Source: Octopus sinensis (lineage: Eukaryota). From it: a stretch of 64,000 nucleotides of DNA. Where the stretch lies: assembly GCF_006345805.1 (NCBI RefSeq), contig NC_042997.1:145824001-145888000 (forward strand), written 5' to 3'. Every line of letters starts with the position of its first letter. Within the stretch, counting starts at the first letter, position 1. This document shows positions 1 to 64,000 of the stretch, piece after piece. Made by a program: the position numbers and the translations under genes. The notes below the pieces were generated by a model, which had not been told where the DNA came from, made no database searches, and saw only the letters and a program-made list of their open reading frames with translations.

Positions 1-624
1 ATAAAAGGAGCACCTGTTGAACACTGAGGGTCGATGAAATCGACTTATCTCCTTCCATGAAATTGCTGGCCTTGTACCACAATTTGAAACGAATATTATA
101 ACTCGTACGTTGCTGTTATCGTTGTTGCTTCTTCCAATCAGGACTCACGCCGTTAGCCACAAAGAATAATCTCTAATTCGAGCCTTCTCTAAGCTACTAA
201 GAATGCATGTAGCAACTTGAAGATCCACCCACCATACGCGATAGACTGGCGGTTACACGGGCGCGAAAGCTACGTTGTTATCCTCATTCCGTAAACGGTG
301 GCTTTTAACGGGTGGAGAGCTGAACCATCCTGGGGTACAGAGGATTCGCAATCTAGACTAGGGTCTGAAAGAAAGTTGTGGTGAAAGAGTACAATTAATA
401 CTGGGTTCAATTTGTTCGACAAAGCTCTTCAAGCCGGTACTCCAGCATGGCTGCAGTTCATTGACTGAAACAAACGAAATAAACCATTAAAATTTCAAAA
501 CTTTGTTTCCATCCGCTAATATACAGGACTATGTACCTAATTAAATTTATAGCCTATGAAGTACACTCGCAGCAATACGGTTTTCATTCTGAGCTCAACC
601 TATGTCATATTACTTTCAATACTA

Positions 625-824
625 ATAATCCTTTCTACTATAGACACAAGGCCTGAAATTTTGAGGGAGGGCATCTAGTCAAACCCAATGAGTCACTGGT
701 ACTTATTTCATCGACTCTGAAAAGATGAAAGGCAAAGTCAACCTTTGAACTCAGAACGTAAGGATGGACGAAATGCCGCTAAGCATTTGGCTCGCGTGCT
801 AATGATTCTCCCAGCTCGCCGCCT
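625..824 (-). mobile_element. tRNA-SINE family A (Meta-domain-like body), (ATT)n-type tail
   Basis: Reverse complement reads GGCGGCGAGCTGG..GTTCTGAGTTCAAA..TTTGCCTTTCATC..AAGTACCAG..AGAAAGGATTATT; many similar copies in the window. Confidence 0.8.
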
Positions 825-832
825 TTGTTAAA

Positions 833-1252
833 GATTCTTTTCTACTCTAGGCACAAGCCCTGAAATTTTGTGGGAGGGAGCCAGTCAATTAGATTGACCC
901 CAGTACGCAACTGGTACTTAATTTATCGACCTCGAAAGGATAAAAGGCAAAGTCGATCTCGGTGGTATTTGAACTCAGAACGTAAAAACAAACGAAATTC
1001 CGCTAAGCATTTCGTCCGGCGTGCCAACGATTCTGCCAGTTTGCCTCCTTTGCTAACGATTCTGCCAGCACGCCGCCTTTGCTAATGATTCTGCCAGCTC
1101 ACCGCCTTTGCTAACGATTCTGCCAGTTTGCCTCCTTTGCTAACGATTCTGCCAGTTTGCCTCCTTTGCTAACGATTCTGCCAGTTTGCCTCCTTTGCTA
1201 ACGATTCTGCCAGTTTGCCTCCTTTGCTAATGATTCTGCCAGCTCGTTGCCT
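833..1252 (-). mobile_element. SINE family A with its first 29 nt reiterated about 8 times
   Basis: Full body at 833-1050; unit gctaacgattctgccag(ttt/ctc)gcc(t/g)ccttt repeated over 1023-1252. Confidence 0.85.
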
Positions 1253-1858
1253 ATCAATACAAATAATACTAAAATAGTGTATGAGGACCGCAAGTTTAAT
1301 ATCTTCTGAGTCCTTAAAATATTTAGAACATTTCGTCAAGTTTGGTGCCTGAATGATTTTAGTGGAGTCCTTTATCCTGCAAATTTTCGGCTAGATCTGT
1401 GATTAAAGCCGAATTCCTTCCTTGTCTCCGATCAGTCTCAGAGAACACTCAAATGAGTCATGGACACTGTTATTCTTCAAGTCACTAAAACATTTAAAAA
1501 CGCTCCAGTAATGGGTAAGTTCACAGCAAGCCAATCTGCTACTCGATCTCAATTATGAATTATAGACATTTTACATTACACAGTTCTTGATACACAGGAG
1601 AATAAATTAGCATTAAATATTCCTATTTGTGAGTCTAAAATTATACACCGGCTTGTAAACAACCGGTGGGCCAATCATACATCGCTGTTTCATTGCCTCG
1701 CGAATGTCATTTTATGCTCTTAGATGGCTGTAAAGTAAGGGAGGACATAAGTTGTTACGCAAATTCTGCATTAACCCCTGTGACACACACATGTTTATAT
1801 ATATATATAATATTAGATATAGATATATGTATGTAGGTCTGAGTACACACACATACAT

Positions 1859-1897
<39 letters not shown>

Positions 1898-1904
1898 AAC
1901 AGAC

Positions 1905-1951
<47 letters not shown>

Positions 1952-2634
1952 TAAACAGACGTACATATATCTCAACAATATAAAATGTTGAACAAATGAT
2001 ACATTAAAACTCTTCTATAATCGATGTCATTTAGAAAAAAAAAGTCTTTTCAAATAATATCAACAACATATATTCGTATTCAATGTTTTATATGGCGCTG
2101 AAAATATCTTCCAATGAAATTCAAAGCAGTTAAATAATGTTATATAGAAGTTAGATAATCAATAATTTTTAAAACATATCAATTCAAAAGCCTTATCGTG
2201 TTAACACCTGAAACATGAATTAAGTAATATATTGATTTTTATTTCTATTTTAATTTTTTATTGCGTAGCCAGAACGTGGGGAGGCCAAGGTGGGAGGAAA
2301 GAATGGAGGAGGAGGTTATCCTTCACTGGACACCTAAATAGAATGCTGCCAATTAAATGGATTCTAAAGAAACCAACTGAGACCTTCGACGAATTATATC
2401 TACTACGTAGTAGCAGGAACAATACCTGCTAGAAGATTGCTTAGAGTTTTGCCTAACAATATTCACTCAATCGTCTTTGGTCAAAAGAAAACTTCCTCTG
2501 TGTGCTTCCTTACAGAATTGAACCCTGAATTGCATACTTACGAAGCAAATTTCTGGAGTAAACAGTCATACCCAGCTAAGGTTAAAAATAAACACCCCCC
2601 AAAATAAAATAGTGGCTTTGGCAGTCAAGTGTAT

Positions 2635-2858
2635 TTCTTTCTTTATTGCCTACAAGGGGATAAACATAGAGGGGACAGACAAAGTGATTAAGTCGATTAC
2701 ATTGACCACAGTGCGTAACTAGTACTTTACTTATCGACCTCGAAAGGATGAACGGCAAAGTCGACCGCGGTGGAATTTGAACTCAGAACGTAACGGCAGA
2801 CGAAATACCACTAAGCATTTCGCCCGGCGTGCTAACGTTTCTGCCAGCTCGCCGCCTT
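2635..2858 (-). mobile_element. SINE family A, alternative tail (..GTCCCCTCTATGTTTATCCCCTTG..AATAAAGAAA)
   Basis: Same head and body as the other A copies but a different 3' ~60 nt; same tail type at 11241-11474 and 28771-29003. Confidence 0.85.
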
Positions 2859-3325
2859 CTTTGCAGTCGAGTGTATTTCGTAATGACCTACAAAATGTGA
2901 AATGTCAAACATGGAAATCTAAACGATGTTACAGATTTTAACTACCCAGCCTTTTGCCTTTTACTCTATGGCGACAGTCATGAGGATTACTATTCGTTTT
3001 CTCCTTCATTGTTATTATCATTTAACCGCAGGTCAGTTCACATAATGCAGACCTATAACCAAACGTGTTCTACTCGTTCGGCCTTATAGATATAGTGAGT
3101 CGCATGTAAAACTTGTCAAATGTGTCATACTTTATATAGGACTGAAACGTGAGATTAAAGAGAGATACGATCACGTAGACGCTTCTACATTATTGCATCA
3201 TCTAGATGCTTCCTTATCTAGCTGTTAACTGAATGTTTACTCTTCCTTTAGAGCATTTATTAATATGCTATTTCTATTACGACGTTGTTACTGCATTGAC
3301 CGTTCATCAGACATAACATAAGTAG

Positions 3326-3414
3326 CTTCTTCTTCTTCTTCTTCTTCTTCTTCTTCTTCTTCTTCTCCTCCTCCTCCTCCTCCTCCTTCTTCTTCTTCTT
3401 CTTCTTCTTCTTCT
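3326..3414. repeat. (CTT)n/(CCT)n microsatellite
   Basis: Directly visible. Confidence 0.95.
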
Positions 3415-3609
3415 CACTCGACAAAACGTATGAACATTAAGAAGACGCGGAGAAATACACCAATAGACTAGAACAGGTAAAAGTTTCATTCAATAGACCA
3501 CAATACTTTTGAGGTCTTACAGAAGAAGAAAACTTGTCGATGAAAAGACAGATTAAAGCGCATACCTTCAGTCAAAGCTGAATTCTGTTTGAAAAACACC
3601 TGACAAGAT

Positions 3610-3960
3610 AGTAATTTTGTGGGATACACTCATAAGTCCGGATATCCAAGTTATTTTCCACTCGGAAACCTTAGATCAGAAACACTCCAGCATCCCAAAA
3701 AGGACTGAAGGTTTTACAATAATATTTATTTGTCCGGGACGGAGAAGAACCCGGTAAAATCTGAAACGTCCACCAAAACTAGACTTCTGGTAGATGGTGA
3801 AATGCGTGCCTTTGGATGATCCTAGCATGCTGCTACAAAAATATTCCGAACAGAAAAAAAGGGTTGTTTTGGCTGTTGGAGATTCTAATTCAAGTAAAAT
3901 CCTGGATCACTGGCTAAAATACCTGACCTAATAGAAATCCAAGAAGGGCATTAACAGCAA
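3610..3960 (+). pseudogene. Possible highly decayed RLE endonuclease fragment of an R4-like LINE
   Basis: GTAATTTTGTGGGAT translates VILWD, like ILWDF in the Dong ORF; downstream similarity is weak and frameshifted. Confidence 0.25.
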
Positions 3961-4489
3961 ATGGTAGGAGGGAACAGAAGGTCTCGATGATACAACTGGA
4001 AACACAAATCATATCAAGGTTTACTGCCCCCGCCTCAACACAAAATACAGCATCCACTACTGCCAATACCACAATATCAGCACCACCACCAGCAGCGACT
4101 ACAATTGGACAGCTACAATTACAGCATGCAACTTCAGCAACAGTGATAGCAACACCAGTTACAAGACTAAAAGCAGCACCTACAACAACAAAAACAACGA
4201 CAACACCAAAAGTGAAAACAACTATAACAGTAACAAAAAAGAAAACGAATCACCATCGTTAAGAGCCACCACATCACCAGGATCAACAACAGTAGCTGAA
4301 AGCTCCAAAGCAACAGTAAAACCAAGAGTGTGTTGAAAGAAATTCTTAGAGGTTTGGATGATTCACCTTTCGAAACAGGGTGGTTCGTTCAACATCCTTA
4401 AAAATCCTTATTCAGGGACCTTTTGAGCAGGGTGCGCTACTCGACCAGAAGAAAATTCTAACTGGGCTCCACCTGCAAGATTTACTGTA

Positions 4490-4793
4490 TGTGAAGGCCC
4501 TTGAAACACCCCAAATGGTTAGGTGTGATTCCTTCACGATCACAAGATCGGGAATTCGATTACCAGACCAAGCAGTGTGTTGTTTTCTTGAGCAAAACAG
4601 GGCCTTCCATGTTGCTCCATCCACTCACTTGTGAATGAGTAATCCTGAAACGGCCAGGCGTCCGTACAGGAGTTTTGTTATGATTTTGGCTGCTTATACG
4701 CCACAGAGACTGGATAAGCCAATAAGTTCTAAGAATCGAGGCCGTAATGTCCAGTGGTTCTTAACGACATCGATGATGATGATGATGATGATG
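4490..4793 (+). mobile_element. Diverged tRNA-SINE related to family C, (GAT)n tail
   Basis: TGGTTAGG..ATTCGATT head, TTCTTGAGCAAAAC core, TATACGCC..GAGACTGG tail shared with 12734-12995. Confidence 0.6.
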
Positions 4794-5448
4794 AGCAGAA
4801 GCTAAACGTTTCTCATATGAAGAAGATTTACCTTCTATTTCTGAGAGCCGTGCATCTATGTAGGCTTTCCTTCGTTGGCTTATATTCAAAAGAGTGTTAA
4901 ATCAAAGAAATTATGCCATTGAAGTAACTTGCAAAGTAACGCACACACGCATACACACATACACACGTATGTATATACTGACGCTTTCTGGAGTTAGCAC
5001 TCTTAAAGACTTTGTTTGATGTCTAGATTCATTCTTTTGAAATGTGGAAATCTAAAGGTGAACATCCACGTCTACATCAACATGATAATCGAATTCCGTT
5101 TTTTTCTTTCGCAAAAGCCTACTGTTGTGGAATCAACAATTTTATATCTAACCCAGATTAAGAAACCTTCTTGGCGTCAGATGTTAGATAATCAAAAGTA
5201 GTCCAACTTAAATTGCGCTTAACTACTGGAGCAAAATATCTGATTAATTTCCAGTTATAAGCAATTACACTTAAGTAATTAAAAACCAACGTTCCTCAAG
5301 ATGTAAAATGTTTCTTTCCAGTTGCCAAATATTAAATAAATAGATTTTTAGAAAAATATGCTCATATGTCTACGCACGTAACAATTCGAACTTTAGAAAA
5401 ATAATAACAGCAATAATAATAATAACAATAATAATAATAATAATAATG

Positions 5449-5664
5449 ATAATCCTTTCTACTAAAGGCACAAAAGAATCCCTTTATGGGGACGGGAGTA
5501 GTCGATTACACCGACAGTTCTCCACTGGTACTTAATTTATCGACGCCAAAAGGATGAAAGGTAAAGTCGACTTCGACAGAATTTGAACTCAGGGCGTAAG
5601 GACGGGCGAAATGCCGCTAAGCATTGTGTCCGGAGTGCATACGATTCTGTCAGTTCGCCGTCTT
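5449..5664 (-). mobile_element. SINE family A
   Basis: Family A head and body motifs; abuts (AAT)n. Confidence 0.8.
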
Positions 5665-5848
5665 TGCGGGGCATGATGTAGAGTGTCAGTTGTTCACAGC
5701 CATCAGACTTAGGTGACACTTCTTTACTGGTCAACAAGTGTCACTTTAGCCCGCCGGCTGTGGTCACCTGATACTTTCCATCATACCCAGCAAAATAATA
5801 ATAATAATCTATTATTAGTATCATCAACATTATTATTATTATTATTAC

Positions 5849-7575
5849 TTTTTTTTTCTTCTTTCAAATTTGCTTCCATTCCTTGCCGAGTGTCTTCCCG
5901 ACTCCTAGGGCAAAGAAACACATAATATACATTGGTAGGCCATTAAACCAAACTCAATAGTTCGTTCATTTTTTAATTTTTTTTTTAAGTTAAATTAAAA
6001 TAGATGAGCAGCAACAGTTCTCACATCGACAATGCTCTTCTCAATACGTGTGATGTACCAGCTAAGACAATCTTTTGCACTTCTTGCAGGGATGGTAAGC
6101 CAGGGATCATTCTCATATAATTTTCGGTTCCCTTCTTGATCATTCCTAGTGCTCCTACGATCACTGGTATTGTAACCGCCTTGAGATGCCACATTTTCTC
6201 AATTTCAATGAGTAGGTCTTTATATTTTCTGAGATTGTCAAACTCTTTCGCTGAGATATTATGATCACAGGGGATGCTCATGTCGATCAATAAGCAAACT
6301 TTATTGTTTTGGTCTTTCACAACAATATCTGGTTTATTGGCCTTGATGGTTCGGTCTGTATGTACTGGAAAGTCCCACAGAATGGTTACATTTTCTCCTT
6401 CAGTTACAGCCTCAGGGTGGTGATTATACCACTTGTCGGCAGTTTTGATATTATAATGCCGACTTATTAGCCAGTGGAGATATTGGCCAACTCTGTCATG
6501 TCTTAATTTATACTCCACTGGTGCTAAGACTTTACATCCAGAGATTAGGTGGTCTACTGTTTCAATCATGTCGTTGCAGAATCGGCATTTTGGATCTGCT
6601 CCATTTTTCATCACATTGGCCTGGTAGTTCTGGGTTAATAGGCTTTGATCTTGAGCAGCCAGGATGAAACCTTCGCTCTCTGCTTTTAGCCCTGAGCTCC
6701 GTAGCCACTGATGGGTTTGCTTCTGGTCAACATCAGCTTGTTTGCTGCGGGTCACATATTTGCCGTGCAGATGTTTCTCCTCCCACCTATCAGCCAATTG
6801 CTCGTGCGCTTTTTTCATTGCCATCATTTTCACCTTCTTTGCAACAATAGTTGCCGTACTTCCCTCGGGTTGTTCAGTTTGGGTATCCTGCACGAGATCA
6901 ATAGCAAATTTTTTGCTTTCTTTTATGATAGAATGAAGCTTCTTTCGTCTCTCGTGATTTTCCACGAGCTTTAGCATCCAGTCATTCGATATTTCGAGAT
7001 ATTTGGCCAGTCCAATTGTGGTTGTTTTGTAAGCTAGTTCAAATTGGATCAGGCCTCGACCTCCTTGGGCTCCGGGAAGGTAAAGGCGATCTACGTCTGC
7101 CTTTGGGTGGTGCATCCTATTACAACTCAGCAGCTTGCGTATTTTCCTATCTATATTCTTTACTTCACTCATATTCCAGTTCAACACATTGTAGCTATAA
7201 GTAACAACTGGAACTGCTAAGGAATTTATAGCTAACACCTTGTTACGTGCATTTAGTTCAGATTTCAGGACTGCACGAACTCTCCTATAACATTCCTTCC
7301 TGATTTTCTCTTTCATGCTTGCATGCTGAATATCAGAGCCTTCATTTATCCCTAAATATTTGTATGTTTGTTCTTGCTCAAGCTCTCTTATGACTGTGTC
7401 AACATCTAACACGACTGAATTTGTGGTCTTCACTTTCCCTTTCTGGAAAGTGGCCTTGGCACACTTCTCAAGTCCAAACTCCATCCCGATGTCATCGCTG
7501 AATGCTTTCACGGTGCGCAATAGGCCTTCAAGTTCATTATTGTCTTTACCATAAAGTTTTAAGTCATCCATATAA
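5849..7575 (-). mobile_element. R4/Dong-clade non-LTR retrotransposon, 5'-truncated copy 1, inserted in (TAA)n
   Basis: Open frame from RT motif YMDD through CRFC..ETVDHLISGC zinc knuckle, RHD and KPD..LIDMSIP..KY RLE endonuclease; ~170-nt 3' UTR ending in an A-run; (TAA)n on both sides. Confidence 0.93.
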
Positions 7576-7622
7576 TTATTATTATTATTATTTTTTTTTT
7601 CTTCTTTCAAATGTGCTTCCAT
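6021..7622 (-). CDS. 533-aa ORF: RT C-terminal half, CCHC knuckle and RLE endonuclease; first ~16 aa come from the neighbour's 3' UTR plus (AAT)n
   Basis: No stops from 7573 to 6021; RT motifs upstream of YMDD are missing, so not a functional RT. Confidence 0.6.
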   Translation of the reverse strand: MEAHLKEEKKNNNNNNYMDDLKLYGKDNNELEGLLRTVKAFSDDIGMEFGLEKCAKATFQKGKVKTTNSVVLDVDTVIRELEQEQTYKYLGINEGSDIQHASMKEKIRKECYRRVRAVLKSELNARNKVLAINSLAVPVVTYSYNVLNWNMSEVKNIDRKIRKLLSCNRMHHPKADVDRLYLPGAQGGRGLIQFELAYKTTTIGLAKYLEISNDWMLKLVENHERRKKLHSIIKESKKFAIDLVQDTQTEQPEGSTATIVAKKVKMMAMKKAHEQLADRWEEKHLHGKYVTRSKQADVDQKQTHQWLRSSGLKAESEGFILAAQDQSLLTQNYQANVMKNGADPKCRFCNDMIETVDHLISGCKVLAPVEYKLRHDRVGQYLHWLISRHYNIKTADKWYNHHPEAVTEGENVTILWDFPVHTDRTIKANKPDIVVKDQNNKVCLLIDMSIPCDHNISAKEFDNLRKYKDLLIEIEKMWHLKAVTIPVIVGALGMIKKGTENYMRMIPGLPSLQEVQKIVLAGTSHVLRRALSM

Positions 7623-8650
7623 TTCTTGCCGAGTGTCTTCCCGACTCCTAGGGCAAAGAAACTCATAGTATACATTGGTAGGCCATTAAACCAAACTCAA
7701 TAGTTCGTTCACTTTTTTTTTTTTTTTTTAAGTTAAATTAAAATACATGAGCAGCAACAGTTCTCACATCGACAATGCTCTTCTCAATACGTGTGATGTA
7801 CCAGTTAAGACAATCTTTTGCACTTCTTGCAGGGATGGTAAGCCAGGGATCATTCTCATATAATTTTCGGTTCCCTTCTTGATCATTCCTAGTGCTCCTA
7901 CGATCACTGGTATTGTAACCGCCTTGAGATGCCACATTTTCTCAATTTCAATGAGTAGGTCTTTATATTTTCTGAGCTTGTCAAACTCTTTCGCTTAGAT
8001 ATTATGATCACAGGGGATGCTCATGTCGATCAATAAGCAAACTTTATTGTTTTGGTCTTTTACAACAATATCTGGTTTATTGGCCTTGATGGTTCGGTCT
8101 GTATGTACTGGAAAGTCCCGCAGAATGGTTACATTTTCTCCTTCAGTTACAGCCTCAGGGTGGTGATTATACCACTTGTCGGCAGTTTTGATATTGTAAT
8201 GCCGACTTATTAGCCAGTGGAGATATTGGCCAACTCTGTCATATCTTAATTTATACTCCACTGGTACTAAGACTTTACATCCAGAGACTAGGTGGTCCAC
8301 TGTTTCAATCATGTCGTTGCAGAATCGGCATTTTGGGTACGCTCCATTTTTCATCACATTGGCCTGGTAGTTCCGGGTTAATAGGCTTTGATCTTGAGCA
8401 GCCAGGATGAGACCTGCGCTCTCTGCTTTTAGCCCTGAGCTCCGTAGCCACTGATGGGTTTGCTTCTGGTCAACATCAACTTGTTTGCTGCGGGTCACAT
8501 ATTTGCCGTGCAGAGGTTTCTCCTCCCACCTATCAGCCAATTGCTCGTGCGCTTTTTTCATTGCCATCATTTTCACCTTCTTTGCAACAATAGTTGCCGT
8601 ACTTCCCTCGGGTTGTTCAGTTTGGGTATCCTGCACGAGATCAATAGCAA

Positions 8651-8653
<3 letters not shown>
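7591..8653 (-). mobile_element. R4/Dong LINE copy 2, more truncated, head-to-tail with copy 1
   Basis: Near-identical to 5849-6913; premature TAA at 7995-7997; WDF changed to RDF. Confidence 0.93.
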
Positions 8654-8710
<57 letters not shown>

Positions 8711-8714
8711 TATT

Positions 8715-8749
<35 letters not shown>

Positions 8750-8800
8750 CATTATTATTATTATTATTATCATCATTATTATTATTATTATTATTATTAT

Positions 8801-9355
8801 TGAGTGAGAGAGCAGTGCATGCCTTCAAAGTGTCACAGGGGTAAAATATACGAAGCCCTGTATAACCATCATGACTACCCGTCTGATAAGGGTACACCAG
8901 GCACATGCATCACAACCATATGTGCGCGACATGGTGATCTCATATCAAGATAAACAGTGCATGACCTTGCAGGTGGGGCCCAGTTAGAATTTTCTTCAGG
9001 TCGAGTAGCCCATCCTGCTCAAAAGGCCTCTGAATAAAGATTGTTGAAGGATCTTGAACGAACCACCCATATTTCCAAAGGTGAATTATCCAAACCTCTA
9101 AGAATTCCTTTCAACACACGGCTAGAATGCTCCCCCACTACTTCTGCTTGTGATCAGAGATACACATATCGTCAGCCACTAAGGGACATGGTCAACTGTT
9201 TAAGGTCAAACAACTGACAAGCAAATCTGTGGTATTGAGTAGAATATTTGCTGTAGCCCATCTTTTATACCAAGACAAAACAATGTACATGATAACACTT
9301 CCAATCAGTTAAGATCAGCAGCCATGAGAGCCACTGCCTGGTCCTGAATCCGGGT
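8801..9355 (-). mobile_element. ~550-bp non-coding (TAA)n-associated retroposon, copy a
   Basis: Five copies in window; complete 3' ends read GCTCTCTCACTCA then (ATA)n; no long ORF. Confidence 0.85.
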
Positions 9356-9430
9356 ATTATTATTATTATTATTATTATTATTGATGTTATTGTTGTTGTT
9401 GTTTTTGTCGTCGTTGTTGTTGTTGTTATT

Positions 9431-9481
<51 letters not shown>

Positions 9482-9508
9482 CTTCTTCTTCTTCTTCTTC
9501 TTCTTCTT

Positions 9509-9567
<59 letters not shown>

Positions 9568-9582
9568 CATTATTATTATTAT
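9356..9582. repeat. Compound (TTA)n(TTG)n(TTC)n(TTA)n microsatellite
   Basis: Directly visible. Confidence 0.95.
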
Positions 9583-10255
9583 TGAGTGAGCGAGCAGAGC
9601 ATGCCATCAAAGTGACACTGGGGTAAAATATACGAAGCCCAGTATACCCATCATGACTACCCGTCTGATAAGGGTACACCAGGCACATGCATCACAACCA
9701 TATGTGCGCGACATGGTGATCTCATATCAAGATAAACAGCACATGACCTTGTAGGTGGGGCCCAGTTAGAATTTTCTTCAGGTTGAGTAGCCCATCCTGC
9801 TCAAAAGGTCCCTGAATAAAGATGGTTGAAGGATCTTGAAAGAACCACCCATATTTCCAGAGGTGAATTATTCAAACCCCAAAGAATCCCTCTCAACACA
9901 TGGCTATGATGCTCCCCCACTACTTCTGCTCGTGATCAGCGATGCACATATCGTCAGCCACTAAGGGACATGGTCAACTGTTTAAGGTCAAACAACTGAC
10001 AAGCAAATCTGTGGTATTGAGCAGAATATTTGCTGTAGCCCATCTTTTATACCAAGACAAAACAATGTACATGATAACACTTCCAATCAGTTAAGATCAG
10101 AAGCCATGAGAGCCACTGCCTGGTACTGCATTCGGGCAACTGCCTGGTACTGCATCAGGGCATTACCTGGTACTGCATCAGGGCATTACCTGGTACTGCA
10201 TCAGGGCAACTGCCTGGTACTGCATCAGGGCACCTGCCTGGTACTGCATTAGGGC
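9583..10255 (-). mobile_element. (TAA)n-associated retroposon copy b, with 6 reiterations of its 5' ~24 nt
   Basis: Colinear with copy a; unit actgcctggtactgcatcagggca repeated over 10114-10255. Confidence 0.85.
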
Positions 10256-10371
10256 TATTATTATTATTATTATATTATTATTATTATTATTATTATTATA
10301 CCGTCAACATCGACTTTGACCTTCAGTCTTTTGGGGTCGTTAAAGTAAGTACCAGTGAAGAAGTGAAGTCG

Positions 10372-10822
10372 TGCATCACAACCATATGTGCGCGACATGG
10401 CAATCTTATGTGAATATAAAGTGTATGACCTTGCAGATGGGGCCCAGGTAGAATTTTTCTTTAGGTCGAGTAGCCCACCCCGCTGAAGAGGTTCTTGAAT
10501 AAGGGTTGTTTAAAGATTATGAACAAAACACCCATGCTTCCAGGGTTGAATTATCCCAACCCAAAAGAATCCCTTTCAACACGTGGTTATTATGCTGCTC
10601 CACTACTCCTGCTCGTGATCAGAGATGCACATATATCGTCAGACACTAAGAGACATGATCAACTAGTTAAAGTCCAGTAACTGATAGGTAAATCTGTGGT
10701 ATTGAGCAGAATATTTGCTGTAGCCCATCTTTTATACCAAGACAAAACAAGTACATGTTAACACTTAACACATGTTAAGATCAGAAGTCAGGAGATCAAC
10801 TGCCTAGTATTGCATTAGGACA
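10372..10822 (-). mobile_element. (TAA)n-associated retroposon copy c (older, 3' end missing)
   Basis: Colinear with copies a and b but more diverged. Confidence 0.8.
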
Positions 10823-10858
10823 AATATTATTATTATTATCATTATTATTATTATTATT

Positions 10859-10900
<42 letters not shown>

Positions 10901-10902
10901 AT

Positions 10903-11005
10903 TCTGTTTGACTTTTGCTGCACAAGCTGGCTCCAAGTCTCACCCAGAGACCTCAAGAGACAACAAGTTGGAAGTTCATGTTGGTGTTATGCCTAGGGTG
11001 CCATA
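10903..11005 (-). mobile_element. Probable 3'-end fragment of a second R4-like family
   Basis: ~100 bp between (TTG)n and (TTA)n; GAGGTCTCTGGGTGAGACTTGG resembles TAGGAGTCGGGAAGACACTCGG in the Dong 3' UTR. Confidence 0.45.
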
Positions 11006-11062
<57 letters not shown>

Positions 11063-11081
11063 CATTATTATTATTATTATT

Positions 11082-11650
11082 AAGGCGTTGAGCTGGCAGA
11101 ATCATTATCTCGCCGATCTAAGTTCAAATTACGCCGAAGTCGACTTTGCCTTTCAACCTTCCGAGTTGATTAAATAAGTACCAGTTACACACTGGGGTCG
11201 ATGTAATCGACTTAATCCCTTCTACCAAATTTGAGGCCCTAGGCAGCGAGCTGGCAGAATCGTTAGCATGCCGGGCGAAATGCTTAGCGGTATTTCATCT
11301 GCCGTTACGTTCTGAGTTCAAATTCTGCCGAGGTCGACTTTGCCTTTCATCCTTTCGGGGTCGATTAAATAAGTAGCAGTTACGCACTGGGGTCGATATA
11401 ATCGACTTAATCCGTTTGTCTGTCCTTGTTTCTCTCCTCTGTGTTTAGTCCCTTGTGGGTAGTAAATAAAATAGGTATTTCGGTTGCCTCGACGTTCTTA
11501 ATTGAAATTGTGCCGAGGTGGGCACTTTCCCTCTCATTCTTTCAGGGTCGATGAAATAAGTCCCAGATGAGCACTGTGGTCGCCATAATCGACTATCACC
11601 ATCCCCCATATTTCAAGCCTTGTGCCTATAATAGAAAGGATTATTATTGT
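11082..11650 (+). mobile_element. Three consecutive SINE family A units
   Basis: Head and body motifs recur at about 11082, 11241 and 11475. Confidence 0.8.
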
Positions 11651-12351
11651 TATTGTCATTATCGTTGTTATCATTATTGTTGTTTATCTCTGAGGTAAGG
11701 TAAGTTTTCTTCAGGGTTCTCTTTCACTAGCTGCTCTTAGTACTATTGTATCATTACTCAAATCTGTAGTTCTGTGACTATTTGTGACAGCGAGGGGTTC
11801 GCTTCTGTGATGTGGTATCTATTTATTGTCGTGTACACTGAGTCATTCTAGAGTTAAGTGTTTACTATGGAGGGCTTAGCATGGAATACAAACCATCGAT
11901 CTTGCCTAGGGTTATCTGCTACCTTATCTGATTGGCCTATCATGTTTTCAATATATTTGGAAAATATCTTGTAGAAATTATATTGCTTTCATGCGATGAC
12001 ATCGTTTCCTTATTATTCCTTTACTTAATTGTGTTTTACTTCTTTTCTTATTTACACCTGCGAAGAATCATATCACATAAAACGTATTTCGTAAGGTTAC
12101 AATAAATCAAAATAATAATCAAAAATACAAATCAAAATAGCCATATTTGCTTACATATCAGCTGTGCCTTTTCGTGAAAATATATGACCGCCAATAAAAC
12201 TAAAGAGATGAGATAGGTTCATTTTGTTATTGGTTTACTTGTTTAGTTCCAGATTAATAAATATCGAAGAGAACTTAGATCAAAGATATTCAACCCTTGC
12301 CAATTCCGTTTTATGAGATACATTTCCTTTTAATATCTGGGATAACATGTA

Positions 12352-12710
12352 AGACGACGAGTTGACAGAATCGTTAGCATGCCAGGCAAAATACTTAGTG
12401 ACATTTCGTCTGTCTTTTACGGTCTGAGTTCAAATTCCACCGCGGGGTTGACAAAATAAGTATCAGTTGGACACTGGAGGTCGATGTAATTGACTTTATC
12501 CCCTAACACCACCCAAAATTTGTGGGATTGTGTCAAAATTTGAAACGGCGGTTAGCCGGCAGAATCGTTAGCACATAGGAGGAAATGTTTAGCGATATTT
12601 CGTCCATCTTTACGTTCTGAGTTCAAATTCCTATTTGAACACCGAAGCCAATGGAATCAACTTACATTCCCCCCAAATGGCTGGCCTTGTGCCAAAATTT
12701 GAAACAAATA
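12352..12710 (+). mobile_element. Two tandem diverged SINE A copies
   Basis: CAGAATCGTTAGCA..CTGAGTTCAAATTCC occurs twice. Confidence 0.75.
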
Positions 12711-12733
12711 ATTAGAGCAATATTATGCAATGT

Positions 12734-12995
12734 AAAAAAAAAATAAACGCCCCCTTTTAAAGCCTAGCTAGGCTCATGGGCCCAGTTTCCCGGTTTCAGT
12801 GGCGTATCTGTTCACCAGCTGGATGAGACGCCTGTCCATCGCAGCGTTACTCATTTTTGCCATTTGAGTGCCCTGGAGCAGCGTGAAATGAAGTGTTTTC
12901 CTCAAGAACACAACGCGTCGCCCGGTCCAGGAATCGAAACCACAATCTTACGATCATGATGCAGACACCCTAACCACTAAGCCACGCACCTCCAC
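12734..12995 (-). mobile_element. tRNA-SINE family C with 13-bp target-site duplication and T-rich tail
   Basis: A box TGGCTTAGTGG, B box TTTCGATTCC; tattatgcaatgt duplicated at 12721-12733 and 12996-13008; V-domain-like CTGCGATGGACAGGCGTC. Confidence 0.85.
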
Positions 12996-14806
12996 TATTA
13001 TGCAATGTACCCTCCCTATTTTTCAGACACCAGGTTGTGAGTTGAGATTTGGCTACTATTTCTTAATTTCGATTGATGTCGTACAGGCTCATTTCATGAC
13101 TCGAGTGGAATGGCGAAAATACAGCCTAAACAATGGATAAAACGTTCCTATAAATGCAAAATTTTATCCAACAAATTTTTTTAACATTAAATGCAATTAA
13201 CATCCAAACAATAATAAGCATTATAATTGTGCAGTGAGGAAAATATAGCACTAGCTCAAAAGCTACTGTTGTCTTAATCATTTAACCATATAAGTATTAC
13301 AAAGGCGGGTATGTTTTAATTATAAGCATAAACTTTACTGTTCTTAAGGAATTTGTGAGCTGAGTAATATAAAGTTAATATATAATATGGAAAAATAATG
13401 CTCCGATGATGAGGTCAAATAACACCGAAATCTATACAGAGTTGTTGCTCCTACTTCCTGGAATGATTAAACAAGATTGCCACTGAGCTAATCTTTCATT
13501 GCCTAATTACTATTTCTAATTAGATATTCGATACTTACTACCATAAAGATATCAACACAAACATAGTTTTTTTTTTTGTGTAGATACATAGATGATGTCT
13601 GTGAGAAAATATTGTTTGTGATTTGCCATTTAAAATGTTCTTACTCTTGCTTTAAACAATAGTAAATTCTGTCGATATTCTGATCGATAAAATAACTATA
13701 GACAATGTAACTTTTGAAAAAAATATACACATAGTTATATAAACACATACACAAAACACAATCATGAACGCAAACATATACATACATTACACTTCTTTAA
13801 AAACTTTTTTTGATCGAAGCAAAAAAAAACTAAGAAATGATACGCGTGCGAAGTAGTAGATTTACTAACGTAAGGATGCTGACTTTATCCTGATTTAGAA
13901 TAAATGATATAGTACGATACATAAGTCCACAGAATATTACTGATCGCTTTACGAAATATATCTAATTTATCAACTAGGATTAGTTTTTTTTTTAGTATAT
14001 TTTTTAAGCTATGTCTGTTGCCATTTACTTGGTTAGATAGAGGAACTGATAGCACGATGTTTTTTTACATCATGTTATATAATGATGTCCGGATGGCGGT
14101 TTGATAACAGCAAAATATATAGTGAAGTGCGTTGATAACAGTCACGTCTAGGAATGGTTGGTGATGATGGTGTGCGGGGTGATAGACAGATAACTAGATG
14201 TGTAAATGAAAGTCCGATAATACGATGTCTGTCTCATAACATTAAAACCAGTTATATTTTATTCGTGATAAAATACAAGACGAGGAGAGCAACAGCTGCC
14301 TGCCAGGTTCTGTTTGATTTATCTAGTCATGTAAACCGACACTATTATAGACACATAAAAAAAAAGAAACAGAACTAAAATTAATACAAAGATGTATAAA
14401 GTGCTTGATAATTAAATGAAATAAAACCTTGCTAATTGCACTAATTGCAACAAAAACATGGCATTATATAAATGCAGAAGAGAAACAGGAGTTGTTACGT
14501 GTTTAAGTTTTCCGATATAGTTATTTGTTAGTGGTTCGTGAGAAAAACATGTTAACATAGGAGTTCAGCAACTATATATGGATTATTTCAGCATGTCACC
14601 AGAGGAAGTATAATCTATTAAAAACAGTAGAATTTTAAAAATGGAAAAGTAGGTAGTTTCAGTAGTAGTTTTTTTGTTGTTGGTAGTACGTAGCCGTGAC
14701 TATCCTTCCCGAGACACATAATACATTTTGCTCCAGGTACAACATCGTTCAATTTGCCCTTCATTTTTAAGATTTTATATTGTAAATTAAACAGAGATTT
14801 GGCTGC

Positions 14807-15221
14807 ATACCTTTTTCGGTTTGAACGGCAGTTTTTCTAGTGGTGTCATATGAAATTGTCACCCATAATTATGACCCTAGTATCGATCTATTGCATTTCA
14901 ATCTGTTTTAGGTTAGGGTTAGGGGTGGGGGAAGGGTATCTTTTTTTCTTCACAAATGTAAATAAACCCAATCTGTTTCTTAAACGAGGGACATATTCAT
15001 ACGGCACAGAATGTTTTCACCTCAATAGACGGTCATTGATTGGTTGAAATTGCCGAAATGCAAGAAATTAAAGACCAAATATCTTACAAACTATAGAATA
15101 TTCTCAATAAAGCCAAGAGAAAAAGATGTTTTATAAACACATTCTACCAGTATACGAAGTTTAAAATTTTTTAGTTACCTAGAAATTATGTTAAAAACTG
15201 CCGTTCAAACCGAAAAGATCC
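14807..15221. mobile_element. MITE with ~25-bp TIRs and 8-bp TSD (Merlin-like by inference)
   Basis: TTTTCGGTTTGAACGGCAGTTTTT inverted at both ends; TSD ttggctgc at 14799-14806 and 15222-15229; internal TTAGGG run. Confidence 0.85.
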
Positions 15222-15863
15222 TTGGCTGCTATAGCACTCCTTATTGGCTCGCTGTTAAGTTTCATTGTAATTTTATACTGTATTATATGATCAATTAAGC
15301 CATACATCTAACAGTAATTATCCAGTATAAAACATTCTCTAAGTTGTTGCAGCCAAATCTCCCTGTAATCACACCTCACTGTCTTGAGAAAAGGAAGACC
15401 ATATTGGGCATTGTAGTTCTAGATATTAAATAAAAATAAGTTTTTGATCTAACGTTTCGATAAACAATAATATCAGCAAAAATCCAACAAGCATGAAATT
15501 TCTTAAAGATTTTGAGAAGTCAATGGCACTGTGAAATCTACCTAAGCATAAACATTCCTCGAGATAGGTGAAACATTTATCTGGGAATTACATAATCATG
15601 CAGAAAGGTTGTGAGAACTTTAGTAGTGATGTAATATTAGTTTATAAGTTTCACTCGAAAGAAATACCCAACTATGATGCTAAAGCGTCAATGATACGCT
15701 AATAAAAACAAAATGATACTGTTATAAAAACAACACTGATAAGAGCGGATTACAAGTAAACACTGTAATATGAAATGATAAAATTTTATTGTAAAATGAA
15801 ATCTACAATGATTTAGAACGGACTATTTTGTTGACATGTCTGAATTTTGTGCCGGAGATTTTC

Positions 15864-15896
<33 letters not shown>

Positions 15897-16224
15897 ATTT
15901 GGCTCAAAAGCAAATAGCAAGGCCATGTAGGGGGACATGGAGTTAAGTACAGAGTGGTGTTCATGTAAAGAGTTCAGGCCACTTGAGGTCAAGGGAGGCT
16001 TTGAACAAAGCGGTCGTCGGCATCTTCACCATCTCGTCTGGCAGCTTGTTCTACGGATCCGCAACCCGGACGGAGAAAGCTCCTCTCCTTCGATTGAGAT
16101 GAAATCGTCGCAGGTAGAGCTTTTCGGAATGACCCCGCAGCCGACGCTCTGGAGCAGGAGTGAAGAACAGCTCTTTCGAGGGGTTACACTTTCCGCTTAT
16201 GATGTTGTGGGCGAGAATGAGATC
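15864..16224 (-). mobile_element. CR1-clade LINE 3' fragment with (TAAC)n tail
   Basis: Translates DLI..LRGHSEKL..FSVRVADP*NKLP..FKASLD, typical of the CR1 ORF2 C-terminus. Confidence 0.88.
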
Positions 16225-16477
16225 AGAATCGTTAGAACATCGGACAAAATGTGTTACTGAGTTTAGCTGCGACACTTAACGTTATGAGTTCCAATTTCAT
16301 CGAAGTCAACGTTTCCTTTCATTTTTCATCGTCAATTAAGTAAAATGTTACTCATGCACAAGGGTAAATTTACTCTACTAAAAGCTGGCACCCAAAGTTA
16401 TTGTTTATTTCCCTGTCAGCCCTTATTGAGAAGCCCTGTAACCAACGACATTCTTGTCTTCTGTCACTCATAGTATT

Positions 16478-16878
16478 TTATTCTTTCACATGTTTCAGTC
16501 ATTTGACTGCGGCCATGCTGGAGCACCGCATTTAATCGAATCAAATCGACCCCAGGACTTATTCTTAGTAAGCCCAGTACTTATTCTACCGGTCTCTTTT
16601 GCCGAACCGCTAAGTTACGAGGACCTAAACAGACCAGCATCGGTTGTCAAGCGATGTTGACGGGACAAACACAGATACACAACATATACACACACATAAG
16701 TATATATATATATATACATATATACATATATACGACGGGCTTCTTTCAGTTTCCGTCTACCAAATCCACTCACAAGGCTTTAGTAGAAGACACTTGCCGA
16801 AGGTTCCACACAGTGGGACTGAACCCGGAACCATGTGGTTGGTAAACAAGCTACTTATCCCACAGCCACTCCTGCGCT
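16478..16878 (-). mobile_element. tRNA-SINE family B (CORE-like body, internal microsatellite)
   Basis: GGAGTGGCTGTG..GGTTCAGTCCC head and GGTGCTCCAGCATGGCCGCAGTC tail. Confidence 0.85.
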
Positions 16879-17245
16879 TATATATATATATTGGAAAACT
16901 TTACTTAGCGAGTGTAATTATCTGTCTTTAAGAGGGTAGGGTGGAATTCGAAGTAATTTCGGCAACAAATTCTTGCACGTCAAATTGCGCCATAGAACTG
17001 GTATCCTATTATTGTCGCTGTCTATCCGAGGGGGTGGGGAAGAGGTTTTAGAATGATTTACGCTTTATGTTATATTTGGTTGGTACTTGTTGAGCTCCTG
17101 GAAAATCCTGATAGAGTAGAGCAATGATCAAGGGTAATCCAGCTATGGCCACTCCGTTCCAATTTCGTGCAAAGTCATGTAGGATCTACATTATTTGAAG
17201 TGTTCTACTCTTAAACATATATACATATACATATGTATACATATA

Positions 17246-17293
<48 letters not shown>

Positions 17294-17624
17294 GTGTGTG
17301 TGTGTGTGTGTTTACACAGACATATATTTGTTCGTCTCACGTGCATTTGATCATGGGAGCATGGATTGGACAAATATATATTAATGAGACATTGTTTTAA
17401 AACTCTCATATCGCTAAACTTTACCTTTTTTGTTGTTTTCGAGTAAAGGACAATCTTCTGCTCTTTCTGAGATTGGTAGGACGATTGGAGAAGGATACCG
17501 TCAAACTGAAAATTGCAACAGGGAAGACTCTGCCACAGGCATTTAAAAGCCTTTTGGTGGTGTTAAACCGGGCAACCAATTAAGTCTCTCTTCTGCTATA
17601 ATCTGTTAAAGAATAAAAAAGAAA

Positions 17625-17690
17625 TATGGCGTAGTGGTTAAGAGTGCAGGCTACTAACTCCAAGATTCCGAGTTCGATTCCTGGCAGCGA

Positions 17691-17738
<48 letters not shown>

Positions 17739-17888
17739 TAACAACATCGAAAAATATCTTAGGAATGAGAACCCAGATTCGAAATTTCCTCAAGACACCT
17801 GGAGAAGGCTGGAGGGTATATCAGTCGAAACGTTGTGTTAAGAATAAACAAGACGAGGACCAATGCCCGTCAATTGTAAATAATGTAA
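17625..17888 (+). mobile_element. tRNA-headed SINE-like element carrying a hammerhead-like motif
   Basis: A box TGGCGTAGTGG, B box GTTCGATTCC, (AAT)n spacer, hammerhead-like motif at 17794-17839, then AATAAA. Confidence 0.75.
17794..17839 (+). ncRNA. Minimal type I hammerhead-like motif (core variant CUGGAGA)
   Basis: gacac CTGGAGA a ggctg-loop-cagtc GAAA cg TT gtgtt; stems I and II pair. Confidence 0.65.
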
Positions 17889-18097
17889 AAAAGGAATAGA
17901 CTCAACTCAACACAGAAATTTTGTCTCTGAAAACTGTGCTGTTAAGTTAAAAATGTCTCAGATTAGTATTAAGATATGGAGGTAAAAACAAGCATTGATT
18001 TAACAATGGGGGTGTTTCAAATTCACCTAAAAAAATTAGTTGTCGAACTCGCGCTAGCATAGTAAAACCGACGTAAAATGAAGGAACAAATACTCAC

Positions 18098-18495
18098 AGG
18101 TGCAGAAGTGGCTGTGTTGTAAGTAGCTTGCTTACCAACTACATGATTCCGGGTTCAGTCCCACTGCGTGGCACCTAGACTTCTATAGTCTAGGGCCGAC
18201 CCAAAACTTGTAAGTAGATTTGGTAGACGGAAACTGAAAGAAGCCCGTCGTATATATATATATATATATATACATATATGTGTGTTTGTGTGTGTGTTTG
18301 CCCCCTCCCCAATATCGCTTGAAAACCGATGCTGGTGTGTTTACGTCCCCGTAACTTAGCGGTTCGGTAAAATAGACGGATAGAATAAGTACTAAACTTA
18401 CAATGAATAAGTCCTGGGGTCGATTTGCTCGACTAAAGGCAGTGCTCCAGTATGGCCGCAGTCCGATGACTGAAACAAGTAAAAAAATAAAAGAA
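18098..18495 (+). mobile_element. SINE family B
   Basis: Colinear with the other B copies. Confidence 0.85.
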
Positions 18496-18533
18496 TATAA
18501 GTATGTATGTGTATACACATGCACGTCTATATA

Positions 18534-18581
<48 letters not shown>

Positions 18582-19376
18582 TGCGTGTGTGTGAGAGTGC
18601 GTGTATATATATATAATGTGCGTGTATGTGTATTCACTCTTTGTATTTGAAGGTAGCAGCTAAATATACCTCAGATCACACCCTACAAGCTTCAGAAAAC
18701 TAGAGAGTACACTGGATGATGTATTGCTTGGATCTTTATAGGTGAAAAGATAAATCTAACAGAATGACCGGAGCTGGAATGGTCATAGCTCTGCTACTCA
18801 ATCAAGGTTGGCCTTGGGTTAAACAACAACAACAGCACTAACCCATTACCACCACCACCACCACCACCACCACCACCACTACCACTACCACCACCACCAC
18901 CACCATCACCACCACCACCACCACTTTCAATAGTATTTGATTTACGAAACTGTAAATTGAATACAGTAGACGTAATAATTTTATGTCTGAAGAGAGATGG
19001 TGATGGCCGACTGGGCGTTATATAAATAGGATATATATATATAACAGAGTCTCTTATTACATTCTCCACACTGTCTGAATCGTGTTAGGAACTGTCTCCT
19101 TTATTTTAAAAAAATCAAAAAAAAAAGAAAGAAAAAAGGAAAAGAAAAGAAAGGAAAGAAAGAAATGACAAAAAAAATTGAAATAGAAAAAGAAAAGAAT
19201 AATTTATGCATTTACATTATATTATGTCATATTATGGCATTATTATTTTCGCTAGAGAGGTAATCGAGTTTTCTAGAATTGTAGCAGACAACCACTTCAA
19301 AAAAGTTCTGAGATTTAACGAAGTTAATGTTAAGTCTGTCTTCATTCTATGTTAGTCTGTTTTCAAACTGATCTCT

Positions 19377-19378
19377 TT

Positions 19379-19457
<79 letters not shown>

Positions 19458-19478
19458 TTCATTTATTTATTTATTTAT
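19377..19478. repeat. (TTTA)n
   Basis: Directly visible. Confidence 0.95.
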
Positions 19479-19579
19479 ATTTAATAATTGTTTCTCATAT
19501 TTTTTATTCGTTTCTTTTTCATCATTGTACACATCAATAAACAATTTATATATGTATATATATATATATATATATAATG

Positions 19580-19624
<45 letters not shown>

Positions 19625-19671
19625 ATCAACATATATATGTGTGTGTGTGTGTAATTTATATACATATATAT

Positions 19672-19707
<36 letters not shown>

Positions 19708-20048
19708 ATATCCTTACGTCTACGTAGCAACACACATTTTTAACGCCGAACCAATGAGAGCCTCTACGTGGTTGCTTAACCTAACAAATAAAAAAACAGA
19801 TGGCAAGTTAGTAAACATAATTTCACTCAAATCTCAGCATATAGAAAGACAAGATGATCACGGCTAGGAAGCCTTTGATCGTAAGTCTGCTCTCTTAGGG
19901 CTTACCTGGAGTTAAATAGCAACAATAGTTACACTTGGACGCTTGTTATTGCTACCTTTGTGATCGTTATGATCATCGTCGTCGCCATCACCATCATTTA
20001 TTTAATCCTATACCTCTTCCTCATCATCATCATTCATATCACATTCAT

Positions 20049-20342
20049 GTGGAGGCACATGGCCTAGTGGTTAGAGCAGCGGACTCGCGGTCGAGGGATC
20101 GCGGATTCGAATCTCAGACCGGGCGATGTGTGTGTGTTTGTGAGCGAAACACCTAAGCTCCACGCGGCTCTGGCAGAAGGTAATGGCAAACTTCTGCTGA
20201 CTCTTCCGCCACAACTTTCTCTCACTCTTTCCTCCTGCATCTTGCAGCTCACCTGCGACGGACCGGCGTCCTGTCCAGTGGGGGGGGGGACCTATACGCC
20301 AAGGAAACCGGGAAACCGGCCCTTATGAGCCACGCATGCCTC
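20049..20342 (+). mobile_element. tRNA-derived SINE related to family C
   Basis: TGGCCTAGTGG and ATTCGAATC boxes; CCTGCGACGGACCGGCGTCCTGTCCAG and GAAACCGGGAAAC shared with family C; a second head at 46395-46516 (-). Confidence 0.8.
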
Positions 20343-20428
20343 AACAATATCATATTCATGAAACAAACATCATCCTTGTCGTTACTACCATCATCGTCAT
20401 CGCCATCATAATTGATATTTATCATCGT

Positions 20429-20471
<43 letters not shown>

Positions 20472-20949
20472 GTCAACAATACAGCAGTAACAACAACACA
20501 AATGAGGAAGGCAGCCTCTTTGTGGTTGTTCGATTTGTGAGAAAGAGCAGCGAAATCTCTTTCAAATCACACACTGCAACATTTTTTAGAAAGCAAAGAG
20601 ATAATGCAGACCTAAGCAAGCCCAAAAGGACTAGATTGGTCTCTGGAATGCCTTTAATCATAGGTTTCTTCGATCGTGGATGATCTGAGGCTAATGAGCA
20701 ATAACACGTGTATAGTAGGTTGGTGAAATTGCCAGAAGGTTGGACCAAGGGCTTGCATTATTCAATTACGATTGAAATGCTGCCCAGGTAAAAAAACAAA
20801 AGGGTTGTTTTTGATATTGCGTGTTCATGTCTTGTGCCTGCCCTATAGCAGAAAGGACATTTCCGGATTCGATAAAATGCTGTACTTGTCAAGTACTGGT
20901 TGGGGTTAATGTATTTCTCGAAGCATCTTATACGTGGACAGGATTGTAA

Positions 20950-21225
20950 TAGAAAAAAAAGGGGGGAGGAGGAGAGAATAAAAAGGAGAAGAAGAAGGAG
21001 GAGGAAGAGGGGAGGATGAGCTGAAAAAGAAGGGGAGGAGGAAATGAAGGAAGAGGAGAAGAAAGAGAAGGAGAAGGAAGAGCGGAAGAGGAAGAGAAAG
21101 AAAAAGAAAAGGAGGAGAAGAAGAAGATAAAGTAAAAAAAGAAGAAGAAGAAGAAGAAGAAGATGAAGAAGAAGAAGAAAAGGGTGATGATGATGAAGAA
21201 GGAGAAAAAGAAGAAAATAAAACCA
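20950..21225. repeat. Purine-rich (GAA/GGA)n low-complexity tract
   Basis: Directly visible. Confidence 0.9.
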
Positions 21226-21667
21226 GCAATAAAAGAATACGACTGGTTTTACGTTGTCGTTCGACTGTCTAGAAATAGTAACCTAATCTCCTTCAAATCA
21301 CGCCCCCGCAACCCAATCTCTTTCAAAAATCAGTGATGAAGACAAGTTAAACGACATCAAACACTATAGCAACATAAGACAGATTATTGGTTTATCAATG
21401 TTAATTGCTTATTGTTAGACATATGATGTCGTGAAAAGCTATCACTCTCTCTCTCTCTCTTCCATTCTTCTCACTCTTTCTCTCTCCCCACCTTTCACGT
21501 TTTCTCTATCCTTCCTCGCTCCATCTTTCTACCCCCCTCTCTCTCTCTCAGCCAATCATCAAGCAACATCAGTTCATAGGTCGTTAATGCTATTGTTGCT
21601 ATTGTCCTCATCCTCATCTATTCCCCTGTGGCTATTATTATTATTATTATTATTATTATATTATTAT

Positions 21668-21770
21668 TGAGTGAGTGACAGAGAGCAGTGCATGCCATCA
21701 AAGTGACACTGAGGTAAAATATACGGAGCCCAGAATACCCATCATGACACCCCATCTGAAAAGGGTACAC
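21668..21770 (-). mobile_element. (TAA)n-associated retroposon copy d (3' 100 bp only)
   Basis: Matches 8801-8900. Confidence 0.8.
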
Positions 21771-21912
21771 AGAATAGACCCGCATATAGTGAATGACATG
21801 GTGTGTCAATCAGCACAAACACACGTCCGCTATCTGTGACATATACACTCACATCGTTTTCAAGCCTTGAAACTATAGTAGAAAGGATTATTATTGTCAT
21901 TATTATTATTAT

Positions 21913-22370
21913 TGAGTGAGAGAGCAGTTCATGCCATCAAAGTGACACTGGGGTAAAATATACGAAGCCCAATATACCCATCATGACTACCCGTCTGATA
22001 AAGGTACACCAGGCACATGCATCACAACCATATGTGCGCGACATGGTGATCTCATATCAAGATAAACAGCCATGACCTTGCAGGTGGGGCCCAGTTTGAA
22101 TTTCTTCAGGTTGAGTAGCCCATCCCGCTCAAACGGTCCCCGAATAAGGGTTGTTTAAGGATGTTGAAAGAACCACCCATGTTTCCAGAGGTGAACTATT
22201 CAAACCCCAAAGCATCCCTCTCAACACATGGCTATGATGCTCCCCCACTACTTCTGCTCGTGATAGAGATGCACATATCGTCAGCCACTAAGGACATGCT
22301 CAACTGGTTAAGGTCAAACAACTGACAAGCAAATCTGTGGTATTGAGCAGAATATTTGCTGTAGCCCATC

Positions 22371-22376
<6 letters not shown>
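21913..22376 (-). mobile_element. (TAA)n-associated retroposon copy e, 5'-truncated
   Basis: Colinear with copy b; (TTA)n on both sides. Confidence 0.85.
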
Positions 22377-22432
<56 letters not shown>

Positions 22433-22440
22433 TATTATTA

Positions 22441-22748
22441 AGGCGGCGAGTTGGCAGAACCGTTAACACGCCGCGCAAAATATTTGGCAGCATTTCGCCT
22501 TTTATCGTCTTTATGTTCTGAGTTCAAATTCCGCCAAGGTCAGCTTTGCCTTTGGTCCTTTCGAGGTCGATGTAATCGACTAGCCTCTTCCCGCAAAAGA
22601 TTAGACCTTAGGCCTATAGTAGAAACGATTATTTTTATTGAGGCGTCGAGTTGGCAAAATCGCTAGCAGGCTGGGCGAGATGCTTATGTGATCCCGATTA
22701 TGCGATCTGTTTTTCAACCCGACCGAGGTCAACTTTGCCTTTCATTCT
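22441..22748 (+). mobile_element. SINE family A, one full and one partial copy
   Basis: Family A motifs. Confidence 0.75.
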
Positions 22749-22838
22749 ATAATAAAAAAGTCTAAAATATTTCAGCAGTTTAATGACAAATTATTTGTAT
22801 ATATAACTAGACATGAAAAAATATTTATATCTCATATA

Positions 22839-23011
22839 TCTATATATATATAAAGCTGAAGTTGTCTGTGTGTATTGCAGGTTTGGTAGCCTTCAACTAA
22901 CACTATCTTCTCCGAGACCCTGCGATGCAAGTTAACTAAAATTGAAAGTATGATAGAAGAAGGCTTCCGTTTTTAGCGCAACTAAAAGCAAACCCGAGCA
23001 AAGCCGGGTTA
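22839..23011 (+). mobile_element. Short non-autonomous Helitron-like element
   Basis: 5' A|TCTATATATATAAA; 3' hairpin AACCCG-AGCAAAGC-CGGGTT; terminal CTAG absent. Confidence 0.55.
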
Positions 23012-23028
23012 TATGTATATATATATAA

Positions 23029-23066
<38 letters not shown>

Positions 23067-23143
23067 TATATATATAATATATTATATATATATATGTATA
23101 TTTATATATGTATATATATATATATGTATATATATATATGTAT

Positions 23144-23700
23144 AAATCCTTAAAAATGTTTTAGCCCGAAGGCCACGGCCATGCTGGGGCACCACCGCTG
23201 AATGAGCTACACTAGTTTGTGAATCCACCTCTGATACGTGGCACTTGATCAACAAGGGAGTTCGATGCTGCTGCCCGCATCCGTGTCTCCTGTCGTGAGG
23301 TAGGTTCATCTGGGACTCCCAACAAGAAGAGATCCAGTTTAGTTTTAAAGAAACCCACATCCACACCATGTAAGTCTCTCAGGCATTTAGGGAGGATGTT
23401 AAAGAGCTGTGGTCCTCTGAAACCCAAGCTGTTGCAGTATCTGGACCTGTATTTTGATGGTGATGTTGGAATCCTTGGCACCACGCAGCGGCGCCCCGTT
23501 CTGCGGTTGGAGTAACTTTGAATGCCAAAGTTTGGGACAAGACCCTCCAGGATTTTCCAGATGTATATCACTGCATATCTCTCCCGCCTCCGCTCTAGGG
23601 AGAAGAGGTTTAATACCTTCAGTCTTTCCCAGTAGCTGATATTTTGCATTGAGACGATTTTCTTTGTGTAGCTTCTCTGAATTGCTTCGAGTTCTGCTGT
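23144..23700 (-). mobile_element. CR1-group (Zenon/L2-like) LINE 3' fragment in (TA)n
   Basis: Open frame LEAIQR..SYWERLKVLNLFSLERRRERY..GPQLFNILP..FKTKLDLFL..PDEP; short 3' UTR. Confidence 0.9.
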
Positions 23701-23755
23701 TTGTTTTATATTGTGTATTATATATATATGTTTTATATTGTGTATTATATATATA

Positions 23756-24220
23756 CTAGACTAGACTACCCGTGACCCATTGGGTCACCTGGAAAGTTTG
23801 GGTTTCCCAGCAATTGAGCTTTCTTTCGTGGATTCTTTTTTTCTTTTCCAGGTTATTTCGCATGCCTTCAGCGAATGTGACATCAAAATCATGCGTAAAC
23901 GGTTCCTTTCCCCAGAAAAGGAAATATTTGGCTGCTATTTCTTGCACGCCCTGCTACCACATAACGGGTATTGCGATCCTTTATCGCAAATAGCTGTTAC
24001 GTGGTAACAGGGCGTACTAGAAATAGCAGCCAAATCTTTGAAGCTGAGATACGTTGAATTCACTCGAAAAAGTTTTCCGCTTTGACTCCCAGAACTCTCA
24101 TCCGGATCACCTGGTTTTGTTCGGTAATTTCCGTAAATTCGTTTTATTTATTTACTTTTGTTTTAAAGTGAAAGAAAGGAGAAAATGAAGGATGTATGAA
24201 CGTGTATATAAAATGGACGA

Positions 24221-24271
<51 letters not shown>

Positions 24272-25160
24272 TGTGTGTGTGTCACTTACGCATACCTTCA
24301 CTCACTCACTCACTCACTTTCTCTCTCACACACAAATGCACATGCACACGTACATAAAATAAGATGTATGCCTATGTATTGATGTATGTAAGAATACATG
24401 ACCATACACCCCTTCATTCATTCTCTCTTTCACCCTCTCTCTCCCTTTTTTTCTCTCTCTTCCTCTCTCTCCACTCTCTCGCTCTCTCTCTCTCTCTCAT
24501 TTCTCTCTCTCTTTCATACACATGCACGTCCATTTTATATACATGTGCATACATCTTTCACCTTCACCTCTCTTTCACTTTAAAAGTACATAAAAATTTT
24601 TACGGAAATTAACGAACTCCGGATGACAAGAGAAAGATTGACATTCACTTGAAAATAATTAAAAAAGAAACATTGAAATATATTCTGTTTAAAGAAAGAT
24701 AAAATATAAATACTTACTCTACAAAAAGCTTACATTTTTGGAATCACATTCAGTTAAAAATATGTCTAAACGATTAAAATATTGCGTACGTCAAAAAGTT
24801 GGCATTTTTTCTCCTTAGGGAGCGTCAAAACGATGTGAGTGTATATGTCACAGATAGCGGACGTGTGTTTGTGCTGATTTCATGCCATGTCACTCACTAT
24901 ATGCGGGTCTATTCTACATGTGTGTACGTGTGATGATGTCACGGAAGCCATGTTTTTTTCGTCAAGAAATAACTAACAAAAATTCTGTTTAATCATTTTC
25001 ATTAATAAACATAGGTCCAGATGTCACAAAAATTTGTACCGCACTGCCGAATGTAAGTATGAAAATATATATACAAAAAAAAATCAAGATAAAATATAAT
25101 ATTTCTGAGATATTTCGGTTACACACAAACATCTCTAGAGTATTAGTATTATTAATATAT
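23756..25160 (-). mobile_element. Probable non-autonomous Helitron (5' boundary uncertain)
   Basis: Minus-strand 3' end has hairpin GTGACCCA-A-TGGGTCAC followed by CTAG. Confidence 0.55.
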
Positions 25161-25315
25161 ATATATATAAAACAACAAATGGATAATGTGTCAATTCACT
25201 ACTACTCTTTCCAACGAACATTTAATTGATTAATGGAGAGATTACACTATTAGAAAGTCCCGATCTATTACACACACACACACACACACATATCTATATA
25301 TATAGATATATACGT

Positions 25316-25381
<66 letters not shown>

Positions 25382-25503
25382 CCTGCTCGCTTAGCCAGCG
25401 GGGTGGCGTCATTCGAAGGCTAAAACAACGTGAACGCATTGTGACCAGCGATGTGTAGCAACATCTGATGGACTGGTCGGTCATGTGATCACGTGATATA
25501 TAT

Positions 25504-25572
<69 letters not shown>

Positions 25573-25812
25573 ATATATGTATAATGAAAGTGTTGCTCAC
25601 ACATTTACTTCATGTAACATACTGAAGCAGCTTTTGATATTTACAGATATTGTTTCTTGAAATCCCTGTATTATATTTCATATATCCGGTGTCGTTCAAT
25701 TCTAAAGAGGAAAGTAGATATTTTCAAATAGATAAAGATACACAACCTATGTAGTAGATATATAAAGAGCGTTAATGCAGCTATATTTCCATAGATTGAA
25801 TAAAATGAGAAA

Positions 25813-25859
25813 CAGCCCTAATCGATTTTCGAACATTATTTAGTTCTCATCAGAGGTTT
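25813..25859 (-). ncRNA. Minimal type I hammerhead ribozyme motif, intact core (Penelope-type)
   Basis: aacct CTGATGA gaac-taaataat-gttc GAAA atcgat TA gggct; perfect stem II, palindromic stem III, stem I only about 3-4 bp. Confidence 0.75.
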
Positions 25860-26064
25860 GTACATTAAGCTTTAACAATTCTAGAGAAACAATTCTTTCA
25901 ATCTGTTTATATATTCAACAATTCCAGTAGTTACAAAGAATAGGAGCTTCTAATCTGCGTCTCAGAGGTGTTAATGCTTTATTTAAAATCAGGGGCCTAT
26001 CAACGGGTATCTCAGTCAACTCAGTATCAAGTTATGATATATGTGTAAACCATACACACACACA

Positions 26065-26281
26065 TGAAAGGGTACTGAAAAGTTCCTGGCTTTTGGTGAA
26101 AGAAAATACAGTAGGATCAGTTAATTATGATTTTATTGAAGATATCCCTCTCTCAGATTCAAATACTTATTGCAGCGTTCCTTTAATCTTACTAAGCCCT
26201 GTAAAGGAACTCGGGCGGTTGGGCCTCTGACCAGGCCTTTTGTGATACCTTTAAAGCCAGGAACTTTTCAGCTACCCTTCG
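26065..26281. mobile_element. Mariner-type MITE
   Basis: TIR ..GGGTA(G)CTGAAAAGTTCCTGGCTTT at both ends; TA at the right flank. Confidence 0.85.
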
Positions 26282-26285
26282 TATA

Positions 26286-26332
<47 letters not shown>

Positions 26333-26790
26333 TATATATATTATATATATATATTTACTTTTATTAAATCTGTATGTTTAATAAGAAGTTATGACAGAAC
26401 TGATATGCATTTAAAGAAATATCTTTTTAACCAATAGACGAGTTTCGTCGTAGCAAGACAGTTGTTGGAATTACATTAAAAGAAAACCTGTGTACAATTC
26501 GTTTTAATGTTATTGCCAAATATGTGTTCGGTTATAGAAATCAGATAACATAGAGTGAAAGAAGTTGGGAGGCTAGGCTAACATATCAGACTTGTTACTT
26601 TGATCCCTGCGATTTAAAATGTGTGTAGAAAATTAATTCTTGTATTTATTGCTTATTTTCCTTAAAAACAGGCATGTATTCTTTTTGCCTGTTCTAACAC
26701 CCGAACTGCTCACAAACACTTTTGAAACAAACAATATTCATTTTTTTGTAATCGCATTGAAGCTTCGTTCGAGTCTAACACAAAGCTTAC

Positions 26791-27130
26791 CACACCATCG
26801 TCGTTTTATCAAAGAAAGCAAAAAGCTTTTCTCTCGAGTGGCTACGACGAATGAGGCGCCATGGTGGTTGTAGTTGAAATGTCTATGGCCAGACTCTCTC
26901 CTCTCCAAGTTTTTCAAGTGCCACTTGATAATGAATATGAAGACGACAGAGGGAGCGTTCTTTGCGTGTGAATTTCTCAAATGGTGGATGACAGTAGCTA
27001 AAATATGGGTGGAACTACTCTAAGCTTGTTGTGATAGAGGATAGTTACTACTCGTGGCCATAGTGATATTGCGTCTTCATTCGGACGTTCTTGTGTATCC
27101 AAGGTCTGTATTATCCATGTAATTGTATAA
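26791..27130 (-). other. Candidate host first exon ending ATG GTG TG|GTAAGC
   Basis: Apparently unique sequence plus a consensus donor at 26790; no transcript evidence. Confidence 0.3.
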
Positions 27131-28770
27131 TTTGAATGTTTTTTTTATCTCATTCATTTTTCCTCCTCACCTGATTTTATGCAAAACACCACGTTATGAA
27201 TAACTTGTCTTTTTATATCTGTCTAACGCCATAATGAGAAATAAAAGAAATTATTACCAAGTGGTCAATATTTTGAATTCTTAGCAAGTTGGACAAAATC
27301 TTTTGTGGTGTATTTTTCGACTCTTTACGTTCTGACTTCATATCCTACATAGCTCATATCCTTTCAGACTCGTTAAAATAAACTAACGGCCTAGTACTGA
27401 GGCTAACCACATCGACCAACACACTCACCTTAAAACTACTGGCCTTGTGCCTTATTTAGAAAGCATTATTATTACTGTTATAATGTAGCAGTTCATTAAT
27501 GGAGTCAACAATAACCTTCTCTCCTCCAAATTGTTGGTCTGTTGCCTAAACCAGAAACCATTATTGGTGGTGATGGTAGTGGTAGTGGTGGTGGTGGTGG
27601 CGGTGCTGTTGGTGATTGTGGTAGCGGCTGTTTAATACATAGAGAAACCTACTGTGGAGCAGAACATACATGGCTGCGAAAGTTTTATTGAATATTTAGG
27701 ACAGAGGTGTCGAGTATATTTAGACAATAACAGACAGAAGTTCTCAAGAAAAGCCACACAATATTCTGCAAATGTATATATACATTTATAAACTATTTTC
27801 TTTTAATTACCTTGCTCACTTTTTCAACTTCAATAATTTTCTCCAATCTCACTACACTTCTAAACAACCAATCATAATTGGCATAAACACCATGTTATAT
27901 CATCTCTTACTGCCAGATGTTAAAGGCTAACTTCTCGTCTTCAGCTTTCGGCTTCTCTCCCATTTTTTACCTCGGCGGTTTTTTTTCTTACTGGGACAGG
28001 CTATATCAGAAATTCTTATCTCCTTGTGCGACGTAGTCTCAAAGTTTACTTTGACCTAACAGATGTTAAGTTTTAAGCATGTGTTTTTTCAAAAATTCGA
28101 ATTAGTTTCCTTTTCGTTTTTTCTCCTCTATAGTTTCTCTCTAATAGCTTAATTTTACATCACATCAATGTGTGCAAAAAATACTTTTGGTTTATAAGAT
28201 TATCAATGTATTTTATGACAGTTAACATAATCATTCCCATGAACAGTGTCCTTGGAAACATAATTTAATGAGACATAGCAATGTAGTTTACATCAACAGA
28301 ACCGCGACACAGTCATTAAACATAAGAAAACAGTCTTGTACCAAACTCATTCAAAACATTAACAACACACATTAAAACCTTCAAAGCTATGCATTACAGT
28401 TTATAACCATCGTTAATGGCGACATTGCACTACGTGTCATTGTCTACATTGCATCTCGTAGGCCAGGCTTGCTCATTTGGTTGATCATCTACAAACATCG
28501 AGTGTGGTTCTAACTGAAGTACCGCTCACATACTTCAGCCTGATCAGTTGGCTGATATTCTTCAGAGGTCAGGTATGATTCACGCTCAACTGCTGCTTAC
28601 ACACGTCTTCATCAGTCTGTTGATTGTCTTAATTGATCAAATGCTGCTCTAACTAAAACACTGTTCACATGCTCTTCGCTAATCAGTCGCTGACCTTCCA
28701 CAAATGGCAAATGTAGATCCCACAACTGCTCGCATGCTGATGTTTTGTATACAAAAGGAAACATAGATAC

Positions 28771-29003
28771 CTATTTCTTTACTACTCACAAGGGGCTAAA
28801 CACAGAGGGGACAAACAAGGACAGACATAGGTATTAAGTCGATTACATCGACCCAAGTGCGTAACTGGTACTTAATTTATCGACCTCGAAAGGATGAAAG
28901 GCAAAGTCGACCTCGGCGGAATTTGAACTCAGAACGTAACGGCAGACGAAATACGGCTACGCATTTCGCTCGGCGTGCTAACGTTTCTGCCAGCTCGCCG
29001 CTT
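28771..29003 (-). mobile_element. SINE family A, alternative tail, little diverged
   Basis: Close match to 2635-2858 and 11241-11474. Confidence 0.9.
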
Positions 29004-30101
29004 TAAGGAAACTTAGATACCATCATAAAAAAAGCCATTCAGCTGATGTCAAAGATTTTTAATAAGTCACTATGACTTCTAACTCTCAGGTGTTCTTTTC
29101 TTTTTCTTTTTTGCTCACCCTTTTTTTTCTGTCAATGCTGCAAAGGGATATGCTTTTCTGCTCATTAATCTAATATCCTCTCCACCCAAGTTAACTTTAC
29201 ATACCCATCTTTCTTCCTCGTGTGCTACCTCTAATGTCTCCCCTTCAATTAGAGGAACTAAACCCGTTGTCTAACCTTTCCTCTCTGTATATGCAATCCT
29301 CTAGAACTCTCCTCCTATCCATGTGTTTTCTGTAGATATTAACCTATTGAAGCTGAAGCTCGACATCAACTACACCAATATCACCAGTTTGGAGGAAGGA
29401 TCTGCTCAGACCTAATGCTTTCCTTCTCTAACTGTACCTCACTAAAGCATGTACACTATGACATGAGATGACTAACTCTTTAACTATTTATCTTACATAG
29501 CCTACTCAAGTCTAATGTCAATTTCATCCATCTAGATTTCATCAATGTTTTTTTTTCTATCTTACTTGTTTCATAATTTGTATGATCGCAAGTATGAATG
29601 TTTGATTAAGAAGTACGTTTCGAAATCGGATTTTTCGGATACAGTTCATCTCCATTGTAGTTTGAGCAAATATCTTCCATTACATTCTCAAGAAACCGAA
29701 AAACCGGTAGCACCCCTCCCTACAGAAATACAATAGACTAAAGAAATCTGTAGTCAACGATGCTATTTTCATGAATTGCGATTATAAAGCAAAAAGGTTT
29801 TCTTGGAATATGGGAAGCACTTTAATCATCGAAGCTGCTAAATAAATCATTTTGTAAAGTAATATTTTTACACTTCAGAAAATTTGCTTCCTCTCCGTAA
29901 TTTTGTTCATTTGGAATCTCATTTGATTCTCTGCACAGCAGTCTTTCTCAGTTTATGTTGATTGATCTGATATCAAATTTATTCCTTTAATACTCGATTC
30001 TTTCAGTCTTAGTAGAGTACATGTTTATCAAACTTTTACAAAACGAGAGGAGTGTCAGCGACTTCGATGTTCCAGTAGGCTATTTCTCATCAGACTCTCT
30101 C

Positions 30102-30184
<83 letters not shown>

Positions 30185-30187
<3 letters not shown>

Positions 30188-30402
30188 AGAGTAAGCACAT
30201 AAATGTGAAACAAGGTGGGAAACGATAGTACTCGAATACCAGAGGTAGAGTAATATGCTTTATTAATGAAGCTGCAAAGACATGACAAAAACTGTTGCTC
30301 GGCGTCTCACGTACCCTTTCTTCAAACTGTCCGACAAACGGAAACGTGAAACTCTGAGTAACAGCTTTTGTGATGTCTTTGCAGCTTTATTAACAAAGTA
30401 TA
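30185..30402. mobile_element. Penelope-like non-autonomous piece with inverted duplication and hammerhead-like motif
   Basis: Inverted arms 30253-30312 and 30343-30402; motif ctgt CCGACAA acg-gaaa-cgt GAAA ctctgag TA acag at 30327-30364. Confidence 0.6.
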
Positions 30403-30412
30403 TATATATATA

Positions 30413-30738
30413 TACAAGAGTTACGGAATGGAGTAGGTAATATCAGGGCTACATATGTTTCATAGCGGGCGGAACCTCTGAAGTGGTCAAAATCCAAGCG
30501 AGGTGTATACCGCCAGCTACTTTTCAGGCCAAGGATATCTTGATATCTAATTGAATCTTCCATGCGTCAACATGTGCATCCTTGCAACAAAGTAACCTTT
30601 AATTTAAACCAGATATCCTAGGCCAGTAGAGTAGCTGGTGGTAAACACCTCGCTTGGATTTTTACCACTTCTGAAGTTCCGCCTGCTATGAAACATATGT
30701 AGCCCGGATCTTATCTACTCCATTCCGTAATTCTTGTA
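30413..30738. mobile_element. Element with ~128-bp inverted arms, each holding a hammerhead-like motif
   Basis: Arms 30413-30540 and 30611-30738 are imperfect reverse complements; each reads ggc-core-gtagc..gctat GAAA catatg TA gcc. Confidence 0.75.
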
Positions 30739-30744
30739 TTCTTA

Positions 30745-31015
30745 TTCGTACACCCGACATCCTTGGTCACTTACCGCGGAATATAAAAAGAACTTTTTTC
30801 CAGCTTATCGTTCTTCTATGCGAAAAAAATCAACAACCTCCCCTCTCAATAAACCACTATTGTCCCTGAAAGCCTGCATTTTGTTTGTGTCCCTGCAGTC
30901 TTCTTCCATTCATATGAGGTGGCACCTCTGTTGTTGCAGTTTCGCCGGCAGGGCAGTCTTGCGCTTCCTTTTCCCAGGTGTCGGGATTGATCTCAAAGCT
31001 CTTCAGCGAGGCATT
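30745..31015 (-). mobile_element. RTE-clade LINE 3' remnant
   Basis: SLKSFEINPDTWEKEAQD resembles the RTE/BovB C-terminal W..AQDR motif. Confidence 0.75.
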
Positions 31016-31069
31016 TTGTGTGTGTGTACGTATGTATATGTATGTATGTATGTATGTATATGTATATAT

Positions 31070-31127
<58 letters not shown>

Positions 31128-31487
31128 GTGTGTGTATGTATATATGTATATGTGTATATATGTATGTATATGCATATATGTTCCCAAGCAACACTTATTT
31201 TAGTTGATACTACTGGATTCAATGGTACCGCCCAGGTGTCGAAACCATAATGATATCCATGGGACAACTGATGATGGAGCTATGTTGGATTGTTTGTATG
31301 GCTGTTTTTGTATATGTTGAATAGTATTATAACACATCCTTTTGATGTATATATATATATATATATATCGAACCCACAAGAGTAAACAAGAGAGACAGAG
31401 ACAAGCAGAAACAAAGAAAATGCCACTTGTATTTGAACACTATGCAAATATTCTTTTTAAAAAAGTTTTCTATCTTGACTTTTTTTT

Positions 31488-31547
<60 letters not shown>

Positions 31548-32426
31548 TCTCGATGGTAGTCTCTCGAGCTCAAGTAAGACGGTTCTGCAATTTCTTGCCG
31601 ACAACCTGCACAGATGATGTGTTTATAGTGATCAAACGTTTGTGTTGTACATGAGGTCACTCCCCACATCTAATCGACATTGCCTATATAGATGCACAGT
31701 GTGCCATACGTCAAATGTCTAAGTGGTCGCAGACAACGTGAAATGAAGTGTTTTGCTCGTGAGCACAGTGCACTACCCGATACGAATGAATGCGTGAATC
31801 AAAGAAAGTTTGAAAGCTGCAGAAAATTAATACTTTCGGCATGAATTGACTGTATTAGCAGAATGACAATCCTTCACTATAATATTAATATTAATTTCTA
31901 ACATAAGCATGGGACCTAGTTACATTATATAAAATCGACTCAACATGCAACTGGCACTTTATTTCATCGGCCCTAGAACGCTGAAACACAAAAAGTTAAA
32001 CCTGATAGGATTTGACCTGTGGACAAAAATGTCTTTTAGCAAATAGCACAGGTTTTTGTTTATTCATTGCTTTTCTAGTTCTGTACAACCAAACACTCAT
32101 CACCCCTTATAAATGCAAAATGTTTTCAATAGAATCGCTGAACATGACCATAGTTAAGTTACATTTCAATTTGTATTTTCACAGGATTTTTAATAGAAAT
32201 ACGCCAAATTCAACTTCGTAAAATAGAAATGGGTGGAGTAGTTCTTGTTATAATAGGAAAGAGGCAGTTAAAAGTTGATATTTCGGTATCAGGTGTCATA
32301 TATAACTGAAGCTACATCTCTGTGGTATGAAGTATTTTAAAATATTAAAGTAAGCAGATAAGCAAACAAAAATTATAATCTGCGACAGTCAGCAAATATT
32401 CTTGGTATCACTTAGCAAACTGTTTT

Positions 32427-32461
<35 letters not shown>

Positions 32462-33260
32462 CACACACACATACGTATGTATGTATATATATGTTTATAT
32501 ATATGTATATATGCATGTATATATGTATGCGTGTATGTATATATGTTTGTGTGTTTGTGTATGTATGTATATATGTATGCATGTGTGCATGTATGTATGT
32601 ATATATGTATGCATGTGTGCATGTATGTATGTATATATGTATGTATGCAAACACACATACATATTTATATGTCGGTGTATGAATTTTTTTTTTATTTACA
32701 CAGGAATCTTTGGACTTAGTTTTCTATTTCGTAGTTTAGTTCTCCCCATTATATTTGAAATAATGTTATTTTAATTGTCAAAGAAGCAATGGAACAAATA
32801 TTTTGAAATTGCATAGTGCGCTGCAATGAATAATTAATAATGAGACCGTTTGGCCCCGTGCAATTTGTAAAATAAAACAAATTTTCAAATCTTTGAAATA
32901 CTCTTCCTCTTTTTGTTTTTTGTTACCATAGGCATTAACAAATCAATTAAAAGTGTTACAATTTGTTGACTGAAGACTTAAGTGTCTCATTAACGTATTG
33001 TTTAGCACTAAGCTGTAGACAGTACCTAGATCTTAAGTCTTTCAGAGGCGAGATAGATAGCCCCCACCCCACCCCCCAAAAAAAAAAAAAACTCTAGAAG
33101 CGCAAAAATTTATTCATTGATCTTACATTGATTACACATAAATTTGTCCTTTATTATTAAATAAATGAAGCATTTCTGGTTGGAAATTATAAAATATATA
33201 TATAATTTTTGCTTCGTGAAGATTGTCTAAAATTTGTACCACCGAACAATAAGTACATCT

Positions 33261-35013
33261 TTATTTGTGATAATCTTGGAAAGATTGCTTCTTTTTACAA
33301 AGACAGAGAGGAACTTCGAAAATAGAACACCCTGTTCTGATTTGTCTAGCTTTTGAACTGCACAAAGCACACCTCTTCCTAGTTCCTCTTATTTGATGAT
33401 GAGTTGACTCTCTCTTTCTAATCTCCAATGAAACATGAGGCTTTTGCCTTTTAATTTCTATTGAAGGCCCTTTAGTCTTTCTTTTTAGCACAAAATAGAT
33501 TCTGCTGCTAAGCCATCATTAACTTCCAATCTGAATTTTTTTCAGTGTCATATTGCTGTCCTGTACTTTCTTATGAAGTATGAACGCGTTTACAATTGCT
33601 GCATCAAGAAAGTAAAAAAATATTCTGTGCCACCATTTGTGACTCTTACGGTCTATTTCATAGGTTTTTCTTTAGCTGGTCAAACTTATCTACATAATTC
33701 ATATGTAGGTTGTAATCCTTTATCATAAGTGGACAGTTTATTTGGACCTTGCTTCCATCCTTTCCCCGCCTTGGAACTTGGCATATTTCAGTAGGATCGT
33801 GAAAACTTCACGTAACATATACCACTCTCTTATCTTTTCATTTCACAGCCGAGATTCCATCACCAGAAATAAACCAGTCATGTTCACCTCTTTCCAAGTC
33901 TTTGTCATTCTTATAAGATTGAGGAATTTTCACCTTTTCTTATTTAAAGTGCCACATGCAAATAATTAATCTCCTTTTAAATCCTTAATTAGGTCATAGC
34001 TAGTAAAATAGTCGTCAAAAAAACTTTATGGTTTACCCCTTTTAGTTGACTTGTTAGTTTTCTAACTTCATTCCCTCCTAAATCTCTTGTAAATTTACCG
34101 GCATTTTTACCTGTATAAATTTCACCATCAATAAAATAATCTGACTTATCTGCCAGTACCCAAATTTTATAACACCTACTTATTGGTTTGATTGGGTTAT
34201 ATTACTTTACACTATTCCTACCCTTAAATATTACCATTGATTCGTCCACGGCACCTACATCACTTGCACAATAGCATTCTTTCAAGTTATTTATGATCAT
34301 TTCAAGGTATGATCTGGCTTTGTACAATCTATCTAAGTTACGGGAGTCCCTTTCTGGTATAAGAGAATTGTCATTCCAATGAACATGTAATAATAACCAA
34401 TCAAATTTTTTAATGGCATTCGTTTGCTTATAAAAGGATCATTTAGCTTTGGACCTGTGCTCCAATAATCCCTATAACTGGGCAAATGATAAACTCGCAT
34501 CATCAAATTAATTGCTAAAAACATTTTTATTTCTTTGGCAGAGATAGGACCTAAATTTTTACCTGATTGAACAGCATACAAATTAGTATGAAAAGCAATA
34601 TGCTCTATTATGTTATCAGTGAACAAATTGCTGAATATTGCATAAGATGTGGGCGCTTGCATTTCCTGGATATCTTTTGCTACACTACTTGATTTGGTAA
34701 AAATAATTGTTGGTTGTGCAACATTTACGTTAGCCCATTTTGGATTTTTATTACTTGCAAAGGAGGCTAATGGAACATCATCTGAATCGGATTCTGATAA
34801 ATCATCAAACTCTATATTTGCTGTTTCTTCCTCCTGAACATTATTTTGTTCTTCCGAAGCTTCTTCTGAGTCATCATCATCACAAGCTGATTCATTGTCT
34901 GAAAGCAATACCTTCATGCAACATTTCCTCAATTTCGTTTTGAGATAATGGATTTCGGTAGCAAGACATTTTGTAAGGGTAAAATCAGAAAATATTACTA
35001 GCTGCCACTTCAC
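33261..35013 (-). pseudogene. piggyBac (PGBD-like) transposase pseudogene
   Basis: YRDYWS, VDESMVIFKG, FDDYFTS, YNLHMNYVDKFDQ, KWWHRIF and a Cys-rich C-terminus RCALC; stops and frameshifts. Confidence 0.92.
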
Positions 35014-35049
35014 AAATTCATAAGGAATTTATAAATCTAAAAAAATATA

Positions 35050-35405
35050 AGTGTGGAGTGGCTGTGTGGTAAGTAGCTTGCTTACCAATCACATGGTTCA
35101 GTCCTACTGCGTGACACCTTGGGCCGACTAAACCTTATGAGTGGATTTGGTGAACGGAAACTGAAAAAAGCACGTGTGTGTGTGTGTGTGTGCGTGTTTG
35201 TGTCTGTTTATGTCCCCCACCATCGCTTGACATCCGATGTTGGTGTGTTTACGTCCCCGTAACCTAGCGGTTCGGCAAAAGAGACCGATACAATAAGTAT
35301 TAGGCTTGCAAAGAATATGTCCTGGGGTCGATTTGTTCAACTAAAGGTGGTGCTCCAGTATGGCCGCAATCAAATGACTGAAACAAATAAGAAAATAAAA
35401 AAAAA
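35050..35405 (+). mobile_element. SINE family B nested in the piggyBac 5' region
   Basis: Colinear with the other B copies. Confidence 0.85.
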
Positions 35406-36267
35406 GAATATTGTTTAGGTACTTGACTCATACCTTCTTGAAAAATAGTAACACAAAACTGCTATGTAGGTAGGTACTTCAAATAAAAATATAGTTATAT
35501 TAAATTACATTTTTCAATTACTTCTAATTTCGTATAAGTTAAATTTTCAAACATCAATTAGATACAAATGTTTATAATGTATAAGAGTAAATAAAAATAC
35601 ATATTAATTTTATAATCCTAAATCGACTTTTCATTGCACGAACAAATGTTTGTTTATTTGGTTGCTCACTGGTTCTAAAAATATACTACCAATTTAACTA
35701 AATATAAACGTTTTAATTTTAATAATTTACCTATAATTATGCTAAATACATTTAATAAACAAAATATAGAAAAAAAAACTTCTTGCCTTCACTTCAATAA
35801 ACAAATTTAGAACAAAAATTTGTACTCTTGGTTTTTCGTCGACTGACCTTTTTGGCACAAAATGGATTCAATTAAAAAAATTATACCGTTTGTATCGAAG
35901 AAATTGGTGCCAGGTGTAAGGGTAGGTACTGATTGGTTGATAGATGAAATGGTCGCTTTTTGTGAGCTACCGACCATGCAGCGAAAAGAATTTTAAGTTT
36001 TAGTACGAATTATGTACCACCGCTCATTAAACTGATACAAATAAGTGGTACTTTATTTGTACCACCCATCTTGAAAGAGTTAATGCTTGTAATTATCCTA
36101 ACTCTGTGATATGCACCTAAACGTTGATAGAGGACATCTAGAATATGAAATGCTAAATTTCGATCGTGTGATTTTTCAAGCCGATTCGTTATATGAAAGA
36201 AAAACGTATTCTGGGAATTTGTTTAAAATTACCTTCAAATTTTCAGTGAAATGGCTTTATTAATGAG

Positions 36268-36470
36268 TGCGGCGAGTTGGCAGAATCGTTTACAGGCCCA
36301 GAGTAGTTAGTAGCGTTTTGTCCGTCTTTACGTTTTCAGTTCAAATCCCACCGAGGTTAACTTTGCCTTTAATCGTATCGGGTTCAATGAAATAAATGCC
36401 AGTTGAGTACTAAGTCGATGTAATTTGATGACTTACCCCTCACTCGAAACTGCTGGCCCTCTACCAAACT
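36268..36470 (+). mobile_element. SINE family A (diverged)
   Basis: Family A motifs. Confidence 0.75.
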
Positions 36471-36474
36471 TTGG

Positions 36475-36720
36475 TAATTTCATGCGAGTTCTTTCTGTGC
36501 TACATGCTTATACGTCCATGTTCCTGAGATGTGTGCAGCATTGTGTTCTTATTTTTGCTGGGATTGGAGGAGTGTATATTCCTCCTGTTGGTGCACTGCA
36601 TCAGTTTGTTTTGTTATGAGGTTTCATCTCTTGTTTCATGTTACACTGGTGTGCGTTCTACCGTGTGTGGTCTGTGTAATCTGAGTTCTGTTGGATTACT
36701 GGGACTTAATTCATATATGG
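36475..36720. repeat. Unclassified dispersed repeat, second copy at about 40110-40260
   Basis: Shared GTAATTTCATG..GTGCAGCATTG(T/G)GTTCTTATTTTTG(C/T)TGGGATTGGAGGAG. Confidence 0.7.
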
Positions 36721-37094
36721 TATATGTTGCGTATGTTGTGTTGTTTTAGATTATTAGATGCATGTTGTATAGAGTGTTGAGTTATATGAGAAGATTGTTC
36801 TATCAGGTTGAGTAAAATGTAAGCAACGTTTTGAACCATGAATAATTTGTACCGGATTTTTTTACAGAGTTTTGAATTTTTTAAAACATTTTTGTAATTG
36901 TCTGATAATACACACACAGACTTCCCCAAATGCATCAATAAATTAACATTGATATTTTTTTCAACGTTGTTACAATTATTTCAACTTGTTTGTGTGTGTT
37001 TGTGCGTTGTTCGAAAAGTTTGGCGTAAGTTGTAATAATTGCGTTTAATTATTGAATTTGCACTGTTGATTTATTACGTTGATTTATTACTCTC

Positions 37095-37480
37095 TTTTTC
37101 TCTCTTTTACTTGTTTCAGTCATTTGACTGCGGCCATGCTGGAGCACCGCCTTTAGTCGAGCAAATCGACCCCGGGACTTATTCATTGTAAGCCCAGTAC
37201 TTATTCTATCGGTCTCTTTTGCCGAACCGCTAAGTGACGGGGACGTAAACACACCTAGCAATGCTAGGGGGACAAACACACACACATACATACATATACA
37301 TATATATACACATATACGATAGGCTTCTTTCAGTTTCCGTCTACCAAATCCACTTCCAAGGCATTGGTCGGCCCGGGGCTATAGCAGAAGACACTTGCCC
37401 AAGATGCCACGCAGTGGGACTGAACCCGGAACCATGTGGTTGGTTAGCAAGCTACTTACCACACAGCCACTCCTGCGCCT
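37095..37480 (-). mobile_element. SINE family B, little diverged
   Basis: Complete head, CORE-like CTTGGGCAAGTG, internal microsatellite and tail. Confidence 0.9.
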
Positions 37481-37789
37481 GTTGAACTTTCATTGGGTAA
37501 TTTTTAAACACCTATTTTTCTAATTGTGGCAGTCCTTTGTTAACGTTTTCCTCCTTAAGTGAAGGGGGGAAATATTGTTGTATTCTTAAATAAAAAAAAA
37601 ATGAACAAATCACCAATTAAAGCCAAGACCAGTAGTGAACCTGGTACAAGTGAAGATATTACTAGCGGAGAAGACAGCACAGTTTTGATTAGCATGTCGA
37701 CAAGAGAAGAGTTTATGCAAGGAAGAAAAGCTAGCAATTTTGCAGCAGCGGCCGGTGTTTCAAAACAGTCAATAAATTGTGAAAGCGAT

Positions 37790-37921
37790 GAGCTCGGAAA
37801 ATACAATGGTATGATGAAAAGGGAGGGGAGCGAAACTGATATCAAGTACTAGTTACGTACTGGGGTAAATGTAATCGACTAGTCCTATTCCCCAAATTTC
37901 AGGCCTTGTGCCGATAGAAGA

Positions 37922-37954
<33 letters not shown>

Positions 37955-38290
37955 CATTTATGCCAGTAGAATCGTTAGCTCGTAGGACAAAATGCTTAGT
38001 GGCATTTCGTCCGTCTTTACGTTCTGAGTTCAGATTCAGCAGAGGTCGAATTTACCTTTTATCCTTCTGAGGTCGGTAAAATAAGTACCGGACTTACCTC
38101 CTACCCTTCCAAAATTTGAAATCTTTATTATTATTCCAACTTTACTTTCTGAGTTCAAATGCCACCGGGGTAGACTTTACCATTCATCCATTCGGTGTCG
38201 ATGAAACAAGGGCCAGTTGAGCACTGGCGTCCATATAATCGATTTACCCCCTCTCCCCAAATTTCTGAACTTGTGCCTATATTAGAAACG

Positions 38291-38322
<32 letters not shown>

Positions 38323-38752
38323 GAATGCAGGAAGTTGGCAGAAACGCTAGCACGCCGGACGTTAGCTACGCTCTCAGTTCAAATTCCGCCGAGGTCGACT
38401 TTGCTTTATATTATGTCAAGGTCGGTAAATTAAGTACCAGTGAAACACTAGGATCAATTCAATCGACTGGCCCCCTCGCCTCAAATTTCAGGCCTTGTGC
38501 CTATAATAGAAAGGATTATTATCATTATTAAGCTGGCGAGCTGGCAGAATCGTTAGCACGACGGGCAAAATGCTTCGCGGCATTTCGCCGTCCTTACATT
38601 CTGAGTTCAAATTCTCCCGTGGTCGACTTTGTTTTTTATAATGTCGGGGGCGATAAATTAAGCACCAGTGAAACACTGGGAAAGATGTAATTGATAGGTC
38701 CTCTCCCCTCAAATTACAGGCCTTGTGCCTTTAGTAGAAAGGATTATTATTA
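37790..38752 (+). mobile_element. Head-to-tail array of about 5 SINE A units separated by (TTA)n
   Basis: Repeated body plus GGCCTTGTGCC..AGAAAGGATTATT tails. Confidence 0.8.
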
Positions 38753-38969
38753 TTACCTTCGCCTTAGCGAAGGCGGAGTTTTCAGCCGAGTTTGTTTGTC
38801 CGTGGAGAAGATATCTCAAGAATCGCTAGATGGATTCGGGGGATGAAACTTTCAGGAATGTTTGGGAGGTATTGTGTCTGTCTTTGTAGTGTCTCTTCTG
38901 TGTTGTGGCCGTAGTACCAAAATAAAGAAACATTGGCGGAGGTTTGCTCTCTCTGAGTACTCTCTTGTT
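38753..38969 (+). mobile_element. Helentron-type non-autonomous element
   Basis: Sub-terminal inverted ACCTTCGCC / GGCGGAGGT, 3' hairpin GCTCTCTCTGAGT, T-rich ends. Confidence 0.65.
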
Positions 38970-39629
38970 ATTGATGTTGTTGTTGTAAATATGATCATCA
39001 CGTCCTGTTTGTCTGCTAGTTTGATATAGCATCATAAAAAAGTAAATAATGATTTATTTCTCAAATAAACTCCGTTTTACAACAGTAAATAAATTAAGAA
39101 GTTTTTTCCTTATTTTTCTCTAAAATAGTTATTGTGATATACCATAATAAAAAGAGTAAATATGTTGTCTCTCACATAAACACCAAATAATACTTTAAAG
39201 ACCGCTATTTAACATTATTCGACGTAGCATAATAAAATATTGACTAAGTTACAATTTTTTTCGAATAACCTCGTTCTTTAAACTATAAATATATATTTTT
39301 TAAGGTCGAGTTTCAAATTTTCCCCTAAGATATTACAAAATTCTGTATTCTGATTTTTAGGTCGTTTGCAGTCGATCCTGGCACATTCTATCACCTCAGG
39401 TTCGACATTACAGACATACATACATAATACAGGCAGACAGACAGGCAAACAGATATTTGTATAAGCACATGACATCTGTGTATATAAGTATGAGGAGTAT
39501 TTTATTGTAATTGGATCTACTGATGTTACAACGAAATGAATTAGATCATTCACTCTGTTGATATTCATGATTTTTACAAAATGATTTTTAGTGGTCCTAA
39601 TATGTGTAGCTTATTTTTATTATTATATG

Positions 39630-39831
39630 AAGGCGGCGAGCTGCCACGCCAGGAAAAATACTTACCGCCATTTCGTCCATTTTTACGTTCTGAGTGCAAA
39701 TGTTGCTGGGGTTGACTTTGCCTTTCATTCTTTCGGGAGTCGATGAAATTAGCACCAGTCACTCACTGGGGTCGACGTAATTGACTTACATCTCCACCAA
39801 AATTTCAAGCCTTCTGCCTATAGTAGAAAAG

Positions 39832-39864
<33 letters not shown>

Positions 39865-40092
39865 ATATGAAGGTAGCGTGCTGGCTGAATAGTTAGCACA
39901 CCGAGAAAAATGCTTAGAGGTATTTTGTCTGTCTTTGCCTTTCTGAGTTCCAATTCCGCCGAGATCGACTTCACATTCCATCTTTTCGAAGTCATAAAAT
40001 AATAACCAGTTGAGCAGTGGGATCGTTGTAATCGACTCACTCACTCCACCGAAATTGCTGGTCTTGTGCTAAGATTTGAAACCATTATTATT
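39630..40092 (+). mobile_element. Two tandem SINE A copies
   Basis: Family A motifs with a (TTA)n spacer. Confidence 0.8.
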
Positions 40093-41882
40093 ACTACAAG
40101 GTTTTCTTTCGTAATTTCATGAGTATTTCCACTGCATCATCTGACACGCGCCTATGTTACTGAACTGAGTGCAGCATTGGGTTCTTATTTTTGTTGGGAT
40201 TGGAGGAGCGTAAAATCCTTCTGTTGTTGGGTTTAATTTCTTGTTGCATAAGTGAATGTTCTGCTGTATGGACGAGGGATCCCCGAACCAAAGCAGTCTT
40301 CCGAGCACGCAGACGGACACACCGTGCTCCATCTTCTCATATTGGGAGAAATAGGTTAGTCGATTACATCGGCCTCAGTACTCAATTGGTATTACTTGTC
40401 CATGTGTAACTTAAGCAGATGTTTATGTTGATGTATGTTCAGTAATTTCCTGTACTCTATTCTTTTTATTGTATCTCCAGAACGCTTCTTAATCTTAACT
40501 CTGGTCCACCCACTGCGAATTATGGGCTAACGGTGAATTTATTTCTTATGACAAGGGTTTTATTTATTCATTTTTTTTTACGTCTTTCTAAGTGGACTTC
40601 TGTGGTTTTTCATCATTCTATAGGATGTCAGTTCTGAGTGGTTAGGAAGCTCATCTTGCGTTCTTGTGGTTTCGGGTTCAATCTCATAGCGCGCAGCACC
40701 TTAAACAAATGTCTTATACAATAGCATAGAGTCGTCTAATACTTTGTGAGTGAATTTGGGTAGACGGAAACTTTTTGGAAGCCCGTCATGCGTATACATA
40801 CAGATATGAGTATGTGTGTGTTTACACCAAAAGAGACCAATAGAATAAGTACCAGTATTAAAAGTCCTGAAATCGATTTCTTCCTTTCGAGGTCGATAAA
40901 TTAAGTACCAGTCAAGCACTGGGGTCGATGTAATCGACTTGCCACCTCTTTTAAAATTTGAGAATTGGTAGAGACTCGAACGAACAAATTACTTTTTGCT
41001 ATTCATTCCGGCCCTTTACGTTGGTGAGTTCAAAACTTATCGAGGTCATCTTTGCCTTTTATCTTTTATGGGCCGATAAAATAAAATATCCTTCGTGAAC
41101 TTATGGCATGTTATAATCGACTTCGTCTAATCCACACTTTTAATCTTATACATGTGTAAGAAATTCTTCTTATTTCGTTATAAACTCATTATTTGCCTAT
41201 ATGGAAGACATGCACAAGAGGATATATTCACATTCATACCTATAATGGAAAATACCCGCGGATATATTCATTCATACATACATATGCAGACACTAACACC
41301 AATTATGCAGCTGGATTTGTTAAAATAACAGTAACCATATAGGTGCCACTGGCTATATAAAAGTTTATGAAGAATGGAAGACTTATGCCAAGACTTAGGA
41401 TATTACTATTATTGTTTAACAGATTTGAAGAAGAAATGCTTTTAAAGCTGTAATATGCAACTTAAAATACAGAGACATTAATAAAACGCGTTTCTTTCAT
41501 AGAAATTCATTCACACTGAAGGTAAAGAAAAGGTTTAAAAAATATAATAATAACGTTCAATGTCACAATATACGTTTTTTTAAGAAGATTCACATGTATT
41601 TTGAAATAAAATATCAGACAATTTGGCAAATAGCAGGTGATAAAGGAACTCTTACAAATAGCTTCGATGTAACAGTAATGGAATTATATTATATAACAGA
41701 GTAAAAATTAATGAATAAGCAAAAAAAATCTAAGTAATCACAAAGTCTCTGGAACTCACTGCTGATATAAATCATGGTATAAGTTTTTCCGTTGATTTCT
41801 GAAATCAATATTTTAGTTTGGTAAAGAAAAATTGCAAAACACCGAATTTATAGAAATATATTCTCATACACAGATATACGTA

Positions 41883-42548
41883 TCAGGTCATCCCATAAGT
41901 TCTGTCCGAATTGTGAATAAAGAAAACAAGTGATCAAATGTTATATTTAATTGAAATTTAATCACCAATGCACTTTTCCTGATTATCTATGACTTACTTC
42001 CATCTATTTACAAGCTTTTTAATCCCGTCAATGTAAAACTCCTTTCGTTTCAAAGTGAAGAACTCTGAAATGTCAGTTTCGACCTCCCACGGGCTTGCGA
42101 AAGTTATGTCCCCCAAATGATTCTGTAAACTACGAAACAAACGGTAGTCTAAAGAAGCAAGGTCGGGAGAATAACGTGGGTGAGGAATTTTTTCCCATCC
42201 AAACTCTTCGATCTTCTGTGATGTGATCTTTGCAGTGTGGAGTCACACATTGTCCTGATGAAACATCACTCCTTTTCAATTCACTAAAGCGGGTCTTTTT
42301 TTCTTCAAAGCTTGGCTAAAACGCTCTAACTGCTGACAGTAAACTTGAGCATTTATTGTTGCATTAGGTGGTAACAATTCAAAATGAATTACTCCTTTGC
42401 AATCCCACCAGATTGAGAGAGAAACCTTTTCCCCATGAAGTTCCCTTCTCGGTTGTGGTTGAGCTTTTTCCTTTTTATCAAGCCACTGTTTACGACATTT
42501 AACATTTCGATAGAAGATCCATTTTTTGTCACCAGTCACAAGTCTATC
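41883..42548 (-). pseudogene. mariner transposase 3' part with one TIR, cut by SINE A (42549-42712)
   Basis: LVTGDKKW, WWDCKG, HQDN, HPRYSPDLA..DY motifs with stops; TA|TCAGGTCATCCCATAAG terminus. Confidence 0.92.
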
Positions 42549-42799
42549 CAAATTGACCCCAGTGTGTAACTGGTACTTATTTAGTCGACCCCGAAAGGAT
42601 GAAAGGCTAAGCCGACCTCGGCGGAATTTGAACTCAGAACATAACGGCAGACGAAATACTGCTAAGCATTTCGCCCGGCGTGCTAACGATTCTGCCAGAT
42701 TGCTACCTTCTTCGCGACCATAATAATGATATGCCCTGTCTAATGCAAGTCTGCATCAAGTCTGTCAACACAGTTTCTCATAAAGAATCTTGCAAATAT

Positions 42800-43360
42800 T
42801 TTTTTACTTGTTTCTGTCATTAGACTGCGGCCATGTTGGGGCACCCTCTTGGGGAATTTTAGTCGAACGAATCGACCACAGTACTTTTTAAGAGGTTGAC
42901 ACATTCGATTGGTCTCGTTTACGGGGAAGTAAACACAGACATCAGCATGCACGCGCGCGCACACACCAGCACACCTCCCCCATATATATATATATATATA
43001 TATATATTCTGTTGTGTCTGGGGAGAGTAATTTTCTTTTTGTGCCTTACAATGAAATTTTACCGGTGAGTGTGTTACATTATAAGGCACAAAAAGAAAGT
43101 GACTCTCCCAAGACACAACAGAATATGCTTCAACACACGAACTCATATAAAGAATCTTGCAAACCAAATCCAAAAACGAAATATATATATATACACACAT
43201 ACACACGACGGACTTCTTTCAGTTTCTATCAAATCTACTCAAGTGCCTCCCACAATACTCTGATTTTATAATTGTAGAGCCTTGCTCAAGGCGCCACGCA
43301 GTGGGATTGAACCTGAAACCAGGTGGTTGAGAAACTAACTTCTTACCACACCTGCGCCCA
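42800..43360 (-). mobile_element. SINE family B interrupted by a palindromic insert (43004-43126)
   Basis: B tail at 42800-42950, head at 43205-43360; ~50-bp inverted arms in between. Confidence 0.75.
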
Positions 43361-44477
43361 TGTTGTCATGATAATTTGATAAATTCAATTTTATTAAGAT
43401 ATATATATAAATGTACAGATAAATACTAAAGCATAACAGAAACTGAAATTGCGTTTGTAATAATGTTACACTGGAGTTACAGCAGCAAATGCAAAAGCAA
43501 CAAAAATATATCGAGAAAAAATACATAGTGGCTGCATATGTATATATATATATTTCGTTTTTGGATTTGGAGCTGTTGTATTCTTTAATTTTATCCAATG
43601 CTTCCATGAAGAAATAACTTTGAATAAATGAACGCATTAATATTTTTAAATAAAAATAATGTTTGCATATTGTTTCTATAATCGGCTTGTTGGACATCAG
43701 AGGAATTAGGAATAGAACGTTTCAAGCAGTCATCGGTAAAACTAAAAATACATGTTTTCAACTAAAAATAAATGACCAAAAAGAGAAAGAGATGAAAATG
43801 AAAAACTATAAGGGAAAAATATTTTAGAAAATATTAAAAAACAAGTAGCAATTAGATGGTCAAATAAATTGAATTTAAAATGCGAAATTTAAAATATAAA
43901 AAGCAGTTCGACGAATATATAGCTAGTAGTAAATATTTAAATAATCCTGGCCATAATTTAAACGTTATTCATGGCTTTCGAAATTAGAAACTGGCTGAGA
44001 TTTAATATCCTAATGCAAACTTTACGCATGAGAAAATTATTTTACATTTTTGTGCTTGTACTTGCTTTTGGAAGGCATATTTCCACAAATTTTGGTGCTA
44101 TTTACAGATTTACTAAAATTCGCCATGGAAGTTGTTCTGCCAAACGATCATTCCTTGTTGTGAGTGTGTATGTGTGTGTGTGTGTGCGTGCGTGTGTGTT
44201 GTCCTTATCTTATTTTATTCATTTGTCTTTTATCTTTTACTTGTTTCAGTCATTAGATTGCGGCTATGCTGGGGCACCACCTTGGCGAATTTTAGTCGAA
44301 CGAATCGCTCCAGGTACCTATTTTTTATATTTATTACTAATTTTTTTCTAAACCTGGTATTTATTCATCAAGTCTCTTTTGCCGAACCACCAAGTTACGA
44401 GGACGTAAACATATCAACACAAGTTCTCAAATGGTGGTGGGGTACACACACACACACACACACACACCATACATATA

Positions 44478-45030
44478 TCTATAATATAAATTGGACATGG
44501 GCGATCGTTGTGTTCTTTCTTGTCTTGAGGTTCACAGTCAAACGGCTGGGTGGATTCGCGTGAAAAATGGCACACATATGGAGACGGGTGCATAAATTGA
44601 AATGCGGTTTCTATTTTTTTCGTAGCTTCCATACTTACCGAGAAAATCGATTAAAACTTTTACTAATTGAATTCTCCTGTTTGTTCTGCCATTAAAATAA
44701 CCAGTTGCTCACACAGCCGGCATATACCATTTCGCTAGCAGCAAGGGGAGTACAGGATGACAGTCAGCCAAAACTTTCGCTCTCTTCTTTTACCTCTTTG
44801 TGGGGTTAATAATCTTAATCTTTAGTTACAGTTTCTCATTAAAACTACATAATAGACAGAATTGACAGATTAAGACAATAGGGTGTTTTGAGGGAGATTT
44901 GGCTGCTATTTTACCAGGTCTAGCTACCATGTACAGGTCTGAACTTAATTTTCATTCACATGTGCCTAACCGAAAACGATCACAGCCACATCATCCAAAC
45001 AGTCCGTGTGAAACCGAGCTTAGCTGCTAG
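44478..45030 (+). mobile_element. Non-autonomous Helitron
   Basis: A|TCTATAATATAAA start; imperfect hairpin CCG-TGTGAAAC-CGA then CTAG|T end. Confidence 0.7.
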
Positions 45031-45090
45031 TACATATATAAATATATATATATGGAGTAAGTGGAACAAGAGCACACACGAAAACGAAAG

Positions 45091-45135
45091 TGTCGCTGAA
45101 GTGGTCACAGGAGTGTGACGAAAGATTTCCGGACA
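45091..45135 (+). ncRNA. Degenerate minimal hammerhead motif
   Basis: tgtcg CTGAAGT g gtcac-aggagt-gtgac GAAA gatt TC cggaca. Confidence 0.6.
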
Positions 45136-45412
45136 ATGGACATGAGTTAAAATAATAAAATAAGAACAGTAATAAACGTGTGACGAAAAAATATATAGTG
45201 TGTGTGTTTATTTGGCAAAAAATATTACCATCCCGAAATACAACAATATATATATATATATATATATCACATACGATGGACTTCTTTCAGTTAACGCCTA
45301 CCAAATCCGCTCGCAAAGCTTTGGTCAGCTCGAGGCTATAGTAAAAAAAAACATTTCATCAAAGTTCCACGCAGTAGGACTGAACCCGTATTTATGTGGT
45401 TCGGAAGCAAAC

Positions 45413-46305
45413 TTCTTTATTTCTTTTAAATTTCCATAAAGGCATTACATAGAGGGGGACACTACAACACATGTGGGGACATATAACAATTGAAATAAAG
45501 ATATGATGCTATGAATGACACTTGAAAATGAACACGGAAAAGCATTAAAATTAAAATATCAAAATAATGATACATGAATAATAAATGAGAAATGAGAATA
45601 TGAAAAGTGTGTTACTCACCCCACACTGAGTAACACCACTCGCCACCTCTGAGTCCTGAGTCCTCTTTAGTCTTTGATCTAGTCTTTCGTTTACCGTTTT
45701 CCTCATCGCTGATTGACAACACTCTCTCCTCCATGTACACGTAACCTTTTTCACCGCGAGAGGGGTCTTGTAAATTTTTTCTGTGGGGAGAGGGGGTGGG
45801 CGGGTTTGGTGTCTCTATGGGGAGGGTGAGTCTGAGTGGTCTTCGTTGGGATGGAGTTGGTCTGGGGTGCCACATTACACTGACTGTTTTTCCTCTTCTT
45901 TCTGTTTTTCCTTTTATTCTCTTTCACTATCCATTCATCCTCCTTGTTCCTTTCATCCATCTGTACTTCCTTCTCCTTCTCCACCACTATTTCTTCTGTC
46001 GTTTTCCTCTGAAGAGAGCAGTGCGCTCTAATGTGGCCCTTTTGGCCACATTTAAAACATCGTGGGATTCTGTCCTCCGCCCAAACTCTCAACACAATCT
46101 CTCCCAACGTCACCGTCTCCGCCAAATTCTCCAAATGCCTCTCCTCTGACTGTATAATGAGGTCCAGTGTTTTTCCTCTCCATTCTCCGTCCTCCGTTTC
46201 CGTTGCTTGGAGAGCAACCATCTCCTCCTCACTTCCAACGAGGACGGCTGCGGTAACCCATGCCACTTCCGGAAGCAAACCTCTTCCCACAGAGCGCGCC
46301 ACCGT
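45413..46305 (-). mobile_element. 5'-truncated retroposon encoding an ORF1/gag-like CCHC protein, followed directly by 3' UTR
   Basis: ORF 46302-45751 with CFKCGQKGHIRAHC; no RT or endonuclease follows; AATAAA near 45420. Confidence 0.7.
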
Positions 46306-46577
46306 CTTTAAGTATTTTATTTTATTTATTTTTTATTTTATCTAGTTTCAGCTCATGAGCTGTGGCCATGCTGGGGCACCGCCATTTAAAGAGTCAGCCG
46401 GAGCCGCGTGGAGCTTAGGTGTTTCGCTCATAAACACACATCGCCCGGTCAGAGATTCGAACCCGCGATCCCTTGACCGCGAGTCCGCTGCTCTAACCAC
46501 TAGGCCATGTGTCTCCTTATTCATTTATTTTTCTTCCTTTTCTTTCTCTCTGCCAGCTCGCCGCCTTAAAAACAACA

Positions 46578-47270
46578 ATCTTACTATAATGTGCGTTATG
46601 TCCGTCTGTGTGTCCCTCTGTCCGTCTGCCTGTCTGTTCACTCTTCACGGTCAAACCGCTGGACAGCTGGACCAATGGTCATGATGTTTTTTCGGAATTA
46701 TGAAAGAGGAAGTCAGAAAGGTTTTTAGCGAAAAAAAATGTGAAAAAGTATGATTATTTAGTGGATATTGAATTTTATATTAATAAATCACCTTTGATTA
46801 TTTTTTTGTTAAAATTTCGGCGACGAGGATTAACTCTGGATCCCCCACCACCCGCTCCGTATAATTTGTGAATTTAGAGAGTTTAGATTTGCGATACTAT
46901 CTCTTCATTTTCCATCGTAGATGAGCAGATTTGCAATCTTACTATAATGAGAGTTATGTCCGTTTGTCTGTCCATCTGTCCGTCTCTTTATCTGTTCCCT
47001 CCTCACGGCCAGACGGCAGTACCAATGGTTACCATATTTTTCGGGATTACAAAGACCGTCGTCAGAAAGGGTTTTAGCAATAAAAAAGCAGAAAGTATTA
47101 TTATTTCGTGGATATCGATTTTTGAATGATAAACTACCTTCGCGTTTTTTTATTAAAAATTCACCGACCACGACTAATTCTGGATTTTCATCGTATAGTT
47201 CGTTGTCCCATCGTAGATAAGAAGGGGGTCGCAAGGACGGTTAATAGCGAAAATAAACTGGAAAAAGTTT
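46578..47270 (+). mobile_element. Two tandem Helitron-like 5' portions
   Basis: ATCTTACTATAATG.G.GTTATGTCCGT.TG starts at about 46578 and 46937, colinear for over 250 bp. Confidence 0.6.
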
Positions 47271-47285
47271 GTTAATATACAATGT

Positions 47286-47402
47286 GTGTGATTATTTAGT
47301 GGTTTAGTGTGATTATTTAGTGGTTATTGAAGTGTGATTATTTAGTGGTTTAGTGTGATTATTTAGTGGTTTAGTGTGATTATTTAGTGGTTTTTGAAGT
47401 GT
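47286..47402. repeat. 21-25 bp minisatellite (GTGTGATTATTTAGTGGTTTA), about 5 units
   Basis: Directly visible. Confidence 0.9.
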
Positions 47403-47994
47403 CAGTCTCGAGCAGGATTCGAAACGGCTAATTGAAGCAATTGTTTTTTATATCTCAGTTTTGTCAATCAAAATAGTCCATGGTACCAGAACATCCAGAC
47501 ATTATTCGCATTGAACAGTGAAAGGTAAGTTTTAGTTTGATTTTTTGCAACCCTAAAAATTCCGCTCACGCATTCACAGCAAACAAGGTTTATTTTTCTC
47601 CCAATCCGATGTTTACACACGGCCAGTTATACGTCGTAATGAGTAGAGCAAGAAACTCCAGTAATTTGAAAATTAGTGTCGACCAAACAGAAAATATCGT
47701 CTAGAGAAAATTTTGTAATCATACTGATATTATCGAAAGGAATATGATTCATAATTTAAATAAGGAAATTTGTGAACTCTGAATGTATAATAGTATAAAC
47801 AAGCTTAAAATAACAACTAAAATAAAAGTATATCTAAATAAATTTGTTTCTTAATACTTTTTATGTAGTTGTCGAAAGAAGCTCTGGCTTTCGTCAAGAG
47901 TGGTCTACATAACCATTCATGATACAGAGGCTGGGAACCTATTCGCCAGGCGCGCTAGCGATTCTGCCAACTCGCCACCTTAAAAGCAATAAGT

Positions 47995-49450
47995 GCTTTA
48001 TTGCCTCAAAAGTTCGTAAAATTTTTTTTAAATACAATGAAAGTTAATGAACATGGAGTGTACTATACATGCGGAGCTAGACATGGGGTAAGGACGTTAT
48101 ACGATAGACGGGTGGTTAAAAACTTGATAAAATAAAAGAAATAGAAAACATAAAACAATAATCAAAATAGAATATAATGGCAATAATAGCAAAAATAAAT
48201 TAGGTTTACCTACTCGCGCACGCATGGAAACCTACTTGTTAGATCAAGTTAGAATACCCCCAAATTTTTGCGCTTCTACTAGACATTGTATATTTCGTGG
48301 ATATCCCCGAACTAGCTGCTGCCTTTGTTCATAAAAAAATAAATAAAAATAAAATAAAAAAAGAAAAAGGATCTCCTTTCCGAGGGGTCTTCACCAATAT
48401 TCGATCCTCTACATACTTCAGGTTTTATCTCATCAGCTCCTGCTCCATCCTCATATTAATCGGCTGGGTTTTCTTCAAGTCGTATAACAGCTTGAGTAGT
48501 CCCTTGTCATCATCTCTGATAACTATGAAACTGCACCAGTCCCAGAGTTCGGGCTGTTGTTCCGGTAACCTGAAAGATTTGCTGGAAGGGTGTGTTGCGT
48601 TTTTTTTTTAAATTCTTTTTTTCTCAGACACTAACTTTGATTGCATTTCAGATTGCATTTGATGCCTATCCTCGCAAGTGGATTGGGTGGTGCTGATATG
48701 AAATAGAGACCATTATTGTCTGCCTCTGAGACTAAATACGAGGTGAAATCCTCTGTCAGCTCAGGACTAGAACAAGGTGCTTTGACATTGTTCGATTCTG
48801 AGAGCAAGCACGAGGCGAATTTTTCGGCCATCCTTAGATGTTGCAACAGATGATACAACTGGCGATGCTTCTAAATGCTTCAGTCTCTCGATGTTGCTTA
48901 ATCTTTTTCGCGTTTTCTCAGTTCAGAAAACCCTCAAATGGATCTGGTTGTCGTAAGTGAAATAACTGGAATTTCTGTCCTCAGTTACCGTTAACGACTG
49001 TTGCAAATATGCTAGAAGTGTCTTCCCTTACTTCTCTTTCCTCGGGCATCTCAAATGCATGTTGGTCTTCCTGTATTGAGAAAAGCACCTCAGTGTATCT
49101 TCTATTTGCTGAAGAGTTTCTGCTACCACGATATTTCTACACTTTGGAAATTTTGTATACGTTTGTCGCACGCGGCAAAAACAAATTAATTTCATGTTTG
49201 CTGAAGTTGATATTTAAATATTTAGTTTAGTACTTGGGGTATGAGATTCTTTGATAGAATTGCCTTTCTCTCCTTTGTTGCTCTGTATTAGTTGCCAACT
49301 ATCCGGAGTCGGTTGTATACTTTTAGGGTGTTCTCTGTTATAGTTTCACAAGCATGATTTGTGTGTCACCTATTTTGAAAAGGCTAAAATTTTCATGCAA
49401 TAGTTTCATTTGGATATAAACAGTCTAATCATATAGTTTAGTTTCCTTAT
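47995..49450 (-). mobile_element. Possible old decayed retroposon
   Basis: Minus-strand AATAAAG end and broken frame ..IRDDDKGLLKLLYDLKKTQP..; family not recognised. Confidence 0.3.
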
Positions 49451-50430
49451 TGAACGCTCTAGTTGTTTATTTTAGATCTCACCAAAAATACAAACACACA
49501 CATATACATTATACATGCAAACATACCTGCACTCATGCATATATACACACATACATACAAAAAGAAACTGTAAAAATCTGTAAAACTTTCTAGAGGTTTA
49601 TCATTTATATATATGTATATGAGCATGTCTAGATATGCAACTATATGCATGGGAATACATACATAAAACAAAACGTACAAATTTGCACATATACATATAC
49701 ATATATACAAAAATACACTGTTGATGTTGTTGAAATTCCAGTTAAGGAGCTTCAGATCTAGGTTACAAACGAGCTCTTTCTCTATTGGCAAGAAATCTTG
49801 AAATAAAACTGAATAATGACATACATACATACATACATAATATTTTAAGAAACGAAAGAGGCAGAGGTTTGAGATCAGTACAGACATCCTTCTAACGTCG
49901 TATAGCATTTCTCAGACAGCACCTGCTAAACATCAGCTGCCTTACTGAAATGAATATCTCTTTGAAAATCAAAGAAAAAGAGGATAACTACGGACAACTG
50001 CTTCGAAACTATCAGCTTCTCTATCCATATTATAAATTCACATTCATACCAATAATAATTGGTGCTTTTTTTTTTTTTGTAAGTGAATTGTTTTTTGTGA
50101 CAATCTGAAAAAGCTAGGGTTTTCAGAGAAAGAAATCAACCAGCAAACATTCACATCACTAATTCAATCTGTAAGCGGAATGGTAATACTAGGCAACACT
50201 TTTAAAAATTTCAACGTGTCAGATTGTTTTTTTATATACATTCCACAGACAGAGCTTTTTTTTTATTAGAAAGTAGATCCTTCTTTATAGAAGAAATTTA
50301 AATAACTCAAAATAGAAGAGATCATAATACATACATACATACATACATACATACATACATACATACATACAGTCTACCCAATAATTTGTTCGCATAAATT
50401 TATCTAACATCACATATAATAGATGTAATA

Positions 50431-50463
<33 letters not shown>

Positions 50464-50841
50464 AACTAGTCATTAGTTTTCATTAAAATGAAAATGAGTT
50501 GTTTTTGTGTTGCATAATTCCTTTCATGTTGTATAATTATTTTTATATTACATTATTTTATTACTTTTGCAAGATAATATATACCAGAGGTAATAAAATG
50601 AACTTTTCTGAATAAAACTGATCTGACTAAGATTTTTTTTTTTTATGAAGATTATTCATTCAGAAATATATATTTATTTCTCTGACTTCCGCCGAGATCT
50701 CACCCCAATCTACATCCTTCATTGACTTTTGCCAAATGAATTCTTTCGGAATTATTTACTTCCTGTAGCCATATTTCGCCAGTTTTCATTTTGTATTAAT
50801 CTCCCGCTAATGCTAGCGCTTAACCTATCTAATCAACTTAC

Positions 50842-51320
50842 CATACGGCACACATCTATTTGAGGTTGTGGAAGTTGGTAGACTTAAGTGCTACATATGT
50901 GGTATCAACAACCACTTATGAGTTTTCGGAGTGCAGTCGAAGCAAAACCAATGCTCCTCATTTCCCACCAGTGGTCACAAAAAAAAGCAACAGCACTAGC
51001 AGGAACAATAACAGTAACAACAACGTTGGATTAGACATTTCTGTTTGTACCAGATCCTCCATACCGATGATTGTAGATCAATTCTTCTGAGGAAATATTC
51101 ATATTTGAATGATATATCTCTCATTCATGTCGTCTCGTAGGACGGCTGCCAACAGCCACTAGATGTTTATCCATGGTGGCATATTCATCATCCTACATCA
51201 TCACAGTTCGCTTGCCCATGTGAGAAGAGCTGAAGATAAACTTCTCGTATTCTATAAGGTTCATAAAATAACTCCTCGCCTTGTTCCATAAAGTGAGCTT
51301 TTAGATCCACTTCTGATCTC
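50842..51320 (-). other. Candidate host first exon / 5' UTR ending ATG TGT GCC GTA TG|GTAAGT
   Basis: Perfect donor at 50841 in apparently unique sequence; upstream frames closed. Confidence 0.35.
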
Positions 51321-52093
51321 TTTCAATACCTCTCGACGTATGTAAATGCCAGCCTTTCAACAGGTTTGAATTTTACATGTTTTAAGCCTGTGCACTTGTA
51401 GCGAGAGAGCAACTCATGTTTATAACACACAAACACACACGTATGTGTATGTATGTATGTATGTATGTATGTATGTATGTATGTATGTATGTATGTATGT
51501 ATGTATGTATGTATGTCTGTATGTAAATGCCTGGTTGTCTTCTGCCTTTTCTTTTCTACAAACAAACTAGTCTCTTTCAAAGTGTTTTCCTAAATGTTAT
51601 TACACCTGATCGTTGACTGTTTTACTACAACTTGTACTTTCCTGAAGATAATAATACCTATAGTCGCAGAAGTGATAGTTGTGGAAGTGTTTCTAATAAG
51701 TATTTCATTAGACTTTTGTGTGACAATTTCTGCTTTTACAGAGTTGGTTAAAAAGAGGTTGTTTCTGTCAGGGCATGATTCAGTACTATTAAATTAATAA
51801 AAATTTTCATTACTTATATAATCTCTCTTTGATAACCAAAACAATAAAAACTATAGGTCTATTAACGTGAAGATTATTTAGATTTATATATTAGCTAACT
51901 TTAAAACTCACCATACCTCTCAAAAGGAATCATTTGACTAAACTAAACCCTTCCCTTCTATTTCTTCTAAAAGTATGTACTAGTTGAAACATGAATCAAT
52001 TATATAACTTGCTAATAGCAGTACATTAAAACTGAATGTATTTAGTCAGCGAAATTTAAGTCTCTTATGCAAAGAACAATGTCGTTGAAAGAT

Positions 52094-52136
<43 letters not shown>

Positions 52137-52492
52137 GGGTGAGAGAGACGGCTTGAAGACAAGCATACATTAACCTCGGTCAGCTGCTCTTCTATTTTAC
52201 ACAGAAAGAGTGGAAGTTTTATACCACTGTTGTACATAGCATATAGAAGTTTATATAAATTATTTTAGGTATTTTATACTACAATTGGGGAACAATAGCA
52301 TCGTTGCTTCCAGTTTTCCAACAGTGTTAATAATTGGAACATTGCATTTAGGACAGCAAGAATGACAGAAGAGTGTGCACAGCGTGATACTGCATAGATA
52401 TTGCAAAGGAATTTCATTTTTTTTCTTTTTGCTAACTCACTGATATACATTAGCAAAACATATACTCATTCATACGCACACAAACGCATATG

Positions 52493-52523
<31 letters not shown>

Positions 52524-53316
52524 TACACATATATGAGGTTACAATGTTGGTACACCTCTCGTTATTCCATTCCATTATTTGGAGACTGAAACAAAGAACA
52601 GATATCATATTTTGTAACATCACTACACTAAAATTTGGCTTATTTATGTGCTTTTCTGTTTTTAATTATTTAAATTCATCCCCTGAGGAAGGAGCTGGCT
52701 TCTAATGCAGATACAAAGCACCATCGTTGGCATTGAGAATGAAAACAATGTCACGTTTTGAACTTCAGAAAAGTCTTAGGTTTACTGTTCCACATACACA
52801 TTTGTGCTGTATATATTAGCTAGTTGATTTCTTTTTCTGAAAATCCAAGCTGATCCAGACTGGCAGTTAGGCATTTAGTTACAAAACCAAGTGCACTGAA
52901 TACTATTGATATAAATGTATATTTGCAATTTGAATGTAGAAACTGGAGGTTTCGAAGCATTGTTCATAGTTACCTTCTTTCTCAAAGAGATATTTACTTC
53001 GGCATGACTACTGACCTGTACGACGGTACATGCTTTTTCTTGTCTATCCCAAACAACGATGTCCGGCCTGTTATCCTTACACTTGACAGATGTCTTGATA
53101 TAAATGTCCCTCTAGTATTTTTTTGTGTTGATGCCTGTGTTTATTCCAGAGTAGTCTTTTTACTGGATATATATTGTTTTGCGACAACTCTCGAGGCACA
53201 CACAGAGGTAGTAAGTACCTTAATGACATTTAGGGGGAGCTGTTAATCACATCAATAATGTCTTCCACAGAAATATGGTATGCATGTACGTACATACATA
53301 CATACACACACACACA

Positions 53317-53382
<66 letters not shown>

Positions 53383-54462
53383 CTAGAATACACATACACA
53401 GCACAGGGTATATGTTTTGCCTGTTCGTGGGCAGGCTGTTATAAGCGTAATATTTTCTCATCAATTCGCCTGGTGTTAGAACACCTGGAAGTCATAGACA
53501 AGCAAGATAACTCACATCAGGTCCCGTTACAGGAACGCTGGACATCGATGTTTTGTCGTCTTTATGACTTGTTAATACTGCATACCCGAAACGAGGCTAT
53601 ATGTAAGCTAAATCGCGCTTTATGACTATATGCAAAATGGCGCAGAAAACTTTAAATATGAAAGAGAAGCAGCATGAGGGATATAAATAATATCGAATGC
53701 ACATATAAAAGGTATGCGTTTTGCCAGTTCGTAGCAGTTCAACAAAACAAAAATATAAAACAACACAATAAAGTTTATTGAATGGATGTATTTCCGGTTA
53801 TTTCATCACCTTCCATAGTTATGGAAGCATCGAAAGAGTTTGTGACAATTGAGCGAATGGGGTTTGTTTGGCCTTGCTAAACGTGATAACTAAATCTTTG
53901 ACTCAAATCACACCCTGCGGTTTTGAAAAAGGTAACGTAGAACTTGATACCGTTCAAAGGGTGGAATGGTTATGCCGAAACGTCTTTTGGTTGCTTGAGC
54001 TGGAGTTACACATTGAGCATATTTTCAGTGGGTTGTATTTGCACTGGTTTCAATACAAATTTTAATTGTTCGAAGGTATTAGGTTACTTTAGAATATCAT
54101 AGTATTAGTAGAAAATGTATTCTTTATTACAAGAATGATTCATCCATTGTCGTTATGATCAGTATCTAAAACTGGAAATATTGAATATGACTTAAAATAA
54201 ATATATAAAATAAAATCCTCATCGATTACTTTTCATGCTATAAGATCCGAGAAAAATAGAGTTGGCCTGTGTCTTCTCTCAATTTATTTATTGGTTTCCA
54301 CGCAAAGCATCTCTTTCCATCGAATGGTTCTGTCTGAATCATTAATAGCTTCATTTATTGAATGCAAACCAGTTTATTCCATGTTTTATGCTTTCCATAA
54401 AGACTTAAAAATCAATAAATAATTAACAAATACTTGTTTATTGGATGCATCTTATTATTATA

Positions 54463-54680
54463 AGGCCGAAGGCAGAGCGCTAACAGAATCGTTAGAGCGT
54501 CAGAAAAATTGCTTTGCAATATTTGTTTATGCTCTTTACGTTTTGAGCTCAAATCCCGCCCAGGTGAAGTTTGCTCCGGGGTTGCTGAAATATTGTCCCA
54601 GCAATGTATTGGGGTTAATTGCATTGGATTATCTCCTCCCTCAAATTTCAGGCTTTGTATTTACATTAGAATCCATTATC
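54463..54680 (+). mobile_element. SINE family A (old)
   Basis: CAGAATCGTTAG..GAGCTCAAATCCCGCC..CAAATTTCAGGC. Confidence 0.7.
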
Positions 54681-56558
54681 GCAAGGGAGAGAATCGTGTA
54701 GTCAGGAATCAATATAATTCTTTCTTGTTGAAGTTAAAGTTCATGGATTGAATGAAATGAAATGCCTCGTATCTATTACATTAGTTTAATTTGATTTGAT
54801 TTTCTCGTCTCATTTTAACTATGAAGACCTTTATATTCGTATGCAGAAGACGCCTTATATTTTCTTACCACACTTTAAAATTTTAATTATCCAAATTACA
54901 TTGATATAAAAGTCTAATTCTATCTTTTACAATATATTTTTTTATTAACACATGTGCATTTTATTTTTATACTCAAGTGTTATCTATTTTCCTTGGTACA
55001 GGAAACCATTGCATGTACTTTACGTTTGTTACGATTCTAGATTGGAAGAAGATTACTCAAAGCCACTTAATACCTTGTTCTTCATAGTTATACTCTTAAA
55101 TGATACAATAGCATCTTCTTTGCAGATTTACATAGATTTACATTAACATAAGGCTTCTCGCCTTATCTCCTCCACTTGGAAATTGGCGTTGAGATTTAGA
55201 TTAAAGCGATCGAGTAATGATGCCTTTTTAAAAGCGAAATGATTATTTTTGAAACTTTTTCTCTTACGAAAAAGCAGGCAACATGCCATCGATTGGCAAA
55301 ATTACAAAAGTCGAGCTTCAGCTTCTGATTTAAAGAAAATAAGCTGGAAATAAATTATACAAGGAATTTAGAATGGTGGGCTGTGAGACATTATAGTTTT
55401 AATGTATTTACATGGCATGGTATTGATTTTGACTACTGCATGCATTTTGGCTATAGATAGATTTTGTGTTGCTTGGAATCAAAAATTGCATTTACTATTA
55501 AGAAACTCGATAACTATAACTGTTCCAGCTATGTGTGTTGTTTCTATAAATATGCCAGGTATAATTTTTGCCAGTTGCTACTAACTACAGTTCTAAGTTC
55601 ACTTCAAGCAAAATAAGTGTTGTTGTTGTTGTTGTTCCTTTCCAAGACAGCACTGATCAGGCTTTCTTTTGATCATAGGTTCTCCAGTAATAGCTATTAA
55701 TTTATATATTTATTATTCACTTTTTTCTTCTCAGGCACATTTATCCAGTATTTAACTTAATGTTGGCATATTAAAATTGAGTAATATATATTAAATACCG
55801 AATTAAAAATACATATGCGAAGTAGAGACAATATCATATCAAAAGACTAATATTTATTTCAGCGTTTCTAGAGGCATGGGAGGCAACTCTATACATACTT
55901 CGGTATTATAAGGCCGCATCTACCCCATAAAGCATAGATTTTATCACACTATCCAAAGTGTTGATGAAAGAATCAGTATGTATAAAATATCGTACAATTT
56001 CACTAAGTACACATCAAAATCAATACATCCACTCTTTCCTAAAAATAACTGCTATTTCTAGATGTTCACAAAGATGGTCTCTCGTTGATTTGTGTAACAG
56101 AAAGCGTCGTTGATCTTATAGATTTTATATAGGCGCTACACACGTAACTCAGAAAGTTGTTACAAGTAAATTATATTACATAATTTATTGTAACTCAAGA
56201 TCTGGTTTCGTTAATGTTGCTATTCAATATTTAATCATGCTGGGTAATTGATAATTTAGTAGAGATGATGTTACCTAATGTGTTACAGCAGTAATAAATC
56301 ACTGAGCAAATATATAGTTAAACGGCATGCATGAAAATATACTAATTTTATATAAATATCATATGTGAGCGCTTGTGCTGGTACAACAACCTTTCCCGCC
56401 ACACACATATTTCTAAGGCTGAAAACTCTTCAGATGTTACTCAGTGACGTCTAGTTTCATGCACAACTCTTTTTAACGGGTAACATATGGATAATATCTA
56501 CGATGTCTTGCACTTAAAACTTAATATGTATGCACATAACACATATATATGTGCGTGT

Positions 56559-56593
<35 letters not shown>

Positions 56594-56934
56594 TTGTCTG
56601 CGTGCGTGTGTGTGTGTGTGTTGAGATATGTATTAGTATTAATGATTCGTGACAAATTGCAATCCGTTTCGTTCTTCTGAACTTACCTAGTTAAACAAGT
56701 TAGACAAGTTCATAAGAAGGTACGTTGCAATTTTCCTCGAATTATGAATGTATATAAATGCGCGTGTGTGTGTGTTTGCGTTTGTGTAATATATATCCTC
56801 ATTAATTAACTGCGTCTTAAACTCTATCTGACAGTGACTAGCCGTTTCATTATTGACCTTTCACACACACACACACACACACACATTCGTACACAGATAG
56901 ATACATACATACATGCATACATACATATATGACG

Positions 56935-58050
56935 GTTGTCCACTCGCGACTTTAGGAAGGCTATTACTGACCATTAAGAAGATCGTGCTCATAGACAATT
57001 TATAGGTTATACTTGAAGCACTGCCGGTGACTAATGAACTCGGCTCTTAATAAACGTACGCGCCCGCAGATATTGCAGACCAAGCTTTCCCCCATTCACT
57101 GCGTTTTCGAGCATTTCACTTAAATTCTACATGGAAAATTGCGTCATTTTTCCAAAATACCTGCTCCTTCCTTTACTTGCTTCCTCTATTGGTGGTAATG
57201 TTAAGCGCTGTTTTCCCACTTGACCTTCCATAATTCACATACTTTCAACGAGGACTTTACACAATCCTTAAATCGTAGATTAGGCTTCAGCTGTCGTTGC
57301 CTTCCACAATCAAATTTGTCATGCAGCACCTGCTTAGGAATGCTCTGATCATTCATCGGAATAAGGTGTCTAGTCCAACGTTAACAGTGTTTATGCACTA
57401 CCGTTACAATACTGAGGACATTGGTTTCTCTGATGGACCTCTGTGTTTGGCGTCCACAAGGACCAGCCAACATTTAGTATATTTCTCAAAGATCTGTGAT
57501 GGAAGCGTTCAAGGACGCCCACATGATGCCTATGAAGGGTTCATGTTTTGCATGAGTACATGAGGAACGTCAATACACACGGACGGTACACAATAACTTT
57601 TGTTCACTTTGTGAAGCCGTGTTGAGGCCAGACACGAAACTCAAGAGTCCCGAAGAGATTAGTTGCTTTCTGAAACATTTATCATCCAAGAAACAATAAC
57701 GGCTACTTCTACTGCCCCGGTAGACAAACTTGTCAACCACTTTTAGTACTTCTCCTTTCACTAAGATAGATGATTTCCCAAATGTGTTACCTGATGCTGG
57801 CTTGAACATTACAAAAGGCTAATGTTGAGTTCAGTTGCCTTGCAAGGTGTATGAAAATGATACTTGAGAATGTGTGAATCTTCACCTGTATGGGCAAGTA
57901 AGTCACAGTCATCCGCATAAAGGAGAGATTGGAAAGCATTCGTATTGGCAGCAAATCTACGCAAATTTTAAGATCTTGCCTGTATCATAGAAAGGATTCC
58001 GATTCATCAGAGAAGCAACAGACATGATTCACTGCAAAATAGCTACCTGG
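56935..58050 (-). mobile_element. RTE-clade LINE remnant
   Basis: YADDCDL at 57919 and LKVVDKFVYRGS; many stops. Confidence 0.8.
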
Positions 58051-58079
58051 AAACTGTAGAGAAGAACAAAAGCAGGAAA

Positions 58080-59150
58080 ATGTCAATGGACTCCATACTA
58101 AGTTCTATCATGTAGATAGTACTAAAACACTTCGGTTACACTGACCGATTTATAACAGTCGTACAAGTGGTCTACGACAATATGGTTGAACTTGCATATC
58201 ATCGAATAAATATCCCTGAAGAATTTTCAATCACAAACGTATCGAAGTAAATATGTGTATTTGTATTTCCTTCAATATTCCTCCCGCTTGAATTGACAGT
58301 CATGTTAACAACAAACAACTGCGGAGTTGAATCAAGTTGGCTTCGATAAGGATTTCTTAAGCTATCTAGAGCCAGCTAATAAAGACTAATCAACATCACC
58401 TCGATCACCGGACTGCAGTTTGTGGACGATAAAACTTTACCTACTCATGTTCTTGCTTTATTCTAACAATGAACATCCAGAAAAAGAAGGTGTTTACTCA
58501 TCATGTTCCCAGGAGACATCTTGTATAGTTAAATATTACCACCTCCAGCACACCTCCCGACTGGAGGATCATGTCTTTTATACTAGAACCCTATTCTCGA
58601 TCCAATTTAAAGAAGGATGCGGAAGACATGATACATTTTAGTAAGATTTTACTGGCAAATATATATTAATAAAAAATGAAATCCATCAAACAAAATTCAC
58701 TGCGTGTGTATCTGTCGTTCTTCCAGCCTGTCTTTATGGATACAAAATATGAATTCTATTGACAAAACATCTTAGAATTAGAAAATTTTACTCGTAGAAA
58801 TTTCGATGAATCTTGATAATTAAATGGAAAAACTTCGTTGTCATCTTTATTGTATTTGATAAAACAGCAAGTTAATGACCTCACCTGGTTTCTCTGCTAG
58901 ACTAACTACAGCGAACTCGACATGATTAAGCAAACTATTCGGCAAACCTCTGTGACGATACATTACAACATATCAAAACCAGTCAGAAAGAGGCAAATGT
59001 TAGCCATAAAACGCGCAAAAAACAAGCAGCAGATAGAGAACTCTTGTGTGAATTCATCTCAAATGCCGCAGAAATTTTTGATTCAGAATGTTGCAGAAAC
59101 ATCAAGGGCTGAGTAACATGGACGAAAAATACTCCGAGCACAATTATGTC
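58080..59150 (+). mobile_element. Second, older RTE-clade remnant in opposite orientation
   Basis: LKHFGYTDRFITVV..YDNM, LQFVDD at 58413-58430, VVLPACLYG. Confidence 0.7.
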
Positions 59151-60073
59151 CATCTTTGTCAGTCAAGTGCAAATTGCAGAGTAAGAGGCTTCATCAAATA
59201 TCGCTCTCTCTCTCTTTCCTCATTCACCAGAAATTCGAACGTGAACAATGAGAAAGGAGTGATTGAATGAATTAATAATTGAATAAATGAACAGACAAAA
59301 GATAAATTAGGCGGAAAAATAAACAGAGGAACACAATTATTGAAATTTTCACTCATTCGCATCTCTATCAACAATTCAAATAGTTCCTCATTCTTATATT
59401 CATTGTAACTCTCAAATTACGCACGCGCACACACTCGTGCGCGCGTATTGTTATAGTATTTGGTGAAACGCAATAAGTAATCTATATGTTTCTACATATG
59501 AGACAGACGTCTATCGCTAAAATAAGATATGTTTCTTTTCATTTAGGATTTTTAACTGCTATTCTGATACATACATACATACATACATACATACATACAT
59601 GTGTACATACGCATATACACACACTCATACATACATGTGAATATGTGTGTTCATGTATGTATATATATAATATATATATTATATACATACTTATATGCAT
59701 ACATATATACATATACATGTACATACATGCATATATATATATAAACAAAATAAGGCGCCTGTGTGTGCTTATGTGTGTATCTGATTGTGTGTTTGAATGC
59801 GCGTATGTATATGAAGTATATGCACTATCTATACTTATAAATGTACTTTTGTATATGCATATACACACACACACATATGTATGAATGTATTTTTAAATAT
59901 ATACATACATGAATAATTGAATAAATGCATAGATATAAATTAAATTGTATGTGTATATAACTATATATACCTACGCGTGTGTGTGTAAATTATGTGTGCA
60001 CGCTTATAAAAAAACCTACAATTGCACACGCACACACACACACACGCGCGCGCATATATATATATATATATAT

Positions 60074-60125
<52 letters not shown>

Positions 60126-60352
60126 AGATTGCAAAGATCCAATTTTGTCTGTATTAATAAATAATATATTAGACAAGTATTAATTTGAAAGCATTTATAA
60201 TCTAAGTTGTGTTCCTTGTGTCAGACACTTATGTCCATTCTTTTATCATTAATATGCATGATACACAGAAATAGAACATTTCTATCTCCTTGATCTCTTT
60301 CCTAAATTTACTGCACAAAAAATATTATTTTTAAAACTATAAATATCTCTTG

Positions 60353-60407
<55 letters not shown>

Positions 60408-60504
60408 CTTGAAAGCAATGAACTCACGTTATTGAAGAGGACACAGAAGAGATGAATTTTAACAAATATTGTATATAATTAACACTTCAAATGAAAGGAA
60501 AGGG

Positions 60505-60540
60505 TCTTGACGTTTCGGATGCTACCTCTTCATCAGAAAA
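60505..60540 (-). ncRNA. Minimal hammerhead motif, intact core but weak stems, in a Penelope-like piece (about 60408-60700)
   Basis: tttt CTGATGA agaggtagcatcc GAAA cg TC aaga. Confidence 0.6.
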
Positions 60541-61180
60541 TATATGGAAGAGAATAAAAGAGAAGGAAAGAGAAAAGTGGTTGGAAGAAAAACAAATGAG
60601 CGTGGGGTTAGGGACAAGATAAGAAGGCCTTTCTGAGAATGCCCGTATAGGAGTGCTACCATATATTTCGATGGTCATAACGTGAATGTTTATATATGCG
60701 TAATGGTATACTGTGCAAAGAAAACGTGAAAAAGAGGAGGAAGAAACAGCGCAAGTATGATGTTGAAGGTAAAGCAAAAAAATATGCAGATAGAGCGGTA
60801 TTTCCCATTGATAACAGCTAAAACACCAGAAAGGCATCTGTGAATACGACAGTGTGCAGCACTGGACGGATAAGGTGTTGTGACACCTCTTTTTTTAACC
60901 ATGAGGAAGAATTTTTTTCTGCACGCTAACTGCAGTTAATTTGCCTTTACAGGTTGAAATCTGTCACTAACATATTTTATCTTACCTAAATTTCGCTTAC
61001 GCCTAAACACTGCTTGGCGCTGATACTGCTGTAATAAACACATACATACATACATACACACATACACACATACATACAAACATACATACATACATATATA
61101 CATACATACATAACATACATGCATACATACATAACATACATACATATATACATACATACATACATACATACATACATACA

Positions 61181-61215
<35 letters not shown>

Positions 61216-61344
61216 GTATGTATATGTGTGTATATATATATATATAACGGGAAGCTTTATGAAAATAGACAAAAGACGAAGGCAGGTGGAATACAAACAA
61301 ACAATTGTATTAGTATGGCGTTCAGGAAATATAAATAAAACAAG

Positions 61345-61382
61345 TCTTTAACGTTTCGAGCCTACGCTCTTCAACAGAAAGA
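61345..61382 (-). ncRNA. Minimal hammerhead motif, core variant CUGUUGA, in a Penelope-like piece (about 61245-61460)
   Basis: tcttt CTGTTGA a gagc-gtag-gctc GAAA cg TT aaaga; both stems perfect. Confidence 0.7.
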
Positions 61383-61455
61383 TACACAGAGAAAAAACAC
61401 AGAAAGAAGGAGAGAAAAAAAATATCCGTGCAGAGGCTAGCGAATCAACATGGCG

Positions 61456-61497
<42 letters not shown>

Positions 61498-61834
61498 TCG
61501 ACAAATGTAAGAATAAGGCGCTCAACACAATTAGTAAGAGTTATCTGTTATATTATTTAAAACTTTTTCCTGCCCTGTATACATGTATGTGCAATATCTT
61601 AATCTAAACATTGCGAATGAATCTCAGAAGACGGAAATTCTGAGGACGCATTTCCAATGAGGAATACTTGTAAATCGAGGTGCCAGCTTCTTCCAACACC
61701 TAGCTGTTTACTCTATATCGAACAACTTAGACCTTCGCTGAAACCGACGAAGGTCAATGTACTCCGTTTTACATATACGCGCGCACAGAAGCTCGCATAA
61801 CGCTCAAACATATGCACACTCACTTCCACATAAA

Positions 61835-62365
<531 letters not shown>

Positions 62366-62489
62366 TAGACAGATATACATTTATTTTTATCTCTCGCGCT
62401 CTCTACCACGATGTCTCCCTGACTCTCCCTCCTTTCTCTCTCCCCCTCACTCACTCTCTCCTCCTTCTCCCTCTCCTTCTGTCTCTCCT

Positions 62490-62521
<32 letters not shown>

Positions 62522-63056
62522 CACACACACACATATATACCATGAAACAAAGACCAGTCTTTCATGACTGGTTTTTGTTTTGTAATATTCATTTACTTAG
62601 TTGTTAACAAGCTTAAAAATCGATTATATCTTATACTTTAGTTGTTTTCTCTGTCGGTTATCGAGTCTGTCTAGAATAATGCCGCAATATAGATGTCTCG
62701 TTTATTTCGTCGAGATCTTTTGATCTTCTATTAAGATTAACAAATTCGTTTATTTTTAGTTTATAATGGGTTCTGACTAACAATCGACATAAATAAAATA
62801 TCTAAAAATCACCATTGAACTTATTAATGTACAATATTTTCAGACAATAATGTTCCATATTGTTTTCACCAAAGTCTTCTGCCTTGTTTTAGCACTTTCT
62901 ATATCCCACAAACAATACTTGAAGATTGAAATCTGCTTCGTAAAGACGAAGAAAGAATAGTATTTTCATCAGACGACTAATAATATATCATAGGTAGGAT
63001 CCTTGGAGCGGGCGACAGTGATATACATACATACATACATATATACATTCATGCAT

Positions 63057-63091
<35 letters not shown>

Positions 63092-63211
63092 CAAAGTGGT
63101 GTTGTAGGGTACCGTACGAGTGGAATGTTATGTCCTTGTTACCAAAGACTGTATGTATGTAATGTTGCATTTTGTAACAACCAATAATTAATGCAACCAA
63201 ACTTCTACATG

Positions 63212-63256
63212 TTACTTTTGACAATCTTTTTCCAAAGAGTGAAACCGGTAAAGTAA
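63212..63256 (+). ncRNA. Decayed minimal hammerhead motif
   Basis: ttactt TTGACAA tcttt..aaagagt GAAA ccgg TA aagtaa, then AATAAA. Confidence 0.5.
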
Positions 63257-63333
63257 ATAAACGTCTTTTAAAATTGCATTTTCAAACCTTCTTTCGTATA
63301 TATTATATATATTTATATATATATCTATATATA

Positions 63334-63390
<57 letters not shown>

Positions 63391-63639
63391 TTTAATATAC
63401 ACAGTTACATAAGAGTTACTAATAATTTTGTGCTTTAAGATACATTTAATTGGTAGATTTATTTAACATGTCATGTATCGCCAAGCAACCTTTCGGGCTC
63501 AGTACACTTTAGATGTATTTAAAAGCCAGGACGCTACTCTATAAGAAAACCTGAGAAAAAAGAGTAAAAACGCAGTTGTTTCTGAAGTGTAAATACAAAT
63601 GCATGTGCGAAAATTTATGTATGTATGGAACTTATGATG

Positions 63640-63716
<77 letters not shown>

Positions 63717-63871
63717 AAATTTACAATACGGTAATAACGGATTTTTTAGAAATTTCTATCGGTTTGTTTCGAGACGCATAAATTATAAATGGTTATTGAC
63801 AATTTTGTCTTTTTTTCTGCATATTTGGCATTAGAACTTTTCTTTTGCCCTTATTTTGTAAGTTATATATA

Positions 63872-63924
<53 letters not shown>

Positions 63925-64000
63925 TATATATGTATGTATGTATATATGTATGTATATATATACATATATATATATATATCATTCAACCACGGTAGTGTTT

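What the first reader, a model, noticed from the sequence alone, without database searches (positions are those of the whole stretch)
8801..9355. Non-coding 550-bp (TAA)n-specific retroposon with a possibly 5S rRNA-derived head
Seen: five copies, a fixed 3' end joined to (TAA)n on the same strand as Dong, variable 5' truncation, no tRNA A/B boxes, no ORF, and no visible match to the adjacent Dong 3' UTR. The first ~140 nt show colinear words found in animal 5S rRNA (TACCA, GATCT, CTGAT, GGAAG, GATGGG, AATACC) at similar spacing; GATGGGCTAC recurs internally. Inference: a diverged SINE3-like or structured-RNA parasite of an R4/Dong LINE. The 5S match is by eye and weak.
Basis: partly seen in the sequence, partly recalled or inferred. 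Interest (0 to 1): 0.7.

Follow-up and report, generated by a model that had tools for sequence, protein, structure and literature searches.

The report
Dong-borne structured RNA, no 5S head
This is a real, very abundant 556-base non-coding jumping element that sits in TAA repeats in the same direction as Dong retrotransposons and likely borrows their enzyme, but the proposed 5S rRNA origin is not supported and how it is transcribed and recognised remains inferred.

Summary
The element is real: 556 nt on the minus strand (8802-9357), no ORF, at least 15,205 genomic copies. All 30 position-ordered copies end at one base before AAT repeats, 25 are preceded by them, and 17 are full length from a fixed 5' base, so it is a discrete unit, not a LINE 3' UTR. 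Orientation, junction phase and 5' head duplications match Dong (R4-type) LINEs. No tRNA boxes, HDV or hammerhead motif were found, and no tail shared with about ten sampled Dong 3' UTR types. New here: the sense strand alone folds well (z about -4, antisense +0.6), with modest support from inherited variants, and nt 103-272 are shared (164/170) with a 488-bp MITE, which more likely captured them. Best reading: a structured, non-autonomous Dong passenger of unknown origin. The scan noted the same element before on other DNA of this genome (e1-10333100). Repbase and Dfam could not be searched.

The parts
8802..9357 (-). Full-length copy of the 556-nt element (minority subfamily, 95% to its subfamily consensus)
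9086..9255 (-). nt 103-272 of the element: segment shared with the interior of a 488-bp MITE
8651..8801 (-). (AAT)n array at the 3' junction, separating the element from a 5'-truncated Dong
9584..10138 (-). Second full-length copy (97% to the main consensus)
10139..10255 (-). Five tandem duplications of the first 21-35 nt of the head, upstream of copy 2
10372..10822 (-). Old copy (85%), nt 2-452, 3' end missing
21914..22376 (-). 5'-truncated copy (nt 90-556) between two (AAT)n arrays
21669..21812 (-). 3' fragment (about nt 411-556)
4328..4479 (+). Internal fragment (nt 239-392), opposite strand
5860..7570 (-). 5'-truncated Dong family A copy (RT C-terminal part, CCHC, endonuclease region, 3' UTR); likely one of the candidate mobilising families
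7600..8650 (-). Second, shorter 5'-truncated Dong A copy, 97% identical to the first

Best explanation
It is a discrete, high-copy, non-coding 556-nt repeat with fixed ends that lies in (TAA)n arrays in the Dong orientation, and it is likely a non-autonomous retroposon copied in trans by the reverse transcriptase/endonuclease of Dong (R4-type) LINEs. Shown: ends, flanks, orientation, 5' truncations and head duplications, copy number, absence of an ORF, of a 5S or tRNA head and of a tail shared with the sampled Dong families. Predicted: a sense-strand fold in three domains, in which nt 219-227 pair with the last ten bases. Inferred: the RNA likely starts at its own first base (an A) from an internal or source-locus promoter, probably Pol II as it carries three T4 runs and no Pol III boxes; it would run into the downstream UAA repeats; Dong protein would nick a TAA array, prime on those repeats and recognise the RNA by shape (possibly a small hairpin near the 3' end) rather than by a shared tail sequence; failed 5' joining would give the head duplications.
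For: Exact 21-mers: 15,205 for the 3' end, 7,009 for the 5' end, 0 for reversed controls; 7 hits in 400 kb of evenly spread DNA. Of the first 30 3'-anchored hits, 30 are followed by AAT repeats (3.7% of random positions), 25 are preceded by them, 17 are full length, 14 have a Dong fragment on the same strand within 1.5 kb and 1 on the other strand (random 3-kb windows 13 of 120, either strand). Dong A, B and C 3' ends join AAT in the same phase. Dong B and C have fixed 5' ends with tandem duplication of the first ~20 nt, as do 7 of 29 5'-anchored element copies. Fold z -3.85 for one copy, -4.45 and -4.33 for two consensuses, antisense +0.6; 20 control windows -3.0 to +1.4. Inherited variants keep predicted pairs in 15 of 27 cases, rare ones in 86 of 383; one double change, 252/318, in 6 of 24 copies. 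Dong targets TAA repeats (PMC3812793, PMC7998251, passages).
Against: No experiment and no RNA evidence: the runs found are contigs or DNA, and the one raw-read run held 9 reads. No sequence link to any Dong was found, so the partner is inferred from target and junctions; other TAA/ATT-associated retroelements exist here. Structure support is modest: transitions only 15 of 19 against 79 of 151 (p 0.03; p 0.15 at the stricter pairing cut-off), the antisense control leans the same way (6 of 14 against 58 of 270), 12 common variants break predicted pairs, and RNAalifold's covariation term is -0.53 with many helices differing from the single-sequence fold. The 3' hairpin motif shared with Dong A and B (shuffle p 0.002) was defined after seeing the element, sits 18 rather than 42 nt from the end and is absent from most other families. 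The promoter is not identified.
Confidence: 0.8

Rival explanations
1. An internally deleted or tail-sharing derivative of a Dong family that I did not sample or that is extinct (SIDE/RIME-like or EhSINE-like), hence an ordinary LINE-derived passenger.
For: About ten Dong-like 3' UTR types exist here and 5' ends were seen for only three; fixed ends and head duplications are Dong-like; precedent in R2 SIDEs (PMC3774820) and bipartite non-autonomous LINEs (PMC5786205).
Against: 200 Dong C-terminal hits in 1.33 Mb fell into 18 groups and none matched the last 130 nt (best p 0.023 of 18); a profile search of about 0.57 Mb found nothing but copies; young copies (under 1% from consensus) need a recently active partner, and the abundant families A, B and C share no sequence with it; loose ends in four runs showed only the MITE junction, indels and AAT (top rows only).
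Confidence: 0.3
2. A SINE3: Pol III transcript with a diverged 5S-derived head.
For: A gapped alignment from base 1 is colinear and has AGATGGG near the C box position.
Against: Not significant in any test; A box p 0.43, C box p 0.17; spacings off by 9-15 nt; three T4 runs in the sense strand.
Confidence: 0.06
3. A retroposed cellular structured RNA not yet known in molluscs (a conserved source gene with an upstream promoter) that Dong picks up by its shape.
For: Strand-specific fold with 31 G-U pairs of 185; fixed A start; consensus changed only about 2% between subfamilies while copies reach 17%.
Against: No Rfam family, no match to about 100 kb of the genome's GC-rich rDNA-bearing stretches (best E 0.87); several subfamilies imply several sources; no source locus found.
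Confidence: 0.12
4. The 3' UTR of an autonomous LINE.
For: 5' truncation and a LINE-like 3' junction.
Against: Fixed 5' end directly after AAT arrays; none of 30 plus 29 position-ordered copies continues upstream into shared or coding sequence (flanks read by eye plus tblastn).
Confidence: 0.03

Closest known systems
EhSINE1 of Entamoeba histolytica (PMC2996970, passages read; that its partner EhLINE1 is R4-type is recalled)
   Same: 500-600 nt, non-coding, non-autonomous, no small-RNA precursor identified, promoter uncertain
   Different: EhSINE1 shares about 70 bp of 3' end with its LINE and is not microsatellite-specific; this element shares no detectable tail and is tied to (TAA)n
R2 SIDEs of Drosophila (PMC3774820, passages read)
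   Same: Non-autonomous passengers of a site-specific restriction-like-endonuclease LINE with a defined 5' end
   Different: SIDEs consist of the R2 HDV-like ribozyme plus R2 3' UTR sequence; neither counterpart was found here
Dong elements, R4 clade (PMC3812793, PMC7998251, PMC3774820 passages; Dong-R4 in octopus, PMC13282606 parts 1-2 of 3)
   Same: (TAA)n target, orientation, 3' junction phase, 5' truncation and head duplication
   Different: No ORF, no sequence homology; Bombyx Dong cuts its 5' end with an HDV-like ribozyme, which my descriptor did not find here or in octopus-type Dong B and C heads
SINE3 (5S-headed SINEs) and SINEs with heads of unknown origin (PMC5786205 parts 1-2 of 5; PMC3531059 passages)
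   Same: Short (<700 bp), high copy, LINE-dependent; unexplained heads have precedent (for example WALLSI1)
   Different: No 5S or tRNA head and no recognisable Pol III promoter, so it does not meet the SINEBase definition as far as tested

Membership tests
SINE3 | 5' head homologous to 5S rRNA | tested here: not met
SINE3 | Type 1 Pol III boxes A, IE, C at 5S spacing | tested here: not met
   A box 9/15 (p 0.43), C box 11/18 (p 0.17), offsets differ
SINE (SINEBase definition) | Under 700 bp, non-autonomous, high copy | tested here: met
SINE (SINEBase definition) | Pol III transcription from an internal promoter | not testable with these tools
   No tRNA call, one A-like hit at nt 86 and one B-like hit with a mismatch at nt 118, three T4 runs; no RNA data
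SINE with LINE-derived tail | 3' end shared with the partner LINE | tested here: inconclusive
   No match to 18 groups of Dong 3' UTRs; sampling incomplete; post hoc hairpin motif only
SIDE / bipartite non-autonomous LINE | 5' part derived from the LINE 5' UTR or ribozyme | tested here: inconclusive
   Not met for Dong A, B, C; 5' ends of other families not obtained
HDV-like ribozyme-bearing element | Nested double pseudoknot with conserved L3 and catalytic C, cleaving before G at the 5' junction | tested here: not met
   0 hits with a strict descriptor that finds 20 of 20 synthetic designs; a relaxed one hits 92 of 100 shuffles and is uninformative; no natural positive control
Retrozyme | Hammerhead motif, tandem monomers | tested here: not met
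   No Rfam hammerhead hit; adjacent copies are separated by AAT arrays
Dong-mobilised element | Insertion in (TAA)n in Dong orientation and phase | tested here: met
Dong-mobilised element | Trans-mobilisation by Dong protein | not testable with these tools
   needs an assay
Dong / R4 clade (adjacent LINE) | Single ORF with RT, CCHC and restriction-like endonuclease, TAA target | tested here: met
   1,235-aa open frames, RT family on homologues, R2 proteins as nearest solved structures, motifs read from the sequence; no tree with named Dong elements was built

The most novel reading that the evidence does not exclude
A headless and tailless parasite: a folded RNA of no LINE, tRNA or 5S ancestry that hijacks a site-specific Dong reverse transcriptase purely through its shape and read-through UAA repeats, possibly using several Dong families, reached tens of thousands of copies, and donated 170 nt to a DNA-transposon MITE.
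Probability: 0.3. Interest if true: 0.7.

Novelty: new variant of a known kind. Interest (0 to 1): 0.45.

Why it matters
Known passengers of site-specific LINEs carry a piece of their LINE. If this one is recognised by shape plus UAA repeats, it defines the minimal template that an R4/Dong enzyme accepts, a directly testable question that also bears on using such enzymes for targeted insertion. It makes up roughly 0.7% of sampled DNA, so it also matters for annotating these genomes.

Tried and rejected
5S head. rDNA origin: 20 loci around 5.8S genes, best E 0.87 (the Rfam annotation of those loci failed, so their rRNA content is judged from the 5.8S hits and GC only). A weak mir-1246 hit (E 0.39) was not followed; U2 itself did not score. 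Dong A, B, C 5' UTRs and Rfam ribozymes in B and C heads: nothing. Two junctions that looked like new families, element tail plus Dong B tail (L031) and element head plus tRNA SINE (L150), are single loci among 40 scored hits each. A-to-I editing signature: none, A>G 10.6 against T>C 10.4 per 1000. Metagenome scan for the 3' 21-mer: 0. The raw-read run X24 held 9 reads, useless for copy number. The tree of the shared segment does not resolve MITE against element. One search folded the antisense strand of a neighbouring copy by mistake; it serves only as an antisense value (+0.85).

Full report
Observation. The window holds a 556-nt unit at 8802-9357 on the minus strand, four more co-oriented copies and one inverted fragment. 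The genome G000 has 2.72 Gb; that it is an octopus is my inference from size, contig number and repeat content, echoed by earlier scan notes, and no call names it. Exact 21-mers from the 3' and 5' ends occur 15,205 and 7,009 times, and 40 evenly spread 10-kb stretches gave 7 hits, so I estimate 20,000-50,000 copies. Fourteen public runs under five organism labels hold half or more of its words. Among 102 near-complete copies, a sample biased to young ones, the main group of 81 has a median of 2.5% from its consensus (range 0.4-16.6%) and a second group of 21 differs at 13 sites.

It is a discrete unit. I took the first 30 genomic hits of each 21-mer (all on contig C1), unselected for quality. 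All 30 3'-anchored copies are followed by AAT repeats, against 3.7% of random positions; 25 are also preceded by them; 17 start within the first 10 nt; the other 13 start at nt 53-480, two of them through internal deletion. None continues upstream into shared or coding sequence. Seven of 29 5'-anchored copies carry a duplication of part of the head. The precise end, the variable end and the 2:1 count fix the minus strand as the sense strand.

Link to Dong. The adjacent LINE fragments belong to a family with 1,235-aa open frames, RT, CCHC and endonuclease motifs and R2 proteins as nearest solved structures. Dong elements are described as TAA-targeting (PMC3812793, PMC7998251; passages). About ten 3' UTR types of such elements occur in my loci, mostly ending at AAT in the same orientation and phase as the element. 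Fourteen of 30 element loci have Dong on the same strand and one on the other. Families B and C have fixed 5' ends with tandem head duplications like the element's. Yet no sequence is shared: not with the 5' ends of A, B, C nor with 18 groups of 3' UTRs (best p 0.023). A CCCNAG plus 5-bp hairpin motif fits Dong A, Dong B and the element (shuffle p 0.002) but not most other families, and I defined it after seeing the element.

The 5S claim. Rfam gave no 5S hit at E<=10 in two scans. A covariance model from six own 5S genes scored true genes at 146-148 bits, an AT-rich flank at 21 and the head at 6. The resemblance is at chance level.

Other origins. No tRNA, no convincing A/B box pair, three T4 runs. 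Bombyx Dong cleaves its 5' end with an HDV-like ribozyme and R2 SIDEs rely on one (PMC3774820, passages), but a strict descriptor found none in the element or in Dong B and C heads (20 of 20 synthetic positives, no natural control). Copies whose 5' flank is not an array still begin with AT before the first G, which fits a transcription start better than HDV cleavage (inference). rDNA-bearing stretches gave nothing.

Structure. The sense strand folds at z -3.85 (one copy) and -4.45/-4.33 (two consensuses), the antisense at +0.6; 20 control windows of similar GC range from -3.0 to +1.4. The signal is strongest in nt 218-460. Variants in 8 or more of 101 copies keep predicted pairs in 15 of 27 cases, rare variants in 86 of 383; for transitions alone 15 of 19 against 79 of 151 (p 0.03, 0.15 at the stricter cut-off), and the antisense control leans the same way. 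RNAalifold on 24 copies finds one recurrent double change (252/318, 6 copies), a covariation term of -0.53 and a partly different fold. A folded sense RNA is likely; its helices are not established.

A shared segment. A loose end in four runs led to a second repeat, 339 exact 20-mer hits. Twenty of these are a 488-bp MITE with about 96-bp imperfect inverted ends, 11-bp termini and TAA/TTA flanks (exact duplication in 3 of the 6 copies with both ends called). Its interior matches nt 103-272 of the element at 164 of 170 and stops at the inner edge of the right inverted repeat. MITE copies are 10% from their consensus, the oldest element copies 14-17%; two of the six differences remove CpGs that the element keeps. 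This leans to capture by the MITE (about 65%); the tree is unresolved. If so, it does not explain the element's origin.

Literature. Nine searches found no description of this element or of a Dong-mobilised short element. Read: PMC13282606 (parts 1-2 of 3; lists 893 unclassified recently active SINE families and 5 Dong-R4 families in O. vulgaris), PMC5786205 (parts 1-2 of 5), and passages of PMC8967140, PMC3774820, PMC3747384, PMC3812793, PMC9115989, PMC7998251, PMC2996970, PMC3531059, PMC4758252. No supplements were read; Repbase, Dfam and the deposited octopus library could not be searched, so the family may already be catalogued without a description.

Verdict. A real, Dong-borne, non-autonomous retroposon (0.8), not a SINE3 (0.06), not a LINE UTR. 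Its promoter, origin and mode of recognition are inferred. New variant of a known kind; interest 0.45.

Noticed in passing
L186-L205 (e.g. L202, around 1270-1850 in motif orientation): 488-bp MITE with CACTG-type ends and TAA/TTA flanks that carries 170 nt of the retroposon; its left interior has a splice-acceptor-like stretch followed by about 40 open codons.
   Followed up: partly
window 22376; L015, L078, L183, L184, L240, L243, L254: 5' truncations cluster at nt 86-97, an ATAAAA stretch that resembles the target repeat; likely microhomology.
   Followed up: no
L034, L035, L076-L105: Dong A has a long, low-complexity 5' UTR with variable starts, whereas Dong B and C have fixed 5' ends, often preceded by (GAA)n; none showed the HDV fold reported for Bombyx Dong (A not tested).
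   Followed up: partly
groups, e.g. L050, L252, L237, L061, L259, L106: About ten Dong-like families with unrelated 3' UTRs share the same TAA target and stack in the same arrays.
   Followed up: partly
window 22440-22571 and many others: An abundant tRNA-type SINE is flanked by the same microsatellite in the opposite (ATT) orientation.
   Followed up: no
L031:4800-4960 (minus); L150:7880-8115: One-off chimeras: element-like tail joined directly to a Dong B 3' end, and element head joined to an antisense tRNA SINE.
   Followed up: yes
G000 C4:131.78-131.98 Mb: 5S rRNA gene cluster with units in both orientations.
   Followed up: no
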